Assembly (NCBI GenBank): GCA_963664395.2
Contig: OY761159.2
Span: 3,872,001 to 3,936,000 of the forward strand
Length of the DNA stretch: 64,000 nt
Origin: Candidatus Binatia bacterium
GTDB lineage: Bacteria; Desulfobacterota; Binatia; Bin18
Direction: 5' to 3'
The notes beneath the pieces were generated by a model, which was not told the DNA's origin, ran no database searches, and was given only the letters and a program-made list of their open reading frames with translations. Position 1 is the first letter of the stretch; each line of letters starts with the position of its first letter. Positions 1 to 64,000 of the stretch are shown here, one piece after another. The position numbers and the translations under genes were made by a program.

Positions 1-10161: not shown

Positions 10162-10236
10162 GGGTCAGTAGCTCGAATTGGATAGAGCACCGGACTCCAA
10201 ATCCGGGGGTTGCAGGTTCGAGTCCTGCCTGACCCG
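10162..10236 (+). tRNA. tRNA-Trp(CCA)
   Basis: GGGTCAG/CTGACCC acceptor, G73, CCGGA-CT-CCA-AA-TCCGG; 3' CCA not encoded. Confidence 0.96.
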
Positions 10237-10285
10237 TCTCTTTTGAGTAGGTGCGCTTCCTCTGGTGAGAGGAGATAGTTAGGAT

Positions 10286-10480
10286 ATGGGTGTGTTTGAG
10301 ACAGCACGGGCATATTGTCAAGAAGCGTGGGTAGAGACCAAGAAGGTCCATTGGCCGAGCCGCAAAGAGGTTCGCTCTGCGACGCTGGTTGTTCTCCTCC
10401 TTGTTGCAATCGTTGCGCTTTTCTTGTTCTCAGTAGACGCCGTACTGTCGTGGCTGTTTCGCTCGTTCCTTGGAAATTAA
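10286..10480 (+). CDS. secE: Preprotein translocase subunit SecE
   Basis: E.KKVHWPSRKE motif plus one TM helix, before nusG. Confidence 0.95.
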   Translation: MGVFETARAYCQEAWVETKKVHWPSRKEVRSATLVVLLLVAIVALFLFSVDAVLSWLFRSFLGN

Positions 10481-10506
10481 CTAGCGATATAAAGGGGCCT
10501 GAGGTT

Positions 10507-11046
10507 ATGGGCAAGCAATGGTATATCGTCCATACCTATTCTGGGTACGAACGCAAGGCGAAAGCCGCTTTAGAGGAACGTATTCGGACTCTGGGGAAGC
10601 AGGAAGCGTTCGGGGACGTTCTGGTACCAGAGGAGCAAGTTGTTGAGCTGGTAAAAGGAAGAAAGCGCACGTCGGCTCGGAAATTTTTCCCAGGGTACAT
10701 CCTCGTCCAGATGGAGATGAATGATGAGACTTGGCATGTTGTCAGGTCAACGCCGAAAGTGACTGGTTTTGTTGGCGGAGCAAATGACCCTCAGACCATT
10801 CCGTCAGTGTCGGAAGCTGAGGTTTCCGAAATTCATCAGCAAGTTGAAGAAGGAACCTTACGGCCTAAGCCAAAAATTTTATTTGAAACAGGAGAAGGCA
10901 TTAAGGTTGTGGATGGCCCCTTTCGGGATTTTACTGGTGTTGTTGAGGAAGTGAAGCCGGATAAAGGGAAGTTGCGCGTTTTGATCAGTATATTTGGTCG
11001 TGCAACTCCGGTTGAGCTTGATCTTGTCCAGGTTGAAAAAGCATAA
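10507..11046 (+). CDS. nusG: Transcription factor NusG
   Basis: WYIVHTYSGYE, FFPGY, TPKVTGFVG, KOW, IFGRATPVEL; ATG 10507 after GAGG. Confidence 0.98.
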   Translation: MGKQWYIVHTYSGYERKAKAALEERIRTLGKQEAFGDVLVPEEQVVELVKGRKRTSARKFFPGYILVQMEMNDETWHVVRSTPKVTGFVGGANDPQTIPSVSEAEVSEIHQQVEEGTLRPKPKILFETGEGIKVVDGPFRDFTGVVEEVKPDKGKLRVLISIFGRATPVELDLVQVEKA

Positions 11047-11062
11047 GTGGCGGTGAGAAACG

Positions 11063-11488
11063 ATGGCAAAGAAAATAGACACAACGATTAAACTTCAGAT
11101 CCCGGCCGGACAGGCGAATCCCAGTCCTCCCGTTGGTCCTGCCCTTGGGCAAAGGGGGGTCAATATCATGGAGTTCTGTAAAGCGTTCAATGCGAAAACT
11201 CAGGACCAACAAGGGTTGCTGACACCGGTTGTCATCACAGTCTACGCAGACCGGTCATTCTCCTTCATTACAAAGACGCCGCCGGCTTCTACGCTCCTGA
11301 AAAAGGCTGCCGGACTGGAAAAAGCCTCCAGTGAACCGGCGCGGCAGATGAAGGGCTCCGTTACTCGAAAACAGCTTGAAGAGATCGCAAAGACGAAGAT
11401 GCCGGATCTGAATGCGCAAGACCTCGAGGGCGCAATACGCATTGTTGCAGGGACGGCGCGCAGTATGGGACTTGAGGTGGTGAATTAA
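11063..11488 (+). CDS. rplK: 50S ribosomal protein L11
   Basis: [30 protein letters not shown]. Confidence 0.98.
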
Positions 11489-11489
11489 T

Positions 11490-12188
11490 ATGGCTCGACA
11501 AAGTAAAAGCTATCGTTCTGCAGAGGAGAAGGTTGACCGGACCCATCGTTATCCTTTAGAGGAAGCTCTTGCCCTCGCAAGCGAGACGAAACGCGCCAAG
11601 TTTGATGAGAGTGTCGAACTCGCGGTCCGGCTCGGCGTTGACCCGAGGAAGGCCGATCAGAACATCCGTGGGACGGTTTTGCTTCCTCACGGAACCGGTA
11701 AATCAATATGTGTTGCCGTTTTCGCAAAAGGGGAGAAGGCTCAAGAGGCAAAGGAGGCGGGTGCTGATATTGTCGGCGGTGAAGAACTCGCAAAGCGGAT
11801 TAGCGATGAAGGATGGCTTGAGTTCGATAAGGCTGTTGCCACTCCAGACATGATGGGAGTTGTTGGGCGACTAGGAAAAATTCTCGGACCGCGAGGCATG
11901 ATGCCAAACCCAAAGGTTGGTACTGTGACGGTAGATATTGCCCAGGCGGTTCAAGACCTTAAAGGGGGGAAGGTCGAATATCGAGTTGACAAAGCTGGAA
12001 ATGTTCACGTTCCTATTGGTAAAGCGTCATTTGAAAAGGCGCAGCTCGTTGACAATGCTCAGTCTCTTCTTGAGAGCTTAGTGCGTGCGAAACCTGCCTC
12101 AGCAAAAGGCACATATCTAAAGAGTATTACTGTGAGTACCAGCATGGGACCAGGAGTCCGAGTCGACCCTGCCGGACCCTTCGGCTAA
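11490..12188 (+). CDS. rplA: 50S ribosomal protein L1
   Basis: [36 protein letters not shown]. Confidence 0.98.
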
Positions 12189-12236
12189 GGCGAGGAAAAG
12201 CGACGCCATTCCTCTAGGTGAGACGAAAGATAAACG

Positions 12237-12758
12237 ATGGACCGACAAACAAAGGAAGAAACGGTTACTGATCTGCAGAATCGATTTGCTAGTGCGACTG
12301 CAGCAGTGGTGACTGAATGTAAAGGTTTAACAGTCGAAGATCTCAACAGCCTGCGGCGCGAGCTGCGCGAAGTGTCTGGAGAATATCGCGTTGCAAAGAA
12401 TACTCTCGTAGCGCTCGCTATTGATGGGACTCCGTACCTGTCCTTGAAAGAGCTCCTTTCTGGTCAGAATGGATTTGTCCTTGGATATGGTGATATCGTT
12501 GGGCTCACAAAGGTTGTTTCTCGCTATGCCTCTAAAAACGAGAAGTTTACTATTAAGGGTGGGGTCACAGAAGGGCAATTCCTTGAGACTGCAGGCATAG
12601 AGGAGTTAGCGACACTTCCAAGTCATGAGGCGCTCCAAGCGCAATTGTTAGGGATGCTCTCTCAACCTGCGACCCGTCTTGTTGGGGTGTTGTCTGCCCC
12701 TGGGGGCCAGCTCGCTCGATTACTGAATGAACGCATGTCCCAACTTAATTTAGACTAA
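12237..12758 (+). CDS. rplJ: 50S ribosomal protein L10
   Basis: GLTV..LRRELR..VAKNTL, LATLPS; position between rplA and rplL. Confidence 0.95.
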   Translation: MDRQTKEETVTDLQNRFASATAAVVTECKGLTVEDLNSLRRELREVSGEYRVAKNTLVALAIDGTPYLSLKELLSGQNGFVLGYGDIVGLTKVVSRYASKNEKFTIKGGVTEGQFLETAGIEELATLPSHEALQAQLLGMLSQPATRLVGVLSAPGGQLARLLNERMSQLNLD

Positions 12759-12788
12759 GTGGAAGTTACTTTCCTGAAGGAGGAATGT

Positions 12789-13181
12789 ATGGCTCTGACA
12801 GAAGAGAGGATAGATGAACTCATTACCACGCTTTCTGATCTCACGATTCTTGAAGCTTCCGATTTAGTAAAGAAGCTCGAAGAGAAATGGGGAGTCAGCG
12901 CGTCTGCCCCTGTTGTTGTTGTTGGGGGAGGACCTGGGGGTGATGCTGAACCTGCTGCGGCAGAGGAGAAGACCGACTTTGACGTTATCCTGACCGGTCC
13001 GGGCGAGAAAAAGATTCAGGTCATCAAGGTTGTCCGTGAATTGACAGGGCTCGGGCTCAAAGAAGCCAAGGGACTGGTGGACGGTGCGCCAAAGGCAGTG
13101 AAAGAGGGGGCGTCCAAGGAGGAAGCCGAAGAAATCAAAAACAAGCTGGAAGCGGCCGGGGGCTCAGTCGAGTTGCAGTAG
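12789..13181 (+). CDS. rplL: 50S ribosomal protein L7/L12
   Basis: [37 protein letters not shown]; ATG 12789 after AAGGAGG. Confidence 0.97.
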
Positions 13182-13212
13182 AAACGGAGCGTTAGGGAGA
13201 GGGAGAGCATTT

Positions 13213-16200
13213 ATGGCTGATATGGCTGGAAATCTAGCGCATAACTTCCGTATTCGACGGTCCTTTGGTCATATCGAAAAAATCATCGAATTCCCACATC
13301 TGCTGGAAATTCAACGTCATTCATATGACGAATTTCTCCAGCGGCTGCTCACCGCTGACCGGAGGACCGATGCCGGACTCCAAGGGGTTTTTCGGTCTGT
13401 TTTTCCGATTAAGGACTTCAACGAGACGGCGTCACTTGAGTTTGTGAATTATACACTTGGAGAGCCAAAATACTCAGTCGAAGAGTGTCACCAAAGAGGG
13501 ATGACGTATGCTGCCCCTCTCAAAGTCACAATTCAGCTTGTTTTATGGGATGTTGATTCGAGTAGCGGCGCTCGAACGATCAAAAACGTAAAAGAGCAGG
13601 AAGTCTACTTTGGCGAGGTCCCTTTAATGACCACTCATGGCACATTCATGATCAACGGGACTGAGCGTGTTATTGTGAGTCAGCTCCACCGGTCCCCTGG
13701 GGTCTTTTTTGATCATGATAAGGGAAAAACGCACGCGAGTGGGAAATTACTCTACTCTGCGCGCGTCATTCCATACCGTGGGTCTTGGATCGATTTTGAG
13801 TTTGACCCAAAAGACATTCTGTATGTCCGGATTGACCGCCGCCGCAAGTTTCACGCAACCGTACTCTTACGGGCGTTGGGTATGTCAACCGAGGATTTGC
13901 TGAATTATTTCTACCGAAGGGATACTATCTTTCTCAGTAGAAAGGGTGGACAAACGCCAGCAAAGGCTTTTCTGCCCGACCATCTCCTCGGTATGCGGGC
14001 AACGCAGGACGTTCGCAACCCTGAAACAGGTGACTTGTTAGTGAAGGAAGGACGGAAGTTCACCCGCGGGGCGCTGAGACAGTTAGAGGCGGCTGGTCTT
14101 GAGCGTATACCCATCACCGCAGAGGAAATTATTGGTCGTGTGGCTGCACGCGATATTATCGATCCCTCGACACAAGAAGTACTCGTACAATGTAATGAGG
14201 AGATTTCGCAGGAACAAGTTGATCTTCTCATTGAGCGTGGCGTGCACCAGTTTGAAGTCTTGTTCATTGACGATGCGCATACAGGCTCTTCGCTTCGCAA
14301 TACACTCCTCCAAGACAAGGTCACTTCTTCAGCCGAAGCGATGATTGAGGTCTATCGACGTCTGCGCCCTGGCGATCCACCGACCAGCGAGGCTTCCACG
14401 TCGTTTTTTCACAACCTGTTCTTCAATCCCGAGCGGTATAATCTCTCCCGAGTGGGGCGTCTGAAGCTCAACCATAAGCTTGGGATAACGGCTCCTCTGG
14501 ACCAGGGTACCTTGCGCGGTGAAGATATCTTAGAGACCGTTCGCTACGTAGTCGAACTCAAAAATGGCAATGGCGTCGTTGATGATATTGACCACTTAGG
14601 AAATCGTCGTGTCCGTGCGGTCGGCGAGCTCGTCGAAAACCAGTTTCGTATTGGCTTAGTACGGATGGAGCGGGCGGTGAAAGAGCGGATGAGTCTCCAG
14701 GATGTTGAGACGTTAATGCCGCAAGAATTGGTCAATTATAAGCCGGTTTCAGCAGCTCTCAAGGAATTTTTCGGGTCGAGCCAGCTCTCCCAGTTCATGG
14801 ACCAAACGAATCCGTTGTCGGAGGTAACGCACAAGCGGCGGCTTTCCGCGCTAGGGCCTGGCGGGCTGACGCGGGAACGTGCTGGCTTTGAGGTGCGTGA
14901 CGTTCACCCTACTCACTATGGCCGCGTCTGTCCTATCGAAACACCGGAAGGGCCAAATATTGGGCTGATTTCAAGTCTTTCAACATATGCTCGTGTCAAT
15001 GAGTTTGGGTTCATTGAGACGCCCTATCGGACAGTGGAAAGTGGACGAGTCACTGAGAAGGTCCACTATTTATCTGCCTTAGAGGAAGAGAGTCAGACAA
15101 TCGCGCAGGCGAACGCGCCGGTCGATGCAACAGGCAATTTTGTCAACCCATTGGTCTCTGCCCGACTTGGTGGGGAGTTTGTGATGGTGCAACCTGACCA
15201 AGTCCAGCTCATGGATATATCTCCCACTCAGCTGGTCAGTGTTGCCGCCGCCCTGATCCCTTTCCTGGAACATGATGATGCCAACCGGGCACTGATGGGG
15301 TCTAATATGCAGCGGCAGGCTGTACCCTTGCTGCGGACGGAAGCCCCGCTTGTTGGAACTGGAATGGAGCAGATTGTGGCCCGAGATTCCGGGGCTACCC
15401 TTATCGCTCAGCGTGACGGAATTGTTGAGAGTGTGGATTCCACTCGGGTGGTGATTAAAGCCGAATCGCATACCACACCGGGAGACGTTGGTGTTGACAT
15501 GTATAGTCTCACGAAATACCAACGCTCTAACCAAAATACGTGTATTAACCAACGGCCTATTGTTCAGATTGGTGATCGGGTAGAGGAGGGCGATGTCATT
15601 GCTGATGGCCCAGCTACAGAAATGGGAGAACTCGCGCTAGGGAGAAACGTCCTGGTCGCGTTTATGATCTGGGGGGGCTATAACTTCGAGGATTCTATCC
15701 TGGTGAGTGAGCGACTGATTCGCGACGATGTTTTTACATCGGTCCATATTGAAGAGTTTGAATGTGTCGCTCGGGACACAAAACTCGGCCCAGAGGAAAT
15801 CACCCAAGACATTCCGAATGTTGGAGAAGAAGCACTCAAGGATCTTGACGAGAGTGGCATTGTCAGAATCGGCGCCGAAGTGAGGCCGGGCGATATTCTC
15901 GTTGGCAAAATAACGCCCAAGGGAGAGACTCAACTTTCTCCAGAAGAGAAACTGCTCCGAGCAATTTTTGGTGAAAAAGCCGGAGAGGTTCGTGATACCT
16001 CGCTCCGTGTTCCCCCTGGGGTCGAAGGCGCGGTGATTGATGTCCGCGTGTTCTCACGTAAAGGCGTCACCAAGGACGAGCGTAGCCAGTATCTCGAAGA
16101 GGCCGAGATTCAGCGGCTCCAACAAGATCGGGATGAAGAGATCCGCATTATCCAAGACAGTACGCGCGGAAAGATCAAGCAATTGTTGGTCGGAAAGACG

Positions 16201-17343
16201 GCAACGATGCGGGTCAGTGACGATGATTCTCGACGCGTAGTCATAGCGAAAGGGCAGGAGATTACAGAAGAGCTGCTGGACACACTGTCAGCTCAGTTGT
16301 GGAGCAGGGTCCGAGTGGAAGACGAGGCGGTAGAGGAGGAGATACGAAAGACGACGGATTCTCTCGCCGACCGTGTCGGCTCTATCCGCGGAGAATGCGA
16401 AAGAAAAATCGAGAGACTCAAGAGTGGAGACGAGTTGCCCCCTGGGATTATCAAGATGGTGAAGGTCTTTGTCGCCATAAAACGCCGCCTCCAAGTTGGT
16501 GACAAGATGGCTGGGCGACACGGGAACAAGGGGGTCCTGTCTCGGATTCTACCAGAAGAGGACATGCCGTATCTTGAGGATGGCACTCCGGTCGATGTTG
16601 TCCTCAACCCTCTGGGGGTGCCCTCTCGTATGAATGTTGGGCAAATTCTGGAAACCCATCTGGGTTGGGCGATGCAGTCCCTTGGCCGGCAGATCGGGAA
16701 CGATGCAGAGGAAGATGGAAAAGCTGCTGCCGACAGTCTCCGTGCGCGGCTCAAGGACCTCGCTCGTTCAACCGATGTTTCTCGACTTATTGATGGACTC
16801 TCGGGGGCCGAGGTCAAAGAGCTGGCCGGTCGATCGAAGCACGGCTCTCACGTTGCGACTCCGGTCTTTGATGGTGCCCCGGAGGCGGAGATTTTCTCTT
16901 TGCTTGCGCAGGCAGGCCTTCCCGATACCGGGCAGACGACGCTCTACGATGGGCGAACAGGAGAACCTTTCAGCCAGCCAGTGACCGTCGGTGTAATGTA
17001 TATCTTAAAACTGCACCACCTTGTTGAAGATAAGATTCACGCACGATCAACTGGACCCTACTCCCTTGTGACGCAACAGCCTCTTGGTGGAAAAGCGCAA
17101 TTTGGGGGACAACGGCTTGGAGAAATGGAAGTGTGGGCACTTGAAGCCTATGGTGCCGCGTACAGCTTGCAAGAGATGCTCACGGTAAAATCGGACGATG
17201 TTGCCGGTCGAACTCGTATGTATGAAGCGATTGTAAAGGGAGAAAATATCCTGGAACCTGGATTGCCTGAGTCGTTCAATGTGATGATCCGCGAGCTCCA
17301 GAGTCTGGCGCTCAATGTCGAACTGATTGAAGAAACTGAATAA
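13213..17343 (+). CDS. rpoB: RNA polymerase beta subunit
   Basis: [58 protein letters not shown]. Confidence 0.99.
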
Positions 17344-17360
17344 GGTGAGGTGAGGACAAA

Positions 17361-20300
17361 ATGGAAGATTTTCTGGGTCTTTTTGAAAAACCCCAAAATC
17401 CGCTCCGTTTTAATGCGATCCAGGTCTCGTTGGCATCTGCTGATATGGTCCGCTCTTGGTCCCATGGTGAGGTCAAGAAGCCTGAAACCATAAATTACCG
17501 AACTTTTAAGCCTGAGCGCGACGGGCTTTTTTGTGCGAAAATATTCGGGCCAACCAAAGACTATGAATGCAATTGTGGCAAATACAAACGTATGCGCCAT
17601 AGAGGCGTCGTCTGCGAGAAGTGCGGGGTTGAGGTCATTCAGTCGAAAGTCCGTCGTGAACGAATGGGCCATATTGACCTTGCCAGTCCAGTGGCACACA
17701 TTTGGTTTTTGAAGAGCCTCCCCAGCCGGATTGGGACACTCATGGATATGCCGCTCAAAGAGCTTGAGCGTGTTCTATACTTCGAGTCCTATATCGTTCT
17801 CGATCCGGGTGAAACCCCGCTCAAGAAAAAAGAACTATTGAGTGAGGTCCGTTATCGGCAAGCGGTTGAGGAGTTTGGTCCGGGTAGCTTCCGAGCAGGA
17901 ATGGGTGCAGAAGCGGCCCGTGAGTTATTGCAAGACTTTGATCTGGAGCAGCTGGCGCGGGAGCTCCAGGTTGAAATGGTTGACACATCGAGCGAAGCCC
18001 GGCGGAAGAAAGCTGCGAAACGCTTGAAGGTCGTCAATGCCTTTCGTCACTCCAGCAACCATCCGGAAGAGATGATTCTGGAAGTCATTCCTGTCATTCC
18101 GCCCGACCTACGTCCCCTCGTCCCGCTCGATGGGGGACGCTTTGCGACTTCTGATCTGAATGACCTGTATCGTCGGGTTATTAATCGGAATAACCGTCTC
18201 AAACGACTCATAGAGCTGAGCGCTCCGGATATTATTATCCGCAATGAGAAGCGCATGCTTCAGGAAGCAGTTGATGCCCTCTTTGATAACGGTCGCCGTG
18301 GCCGACCACTCACCGGTCCCAATAAACGTCCACTCAAATCCTTGTCTGACATGTTGAAAGGAAAAGGGGGGCGTTTTCGTCAAAATCTTCTTGGGAAGCG
18401 AGTAGATTATTCAGGTCGTTCAGTCATTGTTGTTGGGCCGGAATTGCGTCTCCATCAATGTGGTTTGCCGAAATATATGGCTTTGGAATTGTTCAAACCC
18501 TTCATTTACAACAAGCTTGAGGAGCGCGGTTACACAACGACGATCAAGAGTGCCAAAAAGATGGTCGAAAGTGAACGGCCAGAAGTCTGGGATATCCTAG
18601 ATGAAGTGATTCGCGAGCACCCAGTCCTCCTGAACCGAGCTCCGACACTGCACCGGCTCGGCATCCAAGCCTTTGAACCAATCCTTATTGACGGAAAGGC
18701 AATTCAACTGCACCCCCTCGTCTGCATGGCCTATAACGCCGACTTTGACGGCGACCAAATGGCCGTGCATATCCCGCTGTCAGTTGAGGCACAGGTTGAA
18801 GCGCGCAGCTTGATGATGTCGACCAATAATATTCTTTCTCCTGCGAATGGCCGGGCGGTGATTGCCCCAACTCAGGATATGGTTCTGGGGTTGTATTCCA
18901 TGACGCGGCACCGCGCCGGAGCCTTAGGGGAAGGGAAAACGTTTGGTCATCCAGAAGAAGTTCGTATAGCCTACGATCAAGGCGCGGTCGATTTGCAGGC
19001 AAAGGTCATTGTGCGCCTGGATGGTGAACGGGTCGAAACGACAGTTGGCCGTATCTTGCTGGCTGAAATTGCACCGCCTGAGATTCCCTTTTCAGATATG
19101 AACCGGGTGATGAAGAAAAAAGAGCTCGGTGCCTTGATTGATGCGGCCTTTTTGAAAGCGGGAAACAAGGCCACCGTGATTTTCGCGGACCGTTTGAAAG
19201 ATCTTGGATTCGAGTATGCCACTCGGGCTGGAATATCAATTGGAATCAAGGACATGGTGATTCCGAAAGAAAAAGGCCCTCTCTTGGACAAAGCCCAAAA
19301 GGCCCTGCAGGAGATTCAAGACCAATATACAAAAGGTCTGATTACGGATGGTGAGCGTCATAATAAGGTTATTGATACCTGGGCATCAGTCACCGATGAC
19401 GCGGCCAATGAGATGTTCAGAGGACTCCAAGAGGACAGAGCCGGGTTTAGCCCTATCTATATGATGGCGGACTCTGGATCGCGTGGGAGTGCTCAGCAAA
19501 TTCGCCAGCTGGCGGGTATGCGCGGATTAATGGCAAAGCCATCGGGGGAAATCATCGAAACGCCGATCACTGCCAACTTCCGTGAAGGACTCTCCGTGCT
19601 TCAGTACTTCATCTCAACACACGGGGCGCGGAAAGGTTTAGCTGATACCGCACTCAAGACGGCTAATTCTGGCTATCTGACCCGACGGCTTGTTGATGTG
19701 GCTCAGGACTCAATCGTGAGCGAAGAAGACTGTGGCACGATTGATGGCATCGAGATGACCCCTTTGGTTGAGGGTGGGGAAATAATAGAAGGCCTTGGCG
19801 AGCGTGTCCTGGGACGTGTTGCCCTCGACGATATTCGTGATCCTTTTACCCAAGAAGTTATTGTTCGCGCAAACGAAGAAATTGACGAAGACCGTGTCAC
19901 GCGCATCGAAGAAGCCGGGATTGAGCGTGTATGGATACGGTCTGCTCTGACCTGTACGACCAGGCGAGGCATATGTGGGCGGTGCTATGGTCGGGATCTT
20001 GCCCGTGGACGGATAGTGCACTTGGGAGAGGCCGTTGGCATTATTGCTGCGCAGTCAATTGGTGAGCCAGGCACCCAACTGACAATGCGGACGTTCCACA
20101 TCGGTGGGACGGCGAGTCGACGAGCCGAGCAAACGACCCTGACGGTTCGCAACGAAGGGGTCCTTCACTATAACAACCTTAAGACCGTGGTTGACCGGGA
20201 TGGTGATTTGGTCGTGATGAACCGGAACGGGGAGGTTGCTGTTGCTGAGATCCTAGAGCCGGGACGGGAGCGTGAAAGAGAACGCTATCCCATCGTCTAT

Positions 20301-21458
20301 GGTGCAAAGCTGAAAAGGAAAGATGGCGCAAAGGTGAAAACCAATGACTTAATCGCGGAATGGGATCCCTATACGTTCCCGATTCTGACCGAGGTCAGCG
20401 GTGAGGTAAAATTCGGTGATATCGACGACAGGACCATGCAGGAAAAAGTGGATGAGCGGACGGGTTTATCCACGCGCGTCATTATTGAATTCCGAGACCC
20501 GAATATGCGTCCACGGGTGTCAATCAAAGATGAGAGTGGCAAGACGGCCAAGCTGTCGAACGGGTTGGATGCCCGCTATCTCCTCCCTGTTGGTGCCAAT
20601 ATTAATGTGCGCGCGGGTCAACGCGTCGAAGCAGGGGATGTGCTCGCAAAGATCCCACGAGAAACCACAAAAACAAAGGATATCACTGGTGGATTGCCTC
20701 GGGTTGCCGAGCTCTTTGAGGCACGCAAGCCGAAAGGGTTCGCCGTTATCAGTGAGATTGAAGGGGCCGTCTCTTTTGGTAAGGATACAAAAGGGAAAAG
20801 GAAGGTATTGATTACTCCTGAGGTTGGCGAAGCGCGGGAGTATCTCATTCCTCGGGGAAAACACATCAGCGTGCGAGAAGGCGATTATGTTCGGCCAGGA
20901 GAGCCGCTGATGGCCGGCTCCTCAAATCCCCATGATATCCTTGGCGTTCTCGGAGAACGCGAGCTCGCAAAGTCTCTCGTGGACGCGATCCAAGAAATAT
21001 ATCGTCTCCAGGGGGTGCGCATCCATGATAAGCATATCGAAGTGATTGTGAGACAAATGATGCGGCGCGTTCTCGTGACCGAAGTCGGAGATTCTCATTT
21101 CTTAATTGGCGAGCAAGTAGAGAAGTGGCGTTTCCAAGAAGAGACTGAACGTGTGCTGTCTGATGGAGGGACTCCACCAGAAGCGAAATCGCTCTTGATG
21201 GGAATTACAAAGGCGAGTCTCTCAACGGATAGTTTTATCTCAGCCGCTTCGTTCCAAGAAACGACAAAGGTGCTGACGGAAGCGGCCATTAACGGCAAAG
21301 TAGATCACCTGCTGGGACTTAAAGAAAATGTCATTATGGGCCGGCTCATTCCTGCTGGGACAGGAACTCCGAGTTACACGCAGCTGACTGCCGGGAGCCC
21401 AGAGGCTGTGCCTGAGGAAGAAGAGCCTTTGCCAATTTCCCAAGTGCTCGAAGCATAG
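17361..21458 (+). CDS. rpoC: RNA polymerase beta' subunit
   Basis: KPETINYRT, zinc finger, catalytic NADFDGD, trigger loop with a large proteobacterial-type insertion. Confidence 0.99.
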
Positions 21459-21491
21459 GGAACGGAAGGCCGAGTGTCGTAAGGAGGATGA

Positions 21492-21863
21492 ATGCCTACA
21501 GTTCAGCAACTGGTACGAAAAGGAAGAGAACAACAACGCAGAAAAGTGACCGCTCCGGCTTTGCAAGCCTGCCCCCAACGGCGAGGAGTGTGTACTCGAG
21601 TTTATACGACGACTCCGAAAAAGCCGAATTCAGCCTTGAGAAAGGTCGCCCGTGTTCGACTGACCAACGGTATTGAGGTGACAGCTTATATCCCAGGAAT
21701 AGGGCATAATCTGCAGGAACATTCGGTTGTGCTCATCCGTGGCGGTCGAGTCAAGGACTTACCTGGCGTCCGGTATCATATTATACGTGGCACTCTTGAC
21801 TCTATCGGTGTTCAGGAGCGAAGGCAGGGACGGTCAAAATACGGCGCAAAGAAGCCAAAGTAA
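21492..21863 (+). CDS. rpsL: 30S ribosomal protein S12
   Basis: [24 protein letters not shown]. Confidence 0.99.
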
Positions 21864-21878
21864 GCGAGAGGGAGCAGC

Positions 21879-22349
21879 ATGCCACGTAAAGGACCTGCCG
21901 CACGACGCGAGATCACACCAGATCCGAAGTACCACGACGTGAGTGTCTCAAAATTCGTCAATATGATGATGCTCGATGGAGAAAAGGGAAAGGTCGAGAA
22001 GATCATATACGGAGCAATGGACCTGATCCAGCAAAGAACCGGGGAGGGGGCGCTTGAGGTTTTTAAGCGCGCATTGGAAAATATAAAACCCCTTGTTGAG
22101 GTTCGGTCACGCCGAGTTGGTGGCGCGACGTACCAGGTGCCGATTGAAGTACGCCAAGTTCGGCGGAATTCTCTGGCTATGCGCTGGCTTGTCCAATCTT
22201 CCAGGCAGCGGTCGGAAAAGAGTATGGAAGAGAGGCTGGCTGGTGAACTCTTTGAAGCGTCTCAGAATCGAGGCGGTGCTGTGAAGAAACGTGAAGATAC
22301 GCATCGCATGGCGGAGGCGAATAAAGCATTTGCCCATTATCGCTGGTAA
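21879..22349 (+). CDS. rpsG: 30S ribosomal protein S7
   Basis: [26 protein letters not shown]. Confidence 0.99.
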
Positions 22350-22415
22350 TAAAGATATGTATGTACTCAGCTGCTTTTTTTATATTTTGATCAAATATGA
22401 ACGCCACTGGTGACC

Positions 22416-22580
22416 ATGAGGAAAGAGCAGAAGGGGAACGGTCCTGGACATCTATTGATGCAGGCGGTTGACTCTTCTGAAATAGCATTTAGAATTGCGA
22501 ACTCCAGAATAAAGCGGTATGCCAGATAGTTGGCTTCTGCTTCGAGGACGAGCCCCAACGATGAAGTGGTCGTACGGCCC
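22416..22580 (+). pseudogene. fusA: Eroded relic of elongation factor G (domain IV/V junction)
   Basis: At the exact fusA position, frame 22416-22529 reads MRKEQKGNGPGHLLMQAVDSSEIAFRIANSRIKRYAR (EF-G consensus ..GP.AGYP..HxVDSSEMAFKIA); frameshifted E-P / M-K / V-V-V-R-P follows at 22550-22580 (consensus LEPIMKVEVxTP). Confidence 0.8.
22468..22495 (+). promoter_or_regulatory. Putative sigma70 promoter for tuf-S10 operon inside the fusA relic
   Basis: TTGACT (22468-73), 16 bp spacer, TAGAAT (22490-95); both hexamers match 5/6 of consensus. Confidence 0.65.
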
Positions 22581-22613
22581 CTCTCTATTCATACGTAGAC
22601 ATTTTTATCGCGA

Positions 22614-23818
22614 GGCGAGGGAAGGGAGAGAGCGATGGCGAAGGAGCGGTTTAAGCGGACGAAGCCGCACATGAATGTGGGGACGATCGGGCATATTGAC
22701 CATGGGAAGACGACGTTAACGGCGGCGATCACGAGCGTGTTGGCGGAGCAGTCGATGGCGGTGGCGGTGGCGTTTGACGAGATTGACAAAGCGCCGGAGG
22801 AGAAGGAGCGCGGGATCACGATCAACACGGCGCACGTGGAATACGAGACCGAGCAGCGGCACTATGCGCACGTGGATTGTCCGGGGCATGCGGACTATAT
22901 CAAGAACATGATCACAGGGGCGGCGCAGATGGACGGGGCGATACTAGTGGTTGCGGCTTCGGATGGGCCGATGCCGCAGACGCGGGAGCACATTTTATTA
23001 GCGCGTCAAGTGGGGGTTCCGGCGATTGTCGTGTTCATGAACAAGGTAGACATGGTGGATGATGAGGAGCTACTGGATTTAGTGGACTTGGAGATGCGGG
23101 AACTGCTGTCGAAGTATGATTTTCCGGGCGATGAGACCCCGATCATTCGGGGGAGTGCGCTGCGGGCCTTAGAGGGGGAAGCGGAGGGGAAGGCGCAAGT
23201 GCTGGAGTTGATGGCGGCGGTAGACAGTTTTATTCCCGAGCCGGCGCGGGAAGTGGACCAAGAGTTTTTAATGTCCGTGGAGGACGTGTTTACGATTTCG
23301 GGGCGGGGGACGGTGGCGACGGGGCGCGTGGAGCGGGGGCGGGTCAAAGTGGGGGAAGAGGTAGAGATTGTGGGGATTCGGGAGACGCAGAAGACGACGG
23401 TGACCGGGGTAGAGATGTTCCGCAAGCTGTTAGATGAGGGCGTGGCGGGGGACAACGTGGGCTGTTTACTGCGGGGGATCAAGCGGGAAGAGATTGAGCG
23501 GGGGCAGGTTTTGGCGAAGCCGGGGAGTATCACGCCGCATACGAAGTATGAAGCCGAAGTGTATGTGTTGACGAAAGATGAGGGGGGGCGGCACACGCCG
23601 TTTTTCAATGGATATCGGCCGCAGTTTTACTTTCGGACGACGGATGTGACGGGGGCGGTGACGTTGCAAGCCGGCACGGAGATGGTGATGCCGGGGGACA
23701 ACACGCAGATGACGGTGGGGTTGTTGACGCCGATTGCCATGGATGAGGGGTTACGGTTTGCGATTCGAGAGGGAGGACGCACGGTGGGCGCGGGCGTCGT
23801 TACCAAAATCTTGGAGTA
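22614..23818 (+). repeat. Direct repeat copy 2 (21-nt 5' leader + tuf), offset 13836 bp from copy 1
   Basis: Matches 8778-9982 with no difference seen. Confidence 0.93.
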
Positions 23819-23819
23819 G
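22635..23819 (+). CDS. tuf: Elongation factor Tu (tufA position)
   Basis: Protein identical to 8799-9983. Confidence 0.99.
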
Positions 23820-23837
23820 AGTCCTATGACCAGCATA

Positions 23838-24146
23838 ATGAATGAAAAAATCCGCATCCGCCTGAAAGCATACGACCACCGGGTACTTGATCAATCGGTC
23901 AAAGAGATTGTCGAAACAGTCAAGCGGACCGGGGGGCGGGTCGCTGGTCCTATTCCACTTCCGACACGGATTGAACGGTTTACGGTGAACCGTTCACCTC
24001 ATGTTGACAAGAAGTCCCGGGAACAGTTCGAGATACGGACCCACAAGCGTTTGCTCGATATTCTTGACCCAACCCAGCAAACAATTGACGCGCTTGGAAA
24101 ACTGGAATTAGCTGCTGGAGTCGATGTTGAGATCAAGCTGGGGTAG
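23838..24146 (+). CDS. rpsJ: 30S ribosomal protein S10
   Basis: [32 protein letters not shown]; start ATG 23838 or 23826. Confidence 0.98.
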
Positions 24147-24157
24147 TGAGGGAGCAG

Positions 24158-24784
24158 ATGATGCAAGGGTTAATAGGAAAGAAGCTTGGTATGACTCAGG
24201 TTTTTTCCGCTGATGGAGATCTTGTCCCGGTTACCGTAGTACAGACTGGTCCATGTACAGTTGTGCAAAAGAAGACTCAGCAAACAGATGGCTATACTGC
24301 TCTCCAGCTGGGGTTTGGGAATCAAAAACCACAACGTGTTTCTCGGCCTGTCTTAGGACATAGTCAGAAATCTGGCGCAGGCCCATTCGCCGTCCTCCGC
24401 GAGTTCCGGGTAGATAACGTTGATGGCTACGAGGTCGGCGGTGAAATCACGGTTGGGCAAGTCTTCCAGTTTGGGGACCGGGTCAACGTTGTCGGTCGGA
24501 CGAAAGGTCGAGGCTTTGCCGGAGTGGTGAAACGACATGGGATGAGTGGGTTTCCCAAGAGCCATGGAACGCATGAGTACTTTCGTCATGGTGGGGCTAT
24601 TGGAAACCGCTCGTATCCCGGAAAAGTTTTTAAAGGTAAGAGAATGGCAGGCCATTACGGGAATGATCGGATGAAGGCGTTGAACCTGCAAGTGGTTGAT
24701 GTCCAGCCGGACGAAAACCTCCTCTTCCTGCGTGGGTCTATACCGGGGGCGAGAGGACAGGTTGTCCTCATTCACAAGCCATAG
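24158..24784 (+). CDS. rplC: 50S ribosomal protein L3
   Basis: [32 protein letters not shown]. Confidence 0.97.
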
Positions 24785-24797
24785 GTAAGGATAATCA

Positions 24798-25439
24798 ATG
24801 GCAGATCAAGAAAGGTCTATGGACGTTCTCTCTGCTCAACGAGAGAAGGTCGGAGAGATTCCTCTTCCCGCTGTGATCGCTGAGCAGCCGCAGCGGGAGC
24901 ATTTATTGTTCGAAACGGTTAGAATGCAGTTGGCAAATCGTCGTGCTGGGACGGCGGCTACAAAGACGCGGGCGCAGGTGCGTGGCGGAGGAAGAAAACC
25001 TTGGCGACAAAAAGGAACAGGGCGGGCGCGGGCGGGAAGTAACCGGTCTCCAATATGGGTCGGTGGAGCAACGGTATTTGGTCCTCAGCCGCGCTCTTAT
25101 GCGTACCGTATGCCGCGCTCAGCTCGGAAGACCGCTCTGCGAGCAGCACTCGCGCAGAAGCTGCGCCAAGACGAGATGGTTGTCATCGATGCGATTCAGT
25201 TTGATGAGCCAAAAACGAAGCAGATGATCGCCCTTTTGGCTCAGCTTGAGATGGGAAACAGTGTCTTGATTATCCTGGCGGACGCAGATGCCAACGTGCA
25301 GAAATCTGCACGCAATTTGTCCGGGGTAAAAGTTCTCTTGAGCCAAGGACTTAATGTGTATGATCTGCTCCGGTACCGGAAGGTGTTAGTGACACAGGCT
25401 GCTATGCAACGGATAAGTGAGAGGCTCGGGGGGCAGTGA
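24798..25439 (+). CDS. rplD: 50S ribosomal protein L4
   Basis: GGGRKPWRQKGTGRARAGS, FGPQPR. Confidence 0.98.
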   Translation: MADQERSMDVLSAQREKVGEIPLPAVIAEQPQREHLLFETVRMQLANRRAGTAATKTRAQVRGGGRKPWRQKGTGRARAGSNRSPIWVGGATVFGPQPRSYAYRMPRSARKTALRAALAQKLRQDEMVVIDAIQFDEPKTKQMIALLAQLEMGNSVLIILADADANVQKSARNLSGVKVLLSQGLNVYDLLRYRKVLVTQAAMQRISERLGGQ

Positions 25440-25726
25440 TGGATGCCTATTCTGTCCTTGTGGCACCGTTGATCACCGAGAAATCAACATTGGCAAGTGA
25501 GGTAGGGAATCAGGTGGTTTTTCGGGTACATCCGCAGACCAACAAGGCAAGTATTAAAAACGCAGTTGAAGCGCTTTTTGATGTAAAGGTGAAACAGGTC
25601 CGGACCATTCAATATATCGGAAAGCGACGGCGTGTCGGTCGGTCTCAAGGGAGAAAGGCAGCCTGGAAGAAAGCTTATGTCACCCTACGTGATGGCGATC
25701 GTATAGACTTTTTTGAAGGGGCGTAA
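25439..25726 (+). CDS. rplW: 50S ribosomal protein L23
   Basis: PLITEKS, IKNAVEALFDVKV, WKKAYVTL. Confidence 0.97.
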   Translation: MDAYSVLVAPLITEKSTLASEVGNQVVFRVHPQTNKASIKNAVEALFDVKVKQVRTIQYIGKRRRVGRSQGRKAAWKKAYVTLRDGDRIDFFEGA

Positions 25727-25729
25727 CTC

Positions 25730-26557
25730 GTGGCTATCCGACAGTACAAACCAACGTCTGCTGGTAGACGCCTCCAGAGTGTTTCCGGCTTTAGTGATAT
25801 TACGAAGACAAAAAAGGGGCCGGAGCGGTCTTTGTTGGCGCCGCTCCATAAGCATGGTGGGCGGAATAACAGAGGACGGCTCACTACCCTTCACCGGGGG
25901 GGCGGGCATAAACGGCGGTACCGTTTGGTTGACTTCCGCCGCGACAAGGATGGCATTGAGGCGAAGGTTGCTGCTATAGAGTATGATCCAAACCGCTCTG
26001 CACGCATTGCCCTACTCCATTATGGCGACGGGGAGAAGCGCTACATCCTTGCCCCTGTCGGTCTTGCTGTGGGTAATGTTGTGATGTCAGGAGAATCAGC
26101 AGACATTCGCCCTGGTAATTGTTTACCGTTGCGGCGTATTCCGGTTGGTACGATCATCCACAATATCGAGCTGAAGATAGGCAAAGGGGCTCAGATTGTC
26201 AGGAGTGCCGGGACTTCTGCGCAACTCATGGCTAAAGAAGGTGTGTACGCAACAGTGAAGCTCCCTTCGGGAGAAGTGCGGATGGTGCATCAAAACTGTA
26301 AAGCCACCATCGGTCAGGTTGGCAACCTTGACCATGAGAACATCTCGTATGGGAAGGCTGGCCGTAGTCGGTGGTTCGGCCGCCGGCCGCGCGTGCGAGG
26401 AATCGCTATGAATCCGGTGGACCACCCACTTGGGGGAGGCGAAGGAAGAAGTAAGGGCAATCATCCCATGAGTCCGTGGGGTGTACTAGCCAAGGGGTAT
26501 AAGACCAGGCGACACTCAAGGTCAGACAAGTATATTGTACAAAAGAGAAAGAAATAA
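25730..26557 (+). CDS. rplB: 50S ribosomal protein L2
   Basis: [33 protein letters not shown]. Confidence 0.99.
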
Positions 26558-26558
26558 C

Positions 26559-26843
26559 ATGCCCCGCTCAGTCAAAAAAGGTCCATTCATTGATGACCAT
26601 TTATTGAAGAAGGTCGATACCGCTGTGCAGAGCGGTGATAAAAAAGTGATTAAAACGTGGTCGCGCCGTTCAATGATTATCCCTGACATGATTGGATTGA
26701 CATTCGCCGTGCACAATGGAAGAAAGTTCATCCCCGTCTATGTGACTGAAAATATGGTTGGCCATAAACTCGGTGAATTTTCTCCAACCCGGACATTCTA
26801 TGGCCATGCAGGGGATAAGAAGGGCGAAGTAAGAAGGAAGTAA
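26559..26843 (+). CDS. rpsS: 30S ribosomal protein S19
   Basis: [25 protein letters not shown]; ATG 26559. Confidence 0.98.
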
Positions 26844-26856
26844 GGGGGGATATGTA

Positions 26857-27189
26857 ATGGAGGTTCGCTCAATTACTCGTCAGGTGCGGATAGCGCCGCG
26901 GAAGGCCCGTTTAGTGGCGGACCTCATCCGTGGAAAGCAGGTCGAAGCCGCGCTTATGGCCCTGCGCTTTTCTCAAAAGAAGGCGGCGCGCATTTTTACA
27001 AAAACTCTGCAATCTGCTATTGCAAATGCAACAGATACGCAGAATGTTGATCCCGACACGTTGTATGTGAAGCAGGCCACCGTAAACGGGGGAGCGACCC
27101 TCCGGCGCTTTACCCCCCGTGCGCATGGACGGGCCACTCCGATCCGAAAGCGGACGAGCCACTTTACCGTTGTCGTAGACGAGCAATAA
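26857..27189 (+). CDS. rplV: 50S ribosomal protein L22
   Basis: [30 protein letters not shown]. Confidence 0.98.
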
Positions 27190-27205
27190 ACGAAAGAAGA
27201 ACAGA

Positions 27206-27868
27206 ATGGGTCAAAAAGTACACCCGAAAGGGTTTCGAGTCGGGATTCTCGAAGGGTGGGAGTCTCGCTGGTATGCAGAAAAAGAGTACGCCACGCTACT
27301 GCATGATGATATCCGTATCCGGGAGTTCATTAAGAAGCGTCTCTATCATGCTGGCATTGCAAAAATTGAAGTGGAGCGGGCCGCCAACAAAGCCAAGATT
27401 AATATTTATACAGCTCGCCCCGGCATTGTGATTGGAAAAAAAGGGGTAGAGATAGAAAAGTTGAAAGTCGAGCTTGCCAAGCAGACCGATGGGGAAGTCT
27501 ATTTGAATATTCACGAAGTACGGCGTCCCGACCTGGACGCACAACTCGTCTCTGAAAATGTAGCACTGCAACTCGAACGGCGAATCGCCTTTCGGCGTGC
27601 TATGAAAGAGTGCGTTGCGCGGGCTACTCGTATGGGAGCACAAGGGGTGAAGGTGCGTTGTTCGGGTCGGCTTGGTGGGGCTGAGATCGCCCGCACCGAG
27701 TGGTACCGAGAAGGGCGAGTTCCGCTCCATACGTTGCGTGCCGATATTAGCTATGGTGTGGCAGAAGCCCGAACCACGTATGGCGTTATTGGTGTGAAGG
27801 TGTGGATCTTCCGAGGTGAGGTCCTCACTAAAGAGGAAGAGCAACAACGCTCAACCGTAAGTGCGTAA
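27206..27868 (+). CDS. rpsC: 30S ribosomal protein S3
   Basis: [37 protein letters not shown]. Confidence 0.99.
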
Positions 27869-27880
27869 GGGACGTCAGGT

Positions 27881-28309
27881 ATGCTCTCTCCGAGGAAAAC
27901 GAAATTCCGAAAACAGCAGCGCAGGCGCATATATGGCAACGCCCAACGTGGTGCTACCCTCTCGTTTGGTGACTATGGCCTGCAAACGCTTGAACGTGGA
28001 TGGGTGACTGCACGACAAATAGAGGCGGCCCGGATTGCCTTGACCCGTCACGTACGACGGGGTGGTCGTATTTGGATACGCATCTTCCCTGATAAGCCAG
28101 TGACCAAAAAGCCGGCAGAAACGCGAATGGGGAAGGGCAAGGCGGCGCCTGAGTTTTGGGTCGCCGTTGTCAAGCCGGGACGGATGCTCTTCGAAATCGA
28201 AGGAGTTCCGCGCGAGACTGCCCGGGAGGCTCTGCGGCTTGCTGCAAACAAACTGCCCGTCAGCACGCAGATACGAGAGCGGCCAGGAGCGACATATGCG
28301 GGCGAGTGA
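27881..28309 (+). CDS. rplP: 50S ribosomal protein L16
   Basis: [28 protein letters not shown]. Confidence 0.98.
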
Positions 28310-28505
28310 AGTCCGAGACTTGACAGACGAAGAAATACAGGGAAAAGCGCGAGATCTGAGTGAAGAGCTCTTTCGTCTCCGCCTGAGGAGGGGGGCAGGG
28401 CAAATTGAAGATCCCATGCAGATCCGAAAAATTCGTCGAGACATTGCTCGGGTGAAGACTATCCAAAGCGAACGTGTTCGCACCGCGAATAAAGAACGGA
28501 GCTAG
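28296..28505 (+). CDS. rpmC: 50S ribosomal protein L29
   Basis: [23 protein letters not shown]; ATG 28296. Confidence 0.95.
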
Positions 28506-28507
28506 GT

Positions 28508-28765
28508 GTGCCTGGAAACCGGAAAGTCAGACAAGGGGTTGTCGTCAGTGATAAGATGGACAAAACTGTCACGGTCCAAGTTGAGCGGCTTGTACGTCAC
28601 CCTATGTACAAGAAGTATATTCGCCAACGGAAAAAATACAAAGCGCATGACCCCGCCAATGAATGCCAGACCGGAGATATTGTCACAATCACAGAAACGA
28701 GACCCCTCAGTCGAGATAAACGCTGGCGCGTGCGAGCAGTATTGAAGTCGGAGACGTCAGGGTAA
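28508..28765 (+). CDS. rpsQ: 30S ribosomal protein S17
   Basis: [27 protein letters not shown]. Confidence 0.98.
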
Positions 28766-28785
28766 GAAAGTAGAGAGGTAGGAAT

Positions 28786-29154
28786 ATGATTCAGGTAGAA
28801 TCAGTGCTTGACGTCGCTGATAACTCGGGAGCGCGCCGCGTTCGCTGTATTCGCGTCCTGGGTGGGACACGTCGGAGGTATGCGTCGGTTGGTGATGAAG
28901 TTGTTGTTTCGGTACGGGAAGCTATCCCCAATGCTAAAGTGAAAAAAGGCGATGTGATGCGAGCTGTTGTTGTCCGGACAGCTAAAGAGCTCGGTCGTCC
29001 AGATGGCTCGTATATTCGTTTTGATACCAACTCCGCTGTGTTGCTAGACAACCAGCGTGAGCCGCTTGGAACACGTATTTTCGGGCCTGTAGCGCGTGAG
29101 CTACGAGCGAAGCGTTTTATGAAAATTATTTCCCTCGCCCCAGAGGTATTGTAG
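28786..29154 (+). CDS. rplN: 50S ribosomal protein L14
   Basis: [27 protein letters not shown]. Confidence 0.99.
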
Positions 29155-29162
29155 GACAGGCA

Positions 29163-29477
29163 ATGGCTGCACGCATTAAAAAAAATGACTCTGTGATGAT
29201 TATCGCTGGAAAAGAGCGAGGGAAAATTGGGAAGGTCATCCGGGTACAGCCGGAACGGGGGCGTGCAGTTGTTGAGCGCCTCAATATGGTGAAGCGCCAC
29301 GTTAAGCCGCGTGGGCCGCAGGATCCTGGGGGGATATTGGAAAAAGAAGCTTCCATTCACCTCTCGAATTTGATGTTGGTTGACCCCCAAGACGGCCACC
29401 CGACGCGTATCGGATTTAAGGTTGTTGATGGCAGAAAGATGCGTGTAAGTAGGCGGACTGGTAATGTGTTGGACTAA
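29163..29477 (+). CDS. rplX: 50S ribosomal protein L24
   Basis: [27 protein letters not shown]. Confidence 0.97.
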
Positions 29478-29482
29478 AGAAT

Positions 29483-30022
29483 ATGGTTCGTATTAAAGAT
29501 ATTTACTATAAACAAGTGCTCCCTGCCCTGAAACAAGAGTTGGGGTGCGCCAATATTATGCAGGTCCCCCGTCTGTCAAAAATTGTTGTCAATATGGGCT
29601 TAGGGGAAGGGGCCACGAACGCCAAGTTGCTGGAAGGTAGTGTGGAGGAAATCGGGCTGATTGTGGGACAAAAGCCTGTTGTCACTCGGGCGCACAAATC
29701 TATTGCGAATTTTAAACTTCGAGAAGGAATGACGATCGGTTGTGCTGTCACGTTACGTGGAGAACGGATGTATGAATTTTTTGATCGTCTCGTTAATGTA
29801 GCGCTCCCCCGAGTGAGAGATTTTCGAGGTATATCTGATAGTTCTTTTGACGGCAGAGGTAATTACTCTCTAGGGATTCGGGAACATACAATTTTTCCTG
29901 AAATAAATTTAGATAAAGTTGATCAAATAAAGGGGTTCACTGTCTCTATGGTAACCACGGCAAAAACAGATATAGAGGGGCGTGCGTTGCTACGGGCACT
30001 TGGCATGCCTTTTCGGAGTTAA
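29483..30022 (+). CDS. rplE: 50S ribosomal protein L5
   Basis: [29 protein letters not shown]. Confidence 0.98.
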
Positions 30023-30027
30023 GGGCT

Positions 30028-30213
30028 ATGGCACGAACATGTTTGCGCGTAAAGGCACAACGGAAGCCTAAGTTTCGCGTTCGGGAATATAATCGCTGTC
30101 CGCTGTGTGGACGCTCTCGTAGCTTCTACCGTCGGTTCCGTATGTGTCGTATCTGCCTACGGACCTATGCACTAAAGGGCCAGATCCCTGGTATGACTAA
30201 GGCAAGCTGGTAG
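30028..30213 (+). CDS. rpsN: 30S ribosomal protein S14 (short zinc-binding type Z)
   Basis: 61 aa, RCPLCGR..CRICLR, GQIPG..KASW. Confidence 0.97.
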
Positions 30214-30224
30214 GGAAGAGGATT

Positions 30225-30620
30225 ATGCAAACTGATCCTATTGCAGATCTGTTGACGTGTGTTCGCAATGCGTTACGCGCACGGAAAAAGACGGTCTCTG
30301 TGCCGCGCTCCCGGGTCAAGGAGGCTATTGTTAAAATCCTTGTAGCTGAGGGATTCATCCAGAATTATCGGAGTGTTGAGCACAACGGATTTCCCTCTCT
30401 CACCATTGATCTCAAGTACGACGCAGCCGGTCGCCCCGCACTCCATGGCGTGCAGCGCGTCAGTAAGCCGAGTCTGCGAACCTATGTACGGGCGGATGCG
30501 ATTCCAGCCGTGCGTAACGGACTCGGGGTGAGTATTCTGTCGACCTCTCGCGGAGTAGTGGTTGACCAGGAGGCCCGCACGCTTCGTATCGGTGGGGAAG
30601 TGCTGTGTAGTGCGTGGTAA
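30225..30620 (+). CDS. rpsH: 30S ribosomal protein S8
   Basis: DPIADLLT, RVSKPSLR.Y, GLG.SILSTSRG, GGEVLC. Confidence 0.97.
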   Translation: MQTDPIADLLTCVRNALRARKKTVSVPRSRVKEAIVKILVAEGFIQNYRSVEHNGFPSLTIDLKYDAAGRPALHGVQRVSKPSLRTYVRADAIPAVRNGLGVSILSTSRGVVVDQEARTLRIGGEVLCSAW

Positions 30621-30642
30621 ATTAGAAAGAGAGAAATAACGT

Positions 30643-31191
30643 ATGTCTGGTGTTGGGCACAAGCCGATCACGCTACCGGATGCAGTGAAAATATCACATG
30701 TCGAGGAAACGCTAACGGCTGAAGGGCCAAAGGGGGTCCTGCAAGTACCGGTTGACGCTGCGCTTTCAGTCGAAATTACGACAGCCAGTGTGATGTTGAG
30801 TCGGCCAGACGACTCTCGCCGTTCTAAAGCGAGGCAAGGGCTTACCCGGAAGCTTGTCGCCAATGCGGTTCAAGGGGTCTCGACTGGATTCTCGAAGGTG
30901 CTAGAAATTAACGGGGTGGGATATCGGGCGGACGCTGTGAAGGACATCTTACATCTGAGCCTTGGGTTTTCTCATCCTATTTTCTTCCAACTTCCTGCGG
31001 GCATCAGCGTTAAGGTAGACCGGCAGACGCAGATTACAATTGAAGGAATTGACAAACAACTTGTCGGAGAAGTTGCTGCATCAATCCGTCGGTTACGTCC
31101 GCCTGAGCCATACAAGGGAAAAGGGATTAAATACGTAGACGAGCATGTGCGGAGAAAAGCTGGAAAGACCGCTGTTGCTGCTGGAGGATAA
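30643..31191 (+). CDS. rplF: 50S ribosomal protein L6
   Basis: GPKG, GVGYRA, LGFSHP, RPPEPYKGKGI. Confidence 0.98.
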   Translation: MSGVGHKPITLPDAVKISHVEETLTAEGPKGVLQVPVDAALSVEITTASVMLSRPDDSRRSKARQGLTRKLVANAVQGVSTGFSKVLEINGVGYRADAVKDILHLSLGFSHPIFFQLPAGISVKVDRQTQITIEGIDKQLVGEVAASIRRLRPPEPYKGKGIKYVDEHVRRKAGKTAVAAGG

Positions 31192-31193
31192 GA

Positions 31194-31565
31194 ATGGCAG
31201 GGACGAACCCTCGCGAACGGAGCCGCCTACTCCGTCAAAGGCGGATGAGACGGAAAGTGCGTGGAACGGATATTCGACCGCGCTTATGTATCTACCGCAG
31301 CAATAAACATCTCTATGCCCAGGTTATTTCTGATGAGAGCGGTCGGTCTTTAGCATCTGTCTCAACTCTTTCAGCAGATCTCAAGGAACGTGTTCAGCAA
31401 AAGACGGCGACCGTCTCTGCAGCAAAAGAAGTGGGGCAGCTCATTGCTAAAAAGTGCCAAAAACAGGGGATACAGACGGTCATTTTTGACCGGAACGGAT
31501 TCCTCTTTCATGGACAGGTTCGCGCTGTCGCCGAGGCGGCGCGCGAAGCTGGCCTACAATTCTAA
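31194..31565 (+). CDS. rplR: 50S ribosomal protein L18
   Basis: [23 protein letters not shown]. Confidence 0.97.
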
Positions 31566-31570
31566 GGAGT

Positions 31571-32089
31571 ATGCCTGTGGCGGCTGACGATGATCGGATT
31601 AATCCTGACGCGCTCGATATTCAAGAGAAGGTCGTTCATATCAATCGTGTGAGCAAGGTGGTCAAGGGCGGGCGCCGTTTCAGTTTTAGCGCCGTTGTTG
31701 TGGCTGGGGATGGTGCTGGACATGTTGGCTACGGCTTGGGGAAGGCCCGCGAAGTCCCGGAAGCCATCCGAAAAGGCGTTGAACGCGCGAAGAAGTCTTT
31801 GATTCGTGTGCCTCTCGTCGAAGATACGTTACCGTATGCGGTTATTGGTCGGCATGGTGCGGGTAAAGTGCTGCTCAAACCCGCCGCAGCTGGCACTGGT
31901 CTCATAGCGGGCGGCGGTGTACGTATCGTGATGGAATTGGCCGGCGTACGCAACGCTCTTACAAAATGTCTTGGATCGACCAATCCACATAATTCTGTGA
32001 AGGCCACACTGGCCGCACTGGAAAGCTTGGAGGGTCCAGAGCAGGTTGCCGAGCGGAGGGGGAAACCCTCGCTGCTCATGAAAGGATAA
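31571..32089 (+). CDS. rpsE: 30S ribosomal protein S5
   Basis: [26 protein letters not shown]. Confidence 0.98.
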
Positions 32090-32092
32090 GGC

Positions 32093-32296
32093 ATGGCAGA
32101 CGCGGGAAAAGGGAAGGTTTTAGCCATCACCTTAAAGCGTAGTGAAATTGGAGGCACTCGGCGTCAGCGCGAGACGCTGCGCGGCCTTGGACTGAAACAT
32201 GTTGGGAAGACTGTGCTGCGGAACGATTCGTCATCACTCCAAGGGATGGTGAATCGAGTGTCCCATCTTATCGAGGTGCGTGAGAATGGATCTTAG
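32093..32296 (+). CDS. rpmD: 50S ribosomal protein L30
   Basis: ITLKRSEIG, TLRGLGL, GMVNRVSHL. Confidence 0.95.
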   Translation: MADAGKGKVLAITLKRSEIGGTRRQRETLRGLGLKHVGKTVLRNDSSSLQGMVNRVSHLIEVRENGS

Positions 32297-32726
32297 TCAC
32301 TTAAAGCCCGCCCCTGGGGCGATGAAAAAACGGAAACGGGTCGGCCGCGGTCCTGGCTCTGGACTCGGAAAAACAGCAGGTCGAGGTCATAAAGGAAGCG
32401 GCGCGCGCTCTGGTGGAAATATCCCGCCTGGTTATGAGGGTGGACAAATGCCGCTCTCCCGCAGGCTGCCCAAACGAGGATTTCACAATCCGTTTCGGCA
32501 AGAGTACACCATCATTAACATTGGGAGTCTGGAACGCTTTGAGGCTGGTGCTGTAGTCGATCTTGATGTTTTCCGCCAGTCTGGTCTCGTGTGTGGCCGT
32601 AAGTGTAAGGTAAAAATATTGGCAAAGGGAGAACTGACAAAGGCCCTGACTGTCAGAGCCCATGCCTTTAGCTCGCAAGCCCGTGAAAAGATCACTGCGC
32701 TGGGAGGGATAGCTGAGGTCGGGTAA
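32286..32726 (+). CDS. rplO: 50S ribosomal protein L15
   Basis: RVGRGPGSGLGKTAGRGHKG, EGGQMPL.RRLPKRGF; ATG 32286. Confidence 0.98.
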   Translation: MDLSHLKPAPGAMKKRKRVGRGPGSGLGKTAGRGHKGSGARSGGNIPPGYEGGQMPLSRRLPKRGFHNPFRQEYTIINIGSLERFEAGAVVDLDVFRQSGLVCGRKCKVKILAKGELTKALTVRAHAFSSQAREKITALGGIAEVG

Positions 32727-32728
32727 CA

Positions 32729-34039
32729 ATGCTCGAAGGCTTACAAAACGCGGCAAAGATATCAGACCTGCGCCGGCGCCTCCTCTTCACATTCGCCTTG
32801 CTCGCCGTTTATCGAATCGGAGTCGCGATACCAACTCCGGGCATTGACGGAGATGGTATCGCAGCGTTCTTCGAGCAAGCCGCGAGTACTGTTTTTGGTC
32901 TGGTGAACCTCTTCTCAGGCGGCGCTCTTGAGCGTTTCTCTATCTTTGCGCTGGGCATTATGCCCTATATTAGTGCATCAATTATCTTTCAGCTCTTGAC
33001 TGTAGTGATCCCGACGCTTGAGCGTCTGTCAAAAGAAGGCGAACAAGGGCGACGTAAGATTACACAGTATACACGCTACAGCACTGTTGGTTTAGCCCTC
33101 CTCCAGGGCCTCTTTATCAGTATTGGACTCGAACAGATTCAGGCACCTGGAGGGAGCCCAGTTGTTTTCAATCCGGGCTGGGAGTTTCGTCTCATGACGA
33201 TGATTACCCTTGCCGCCGGTACTGCTTTCATCATGTGGTTAGGTGAACAGATTACCGAGCGTGGAGTTGGCAATGGTATCTCTCTCATCATTTTCGCTGG
33301 TATTGTCTCCAGTATTCCCTCAGCGGTGACCGCAACGACTGAGTTTGTTCGAGAGGGCGAATTGAGCATCCTTTTGCTGCTTCTCCTGCTAGCAGGCATG
33401 GTTGCAATCGTTGCTGCAGTAATCTTTATGGAACGTGGGCAGCGCCGTATTTCGGTTCAGTATGCAAAACGGGTTGTGGGCAGAAGAGTATATGGCGGGC
33501 AAAGTTCCCATCTTCCACTGAAAGTGAACACTGCTGGAGTTATCCCCCCGATTTTTGCCTCCTCAGTTCTTATTTTTCCGGCTACAATTGCCGGCTTTGC
33601 CGACCATCCGTGGGCACAAACCGTTGCCAATGTTCTGACACCGGGAAGTTGGATATATAATGTCAGTTATGTCGGGATGATTATCTTCTTCTGCTATTTC
33701 TATACTGCTGTTGTATTTAATCCTACTGATGTTGCCGACAATATGAAAAAAAATGGCGGGTTTATTCCTGGCATCCGTCCTGGGCAACGAACAGCAGACT
33801 ATATTGATCGTGTCTTAAGTCGTATCACACTGACTGGAGCAATTTATGTCTCCATCGTCTGTGTTTTGCCTAACCTCCTGGTCGGGTCCTTTAACGTGCC
33901 ATTTTTCTTTGGTGGGACAGCGCTGCTTATTGTCGTTGGCGTTGCTCTGGACACGGCAGCTCAGATTGAAACACAGCTCATCATGCGGAACTATGAAGGC
34001 TTTATGAAGCGCGGTCGCCTCAGAGGAAGACGAGGGTAG
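32729..34039 (+). CDS. secY: Preprotein translocase subunit SecY
   Basis: SIFALGIMPYISASII, GNGISLIIF, AGVIPPIFA, FIPGIRPG, GGTALLIVVGV. Confidence 0.99.
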   Translation: MLEGLQNAAKISDLRRRLLFTFALLAVYRIGVAIPTPGIDGDGIAAFFEQAASTVFGLVNLFSGGALERFSIFALGIMPYISASIIFQLLTVVIPTLERLSKEGEQGRRKITQYTRYSTVGLALLQGLFISIGLEQIQAPGGSPVVFNPGWEFRLMTMITLAAGTAFIMWLGEQITERGVGNGISLIIFAGIVSSIPSAVTATTEFVREGELSILLLLLLLAGMVAIVAAVIFMERGQRRISVQYAKRVVGRRVYGGQSSHLPLKVNTAGVIPPIFASSVLIFPATIAGFADHPWAQTVANVLTPGSWIYNVSYVGMIIFFCYFYTAVVFNPTDVADNMKKNGGFIPGIRPGQRTADYIDRVLSRITLTGAIYVSIVCVLPNLLVGSFNVPFFFGGTALLIVVGVALDTAAQIETQLIMRNYEGFMKRGRLRGRRG

Positions 34040-34089
34040 AAGGAAAGAGTCGAGGCAGCAGGTAGAGGTCCCAGTATGGTTTCTCATCG

Positions 34090-34857
34090 ATGATTTTTCT
34101 GAAATCCCTTGAAGAAATAGAGATAATGCGGACAGCGAACCGTATTGTTGCAGAGATTCTTAGTGAACTGCGACAGCGTGTTCAGCCGGGCATCTCAACC
34201 GGAGAGATTGATTGTGTAGCGGAAGAATTGATTGGGAAAAAGAAAGCAAAGACCGCGTTCAAAGGGTATACGATTCGGAATGGCTCCGTTCCGTTCCCCG
34301 CCCATATCTGTATTTCTTTGAATAATGAAGTAGTCCACGGTATCCCATCTCACCAGCGTATCATTAGAGATGGGGATGTCGTCAGCTTGGATTTTGGTGT
34401 AGTGTATAACAGATTTTATGGTGACGCGGCCGTGTCCTTTGCGGTTGGAGAGACTGACCACTCCATACTACAGCTTTTAGACACGACTGCTGCCGCTCTT
34501 GAAGCTGGAATATGCCACGCGTGTATTGGCAATCGTCTCGGCGACGTATCTGCCGCAGTTCAGGAGTATGTCGAGCGGGATGGTTTTTCTATTGTGCGAG
34601 AATTTGTTGGACATGGGGTTGGTCGTAAGCTACATGAAGACCCGCCTGTCCCCAATTATGGCGTGCGGAATCGGGGTGTCCGTTTGCGCGAAGGGATGGT
34701 CATCGCGATTGAGCCCATGGTGAATATGGGTGCTCCGGAAGTCGCTATGCTAGAGGATGGGTGGACTGCTGTGACAAAAGACGGCAGTCTCTCAGCGCAC
34801 TTTGAGCATTCGGTTGCGATTATGGCAGATGGACCGGTTGTGCTTAGTAGAATATAA
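34090..34857 (+). CDS. map: Methionine aminopeptidase type I
   Basis: VVHGIP, D..GD metal ligands, GHGVG..LHEDP, AIEPM, SAHFEH. Confidence 0.98.
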
Positions 34858-34913
34858 GAGAAAAGTACAAATATACTCAACCTTTTTCATACAAGAATAG
34901 GAACGAGGTTCGT

Positions 34914-35027
34914 ATGAAAGTTCGTGCTTCTGTGAAGCCGATGTGTCGAAAGTGCAAGATTATTAAACGAAAAGGCGTTATCCGGGTCATCTGTGAAAAC
35001 CCACGACACAAGCAACGACAAGGCTAG
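34914..35027 (+). CDS. rpmJ: 50S ribosomal protein L36 (37 aa; not in ORF track)
   Basis: Hand translation [37 protein letters not shown]; GAGG RBS. Confidence 0.98.
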
Positions 35028-35069
35028 GCGTTTTCCTGACGTGAGTTAAAGCAAGAGCGGAGAAATCGT

Positions 35070-35453
35070 ATGGCACGTATTGCGGGTATCGAGTTACCCC
35101 GGAACAAGAAAATCGGTGTCGGTCTCACCTATATCTATGGGATTGGACGGGTCACTGCACTCAAAATTCTGGCCGCGGCGGGAGTTGATCCACGCGCGAA
35201 TTCTGATGCGTTGGCTGATGATGAGATTGTAAACATTCGGCGTATTATTGACCAAGATCATCGTGTCGAGGGAGACCTCAGGCGGGATGTTACGAGTCAT
35301 ATTAAACACTATATTGACATTGGGGCATACCGGGGCCTACGACATCGTCGGAACCTGCCGGTCCGCGGTCAAAAGACGAAAAATAATTCTCGGACGCGCA
35401 AGGGGCCGAGACGGACCGTCGCTGGAAGGAAGGTCGCGCCTACTCCTAGATAA
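35070..35453 (+). CDS. rpsM: 30S ribosomal protein S13
   Basis: [29 protein letters not shown]. Confidence 0.98.
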
Positions 35454-35480
35454 TGCGAGGCGCGAGAGGAGGAGCACAGT

Positions 35481-35879
35481 ATGGCGAAAGCTGGAGATCG
35501 GTCTACCTCACGGAAGAGGAAAATTCGGAAAAACATTCCAGAAGGTGTGGTGAATATCCATTCGACTTTCAACAACACTATCGTGACAATTGCAGACCCG
35601 CAGGGGAACACTGTGGCATGGGCGAGCGCGGGGAGTGTGGGACTGAAGGGATCGCGCAAGGGCACACCGTTTGCCGCCCAAATGGCAGCAGAGAGTGCTG
35701 CGCGTAAAGCAGCTGATGCTGGTATGCGCTCGGTTCAAGTGCATGTGAAGGGACCCGGTGCTGGGAGAGAATCCGCTCTGCGCGCGCTGCAGTCAGCTGG
35801 GTTTGCGGTGAGCCTTATCCGGGACGTCACGCCTATCCCTCACAATGGCTGTCGTCCGCCCAAGCGTCGAAGAGTCTAA
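35481..35879 (+). CDS. rpsK: 30S ribosomal protein S11
   Basis: [33 protein letters not shown]. Confidence 0.99.
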
Positions 35880-35926
35880 GGGGCTGGGTGTACGAGTAGG
35901 GAACTGATAGAGATCAGGAGGTTTTT

Positions 35927-36559
35927 GTGGCACGATATAGAGGCCCGTCTTGTCGTCTGTGCCGTCGAGAAGGGTTGAAACTCTTTCTCAAAGGCGAACG
36001 TTGTTACACGGATAAATGTGCTATCGAGAGAAGAAGCTACCCACCAGGGCAGCATGGCCAGGGGAGAGGAAGAAAGGCGACCGAGTACAGTGTTCAGCTG
36101 CGAGAGAAGCAAAAGTTGAAACGTATCTATGGGGCGCTTGAGGGACCGTTCCGTCGTCTTTTTGCACGGGCCGAGCGCCAACGTGGAATCACTGGTGAAA
36201 ATCTTTTGATTCTTCTCGAGAGCCGTCTCGATAACATGGTGTACCGGATGGGATTCGCGACCTCACGCTCAGAGGCTCGCCAGCTGATACGACATGGCCA
36301 TTTTCGCGTTAACGGTCGAAGAGTAACTATTCCATCATATTGTGTGAAAGCTGGAGACGAAGTGCAAGTGCGCGAGGCGAGCCGAAAGATTACCCGTATC
36401 CAAGAATCCGTCGAGCTTGCCCAGCGACGCGGGGTGCCAGAATGGCTTGAGGTTCAGATGGATTCTTTTGCTGGAAAAGTCCGTGCCCTACCGGCTCGGT
36501 CGGAGATTACATTGCCTATCAACGAACAATTGATTGTGGAGTTGTACTCGAAAGTCTAG
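35927..36559 (+). CDS. rpsD: 30S ribosomal protein S4 (Cys-containing form)
   Basis: [36 protein letters not shown]. Confidence 0.98.
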
Positions 36560-36620
36560 CGTAATGGATTGGCGTGTCGGGTCGTATTAGGCATGGACGC
36601 AGGACGAAAGAGGGAGCAAC

Positions 36621-37640
36621 ATGCAGGAGAGTGATCTCATCAAGCCCAAAGCGCTTGATGTTGAGGACAAAACCCTGACCCCCACGTACGGCCGCTTTAT
36701 CGGCGAGCCCTTTGAACGTGGATTTGGGACAACATTGGGCAATGCCCTGAGGCGAATTCTTCTCTCCTCATTACCTGGGGCTGCTATCACCAAGGTGCGG
36801 ATTCAAGATGTCGTGCATGAATTCTCGACTATTCCTGGTGTAACGGAAGATGTCACAGATATCCTTCTTAATCTCAAAGAAGTGAGATTTCATCTCCGCG
36901 ACAGCAATATGGAAACAGCCACACTGAACGTGCATAGCGCGAAGAGTATCTGCGCTGGGGACCTGATAGTGGGCCCTCAGGTTGACATTCTCAATCCAGA
37001 GACCCATGTGGCGAAGCTGGGCAAGGACGGAAAGCTCGAAGTCGAAGTCGAGATCTGCAGAGGGCGTGGATATGTGACGGCTGAACGGAATAAGTCCGAA
37101 GAGGACCCGGTTGGAACAATTCCCCTCGATGCGGTGTTTTCCCCTGTCCGAAAGGTCAATGTCACTGTGACCAACGCGCGTGTTGGTCAGCGGACGGACT
37201 ACGAAAGATTGGCACTTGAAGTCTGGACTGATGGCAGTATTGAGCCGAGAGAAGCGGTGGCTGAGGCCGCACGGATCGCTCAGGAGCAGCTATCTATCTT
37301 TTCTGGCCCCGCAGAAGAGATAGATAGTCAAGAAGAAGGCATGGGCCAGGAAGACCAGTCACCAACGAATGAGAATCTTTTCCGGCCCATTGAAGAATTG
37401 GCGCTCTCAGTCCGTTCTGCCAATTGCCTCCAAAGTGCAGATCTTCGATATGTAGGAGAGCTCGTCGTCAAGACCGAACCCGAACTTCTCAAAACGAAAA
37501 ATTTCGGGCGGAAGTCATTCAACGAGATTAAGGAATTGCTCCATGAGATGGGGTTAGAACTTGGCATGCATCTGGAAGCATTTCCCCCTCGGGAAGAGCT
37601 GGACCGGATGCGAGTATCCCGTGAGGGCAATCTGGCCTAG
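36621..37640 (+). CDS. rpoA: RNA polymerase alpha subunit
   Basis: [46 protein letters not shown]. Confidence 0.99.
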
Positions 37641-37674
37641 CCGGAGTCTCAGGGGGACAAGGGAAGCGAGAAAG

Positions 37675-38073
37675 ATGCGACATCTGAAAGCAGGGCGAAA
37701 ACTGAATCGTACAGCAGCGCATAGAAAAGCGCTGATGCGGAACTTGCTGAAAGCCTTGTTGCTACGTGAACAAATCCGAACGACCGACGCTAAGGCCAAA
37801 GAACTCCGTGGCTGGGCGGACCGCATGGTGACTCTTGGAAAAAAGAATTCGGTCCATGCGCGTCGTCTCGCTTTCTCGTATCTTGGTAGCCGAAAACTGG
37901 TACAGCGCCTGTTTGATGAAGTTGCCCCGCGCTTTCAGGGCCGGGCGGGCGGATATACACGAGTGCTGAAAATAGGTCCGCGCCGTGGGGATGCTGCCCC
38001 TGTCTCGCTTGTCGAATTCACTGAACGGGCAAGCACTCCTTCAACAGTAGGAGGAGGCGCTGACAGCGCATAG
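37675..38073 (+). CDS. rplQ: 50S ribosomal protein L17
   Basis: [35 protein letters not shown]; ATG 37675. Confidence 0.98.
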
Positions 38074-38160
38074 AGACCATGTTGATGGTCAGTGTACCAG
38101 TGGGGATGACCGAGAATCTGAGAAGCTCTCCGAAGAGTACGCCTCGGAGGACGAATGGGT

Positions 38161-38186
38161 AAGGGGGCGCACGGTTCCCCCTTTGT
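38161..38186 (+). terminator. Possible weak intrinsic terminator after the alpha operon
   Basis: AAGGGGG-N9-CCCCCTT followed by a short T tract. Confidence 0.4.
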
Positions 38187-38240
38187 CGTCTCTCTGGACG
38201 AGACGGGGTGCATAGTGGGGAATAGGAGGAAGGACCCGCC

Positions 38241-38861
38241 ATGGCTGTTCGACAGTATGCCTTTCACTTCAATCTCTCCGAAGGGTGTATTGTATTATTA
38301 AGTACAGTGGTGAGTTTTCTTCTTGTCTTTGCTTTTGGAGTCTATATCGGAAAAGAAGTACAGGCGTACAAAACTGCCCAAGAAACGCGGCCCGTTCGTT
38401 TTCCTGTCGGCCATCCTGAAGATAAAGTGTCTGCGAGTCCTCCATCCTACGCCCTTCCGCCGACTCTGGAGAAGCGGGCTCAGAGAGACCAATCGCCGTC
38501 GCCTTCAGCCCCTCCCGTCGGGGTGAATGTTTCTACGACTTCGGCAAGCGTATCGCAAAACAAAAAACGAGTGGCCCCCGCTCCAATCGGAGTCAAATCA
38601 CAATACAAAAAAGAGCAGACTCGACTCCCCAGTGAGTGGAGCATTCAGATCCATGTCACAAAGAGTCGACGTACGGCGCGTCAACTTGCCGCGGAGCTCC
38701 GCACACAAGGCCATACCGCCTCCGTCAATACGCTTACAAAGAACGGAGAAGTATTGTACCGTTTGCGCGTTGGAACATTTACACAAGAAGAGGCCCAACG
38801 TGTGGCTGCGCGCTTTCGACGCGAAGGAAAATTCGCCCAAGCCTATCTGGTCTCAGATTAG
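38241..38861 (+). CDS. SPOR-domain cell division protein (FtsN/DedD-like)
   Basis: N-terminal TM helix, Pro/Ser-rich linker, C-terminal WSIQ..A..L..G..YRLRVG.F SPOR pattern; AGGAGG upstream. Confidence 0.8.
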   Translation: MAVRQYAFHFNLSEGCIVLLSTVVSFLLVFAFGVYIGKEVQAYKTAQETRPVRFPVGHPEDKVSASPPSYALPPTLEKRAQRDQSPSPSAPPVGVNVSTTSASVSQNKKRVAPAPIGVKSQYKKEQTRLPSEWSIQIHVTKSRRTARQLAAELRTQGHTASVNTLTKNGEVLYRLRVGTFTQEEAQRVAARFRREGKFAQAYLVSD

Positions 38862-38879
38862 CCCCTTAGTACTCCACCT

Positions 38880-39899
38880 ATGACTGTCAAAGATGCCATT
38901 GCCCACGTGGTTACCGGCGCAGATCTTACGGAAAAAGAGATGCGTACAGTCGTCACGGATCTGATGGACGGGCAAGCAACTCCGGCTCAGATTGGAGCCT
39001 TATTGACTGCGCTCCACATCAAGGGCGAGACCGTCGCTGAGATCTCTGGGGCAGCTGGGGCTATGCGAGCCATGGCAACGTCAGTTCGTCCGGGGCGAGC
39101 GGTCATTGATACGTGCGGAACGGGTGGAGACGGCTGTCATACGTTTAACATTTCGACCTGTGCCGCTTTTGTGGTCGCCGCCGCGGGTTTATGTGTGGCT
39201 AAACATGGAAATCGGGCAATGTCTGGAACGGTCGGCGGTGCCGATGTCTTAGAAACCCTCGGTGCCCGCATTGAGCTGTCTCCGCAGCATGTGGCCTATT
39301 GCATGCAGGAAGTCGGCTTCGGTTTCCTCCTTGCCCCAGCCTTCCACCGAGCTATGCGCCATGCCGTTGGCCCACGTCGGGAAGTTGGGATACGGACCAT
39401 CTTCAATATCCTGGGGCCCCTTACGAATCCGGCGGGAGCGCAATATCAACTCATTGGCGTCTTTGACCAGCGTTGGGTTCAGCCGCTGGCCGAAGCACTC
39501 GGACGATTGGGCTGTCAGCATGCCATGGTGGTGCATGGAGAGGATGGACTTGATGAAGTGTCTCTGAGCGGCCCGACGCAAGTTGCTGAGTGGGGGCCAC
39601 AGGGTGTCCAGACGTATACCATCAATCCGACTGATTACGGCTTTCCGTATCGTCCGTTAACAGCCCTGCAGGTCTCAAGTGCTCAGGAATCGGCAGACAT
39701 CATCCGGTCTGTCTTAGCCGGCACACCAGGACCACACCGAGACGTTGTGTTGCTCAATGCTGGGGCAGCCCTCTATGCCGGTAATGCGGTTGCTTCATTA
39801 GGAGACGGGATCGCGCTTGCCAGCGCAACAGTTGACAGTGGAGCCGCGACACGGACGCTGGAACGTTTTATCCCGCTGACGCACAGGGAAACGGTATGA
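38880..39899 (+). CDS. trpD: Anthranilate phosphoribosyltransferase
   Basis: DTCGTGGDG..TFNIST, KHGNR, RTIFNILGPLTNP, DGLDE. Confidence 0.98.
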   Translation: MTVKDAIAHVVTGADLTEKEMRTVVTDLMDGQATPAQIGALLTALHIKGETVAEISGAAGAMRAMATSVRPGRAVIDTCGTGGDGCHTFNISTCAAFVVAAAGLCVAKHGNRAMSGTVGGADVLETLGARIELSPQHVAYCMQEVGFGFLLAPAFHRAMRHAVGPRREVGIRTIFNILGPLTNPAGAQYQLIGVFDQRWVQPLAEALGRLGCQHAMVVHGEDGLDEVSLSGPTQVAEWGPQGVQTYTINPTDYGFPYRPLTALQVSSAQESADIIRSVLAGTPGPHRDVVLLNAGAALYAGNAVASLGDGIALASATVDSGAATRTLERFIPLTHRETV

Positions 39900-40678
39900 T
39901 TCTTGACGACATCGTGGCCTATAAACGAGAGGAACTTGCGCTCCAAAAACAGCGGGTATCGCTTGAGCAGCTCCAAGACATGCCGCTGTTCCACGCCCAT
40001 CCGCCTGGCTTTTTCCAGACGTTGTCTACCTGGAACGGGCGGACGGTTATTGCAGAGGTGAAAAAAGCGTCCCCCTCAAAGGGCGTTATTCGACAAGACT
40101 TTGACCCTCTTGCGCTCGCCCTTACATATGAGGCCTCGGGAGCGGCCGCTATCTCTGTTCTCACGGAAAAGAAGTTTTTTCAGGGAAGTCTCGACTATCT
40201 CAAACAGATCCGCCAGCAGGTAGCGCTGCCCCTCCTCAGAAAAGATTTTGTCTTTGACGACTACCAAGTATACGAAGCCCGCGCCTATGGCGCGAGTGCC
40301 ATTCTCTTAATTGTCGCGATTCTCGAAGATGCGCAGTTGCAAGACCTGAGTCATCTGGCTCAGACACAGGGGATCGACTGCCTGGTTGAAGTGCATGACG
40401 AAGCAGAATGCGAGCGTGCCCTGGCACAGGGAGTGTCTCTGCTTGGTATCAACAACCGGGACTTGCGTACCTTTCATACGACGATTGAGACCAGTGAACG
40501 TCTTGTTCAAGGCATGCCCTCCGATGTACTGGTAGTGTCTGAGAGTGGCCTGTCAACCCGGCACCAATTAGACCGACTCGAGGCTCAGGGGGTGCGGGCA
40601 TTCTTAATCGGTGAGACCTTTATGGCGGCTCCAGACCCCGGAGAGCCGCTCCGCTCGCTGTTAGGACATCCCACGTAG
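39896..40678 (+). CDS. trpC: Indole-3-glycerol-phosphate synthase
   Basis: IAEVKKASPSKG, ISVLTE, LRKDF, GINNRDL, VSESG. Confidence 0.98.
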   Translation: MILDDIVAYKREELALQKQRVSLEQLQDMPLFHAHPPGFFQTLSTWNGRTVIAEVKKASPSKGVIRQDFDPLALALTYEASGAAAISVLTEKKFFQGSLDYLKQIRQQVALPLLRKDFVFDDYQVYEARAYGASAILLIVAILEDAQLQDLSHLAQTQGIDCLVEVHDEAECERALAQGVSLLGINNRDLRTFHTTIETSERLVQGMPSDVLVVSESGLSTRHQLDRLEAQGVRAFLIGETFMAAPDPGEPLRSLLGHPT

Positions 40679-40685
40679 CTTGCTC

Positions 40686-41309
40686 ATGTCCGTCCACGTA
40701 AAAATCTGTGGTATTACGACTGTCGCTGATGCCCGGCTTGCCGTGCAGGCCGGCGCTGATCTGATTGGTCTGAACTTTTACCCGCCCAGCCCACGCTATA
40801 TTTCTGAGTCAACTGCCAAAATGATTCGGAGCATTCTTCCTCAGCACGTTCGCTGTGTCGGTATTTTCGTTAATGCGGAGCGTGCGCATATCGCCGCCTA
40901 TGTTCGGGCCCTCTCTCTTGACGTGATTCAGTTTCACGGTGATGAGGACGCCGCTGCCCTGACGGGCTGGCAAGTCGCGACTGTCAAGGCGGTCCGGGTC
41001 GACTCGGAGACATCGCTCCCTGAGCAGCTTGAAGGGATTACGGCGGACTACCTCCTCCTTGACACGTATAGTTCCCGCGGATACGGAGGGACGGGTGAGA
41101 CCTTTGCCTGGGAGCATGCTGCGGCCCTCCCTCGGATGTCCTTGGATCGGACGATTTTGGCTGGGGGGCTGAATTCAGAGAATGTGGCTGCTGCAGTTGC
41201 GACCATGCGGCCGTGGGCTGTCGATGTCGCCAGTGGTGTTGAGTCAGCTCCCGGACGGAAAGACGCAGAAAAACTACACGCGTTCATCAGCAATGCCAAG
41301 ACTGCCTGA
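40686..41309 (+). CDS. trpF: Phosphoribosylanthranilate isomerase
   Basis: VKICGIT, SPRY, QFHGDE, GGTG..F.W, LAGGL, DVASGVE. Confidence 0.97.
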
Positions 41310-42483
41310 TAAACATGGACATTTCGGGATCTATGGCGGCCGCTATGTGGCGGAGACCCTGATGCCGGCTTTGCTTGAGCTTGAAGATGTCTATCGTCAA
41401 TGCCGCACAGACCCGACGTTTAAACGAGAACTCCGCGTGCTTCAGCGTGAATATGTCGGCCGACCGACACCGTTAACCTTCGCCGCTCGCTTGACTGAGC
41501 GGCTTGGGGGAGCAAAGGTTTATCTTAAGCGCGAAGATCTGTGTCATACTGGTGCCCATAAGATTAATAACACCATCGGCCAGGCCTTATTGGCAAAACG
41601 CATGGGCAAAGAACGGCTCATTGCTGAAACCGGGGCTGGCCAACATGGGGTTGCAACGGCGACCGTTGCGGCCCTCCTCGGGTTCTCGTGCGAAGTCTTT
41701 ATGGGCCGTGAAGATACCGTACGCCAAGCGCCCAATGTTTTCCGAATGCGATTCTTGGGAGCAACGCTGCGGGAGGTCGTTTCCGGCAGCCAGACCCTTA
41801 AAGACGCGATGAATGAAGCCTTGCGTGACTGGATTACGCATGTGGCGCACACCTTTTATGTCATTGGAACAGTCGCCGGCCCGCATCCATATCCCATGTT
41901 GGTCCGCGACTTTCAGTCTGTTATCGGACGCGAGACCAAAAAGCAGATTGTGCAGCACGAAGGTCGTTTGCCTGACTACCTCATTGCCTGTGTTGGGGGT
42001 GGGAGCAACGCGATGGGCCTGTTTGCTCCCTTTCTCCGCGAAACCGCAGTCCACATGGTTGCGGTCGAGGCCGGGGGGCTCGGCGCGGGTCGGAATGCCG
42101 CCTCAATGTCAAACGGGTACGCGGGCGTACTCCACGGCAGCAAGACCTATATCCTACAGGACGAGACCGGCCAGATTGCCGCAACGCACTCGCTCGCACC
42201 CGGGCTGGACTATCCAGGCGTTGGACCCGAATTGAGCTATTGGAAGGACCGGCAGCGCATTCACTGTGTCACCGTCCAGGACGCGCAAGCAGTCGAAGGA
42301 ATGCGGCTCTTGGCTGAGACCGAGGGGATTATCCCTGCCCTGGAGAGTGCGCATGCCGTCTCCTATGCTGTGACCCTCGTCCCCCAACTTCCAGCTACGG
42401 CCGTTGTGGTGATTAATGTTTCTGGCCGAGGAGATAAAGATCTCCAAAGCGTGGCCAGCTTTCTGGGTGAAAACGCTCTATGA
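41293..42483 (+). CDS. trpB: Tryptophan synthase beta chain
   Basis: [51 protein letters not shown]; ATG 41293. Confidence 0.98.
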
Positions 42484-43331
42484 CGCGCATTGCCGACACC
42501 TTTGCCCAGTTGCGGGCCCGCGGAGAGGTCGGTCTCATCCCCTTCATCACCGCCGGAGATCCTGATATCGAGACGACCTTCGCCTTAGTCCATGAAATGG
42601 CCCGACAAGGGGCCGACATCATCGAACTCGGCGTACCGTTTTCCGACCCGATGGCCGACGGGCCGACGCTGCAACGTGCCGCACAACGTGCCTTGCAGCA
42701 CGGCACGTCGTTGACGCACGTCTTCGAGTTGGTGCGCCGTTTGCGACAGTCGCTCACGATCCCCATCCTGCTCTTCGGATATTATAATCCGATCTGGCGT
42801 TACGGTGGGGAGCGCTTTGCCGCCGATGCTCGCCAGGCGGGTGTTGACGGCGTGCTGTGCGTTGATTTACCGCCCGAAGAAGCAGAGGAGTTGAAACGAG
42901 AGACGGACCGCTACGACTTGGATATGATCTTTCTCCTCGCCCCGACCAGTTCGCTCGACCGAGCTCAGAGGGTACTGACCCGCGCGCGCGGATTCATCTA
43001 TTATGTCGCGGTGACGGGCGTGACGGGCGTCCGGGCGGCACTCCCAGCGGACCTGAGTGCTATGGTTCGCCGCATTCGCGCGATTTCCCCGGTGCCGGTT
43101 GGTGTCGGGTTCGGTATCGCCTCAGCGGAACACGCGGTGCAGGTCGCGGGCGTGGCTGATGCCGCTATTGTCGGAAGTGCGATTTCACAGATCATTGAGC
43201 AATCGCTGGGACAGCCTGCTCTGGTGCCGCGAGTGGGAGCGTTTGTTGCTGAGCTTAAAACAGCCTTGCGCAGTATCGCACCCGCCGCACGAAACGATAG
43301 CGGGGCTGCCCTGGCCCCACCACGGCCCTGA
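42480..43331 (+). CDS. trpA: Tryptophan synthase alpha chain
   Basis: [35 protein letters not shown]. Confidence 0.98.
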
Positions 43332-43364
43332 CGACAGGCGAAGAGTACTGAAGGAAGAGCGGAT

Positions 43365-44231
43365 ATGGCGGAACAGGCAGTCGGCGTGAATCAAGAGGAG
43401 GGGGAGGCGATTTGGCTCAAATGTGCGACGTGTCAAGAAATTTTGTTTCGGAAGGAGGTTGAGCGGCGCCTTTTTATTTGCCCCAAATGTGGCGCTCATC
43501 TCCGCCTGACCGCCGAACAACGACTGTTCACTATCGTTGACCGCGGCTCGTTCATTGAGCATGCGCAGCACGTCCACTCTACCGACCCCCTGGCCTTCAC
43601 CGACCGGAAACCCTACGTACAGCGATTAGCTGGTGCGCGCAGTCGGTCGGGGCGTGCCGAAGCCGTTGTCTGCGGGGTGGCGACTATTGACGGTCGTCGG
43701 GTTGCTCTCGGCTGTTTCGATTTCTTCTTTCTCGGTGGGAGTATGGGGACCGCTGTGGGAGAGAAACTGACTCGCATTATCGAGTACGCCAGTGCAGAAC
43801 GGTTGCCTGTTATTTTCTTCTCGGCCTCCGGCGGTGCCAGGATGCAGGAAGGCGTGCTCTCGCTGATGCAGATGGCAAAGATCTCTATGGCGCTGGGTCG
43901 TTTGCGAGAAGCTGGGTTGCCTTATATATCGGTGTTGACCGATCCGACGACGGGTGGTGTTGCCGCCTCGTTGGGTATGCTGGGTGACATCAACATTGCT
44001 GAGCCGGGAGCCTTGATCGGCTTTGCCGGACAACGGGTTATTGAGCAGACCATCCGGGAAAAGCTTCCCCCCGGTTTTCAGCGCGCAGAATTTTTGCTGG
44101 AACATGGCATGGTAGACCTTGTGATTGAGCGTAAGGATTTACGCGGTGTGTTAAGCCAGTTACTAGACCTCTTATGCAAGCCTGCCCCTCCTGTTGACTC
44201 AACCCCAAAAGCGTCACCCACTTCCCCATAA
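43365..44231 (+). CDS. accD: Acetyl-CoA carboxylase carboxyltransferase beta
   Basis: WLKC..C / CPKC zinc finger, GGSMG, SGGARMQEG, PTTGGV.AS, FQRAEFLLEHG. Confidence 0.98.
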   Translation: MAEQAVGVNQEEGEAIWLKCATCQEILFRKEVERRLFICPKCGAHLRLTAEQRLFTIVDRGSFIEHAQHVHSTDPLAFTDRKPYVQRLAGARSRSGRAEAVVCGVATIDGRRVALGCFDFFFLGGSMGTAVGEKLTRIIEYASAERLPVIFFSASGGARMQEGVLSLMQMAKISMALGRLREAGLPYISVLTDPTTGGVAASLGMLGDINIAEPGALIGFAGQRVIEQTIREKLPPGFQRAEFLLEHGMVDLVIERKDLRGVLSQLLDLLCKPAPPVDSTPKASPTSP

Positions 44232-45568
44232 TGCGACATCCTGTAAGCTGCTACTCAGATACACTGGCGTGGCTGTATGGGCTCGAAGTCGAGCGTATGG
44301 ATCTCAAACTTGAGCGGACCGCCCTGGCGCTCCGTTTGGGTGATGATCCTCAGCGCCGATTCCCCAGCATTCATATAGCTGGCACGAATGGGAAAGGGTC
44401 TACTGCGGCCGTGTTGCATGCCATCCTCAGTGCTGCCGGGTATCGGGTGGGCTTGTTTACTTCTCCGCATCTGATTGACTTTTGTGAGCGGATTCGGGTT
44501 GGTACTCGGTGGGTCACTCCACAAGAGGTGGTGGATACTGTGGCGGTCATCAAGTCCTGTATCGAGCCGGCGGAGATTCGGCTGACTCCGTTCGAAATGA
44601 TGACGGTGTTGGCTTTTCACATCTTTGCCCAAGCTCGTGTGGATATTGCCATTGTGGAGGTCGGTTTAGGGGGAAGACTAGACGCCACAAATGTTCTAAC
44701 CCCATTGGTGTCTATCATTACCAGTATTGGACTTGACCACCAGCAGTATCTGGGGCCAACTCTGGCTGACATTGCGCGTGAAAAGGGCGGGATTATTAAG
44801 CCCGCCGTACCGGTCGTTCTCGGGAAGCTCGACCGGGGGAGCCACGACATTTTGTCTAGGATGGCCCAGGATCAAGGAAGCGCAACTCTGGCGTATGGCC
44901 AGGACTTTACCCTCGAGAAAAAAGTCTCCGGACAGTATTGCTACAGCGGAAAGCAGTATCAGTATGAGGACCTTCAGCTCTCTCTGAACGGAAAATTTCA
45001 GGCCCGCAATGCCGCGGGTGCCCTGGCGAGTCTGGAATATCTCCAGGACTCTTTCCCTGTCACGGCTGCCCACATTGATGCTGGGTTACAGCTGGTACAC
45101 TGGCCGGGTAGGTTGGACATTGTGTCGACGCAACCCCTTGTCATTCTTGACGGGGCTCATAATATCCAGGCCCTCCAAACGTTACTTGCCGAACTCCCGG
45201 ATCTTGTCTCGAACCAGCGTCCCATTTTTCTCTTTGGGGTCATGCGGGATAAAGAGTGGCGTCCCATGGTAGCCGCCTTAGAGCAGGTCGCTGCAGAGGT
45301 CGTTGTGACCGCGGTAGCGCAGCCGCGGGCCGAAGATCCGTATACTGTGCAAAAGGCTTTTTCTTCCAACCGTTCCGTGCGAGTTGTCGAGGGAGCAGCG
45401 GAAGCCTGTCGACAACTACTGCATCAAGCCGGGCCTCGAGATGCCATTGTGGTGTGTGGCTCGTTGTTCTTGGTTGGAGAAGTATTGCCGCTTTTTCCCG
45501 AAGCCCGGCGTCCCCCCCACGCCTTCCCAGTCCACGCTGCCGATGGTCTGAAAGAACGTAGATGGTGA
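44231..45568 (+). CDS. folC: Folylpolyglutamate/dihydrofolate synthase
   Basis: HIAGTNGKGS, FTSPHL, EVGLGGRLDATN, WPGR, LDGAHN, GSLFLVG. Confidence 0.97.
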   Translation: MRHPVSCYSDTLAWLYGLEVERMDLKLERTALALRLGDDPQRRFPSIHIAGTNGKGSTAAVLHAILSAAGYRVGLFTSPHLIDFCERIRVGTRWVTPQEVVDTVAVIKSCIEPAEIRLTPFEMMTVLAFHIFAQARVDIAIVEVGLGGRLDATNVLTPLVSIITSIGLDHQQYLGPTLADIAREKGGIIKPAVPVVLGKLDRGSHDILSRMAQDQGSATLAYGQDFTLEKKVSGQYCYSGKQYQYEDLQLSLNGKFQARNAAGALASLEYLQDSFPVTAAHIDAGLQLVHWPGRLDIVSTQPLVILDGAHNIQALQTLLAELPDLVSNQRPIFLFGVMRDKEWRPMVAALEQVAAEVVVTAVAQPRAEDPYTVQKAFSSNRSVRVVEGAAEACRQLLHQAGPRDAIVVCGSLFLVGEVLPLFPEARRPPHAFPVHAADGLKERRW

Positions 45569-47766
45569 TGCAAAGAATTTTCTGTTTTCCTCTCTTTCTC
45601 ACTCTTTTTTGGCTCATCCAGGGAGCAGTCGTCTCCGCGCAAGAACCCGTAGTGGTCAATGCTGACACCCTGAACTATGAAGAGGACGGAGAGACGGTGT
45701 CGGCGCAAGGAGACGTCGTTGTCACCAAGGGGAAAACGACGCTCACCGCAGATACGGTTACCGTGAGCCGGACCAAGAATGAACTCAAGGCCCGAGGAAA
45801 TGTCGTGCTGCAAGACCCCCAAGGGACTATTCAGGCTGAGGCGTTGCGACTGGAACTAACGGATGAAACCGGCGAAATTGAAAATGGTACGATTCGTATT
45901 CCCAGTCATCAATATACGATTACCGGCAGGAAACTCCAAAAATCATATGGTCAGACCTACCATATTGAAGACGGAACAGTAACAACATGTGAGTGTGAGA
46001 GCGGAGAAGCCGCGGATTGGAGTCTGGATGCCAACGAATTTGACGTCACGCTCGGTGGAACAGGAAAACTTCGTGGAGGGCTCTTTCGGGTCCGAGACAT
46101 CCCGCTCTTGTATGTCCCCTATGGCGTGATTCCTGTCCGCAAGGAACGACAAAGTGGTGCGCTCGCTCCCCGGTACAGCTTTTCGAGTAAACGCGGCTTC
46201 CAGTGGGAACAACCCTTTTACTGGGCAATGAGTAAGAGTCAGGATCTCACACTCACGGCGGATATTGAAACCTCCTCCCGGGTTGGGTTCTTGGGAGAAT
46301 ACCGCTATGCGCCGAGTGAGCGGGTAGAGGGCGAGTTCTCCGCTTCATATTTTAATGAACAGATTCGTGGGCCAGCTTCGACGACCTCACCTATTAATCG
46401 CTGGAGTGTCACGGGCGCGCATAGACAGCGTTTGCCCGCTGACATGGAGTTGTATAGTGATCTCTTTTTTGTGAGTGACGATTTCTTCTTGCGTGAACTC
46501 AACGTCTCCTTCCATCCAGGACTCGAAGACCGTCAGCTCCGCTCACGGCGATTTACAGACTCCCGAGTTGGCGGCGTGAAAACCTGGAAAAATGCTCAGG
46601 TTCGTTCCGAGGCGCGTTATTATCAAGATTTGCGGAACGATCAGGATGATGCCTTTCAGGTCCTTCCGCATATAAGTTTTCAGGGCCAACGCCGCTTTTG
46701 GAACGACCACATTGAAACCGGTGTGAGCATACAAGGAAGCCATTTCTTTCGGAATCGTGGCTACTACGGCCAACGCTTTGATCTTGCTCCCTGGGTATCA
46801 ATCCCATTCTCCTTAGGCCGATATGTCTATGGCTCAGTCAAGGCGACTGGGCGGGAAACAGTCTACCATATGAGTTCCCGCGCTCGTGGGCGACCGACCG
46901 TGCCTGGGTCTGGACACCTGAAGAGCACGCAAACCAGAGAGATGGTCCGGCTTCAGGCTGAGCTCGGAACACGCCTCTCTCGGGTGTTCGATGTCGGCTG
47001 GGGGCGCGTGAGCAAACTCCAGCACGTTATCGAGCCGCAGGTCTCGTTTTCCTATGTCCCCCAGGTTGGCCAGGATGACCTGCCACTCTATGATGCGCTC
47101 GACCGGATGAACCGACGCAGTCTCTTTGTGTATGGTGTTTCAAACAGGCTGCTTGGAAAATTTGACCCGCTCCCCGGCGCTTCCAATCGGCAAGCCCGCG
47201 TCCGTGAGCTGATTCGTTTATCGGTGACCCATGCCTATGATCCGAGCCGGCGTCTGCGAGAAGAGGGCGAGCGATTTGGCCTGAGTGAGACGGACCAGCA
47301 TTTTTCTGATATGGACATCAGGGCACATATCCGTCCCTTCTCACTCTTTACCATCGCAGCGGAGACGACGTATGATGTCGATCAAGGGGATATGATTGCC
47401 GCCCGCATTGGTGGGCATATACGCGATCCACGCCCGCTCCCCGAGACGAGCCCGTTGCTGCGCCATCTGCGTCGACGGACGAGTATCGGGGTTTCGTATC
47501 GGACAATTGCCGACCGGTTGCTGAAAGAGGTCAATTCCCGGGTTATCCTCCGATTGAACGAATATCTGACGGCAGCCTATTTCACGCGCTATGATCTGAA
47601 TGATAAATCGTTTATTGGGTCGCGCTATTTCTTTCGTGTCCTCTCTCCGCAGAAGTGTTGGACGTTTGATTTCGGGGTTGTTGAGAAGGTCAACCCTGAT
47701 GAGGTTGAGTTTCGTTTTTCCTTGTCGTTGGTTGGCATTACTTCAGCCGGAAAGGGCTCATTTTGA
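45568..47766 (+). CDS. lptD: LPS assembly outer-membrane protein LptD
   Basis: Signal peptide, OstA-like N-domain, TTC..W motif, R.SG.L.P, QPFYWA, HVIEPQV beta-barrel features; start 45562 or 45568. Confidence 0.88.
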   Translation: MQRIFCFPLFLTLFWLIQGAVVSAQEPVVVNADTLNYEEDGETVSAQGDVVVTKGKTTLTADTVTVSRTKNELKARGNVVLQDPQGTIQAEALRLELTDETGEIENGTIRIPSHQYTITGRKLQKSYGQTYHIEDGTVTTCECESGEAADWSLDANEFDVTLGGTGKLRGGLFRVRDIPLLYVPYGVIPVRKERQSGALAPRYSFSSKRGFQWEQPFYWAMSKSQDLTLTADIETSSRVGFLGEYRYAPSERVEGEFSASYFNEQIRGPASTTSPINRWSVTGAHRQRLPADMELYSDLFFVSDDFFLRELNVSFHPGLEDRQLRSRRFTDSRVGGVKTWKNAQVRSEARYYQDLRNDQDDAFQVLPHISFQGQRRFWNDHIETGVSIQGSHFFRNRGYYGQRFDLAPWVSIPFSLGRYVYGSVKATGRETVYHMSSRARGRPTVPGSGHLKSTQTREMVRLQAELGTRLSRVFDVGWGRVSKLQHVIEPQVSFSYVPQVGQDDLPLYDALDRMNRRSLFVYGVSNRLLGKFDPLPGASNRQARVRELIRLSVTHAYDPSRRLREEGERFGLSETDQHFSDMDIRAHIRPFSLFTIAAETTYDVDQGDMIAARIGGHIRDPRPLPETSPLLRHLRRRTSIGVSYRTIADRLLKEVNSRVILRLNEYLTAAYFTRYDLNDKSFIGSRYFFRVLSPQKCWTFDFGVVEKVNPDEVEFRFSLSLVGITSAGKGSF

Positions 47767-47826
47767 GAGAGGTGCGTGACCCTTCGCTCTGGGATAGCCT
47801 CATCGAGACAGCTGCATCGGATCGCT

Positions 47827-48306
47827 ATGCAAAAGATTTTTTCTGGAGAACAGCTGGCAGAGCAGCTCGCTCGACTGCGCCGTCAGGGTAAACGCCTCGT
47901 CTTTACTAACGGCTGTTTCGACCTGATGCATGTCGGTCATGTCCATACGCTGGCTCAGGCAAAGACGTTTGGCGACATCCTTGTGGTTGGTATTAATACC
48001 GATGCCTCCGTCAAACGACTGAAGGGAGACAAACGGCCGATTCTGGATCAAACAAGTCGTTTGATCCTGCTGGCCGCCCTTGAAGTCGTTGACTATGTGA
48101 CAACGTTCGAAGAAGACACGCCGCTCACACTGATTCGTACTCTTCAACCGCATATCCTGGTCAAAGGGGGAGATTGGAAGCCTGAGGCTGTAATAGGAAA
48201 AGAGGTCGTTGAACACACCGGTGGGCGGGTTGTTGCCGTACGTTATCAGGATGGCTTTTCAACCACAAATCTGATTGAACGTATTCTTGTAGCCTATCAG
48301 GAATAA
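47827..48306 (+). CDS. rfaE2: D-glycero-beta-D-manno-heptose 1-phosphate adenylyltransferase (RfaE domain II / HldC)
   Basis: [40 protein letters not shown]. Confidence 0.95.
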
Positions 48307-48376
48307 AGGCTCTGCTTTCCTGTGTTGCGCGGGTGTCACGCCTGTGGTACACACAGATGCTTTCAGGAGGAATGCT

Positions 48377-48568
48377 GTGGCCCGGAGATGTGAAATTTGT
48401 GGAAAAGGCCCCTCAGTGGGCAATAAGGTGAGTCACGCCAATAACAAGACGAAACGCCGCTGGTTACCCAACCTGCAACGGGTGAAGGCAAAAGTCGAAG
48501 GTTCGGTGAAGCGTCTGCGCGTCTGTACGCGTTGTATCCGTTCTGGGAAAATTGTAAAGACGGCGTAA
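48377..48568 (+). CDS. rpmB: 50S ribosomal protein L28
   Basis: [37 protein letters not shown]; GTG after AGGAGG. Confidence 0.97.
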
Positions 48569-48661
48569 AAGCTGGCTCACTTTTCCTCTCTAGCTCAGTA
48601 GCCCGCCGCCCATCTTTTTTCCACTGGTCTCCAAGGGGAAGAAACCCGGTGAAACGCCGCC

Positions 48662-50815
48662 TTAGGGCACCACGCGGGACACTTTGACCACACCTCTCAC
48701 CCGCTCCAAGTTGCGCATGACGCGCTGAAGATCGTCGGCGCTCGGGATGAGAACTTCAAATACGTTGAGGGCGCGTTTATCCGAAAGGGTCCTGACATTG
48801 GCACTGGCGATATTGAGGCCAACTGTGCTGATTGCTTTACTCATATTGGTCAGGAGGCCGGTCCGGTCTTCGGACAGGACTTCGATTTTGACGAGACGCG
48901 CATAATCCGTGGCGGGATCCCAACTGACGGTAATATGCCGTTGGGGGTCACTCTCCAGCAGGCGCTGACAGGAGATAATATGAACGGTGACTCCTCTGCC
49001 TCGCGTGATAACGCCCACAATGCGTTCTCCGGGAAGCGGGTTGCAACAGCGCCCAAACCGGATCAGGACATTCTCGATCCCACCGACCTGCACGCCACTT
49101 GAATCCTCCGATGGAGGTTTTTGGCGAATTTTTTCAAGCTCGATTGCGTCTGCCGTCTGACCGGGCATCTCGGGGGATTGGGGAAGGAGGTGGCCTAGCA
49201 CCTGCCCTGCTGTCACTTGTCCATAACCCATGGCCGCGAAAAGTGTTTCTTCATTGCTGAATCCGAGCACCGCTAGCGCTGGCTCGATCCTGTGCTGTTT
49301 GCGCACGGTGGTCAGCGAGGTGTGACTGCGGGCTAACTCCCGCTCAAGGAGTTCTTGCCCAAGGGTAATACTACGTTCTCGCTGCTCTTCTTTGAGCCAG
49401 TGTCGAATCCGCGCCTTGGCCTTCGGGGTTTTGACGATTTTCAGCCAGTCTTTACTGGGCGACTGCTGTTTGGTTGTCACGATTTCGATAGCGTCACCGT
49501 TTTGGACCTGATACCGCAGGGGGACTTGGCGTCCATTCACTTTGGCGCCGGTGCAATGATTACCGACTTCTGAGTGAATGCGGTAGGCAAAATCGATGAC
49601 TGAGGCGCCACGCGGGAAACTATTGAGGTCGCCTTGCGGGGTGAAGGCGTACACTTCTTCGGTAAAGAGGTCTTCTTTGATGGTATGGAGAAATTCTTGG
49701 GGGTCTTGGACGTGCTGTTGCAACTCAACAAGTTGGCGCAGCCAGGCGAAGCGCTGTGCTTCCTCCTGCCCTTGGCCATCTTTATAGGTCCAGTGGGCAG
49801 CTATCCCTTCCTCTGCTACCCGATGCATCTCGTGTGTCCGAATCTGAACTTCGATCCGTTCACTATATGGTCCAATGACTGTGGTATGGAGGGACTGGTA
49901 CATATTCGCTTTGGGCAGGGCGATATAATCCTTAAACCGGCCAGGAACTGGACGCCAGTGACTGTGGACTATCCCTAACGCTTGATAACATTCACGCACG
50001 GATTGCACGATAATACGGAAGCCTACCAGGTCATAAATCTGACTGAAGACCAGCTTTTGAGACTGCATTTTTTGATAAATTGAATAAAAATGCTTAGGTC
50101 GGCCGGAGACTTGTGCCTTAATGTTGGCCTCAGCTAATTTCTCTTTCAGGATACCAATGACGTCGGCAGTGTATTGCTTCCGCTCGCTCTTCTTCTTGAT
50201 AATATTCCGCTTCAGTTCCGAGTAAACCTTTGGATATATATAGCGCAGGGCATTATCCTCGAGTTCATTCTTCATCCAATAGATGCCCAAACGGTGGGCG
50301 AGGGGAGCATAAATTTCTAGCGTCTCCGACGAAATCTCACGTTGTTTGTCCTCGCTGAGATAAGAGAGTGTCCGCATATTATGCGTGCGGTCGGCGAGCT
50401 TCACCAGAATCACTCGGATATCTTGGGCCATCGCAAAAATCATTTTCCGAAAATTTTCGGCCTGGCGTTCTTCACGAGTTGTAAAGTGAATCTTGCTGAT
50501 CTTTGTCACCCCATCGACCAGGGCCGCGACCTCATTGCCGAAATGCTGTTCGATCTGATCGAGCGTGGTTAAGGTATCCTCCACCGTGTCGTGCAGCAGG
50601 CTGGTCACCACGCTCGGCACATCGAGCTTCATATCCGTAATAATTTCAGCCACTCCAACCGGATGGATAAAGTAGGGCTCGCCAGAGTGACGTTTCTGAC
50701 CTTGATGCATACGTTCTGAAAATGTGTACGCATCTGTGATAAGGCTGACTCTCGCCTCAGGATGATAGGACTGGACCTTCGTAACAATCTTATCCAAGTC
50801 TGGGTGTTGGCTCAT
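48662..50815 (-). CDS. rel: Bifunctional (p)ppGpp synthetase/hydrolase (long RSH, Rel)
   Basis: SGEPYFIHP, intact LHDTVED hydrolase site, GRFKDY, YQSLHT, EVQIRT, TGS, CCNP and ACT domains; ATG 50815 overlaps gmk stop. Confidence 0.97.
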   Translation of the reverse strand: MSQHPDLDKIVTKVQSYHPEARVSLITDAYTFSERMHQGQKRHSGEPYFIHPVGVAEIITDMKLDVPSVVTSLLHDTVEDTLTTLDQIEQHFGNEVAALVDGVTKISKIHFTTREERQAENFRKMIFAMAQDIRVILVKLADRTHNMRTLSYLSEDKQREISSETLEIYAPLAHRLGIYWMKNELEDNALRYIYPKVYSELKRNIIKKKSERKQYTADVIGILKEKLAEANIKAQVSGRPKHFYSIYQKMQSQKLVFSQIYDLVGFRIIVQSVRECYQALGIVHSHWRPVPGRFKDYIALPKANMYQSLHTTVIGPYSERIEVQIRTHEMHRVAEEGIAAHWTYKDGQGQEEAQRFAWLRQLVELQQHVQDPQEFLHTIKEDLFTEEVYAFTPQGDLNSFPRGASVIDFAYRIHSEVGNHCTGAKVNGRQVPLRYQVQNGDAIEIVTTKQQSPSKDWLKIVKTPKAKARIRHWLKEEQRERSITLGQELLERELARSHTSLTTVRKQHRIEPALAVLGFSNEETLFAAMGYGQVTAGQVLGHLLPQSPEMPGQTADAIELEKIRQKPPSEDSSGVQVGGIENVLIRFGRCCNPLPGERIVGVITRGRGVTVHIISCQRLLESDPQRHITVSWDPATDYARLVKIEVLSEDRTGLLTNMSKAISTVGLNIASANVRTLSDKRALNVFEVLIPSADDLQRVMRNLERVRGVVKVSRVVP

Positions 50816-51486
50816 TCGGTCCCTATGTGCGGCGCGTAGCGCGTTGAATGCGCGGAATCGGTACGCATGGGAGCGATGTCCAGGCGTGATACGCGGATTC
50901 TTTCGGCAGAGAGAATGGCGTGCAACGCCGCCACACCATTCTCGACCCGATCGTTGATGACGCAATAGTCGTATCGGGCTAATGCCAGAGCCTCCTCCGG
51001 CGCGCGTCGAATGCGTCGCATAATGGCTTCTTCCTCGTCAGTCCCACGCTCTCGCAGGCGGTCTTCCAGTTTCTGCCACGAAGGCGGCAGAATAAAAACA
51101 AGCACGGCCTCTGGATAGCACAGCTTGAGCTGTTCAGCCCCCTGGACATCAATGTCCAGCAGGAGGTCTTGACCAGTATTGAGCGTGGTATCAATAGTCG
51201 TGCGCATCGTACCGTAGTAGGCCCTGTGGACCTGAGCCCATTCTGCAAAGGCACCCTGGTCCCGAAGCGAAAGAAAAGTCTCCTCACTCACAAAGTGATA
51301 ATCTTTGCCATCTACTTCCCCTGCTCGACTGGGGCGGGTGGTATACGAAATTGACCAAGCGAGGTTGGCCGTTCTCGCCATCAGTTCACGCGCCAGGGTG
51401 GTTTTGCCCGCACCAGAGGGGGCTGACAGGATCAGAAGAATCCCACGTCGGGAGAAGTTCAAACGTTGATCAGCATCGTCCAGCAT
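50812..51486 (-). CDS. gmk: Guanylate kinase
   Basis: SAPSGAGKTT, SYTTR..R.GEVDG.DYHF, DIDVQGA, FILPPS. Confidence 0.97.
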   Translation of the reverse strand: MLDDADQRLNFSRRGILLILSAPSGAGKTTLARELMARTANLAWSISYTTRPSRAGEVDGKDYHFVSEETFLSLRDQGAFAEWAQVHRAYYGTMRTTIDTTLNTGQDLLLDIDVQGAEQLKLCYPEAVLVFILPPSWQKLEDRLRERGTDEEEAIMRRIRRAPEEALALARYDYCVINDRVENGVAALHAILSAERIRVSRLDIAPMRTDSAHSTRYAPHIGTE

Positions 51487-51489
51487 ACA

Positions 51490-52365
51490 TTATTCTATAT
51501 TCTGCACCTGTTCGCGAATTTTTTCCACCTCTCCCTTAGCTTGCACAACGAGATGGCGGATAGACGCATCATCTGCCTTGGCGCCGATCGTGTTCACCTC
51601 ACGTTGCATCTCCTGGAGGAGAAAGTCCATACGCTTCCCAACGGACTCCTCCAGCCGGAAGAGATCAGAAAACGCACCGAGATGGCTTTGGAGCCGGACG
51701 CATTCCTCGGTGATATCGCTCTTTTGGGCCAGGCTCGCCACATCTTGCAGGACGCGACGCCGCTCAGCGTCGAGATGGGGCAAGAGCGCGGTGACCTTGT
51801 CTGCCAATTTCTGGCGTGTGGCCTGTTGGGTGTGTGCACTGCGCCGCTCGACACTCCGACGTATTTTTTCAAGAGTCGCAATCCGCCCCCGGAGATCGCG
51901 TTGCAGAAATTTCCCTTCACGCCGGCGTTGGCGTCCCAGCGCGGTGAGTGCACGCTGTAGCGCTTTCTTTGACGCGTCAATTTCGGCACTGGAGAGTTGG
52001 TGCGCTTCGGCGACCTGAAATACTTCTGGCCGGGACATAAAAAACTGGATAGTAAGATCTCCACCGAGGTCGAGCGCACCCTTGAGTTTCTTCGCCGCCT
52101 GTAGATACGCTCGCGCGAGCTCGGTATTGGGAACAACCGAATACGAGCGCACTGTCTGCCCTGAGAGCGTGAGGAAGACTTCAATCCGCCCACGCTTCAC
52201 CTGCGTGGCAACCATCGCCCGCAATTCGTCCTCGACTGCGAGAAAGCCGCGGGGCAGGTGTAGTTTAACTTCGAGAAAACGGTGATTGACTGCACGGGCG
52301 TCGACCGTCGCACGTCCGCCCGAAAAGGCGCAGCTCCCGCTACCAAACCCGGTCATGCTTTTCAT
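51490..52365 (-). CDS. yicC: YicC/YloC family endoribonuclease
   Basis: MKSMTGFG, VNHRFLE, DITEECVRL.SH, GKRMDFLLQEM.REVNTIG.K, EKIREQVQNIE; ATG 52365. Confidence 0.96.
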   Translation of the reverse strand: MKSMTGFGSGSCAFSGGRATVDARAVNHRFLEVKLHLPRGFLAVEDELRAMVATQVKRGRIEVFLTLSGQTVRSYSVVPNTELARAYLQAAKKLKGALDLGGDLTIQFFMSRPEVFQVAEAHQLSSAEIDASKKALQRALTALGRQRRREGKFLQRDLRGRIATLEKIRRSVERRSAHTQQATRQKLADKVTALLPHLDAERRRVLQDVASLAQKSDITEECVRLQSHLGAFSDLFRLEESVGKRMDFLLQEMQREVNTIGAKADDASIRHLVVQAKGEVEKIREQVQNIE

Positions 52366-53375
52366 TGGTGGGGTGTCCTTAATACTGTTTTCAATTCCTT
52401 CAGATTGACGGTTGCCGTACCGACTTTGCCGACCACGATGCCAGCCGCGTGATTGGCGAGAATAGTGGCGACTTCGAGCCCGGCGCCCGCCCCCAGGGCG
52501 AGTGCGCAAACGGCAATGACCGTATCGCCTGCCCCTGTGACGTCAAAGACCTCATGGGCGGTGGTTGGGAAATGCGCCACCCGGCGATCTGGTTGAAATA
52601 AGCTCATGCCTTCTTCACCACGAGACACAAGAACAGCCTCCGTGTCCCACAGGTCAAGGAGTTGGATTCCGGCCTGTTGCAAGGCAACGTCGCTCACAAT
52701 GTCGATCTGGGTGGCTTGTCCTGCTTCCTCTTTATTGGGCTTGATGAGACTCGCCCCTCGATAGTGAACGAAATTCTGGCGTTTCGGATCTATCACGTAC
52801 ACAAAGCCGAGTTGCGTCCGTAGGGTGGCTAACAGGTCGAGGAGCTCGGCCTCAATCAGCCCTTTGCCATAGTCCGACACCACACAGACATCAAAGTCGT
52901 GTATGTGTCGCTGGATAAAGGCGCGCAGGCGCGCCCGTACGCGTGCGCTGAGGATATCGGTAGGCTCGCGATCCAGTCGGACTACTTGCTGGCTGTGGGC
53001 AATGATACGGGTTTTGCTAATCGTCTCATACGGACTACTTGTCACGATCCCTTCGACTCCTGCACCGTGTCTGCGTAACTCTCTTCGGAGGAGCTGGCCC
53101 GCCTGATCCTTGCCTACGACGCCACAGACCGTCACACTGCCGCCCAGGGCGCGGATGTTGGTCACCACATTCCCGGCTCCTCCGGCGTGTAGGCTCTCTC
53201 GCGTGACCCGTACAACAGGAACCGGTGCTTCGGGTGAGATGCGGTTGACCTGACCCCAAATATACCGATCCAGCATCAGGTCGCCAATGACCAGTACCCG
53301 AACGCCTGAGAAGCGGGGGAGTATGGAGGCGAGTTTGCCGAACGACTGACGTCGATGAGAAAACGGGGACTTCAT
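52362..53375 (-). CDS. rfaE1: D-glycero-beta-D-manno-heptose-7-phosphate kinase (RfaE domain I / HldA)
   Basis: GDLMLDRY.WG...RISPEAPVPVV, SDYGKG, DVTGAGDTV, VGKVGTA. Confidence 0.96.
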   Translation of the reverse strand: MKSPFSHRRQSFGKLASILPRFSGVRVLVIGDLMLDRYIWGQVNRISPEAPVPVVRVTRESLHAGGAGNVVTNIRALGGSVTVCGVVGKDQAGQLLRRELRRHGAGVEGIVTSSPYETISKTRIIAHSQQVVRLDREPTDILSARVRARLRAFIQRHIHDFDVCVVSDYGKGLIEAELLDLLATLRTQLGFVYVIDPKRQNFVHYRGASLIKPNKEEAGQATQIDIVSDVALQQAGIQLLDLWDTEAVLVSRGEEGMSLFQPDRRVAHFPTTAHEVFDVTGAGDTVIAVCALALGAGAGLEVATILANHAAGIVVGKVGTATVNLKELKTVLRTPHQ

Positions 53376-53393
53376 AGCGATCCTTTCAGTCTC

Positions 53394-54536
53394 TCACGAT
53401 GCTGGAGCCAGGAGTTCGTAATAGAGGGCTTCATTGGCGCGCGCCGTTGTCTCGATATCAAAATACGTCCGGACTCTGGTTTGTCCCTGGGTGCCTAAAG
53501 TCTTCGCCCAGTCAGGACGGTGCACGCACTGGAGGAGAGCTTTCCGTAAGGCTGAGGGATCCTGGGCCGGTATCAGGAGACCAGTTTCTCCATCGGTTAT
53601 GAGCTCAGGAATACCACCAACCCGGCTTGCCACCACAGGGAGACCCGCCGCCAGCGCTTCAATAACGGCGACGCCCAGGCCTTCCCAGACAGGAGTGTGG
53701 ACGAAAATATCTGCGGCAGCTAGATACGCGGGCACGTCTCGACAAAATCCAGCAAAGTGAAACACGGAAGCCAAGCCAAGCGCTCGCACTCGGGCTTCTA
53801 ATTCCTGCCGGAGTGGTCCATCCCCGCAGATGAGGTAATGGAGGGATCGCGCTTGGCCGGTCTGCTCAGCGGACTGACCCTGTTGACGGTAGGAGTGGAG
53901 CTGGGCGGCTGCTTCGATCAGTGTGTGAGGCGATTTGCGCTGCGTCAGCGCACCGGCCATGAGAATAACCGTAGTATCCTCGCCGAGTCCGTATTGGCGT
54001 CGCATAGCCCTGCGTTGGGCGGCAGTTGGCCGAAACTGCGTGGTGTCAATCCCGCTCGGGATGATACGGATGGGCCTGTCGGAAACAGGCGCGGTTCCCA
54101 GTGCCGCCGCTACGCCCGAGGAGATCGCGATGATCATGTCAACTTGGTTGCCATACAGAAGCCGACTCCACCACCCCGTCTTGATCGGATAATCCATCCG
54201 ACGCGTGACCAGGCGGCGAACTGGCAGGGCGTGGAGCCACGGGCTGAGGGCATGGGCTCTGGCCGTATGAAAATGCACCAGATCGTAATATTCCCTACGG
54301 ACTAGACGGCGTAGCCGCCAGCCCGCCAGGCCATCAAGATGATTACGGACCGAGAGAGGCTGAACGGTGAGGTGGTCGTGTTGGAGGCGCTGAGCCAAGA
54401 CGCCGTGCAGCGGAGTTGCCACGTGGGAGACATGGCCAGCTCGGTGGAGATAGCGGGTCAGGCCCAACACTTGGGCCTCGCCGCCTCCCCAATTCCGCTC
54501 TGGGTCAACGTGCAGAATCCGTAACCGGCGTGTCAT
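53394..54536 (-). CDS. Glycosyltransferase family 4 (LPS core)
   Basis: ILHVD..WGGGE.Q, EGLGVAVIEALAAGLPVVASRVGGIPE (EX7E); start moved to ATG 54536. Confidence 0.93.
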   Translation of the reverse strand: MTRRLRILHVDPERNWGGGEAQVLGLTRYLHRAGHVSHVATPLHGVLAQRLQHDHLTVQPLSVRNHLDGLAGWRLRRLVRREYYDLVHFHTARAHALSPWLHALPVRRLVTRRMDYPIKTGWWSRLLYGNQVDMIIAISSGVAAALGTAPVSDRPIRIIPSGIDTTQFRPTAAQRRAMRRQYGLGEDTTVILMAGALTQRKSPHTLIEAAAQLHSYRQQGQSAEQTGQARSLHYLICGDGPLRQELEARVRALGLASVFHFAGFCRDVPAYLAAADIFVHTPVWEGLGVAVIEALAAGLPVVASRVGGIPELITDGETGLLIPAQDPSALRKALLQCVHRPDWAKTLGTQGQTRVRTYFDIETTARANEALYYELLAPAS

Positions 54537-56163
54537 GAGAAGTGTTCCGAGGCGAGCGCAGCGTAGAATCTGAGGCCTGCTCCCACAGCTTGGCATATTT
54601 AAGGAAAACGTAGAATGCAGAGGTCACAGCAACAAAAAGGCCGGGAAGCCCGTCTCTGATACAGCCTCGGAGAAAATAAAAACTCAGGAAGCGCCACAAT
54701 GGGCGCAACACCACATCGCTCAGATGCCTCTGGTGCTTCCGCAGACTCAGCTCGCGGGACGAGATATCTGTCAGGCTGTTTACGGTGCGGAGATGGTCGC
54801 TGATATCGGTATAGGTGTAGTGATGAAGGTTGCCGCTCAGGCGCTCGGAGCGGCCATGCAGGAGCACTTTCTCATGGGGATCGACACCCCCCCACCGGAC
54901 CTTGTGTTTCCGAAAGAGTCGGAGCCGATAGCTCGGGTACCAGCCGTGCCACCACCAGCGGCCTAAATAGTGGACGAGACGCGGTATGTAGAAGCCATCG
55001 ACTGCGGGGTCATCCCGTTGCAACACCGCCTGAATCTCATTCTGAAGGAGCGGGCTGACTTCTTCATCCGCGTCAATGTTGAGTATCCACTCATGGCTTG
55101 CCTGAGAGAGGGCAAACCGTTTTTGCTCAACATAGCCCGGCCACGCACGCTGAATGATACGAGTCGAATAGTCTTGACAGATCTCTAGGGTCGTATCGGT
55201 GGAAAATGAGTCAACCACAATGATCTCGTCGCACCACTTGACGCTTTCAAGACAGCGTTGAATAACCTGCTCCTCATTAAAGCAGACAATACAGCATGAG
55301 ACGGGGCGCCGGGGAGCGCCGAGTGTCTGTTCGCTGGCTATAGACGCCGTGCGACGCCGTTTTCGTTTGGCGTATTCGCGGTCTTTGCGGCGACGCACAG
55401 ACTGCAACTTTTCGAGCCAGAAGCGGCGCTGCCTGGCTGATGGCAGCGAAGGACCGAGATAGGCATACAAAAAGAACAGCCGCTCGGTCTTCCGGGCTCG
55501 ACGGCCTACAGTCCGATCGAGCTGCACCAGATTTTTGACGCGTCGCTGTAGCCCCAGGCTCGGATCGTATTTGATGCGATCAAGATCAACCAGGCAAAAT
55601 CGCCACCTCGGACCCTGCTGTTCGTCGCATTCTTCCACGAGGAGGTTGGCGTCTCTCAGATCTCCGCTATACAGGCCGGCCGCGTGAAAAGACCGCACGA
55701 AGAGGGCCAGTTCGCGGAGAAAGAGACGCCGCTGCGCCACAGACCAGTGTGGCGCGGATTCCCGCCAATAGTCCGAAAGTGGGGGATGCGGTAGCGCCTG
55801 GCTGATATACACACTTTCCTGCACCAAGCCGGCTTTTCGCTTCTCCACAACGGCCAAGGGTTGAGGAACGGGAAAGCCATGCGTCTGTAATAGTCGTGCT
55901 CCACGCCACGACCGGCGGGCCGGGGAGCCATGGATCAAGGCATCCGCCCGGCGACGCCAGTGCGTCAGTCGGTGGCGTTTGACAACGACTGACTGGATTG
56001 AGTCGGACATGAGCGTCACGGTCGTGCCCGCGTCCTGTTTGAGAATACGGGTGCACTGCCAATGGATTGGCTGTGAAGAAACGAGGTCGGTGACTCGCGC
56101 GGCATCCAGGTGTGAATGGATAATGGCGGGCAAAGTCGTTCTTGCAGAACTCGTAACGCTCAC
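54505..56163 (-). CDS. Fusion of an LPS kinase (Kdo/WaaP/InaA-like) domain and a WaaE/LgtF-like GT2 glycosyltransferase
   Basis: N-half VVVKR, SGDLRDANLLV, LVDLD; C-half FNEE..CLES, VVDSFSTD.T, IDADE, KYAKLWE. Confidence 0.85.
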   Translation of the reverse strand: MSVTSSARTTLPAIIHSHLDAARVTDLVSSQPIHWQCTRILKQDAGTTVTLMSDSIQSVVVKRHRLTHWRRRADALIHGSPARRSWRGARLLQTHGFPVPQPLAVVEKRKAGLVQESVYISQALPHPPLSDYWRESAPHWSVAQRRLFLRELALFVRSFHAAGLYSGDLRDANLLVEECDEQQGPRWRFCLVDLDRIKYDPSLGLQRRVKNLVQLDRTVGRRARKTERLFFLYAYLGPSLPSARQRRFWLEKLQSVRRRKDREYAKRKRRRTASIASEQTLGAPRRPVSCCIVCFNEEQVIQRCLESVKWCDEIIVVDSFSTDTTLEICQDYSTRIIQRAWPGYVEQKRFALSQASHEWILNIDADEEVSPLLQNEIQAVLQRDDPAVDGFYIPRLVHYLGRWWWHGWYPSYRLRLFRKHKVRWGGVDPHEKVLLHGRSERLSGNLHHYTYTDISDHLRTVNSLTDISSRELSLRKHQRHLSDVVLRPLWRFLSFYFLRGCIRDGLPGLFVAVTSAFYVFLKYAKLWEQASDSTLRSPRNTSHDTPVTDSAR

Positions 56164-56177
56164 AACGACGGGCTTCC

Positions 56178-57422
56178 CTACATATAGCCGAGATCGGTCA
56201 GACGCTTTTCCAGGTCGGCCTTTTCGGTTTCTGACATAACAAACTCCGGCGTTGCGGTAAGCGGGCCGCGTCGGATGTCCTCAATCCGGTGCTGAAGCAG
56301 CCCGGCCATATCTTGGCGTTGGTTGACCAAGTTGTACCGCTCCGCAGGATCGTTCGGGAGGTTATACAGCTCTGCCGGAATCTGCGGATTGTTGGGAGCG
56401 TGGATGTATTTCCACTCGGGTGTACGCCAACCGACCCGCTGATCGCGCGGATCTGAACGAACGCGCAAAAATGCTTCGATATAGGCCTCCAGGCCGAGCG
56501 GGGCATCATCCAGTAGCGCCGGTTTGATACTCGTGCCATGAATCCCACTTGGAACCGGGGCGCCAACGAGGTCCAGCAAGGTTGGCACTGCGTCGATCTG
56601 GCGGACGAGTTGAGGGACGAGTTTGCCTGTCGGCAAGCGGCAGGAGTCTGCCCCGGCTCCCAGCATAGAAAAGACCAGCGGCACCCGCACGAGATCCTCA
56701 GAAACGTCCATCTCATGCCCTTCGCGCTTGATCGTTTTACGTCCGGATAAGTCACGCACGAGGCGATACCAACGGTATTGGAGGTCGGTCTTGACGACAT
56801 GTTCGCCATGGTCGCCATGCACCACGACCAGGGTATTTTCAGGCAGCCCGGCCAGCAGTCTGTCCAATTCGACATCCAGACACGAGAGCGCACGCTCGTA
56901 ACGATTCCGGCCGTAGGCCCGGCCTCGGAAAGCCGGCAGGATATGACGGTGATGATGCAGTTCCCATAAGTGGAGAAATCCGAACCAGGGTTGCCGGACC
57001 GTCAGGCTTTGCAGGCGCTGCCGAAAATCCGTGCCCCAAGATGTGGACAGGTAGGCTGATCCCTCTCGAAAGTGATAGACATCAAAGCCGCGATCCAGAT
57101 CGGTCTCCGGAAAGAGTGGGCCACTCACTTCCGCCCAGGTGTGGTAGCCCTGCGCCCGGAAGGCGTCGGCCAAAGACGGGGCTGCCGGATTCAGTTTCAG
57201 ACCGAAAATTGAACGAATGCCGTGCACGAAAGAGTGGCTGCCAGTCAGCAGGCTGGCCACGCAGGGCGTTGTCGACGAAGCCGAGGCAATGGCCTGCGTA
57301 CAGGCCACACCGGAGCGAACAAGGCGATCCAGAGCCGGCGTACGCGCGCCTCGGTCCTCGCCGACAACGGCGTCTGCGCGCAAACAGTCGATTAAGAGAA
57401 AGAGGATATTAGGACGATTCAT
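56178..57422 (-). CDS. Sulfatase-like / alkaline phosphatase superfamily enzyme
   Basis: PNILFLLIDCLRAD, TTPCVASLLTG, HLWELH, GDHGE, VPL, ELYNL..DP.E, LGYM terminus. Confidence 0.88.
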   Translation of the reverse strand: MNRPNILFLLIDCLRADAVVGEDRGARTPALDRLVRSGVACTQAIASASSTTPCVASLLTGSHSFVHGIRSIFGLKLNPAAPSLADAFRAQGYHTWAEVSGPLFPETDLDRGFDVYHFREGSAYLSTSWGTDFRQRLQSLTVRQPWFGFLHLWELHHHRHILPAFRGRAYGRNRYERALSCLDVELDRLLAGLPENTLVVVHGDHGEHVVKTDLQYRWYRLVRDLSGRKTIKREGHEMDVSEDLVRVPLVFSMLGAGADSCRLPTGKLVPQLVRQIDAVPTLLDLVGAPVPSGIHGTSIKPALLDDAPLGLEAYIEAFLRVRSDPRDQRVGWRTPEWKYIHAPNNPQIPAELYNLPNDPAERYNLVNQRQDMAGLLQHRIEDIRRGPLTATPEFVMSETEKADLEKRLTDLGYM

Positions 57423-57459
57423 ATAGATATGCCGGCTGACGCTGATTCCTGGGCCGCGC

Positions 57460-58500
57460 TTATGTCAGCTGGCCACGATCAAGGATGTTACGCGCCTTCT
57501 CAAGTACGTGCTCGGGGGTAATGCGCTGCATACACGCCCGCTGAATTCTACAGTCTCGCGTATAACACGGACTACACGATGCCGGTCCGCGCAGAACAAA
57601 ATCTTCCGAACCCCATGGGGCCGAGCGGATAGGGCTGGTGGCGCCCCACAAGGAAATCACAGGCGTTCCAACTGCTGCTGCAATATGCATGGGGCCTGAA
57701 TCCGGTCCAATGCCGAGCCGGGCACGCGAAAAAATACCGATCAGATCACGCACACTCGTTTTCCCACTCAAATCCGTGGCTTTGGTTTCTCCCAGCGCGG
57801 CGCTGACTTGGCTCGCAAACACTACCTCTCCCGGCCCTCCAATCAACACAGTGCCCATATCATACTCCTGCTGAAGGGTCCGTGCCACCTGAGCGGTTGC
57901 CGTTGGAAACCAAAACCGACTTGGCCAGCGCGAGCCAAGAAAAAAGGTGACATACGGACGTGGGGTATCGGCGAGTAAGGCGTCGATATGCCGCTCTTCT
58001 TCTTCCCGCAGCCGGAGGTCAAAGGCTACCCCGTCGTCGGGAAGACCCAGCGCGTCCGCAAAGCGTAGATATTGCCAAAGTTTGAGCGAAAAGTCCGGAA
58101 CGGGATCAATCGTGTGGGTATTACAGAGCCAATTGCCTTCTTTTGTATTCTGACGATGAAACCCCAGCCGAACCGGCGCCCGCGACCAGAGACTGACCAG
58201 GCCACTCTTGGCATGGCGTTGCAGGTCCAGGACCAGATCAAACTGTTTAGCTCGAATCGTTTGGAGAAAAGGCCAAAACTGTCGAGGTCCTTGAGAGCGG
58301 TTGTAGAGCAAGACCTCATTGATGGCGGGGTGCGCTTCAAGCAAGGGCGCTGCCGTCGGTTCCACCGCCCAGGCGATATGCGCCTGTGGATAGCCCCGCC
58401 GGACGCGGGTGAGCAAGGGCAGCGCGCGAGTGACATCCCCAATTGCTCCGAAGAGAAGCACGAGAATACGGCCGGGTTGGGTAGAAAAAAGAGGCGTCAT
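57460..58500 (-). CDS. Glycosyltransferase family 9 (heptosyltransferase)
   Basis: GAIGDV..ALP, FDLVLDLQ..KS, DLSGKT, DSGPMHIAAAVGTP. Confidence 0.93.
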   Translation of the reverse strand: MTPLFSTQPGRILVLLFGAIGDVTRALPLLTRVRRGYPQAHIAWAVEPTAAPLLEAHPAINEVLLYNRSQGPRQFWPFLQTIRAKQFDLVLDLQRHAKSGLVSLWSRAPVRLGFHRQNTKEGNWLCNTHTIDPVPDFSLKLWQYLRFADALGLPDDGVAFDLRLREEEERHIDALLADTPRPYVTFFLGSRWPSRFWFPTATAQVARTLQQEYDMGTVLIGGPGEVVFASQVSAALGETKATDLSGKTSVRDLIGIFSRARLGIGPDSGPMHIAAAVGTPVISLWGATSPIRSAPWGSEDFVLRGPASCSPCYTRDCRIQRACMQRITPEHVLEKARNILDRGQLT

Positions 58501-58709
58501 AAGTCTTCCGGCTTGAGTCCCGTATGCTTTGCAATGCGACTGAGCATTCGCGGACCGATTTCCTCCCGGTCGTGAAACGCAAAAACGAAATTCTGATAGC
58601 CTTCATGAGATAACGTCCGGTGAGACCCGGAGGTGCGTTTGACTGTCCAACCAATACGCTGCAATGCAGCGAGGACACGTCTTGCACGGGTACTGCGCCA
58701 CCGATTCAT
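58497..58709 (-). CDS. hicA: HicA family toxin (mRNA interferase)
   Basis: 70 aa basic protein, L..IGW...R.SGSH, H..EIG..ML..I pattern. Confidence 0.9.
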   Translation of the reverse strand: MNRWRSTRARRVLAALQRIGWTVKRTSGSHRTLSHEGYQNFVFAFHDREEIGPRMLSRIAKHTGLKPEDL

Positions 58710-58912
58710 GCAGCGGTAAACGTGACTTGAATTGGTTCCACTGGATGTTCACCCGCCTCGATCCGCTCGGCGAGAACCCGGAGCGCCAATGCCTCTGCCT
58801 GAGCAATTGCTGAGTCTCGGGTAGACCCATATTTCATGACTCCGGAGAGTTCGAGGACCTCCGCTATCCAGCGCCCGTCTTCTTCCTGCTCTGTTTCAAT
58901 TGTAAATCGCAT
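58706..58912 (-). CDS. hicB: HicB family antitoxin (short, no DNA-binding domain)
   Basis: 68 aa acidic protein, EEDGRWIAEV.EL.G...YG.T...A; GGGAGG RBS; ATGA overlap with hicA. Confidence 0.88.
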   Translation of the reverse strand: MRFTIETEQEEDGRWIAEVLELSGVMKYGSTRDSAIAQAEALALRVLAERIEAGEHPVEPIQVTFTAA

Positions 58913-58985
58913 ATGACCTCCCGAGTGGTTTCAGACGCCCAATACGTAACACGCTGCTTACTGCAAATGAACAAATCTCGACGTA

Positions 58986-59038
58986 TGGAACTATTCCAAT
59001 ACTGGTTCGAGCATAGCAAAACCCCCCCTGATTGATAA
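58986..59038 (-). promoter_or_regulatory. Putative internal promoter and operator upstream of hicB
   Basis: Minus strand TTATCA-N17-TATGCT with extended-10 TG (59038-59010), then inverted repeat TGGAA-N3-TTCCA (58986-58998). Confidence 0.45.
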
Positions 59039-59074
59039 TGCTGAATCCAGTCGCCAAAAATTCCTATCCGCGTC

Positions 59075-59851
59075 TCAGGCATTGAGAAAAGCCCTTTGTT
59101 CCACGAGCGGAAGCAACTGCCCCTCAGGATCAAGTTTTGCGATTGAACGTTGAAGGCGGGCAAGGTTTCGTTTGCGATGTGAAGAGGGGAGAGCGGTCAA
59201 AGAGAGGCGCGCACGGTCGAAGTCGATAATGCGCACCTCGTGCCGATCAGAGTCAATACGAACGAGAATATTCGTGAGGTTGAGGTCGGCATGATATATT
59301 CCAGCAGCGTGCATGGTGTTGATCGTCTGTAAGATTTTTTCAGTAACAATCTGCCGTTCCTCTGCTGGCGGTTTGGTTTGGAGCCACTCCCGCCAGTTGA
59401 TAAACCCTTGGGCTTCGCGCGTGATGAGGGTTCCTCGATAGAGTCCAAAAGACGTCCACTCAACCCCAGCGCCAAGGACCTCAACCGTCGGAACGCCTCG
59501 TTTGTGGGCCGTTACTGTGCTGCCTAATTCTACAAAGGGACGAGGTGGATGGTCCCAATACAGATCGTGAATAAAATGACGAACAAAGCCACCACGTCGA
59601 TAGCGACGGACGATAGCAGGACTCTGCCTGTCGAACGGAACGCGATGGATTGTGCCTCGCCCGCCTTGGAGACGGTCTGCCGTGCCGGCGTTGATTCCTT
59701 CTAGGGCTTTGAGCAGTGCGTCCTCTTGCCCGTCTTTGAGCCACCAGCTGTAGGTGGTGGTGGTATGTTCGGTAAATCCATATGGGGATGTGAGAGAACG
59801 GAAGAAGGCGAATCCCGGTCGGGGGGCGGCATTGCTGGCAAGGCGTTTCAT
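59075..59851 (-). CDS. kdkA: 3-deoxy-D-manno-octulosonic acid (Kdo) kinase-like protein
   Basis: GGRG, VRRYRRGG, RPF.E, YHADLNLTNIL, IIDFDRA, NLARLQRS; start uncertain (59851 or 59875). Confidence 0.85.
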   Translation of the reverse strand: MKRLASNAAPRPGFAFFRSLTSPYGFTEHTTTTYSWWLKDGQEDALLKALEGINAGTADRLQGGRGTIHRVPFDRQSPAIVRRYRRGGFVRHFIHDLYWDHPPRPFVELGSTVTAHKRGVPTVEVLGAGVEWTSFGLYRGTLITREAQGFINWREWLQTKPPAEERQIVTEKILQTINTMHAAGIYHADLNLTNILVRIDSDRHEVRIIDFDRARLSLTALPSSHRKRNLARLQRSIAKLDPEGQLLPLVEQRAFLNA

Positions 59852-59875
59852 CTTCCGTTTGCCACTCACTGACAA

Positions 59876-60193
59876 TTATGCCGCATCCGAATGTGAATGA
59901 CCTGAAGGGGTGGATGAACTCCCCCGAGGTTCAGGCGACCCGGCTGTCAGTCCGTTTTGCATTTCCCACAGCTTGGCATAGGCGACAAACACAGCGTAGG
60001 AATCGAACAGCGCTGTCGTCAAGCCAGTCATTCCGCGTCGCCACTCGCCCTTGCCAAGATAGGAAGAAAAGAACGTGCCAAGCGGGGGAAAGATAAAATG
60101 CCGGGCTTTGGCCGGCTTGTTTTGTTTGGCCCATTCTTCGGCGTTTGCCGACGTTGTGGCATTGAGTGCGGCAAAGCGTTCTTGGAGTGTCAT
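59876..60193 (-). CDS. Small protein resembling only the C-terminal helical module of WaaE-like GT2 enzymes
   Basis: PLGTFFSSYLGKGEWRRGMTGLTTAL..SYAVFVAYAKLWE aligns with PLWRFLSFYFLRGCIRDGLPGLFVAV.SAFYVFLKYAKLWE of the 54505-56163 protein; no DXD domain. Confidence 0.7.
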   Translation of the reverse strand: MTLQERFAALNATTSANAEEWAKQNKPAKARHFIFPPLGTFFSSYLGKGEWRRGMTGLTTALFDSYAVFVAYAKLWEMQNGLTAGSPEPRGSSSTPSGHSHSDAA

Positions 60194-60200
60194 GCTCACT

Positions 60201-61268
60201 CTACTGGCTGTGGCTTATCGGCGCAGTCCGAAGCGCAGGTCGTTTGAGAAGCTTATCAACCCCGGCTAACACGTCGTGGGCCGTTACCAGGTGCATACAC
60301 TCTTCAGTGCCACGTGGGCAGGAAGGACCGCCGTGCCGGCGGCAGGGACGACAAAACAAATCCTTTTTTTCAACGACCACCGCATTGTCGCTATACGGAC
60401 CGTAACCTAAGTTTGGCGTCGTCGCACAGAAAATCGCAACAACCGGAACCTGACGCGCAACGGCAAGGTGCATAGGCGCACTGTCATTGCTAATGACCAT
60501 CCGGGCTCGATCAATGAGGGCCATAAACGTTTGCAGGTCGGCCCGACCGGCAAGGTTGAGAAGGCCCGCCACCTGAGCCTGCTCTTCGATCTCCTGCGCT
60601 AGGGGTACGTCATCAGGTCCGCCGCATAACACCACGCGTCCGTAGTGATGGGCAAGAGAACGAACAAGGGCACTATAGCCTGCCGTTGTCCAGCGCTTGG
60701 TATACCAGACCGAGCCCGGACACACCACGAATACAGAGTCGGAGGCGGCAATCCCGGCCTCGTCAAGGAATCGCTGGGCCTTGGTCTGGGTGGCGGGGTG
60801 ATAGGCGACATAGGGTGTGCGGTCGCAGGCTTCGGGCTCAAGACCAAAAGTACGCATGATGCACAAAATACGCTCAACTTCGTGGCGATCGGTGTCTCGC
60901 TGAGCGGTCTGATGATAGAAAAACCAACCGGGACTTTGGCGAAATCCAACCCGGTGTGGAATGCCCGCCAGGGCCAGCAGCAGCGCAGTCCGAAAGGATT
61001 TATGCGGTGCGACCGTCAGCGTAAACCGCTGGCGTCGGAGCCGGCGGGCGGTCCGCAGCATACCGGGAAATCCTCGGTCGTCCCCACGCTTGCTATCCAC
61101 GAGAACGCTGTCCACTGCGGGGTGATCCTGGACCAGCGGTCGCGCCTGGGGGGTCGTGAGGACGGTCAGCGATTCAAGGTCGAGTGCGCGCCGCAGGGTA
61201 CTGAGGAGCGGAGTGGTCAGAATCACGTCCCCAAGAAAACCGGTCTGGGCAACGAGGAGACGCTCCAT
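60201..61268 (-). CDS. Glycosyltransferase family 9 (heptosyltransferase II-like)
   Basis: QTGFLGDVILTTP, PGS.W.TKRW, NLAGR, NDSAPMHLA, CRPC..HG..CP. Confidence 0.93.
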   Translation of the reverse strand: MERLLVAQTGFLGDVILTTPLLSTLRRALDLESLTVLTTPQARPLVQDHPAVDSVLVDSKRGDDRGFPGMLRTARRLRRQRFTLTVAPHKSFRTALLLALAGIPHRVGFRQSPGWFFYHQTAQRDTDRHEVERILCIMRTFGLEPEACDRTPYVAYHPATQTKAQRFLDEAGIAASDSVFVVCPGSVWYTKRWTTAGYSALVRSLAHHYGRVVLCGGPDDVPLAQEIEEQAQVAGLLNLAGRADLQTFMALIDRARMVISNDSAPMHLAVARQVPVVAIFCATTPNLGYGPYSDNAVVVEKKDLFCRPCRRHGGPSCPRGTEECMHLVTAHDVLAGVDKLLKRPALRTAPISHSQ

Positions 61269-62005
61269 CAGGCGGTCTCACCTTTCCGGAGTCGCAGCAC
61301 TAAATTATCTTCCAGCAGGAGACGGGGGTGACACAGCCAGCGCAGCAGCTTCCTGTTCTCCTGTCGCTGGTTCGGATTTTTCTCGCGTATCCACAGCGTA
61401 TACCAGGTGTAGGCAATCACGGGTAAGCCCAGTGTCGCCAGCAAGAAACGCGAGTAGAACTTGACTTTGCTGTGCCCCAGACGTTCCAGATTGAGCCCGT
61501 TTTGCTTGCACAGGTAGTATAAGATCGGGAGCTCAATCGGATAGTTGTGAAACCGATGGGCGTGGTTGAGGGGAGTCTCAAATGGAATAAAGCGTCGTTT
61601 GGTCTTGTGGTATCCGCTGAGCATAAAATGCACCCGCGAGTTGAGGCGCATAACATTGGGCGTAGTCAAAATTAACGCTCCGCCGGGTTTGAGAATGCGC
61701 GCTAACTCGCCCAGTGCGGCTTGATGATCTGACAGGTGCTCAATGACCTCAATCAGCAAAACCACATCAAAACTGGCATCGTCGTAGGGCAGCCGGTGAC
61801 GCAGGTCTACGCCGTAATCAATGGGGATGCCGTTCTTGTCCGGCCCGCTGGCTTCAAAGTTGGTCCCTCTGAGGGTGAAACGTCGATGTTGTAACGACGC
61901 TAAAACATCCCCTTCTTTACAGCTGATATCGAGGAGGGTTTTCCCCTCGTCAGGAATATCGGCCAGCAGGGCGGAAACGGCCTGAATAAGAAACGGAGCT
62001 GCCAT
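61268..62005 (-). CDS. Class I SAM-dependent methyltransferase-fold protein
   Basis: LPYDDASFDVV, EVIEHL, RILKPGG.LILTTPN; motif I degenerate (LDISCKEG). Confidence 0.82.
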   Translation of the reverse strand: MAAPFLIQAVSALLADIPDEGKTLLDISCKEGDVLASLQHRRFTLRGTNFEASGPDKNGIPIDYGVDLRHRLPYDDASFDVVLLIEVIEHLSDHQAALGELARILKPGGALILTTPNVMRLNSRVHFMLSGYHKTKRRFIPFETPLNHAHRFHNYPIELPILYYLCKQNGLNLERLGHSKVKFYSRFLLATLGLPVIAYTWYTLWIREKNPNQRQENRKLLRWLCHPRLLLEDNLVLRLRKGETA

Positions 62006-62012
62006 GGCGATC

Positions 62013-63119
62013 TTACTTTCCGTTTTCTTGCTCTACGGTTCCTTTGAGCCGGTGCTCAATACACGTTAATAACCGCTCGGCGTCGGTGACCTCCATAGAG
62101 ATGCGGAGAGCAACGAGCTTATCCGTGGGAAACGGAAATTTTTCCAGCTTCACCAAATCTTTTTCTGTAGTCACCACGAAATCACACGCTCGGCTGGCCG
62201 ACGTAATCGTTTGCCAGTCCCTTTGTGTATAAACGTGATGGTCCGGAAATGCCATCACTTCTACGATTTCTGCTTCCGCCTCCTCGACAAAACGGTGGAA
62301 CAGGGATGGAGCTGCAACACCGCTCACGGCCATAACCCTCTTATGCGCCAACAAGAATAAGGGCAACTCCTGCCACTCTCCACGTGAGGAGTGAATAAGG
62401 GCAGCTGGGCGTGGGTTCGCAAAAAAGTGGAGCTTACCGTGTGTCGGAAGAGATGCTGGGGGGTCCTTGTGATCCTGAGACGTTCCCCCTTTCGTCACAA
62501 TGACAATGTCTGCCCGGCGCATGGAGGTAGACGGTTCGCGGAAGGGGCCGGCAGGGAGCAGCCAACCCGTGTGGCTACTGTGCTGGGCATCAATCAGCAA
62601 GAGGTCCAGGCTGCGGCCTAAGCGCCGATGCTGAAAGCCGTCATCCAGAACCAACACCTCAACACCATATGTCTTTTGCGCGAGCCGCGCCGCCTGGACG
62701 CGATCACGTCCGGCCAGAACGACGCCGGAAAAGGTTCTGGCCAGCATGACTGCTTCGTCTCCAACCTCTTCCGGCGTTGCCTGGACCTGACCGTCCGTGC
62801 CGACTGTTGTGACGCCTGTATTCTGTCCTTTATACCCTCTCGACAGGATGCCGACTCTGTGATGCCGGGCTTGCAGCACCCGGGCGAGCCAGAGGACGAA
62901 GGGCGTCTTGCCCGTCCCGCCGACGGTGAGATTGCCCACGCTAATGATATGGAGGGGCGGCTGCTCGCTGCGAAGGACACCGCTATCATATAAAAAATTG
63001 CGTACTCGAACGACGGATGAGAACAGCAGCGAGAGCGGAATGACCGCCAGCCAGCCTACTGAGCCGAGGAGGCCCTGACGAGTCCATATTTTCCGGATGA
63101 TACTCTGGAAGGAAGCCAT
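62013..63119 (-). CDS. lpxK: Tetraacyldisaccharide 4'-kinase
   Basis: SVGNLTVGGTGKTP, LSRGY, GDE, LDDGFQH, LLPAGPFRE, FPDHH, TTEKD; ATG 63119. Confidence 0.97.
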   Translation of the reverse strand: MASFQSIIRKIWTRQGLLGSVGWLAVIPLSLLFSSVVRVRNFLYDSGVLRSEQPPLHIISVGNLTVGGTGKTPFVLWLARVLQARHHRVGILSRGYKGQNTGVTTVGTDGQVQATPEEVGDEAVMLARTFSGVVLAGRDRVQAARLAQKTYGVEVLVLDDGFQHRRLGRSLDLLLIDAQHSSHTGWLLPAGPFREPSTSMRRADIVIVTKGGTSQDHKDPPASLPTHGKLHFFANPRPAALIHSSRGEWQELPLFLLAHKRVMAVSGVAAPSLFHRFVEEAEAEIVEVMAFPDHHVYTQRDWQTITSASRACDFVVTTEKDLVKLEKFPFPTDKLVALRISMEVTDAERLLTCIEHRLKGTVEQENGK

Positions 63120-63126
63120 ACGAGTG

Positions 63127-63999
63127 CTAGGGGCAGGAAGGTGGGGCTGGGCAGTGCTGAAGGACGACACTTAAGGTACGCTCAACCGCCCCTTGTGTTT
63201 GCTCAATGGTCTTACGTGCGCGCGCTCCAGTCTGCTGGCGTAGGTGGGTATCGGTAAGCAGTGGAAGAGCAGCATCATGCAAACTGCGCGCGTCGTAAAT
63301 TTCAATTCCTGCTTGGGCTTTTTTCAGGCTTGCAACAACCGCCGAAAAATTTCGTGTATGCGGACCAAAACAGACCGGAACCCCTGCTAATGCCGGTTCA
63401 ATCACGCTATGCCCGCCCGGGCCCGGGATCAGACTGCCACCAACAAAGACGAGAGCAGCCGCGGCATAAAAACTGGCCAGTTCTCCGAGTGTATCCAAAA
63501 GAAACACCTCAGTGTCAGGCGGTGCAGGCGCGCAGCAAGTGCTGCGTTTGATAGAGCGATAGCCCCTCTGGTGCAACAAAGCGTCTACTTGAGAAAAACG
63601 TTCCGGATGACGTGGAGCAAGGAGTAAAAGAAGTTGGGGAATACGGCTGCGTAGCCTCCGAACGGCTTGGAGTAATATTTCCTCTTCGGAGTCGTGGGTG
63701 CTTGCGCCAATAAGCAACGGTCGGTCGGCAAAACCGGCCTGGGCTAAAATTGCTCTGCCTGCATCTCCGCCTGTGCCGACGCCGTCAACCTTGAAATTTC
63801 CTGTAACCCGGACGCGTCGAACGTCCGCGCCAGCCGCAATGAGGCGCTGAGCATCTTCCTGCGTCTGCATGCAACACGCGCTAATGCTCTGAAAGACTGG
63901 ACGAAAGAAGGAAGCGAGCAGGCCATAGCGCTGTTGTGCCCGTACAGAGAAACGGCCGCTCACCAGGAGGGTAGGGATGTGCCGACGTGCAAGACTCGA
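63127..63999 (-). CDS. waaA: Kdo transferase WaaA (5' part outside the window)
   Basis: Frame open to the window edge; SGRFS, TGNFKVD, GASTH..EE, LAPRHPER, DTLGEL, FVGGSL..GGH..IEPA. Confidence 0.96.
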   Translation of the reverse strand, partial: SSLARRHIPTLLVSGRFSVRAQQRYGLLASFFRPVFQSISACCMQTQEDAQRLIAAGADVRRVRVTGNFKVDGVGTGGDAGRAILAQAGFADRPLLIGASTHDSEEEILLQAVRRLRSRIPQLLLLLAPRHPERFSQVDALLHQRGYRSIKRSTCCAPAPPDTEVFLLDTLGELASFYAAAALVFVGGSLIPGPGGHSVIEPALAGVPVCFGPHTRNFSAVVASLKKAQAGIEIYDARSLHDAALPLLTDTHLRQQTGARARKTIEQTQGAVERTLSVVLQHCPAPPSCP

Positions 64000-64000
64000 T

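Follow-up and report, generated by a model that had tools for sequence, protein, structure and literature searches.

Why does the str operon of a Candidatus Binatia genome pass directly from rpsG to tuf, and what remains of the fusA gene expected between them? The order rpsL-rpsG-fusA-tuf is among the most conserved gene orders in bacteria, and comparison with relatives indicates that it was broken here at the root of a whole family. In the window, by which we mean the entire 64,000-nt stretch of DNA analysed, fusA is absent between rpsG and tuf, so the canonical order is not present. The initial annotation had placed only 285 bp between these two genes, and both its coordinates and its letters are correct (Table 1). 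The window's rpsG is 73–96% identical to its counterparts in relatives. Downstream, tuf and rpsJ are spaced by 6 bp, followed by the remaining S10-spc-alpha genes. In our own ORF map, the rpsG–tuf gap is the largest non-coding stretch within positions 10155–28309, and from nusG to rplP it is the sole non-coding stretch of any size.

Table 1. Features of the rpsG–tuf region, in window coordinates.
Feature	Position	Strand	Basis
rpoC	17361-21458	+	ORF map
rpsL	21492-21863	+	ORF map
rpsG (ribosomal protein S7), 156 aa, intact	21879-22349	+	ORF list
rpsG–tuf gap, 285 bp; site of the ~2.1-kb fusA in relatives outside the family	22350-22634	+	ORFs, synteny
ORF across the relic, 39 codons from GTG (37 from ATG at 22416); judged spurious	22410-22529	+	ORF list
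EF-G domain IV relic, 11 codons, VDSSEIAFRIA	22467-22499	+	Profile match, outgroup alignment
-35-like hexamer, TTGACT	22468-22473	+	Promoter scan
Spacer, 16 nt	22474-22489	+	40-gap comparison
-10-like hexamer, TAGAAT (TACAAT or TAGTAT elsewhere in the family)	22490-22495	+	Promoter scan
Predicted 5' leader of tuf; start near 22500-22503 inferred	22500-22634	+	Consensus fold, comparison
tuf (EF-Tu), second copy	22635-23819	+	ORF list

The missing gene is a feature of the family rather than of one genome. The family sample comprises 40 rpsG–tuf gaps from nine genera; a tenth genus, represented by a single genome that is 80% complete, gave no rpsG match and was left out. Within the window's genus, rpsG is followed directly by tuf in 20/20 readable gaps, the window's included, with 202–314 bp between the genes (one further same-genus locus stopped before tuf and is not among the 20 counted). 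The eight other genera show the same arrangement in 20/20 loci, two of them on contigs that end just inside tuf, with gaps of 155–319 bp. Among outgroup loci of the same order or class with enough downstream sequence, rpsG is followed by fusA in 8/8, and six outgroup loci that were extended read rpsG-fusA-tuf on the same strand, each continuing into an ORF that resembles the window's rplC. Since all 40 family gaps lack fusA whereas all eight outgroup loci keep rpsG-fusA, gene order dates the loss to the root of the Candidatus Binatia family, and the proposal that fusA is gone from the str operon stands.

That the contig lost an intact fusA through an assembly error has a negligible probability, and nothing was found in favour of it. 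Contigs assembled from RNA libraries (runs X1 and X2 of one study) bridge positions 21492–22643 and so make rpsL, rpsG, the gap, and tuf contiguous, and contigs from a second study cover 22264–22583. Such contigs show presence and contiguity, and carry nothing on RNA ends or levels. The same junction recurs in 40/40 family gaps, many of them from single-contig genomes, and the only two EF-G domain IV matches in the whole genome both lie outside the window. A misassembly, which the initial annotation had listed as something to check, is thus effectively ruled out.

These two matches correspond to two EF-G genes. They flank the window at distances of about 208 kb (upstream) and about 727 kb (downstream). 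One is canonical in type and the other divergent, in agreement with the earlier expectation of extra EF-G genes outside the str operon. The canonical-type gene scores 1001.7 bits against TIGR00484 (cut-off 659.4) and sits between an acyl-CoA-dehydrogenase-like gene and a tRNA-Leu(UAA) gene, with translation genes absent nearby. The divergent paralogue has an altered P-loop region, and its best match is NF009381, at 856.7 bits. A match to the canonical-type gene at E <= 1e-50 is present in 53 of the 54 other family genomes, most of which carry both types. Canonical-type proteins are 73–94% identical to the copy in the window's genome (84–94% within the genus and 73–78% in other genera), and divergent-type proteins share 36–46% identity with that same canonical copy.

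The origin of the canonical-type gene can be read in two ways. Outgroup genomes carry a str-operon fusA together with the divergent paralogue, and the latter is orthologous across the class. In phylogenetic trees, the canonical-type EF-G of the family forms a long stem (0.51–0.66 changes per site) arising from a backbone that the tree leaves unresolved. Neither a single clade of the canonical-type EF-G with all Binatia str-type EF-Gs (p-AU 0.157) nor a sister relationship to the str EF-G of the closest outgroup (p-AU 0.070) is rejected. One genome per species was scanned for a handful of exact peptide words, an approach that may overlook relatives; outside the family, no closer relative of the canonical type was found, the best reaching 57%. 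The gene may therefore be a copied or moved fusA, after which the str copy decayed, or it may be a foreign or paralogous replacement of fusA.

Several further features of the EF-G genes were recorded. The tRNA-Leu(UAA) gene (L002 2247-2333, G000:C1) follows the stop codon of the canonical-type gene by about 90 nt. The gene's further neighbours, each named only by the beginning of its sequence, are a mutS-like ORF, the acyl-CoA-dehydrogenase-like ORF, and a third that we take for an oxidoreductase. Two relatives (G065:C300 and G067:C513) have an in-frame TAG inside the canonical-type EF-G match, probably through assembly errors in fragmented genomes. One outgroup genome encodes a third EF-G (L044, G033:C10:44800-49600) that, in our tree, groups with EF-Gs from records labelled Deltaproteobacteria, Desulfobacteraceae, Planctomycetota, and Phycisphaerae, and with neither Binatia type.

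Within the gap itself, the initial annotation read 11 codons, VDSSEIAFRIA, as a remnant of EF-G domain IV, and this reading holds. Frame 1 of the gap translates as ...KEQKGNGPGHLLMQAVDSSEIAFRIANSRIKRYAR* (also written ...GNGPGHLLMQAVDSSEIAFRIANSRIKRYAR*). An HMM profile built from six outgroup str-operon EF-G proteins, none of them from the window's genome, matches the six-frame translation of the gap with 9.1 bits at profile positions 575–600, which correspond to the domain IV motif. Of 2000 dinucleotide-preserving shuffles, the best reaches 5.3 bits, so that all fall short of this score. Because the two promoter-like hexamers that overlap the relic supply V-D and part of F-R-I on their own, a further control kept both hexamers fixed, and none of its 3000 shuffles attains 9.1 bits either (best 7.1). 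The proposed comparison with shuffled controls thus places the match above every control, and by this measure the resemblance of the 11 codons to EF-G goes beyond chance.

The relic is nearest in sequence to the str-type EF-G of the closest outgroup. It shares 10/11 residues with the str-operon protein of that family (VDSSEIAFKIA), compared with 8/11 for each of the two EF-G genes in the window's genome. Against the DNA of the closest outgroup, identity is 11/11, 10/11, and 2/11 at the first, second, and third codon positions, a pattern expected if the divergence occurred while the sequence was still coding. The 5.04-Mb genome contains 21 sites within four mismatches of the first 18 nt of the relic, among them the relic itself and the VDSS sites of both EF-G genes; within two mismatches, the relic is the only site in the whole genome. 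It occupies the same place, between rpsG and tuf, and the same strand as fusA in the outgroups.

The promoter could be real and its likeness to EF-G a coincidence, a strong promoter that happens to read VDSSEIAFRIA. That reading draws on the residues that the hexamers give for free, on the size of the match (11 codons only, singled out after the fact by the initial annotation for its EF-G look), and on the rest of the gap, which has no EF-G likeness once the relic is masked. It has to contend with the hexamer-fixed shuffles, with a match that is correct in profile position, strand, and place at once, with the particular closeness to the str-type EF-G of the nearest outgroup, and with the absence of this promoter sequence at unrelated loci in the genome. 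We consider coincidence to be quite improbable and the relic to be, in all likelihood, genuine.

Once the relic's 36 nt are masked, no EF-G signal is left in any of the 40 family gaps (best 0.4 bits, with positions out of order), and an ungapped DNA comparison of the gap with eight EF-G genes finds identity only at the motif. The flanks are not conserved between genera, and no longer, intermediate fusA pseudogene occurs in the 40 family gaps. The initial annotation had also described frameshifted EF-G pieces on either side of the relic (GNGP-GH upstream; E-P, M-K, and V-V-V-R-P downstream); since masking leaves no EF-G signal, these are unsupported.

The TTGACT-N16-TAGAAT sequence that had been noted on the bases of the relic is recovered by a promoter scan, with 10/12 consensus positions matched and the -35-like hexamer beginning 167 nt before the tuf ATG. 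Across the family, the candidate promoter lies 141–221 nt before tuf, mostly 162–169 nt, and in several genera it begins just 14–19 nt past the rpsG stop codon. The 40 gaps conform to GTTGACTCTT...TA(G/C)(A/T)AT with a 16-nt spacer, the exception being one same-genus gap that reads GTTGACCTTT. A match of 10/12 is not rare in itself, as 232 sites in the genome score at least 10 (both strands, three spacings), and the exact type TTGAC[TA]-N16-TA[GCT]AAT has a single site in the genome.

Conservation within the gaps peaks at the two hexamers, as the initial annotation had suggested should be checked. Genus-weighted information is 1.99 bits per base in the -35, 1.82 in the -10, and 1.47 in the spacer, and drops to 0.39 over the preceding 25 nt and 0.49 over the following 42 nt. 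TTGAC and the 16-nt spacer length are each found in 40/40 family gaps, and the invariant bases are TTGAC followed by T1, A2, A5, and T6 of the -10. Outside the hexamers, conservation extends to part of the spacer and to the neighbours of TTGAC, a G that precedes it and a CTT that follows. The amino-acid reading varies over the same interval, AFR giving way to VRT, ATT, AST, HFR, or LFR, while TA.AAT is kept. Hexamer-peaked conservation, a drifting codon reading, and missing start codons together form the signature of a promoter and not of a coding sequence, so the constraint on the element, as judged from comparison of the 40 gaps, is of promoter type. We predict, with reasonable confidence, that the relic is a working promoter.

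The same comparison bears on the ORF across the relic, for which the initial annotation had offered an EF-G-loop micropeptide as an alternative. In the window's genome, the frame is open for 37–39 codons from an ATG or GTG. Across the family, an ATG, GTG, or TTG precedes the relic in its frame in only 10/40 gaps, an ATG in 2/40, and a stop codon directly precedes AVDSS in most same-genus gaps. The residues moreover change between genera. This candidate is accordingly rejected, and we regard a micropeptide as extremely improbable.

A different function for a genuine relic deserves more weight. The 11 codons could have been kept as an operator for a regulator of tuf and the ribosomal protein genes, or as an RNA element in a transcript reading through from rpsG to tuf. 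In its favour, conservation reaches past the hexamers to the spacer and to the G and CTT next to TTGAC, and RNA-library contigs are found on both sides of the site. The invariant bases, however, are those needed by a sigma-70 promoter, at a spacing fixed in every gap; Rfam gives 0 matches up to E = 1 against positions 22300–22700; and hairpins with compensatory changes are found downstream of the site, not across it. An operator or RNA element in place of a promoter is therefore unlikely. A plain sigma-70 promoter would not call for such strong conservation of the spacer and of the G preceding TTGAC, so the site may have a second role beside that of a promoter, for instance in binding a regulator.

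The hairpins in question belong to the predicted leader. Within the genus (L004-L023), two are kept, with pairs near 22514–22540 and a core stem near 22563–22585 enclosed by outer pairs, and compensatory changes occur in 7/17 pairs of the consensus fold. The tuf leaders of other family genera differ in sequence and are similar in length. Taken whole, the 5' leader of tuf folds no better than shuffles (z 0.07).

A promoter at this position would drive tuf together with the ribosomal protein genes that follow, given that the gap is the largest non-coding stretch of the surrounding region. Part of the tuf mRNA may nevertheless originate elsewhere. RNA-library contigs include positions 22264–22467, upstream of the candidate promoter, and read-through from rpsG therefore probably exists. 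A terminator scan after rpsG called none. In the three genomes for which it was folded, the end of rpsG does not outperform its shuffled counterparts (z 0.22, 1.73, and 0.96).

The explanation that we favour, and hold to be fairly likely as a whole, combines a fusA relic with a promoter function. The str-operon fusA would have been lost by deletion in the common ancestor of the family, its function being supplied by, or having already passed to, a canonical EF-G gene at another chromosomal site. What survived of fusA would be about 33 nt that encode the domain IV motif VDSSEIAF(K/R)IA. At the DNA level this stretch reads TTGAC-N17-TA.AAT and may act as a sigma-70-type promoter, with RNA polymerase presumably starting near 22500–22503 and transcription feeding tuf and the tightly linked S10-spc-alpha genes. 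Promoter function would then be the reason why this piece survived.

Whether the promoter already existed in the intact gene is a separate matter. The str-type fusA genes of the Binatia outgroups match at 7/12 positions at the motif site, and in the closest outgroup, where fusA is intact, no promoter match of at least 9/12 occurs anywhere in the gene. Because that gene reaches only 7/12 at the site, the promoter need not predate the loss of fusA. In one E. coli fusA, the VDSSE.AFK codons spell TTGACT-N16-TAAACT, a 9/12 match located 430 nt before the tufA ATG, and this is the sole match of at least 9 in the last ~800 nt before tufA. Internal tufA promoters in E. coli fusA were reportedly described by An and Friesen and by Zengel and Lindahl in the 1980s–1990s, and may or may not lie at the motif site; a literature search for text on them found nothing usable. 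By analogy, the E. coli str operon (rpsL-rpsG-fusA-tufA) would resemble the Binatia locus in having a tuf promoter in fusA-derived sequence. It differs in that its fusA is whole and the site continues to encode protein, whereas in the Binatia family a promoter-sized piece alone remains.

The motif codons amount to a latent promoter and spell a TTGAC-N17-TAAAAT-like sequence to varying degrees, with 7/12 in the Binatia str-type genes, 9/12 in E. coli, and 10/12 in the relic. One speculative reading is that the EF-G motif VDSSE.AFK.A, which is universally conserved, doubles as an internal tuf promoter and that this dual use is old and widespread, for which we see a rather low probability. If it were true, the Binatia family would represent a natural experiment in which the coding layer was deleted and the promoter layer kept throughout the existence of the family. 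Should the parallel with E. coli hold, it would also suggest a reason for DNA-level constraint on the motif stretch of fusA.

The kinds of event involved have precedents. The str operon is the usual location of the canonical EFG I gene, with few exceptions, according to the available portion of Margus, Remm and Tenson 2011 (PMC3150367). The Binatia family resembles those exceptions, and the extra EF-G paralogues treated in the same text, in having a canonical gene outside the operon and a divergent paralogue; it differs in sharing the loss across a whole family, and a relic or reuse of the lost copy is not described in that portion of the paper. Pseudomonas aeruginosa, as presented in the available part of another report (PMC3832671), has its EF-G1A gene within the str operon and its EF-G1B gene at another location. 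Both lineages have two EF-G genes, one or more of them outside the str operon, and differ in that Pseudomonas keeps its str-operon copy, which the Binatia family has lost.

Neither a str operon that has lost fusA nor a promoter inside fusA sequence is a new kind of observation, and the present finding opens no major unsolved question. What appears unusual, from the comparisons made here, is that the sole surviving piece of a gene is promoter-sized, coincides exactly with promoter-like hexamers, and is kept family-wide. This offers a clean and datable example of coding sequence becoming regulatory sequence, in that 33 nt readable in the intact genes of relatives persist, in 40 genomes from nine genera, as a non-coding element under promoter-type constraint. 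The element also points to a probable transcription source for tuf and about 30 downstream ribosomal protein genes, and can serve as an annotation marker for the lineage.

Some minor observations concern the assemblies and the surroundings of the two tuf genes. Contig ends in the fragmented assemblies of relatives often fall just inside tuf, and in one relative (G070:C71:132145-132614), rpsG matches in three pieces in different frames, probably owing to an assembly error in a fragmented genome. The two tuf copies of the window (8799–9983 and 22635–23819) match at 1184/1185 nt, the one difference being the last base of the stop codon, and the last ~21 nt upstream of the ATG are common to both. 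This near-identity, together with the shared stretch before the start codon, points to ongoing gene conversion. A tRNA-Trp gene (10162–10236) lies between an ORF read as nusG and a 50-codon ORF that, from its position, we take to be rpmG. The first tuf copy is preceded by genes for tRNA-Thr, tRNA-Tyr, tRNA-Gly, and tRNA-Thr (8233–8699), the same tRNA order as at a tufB locus from E. coli that was compared.
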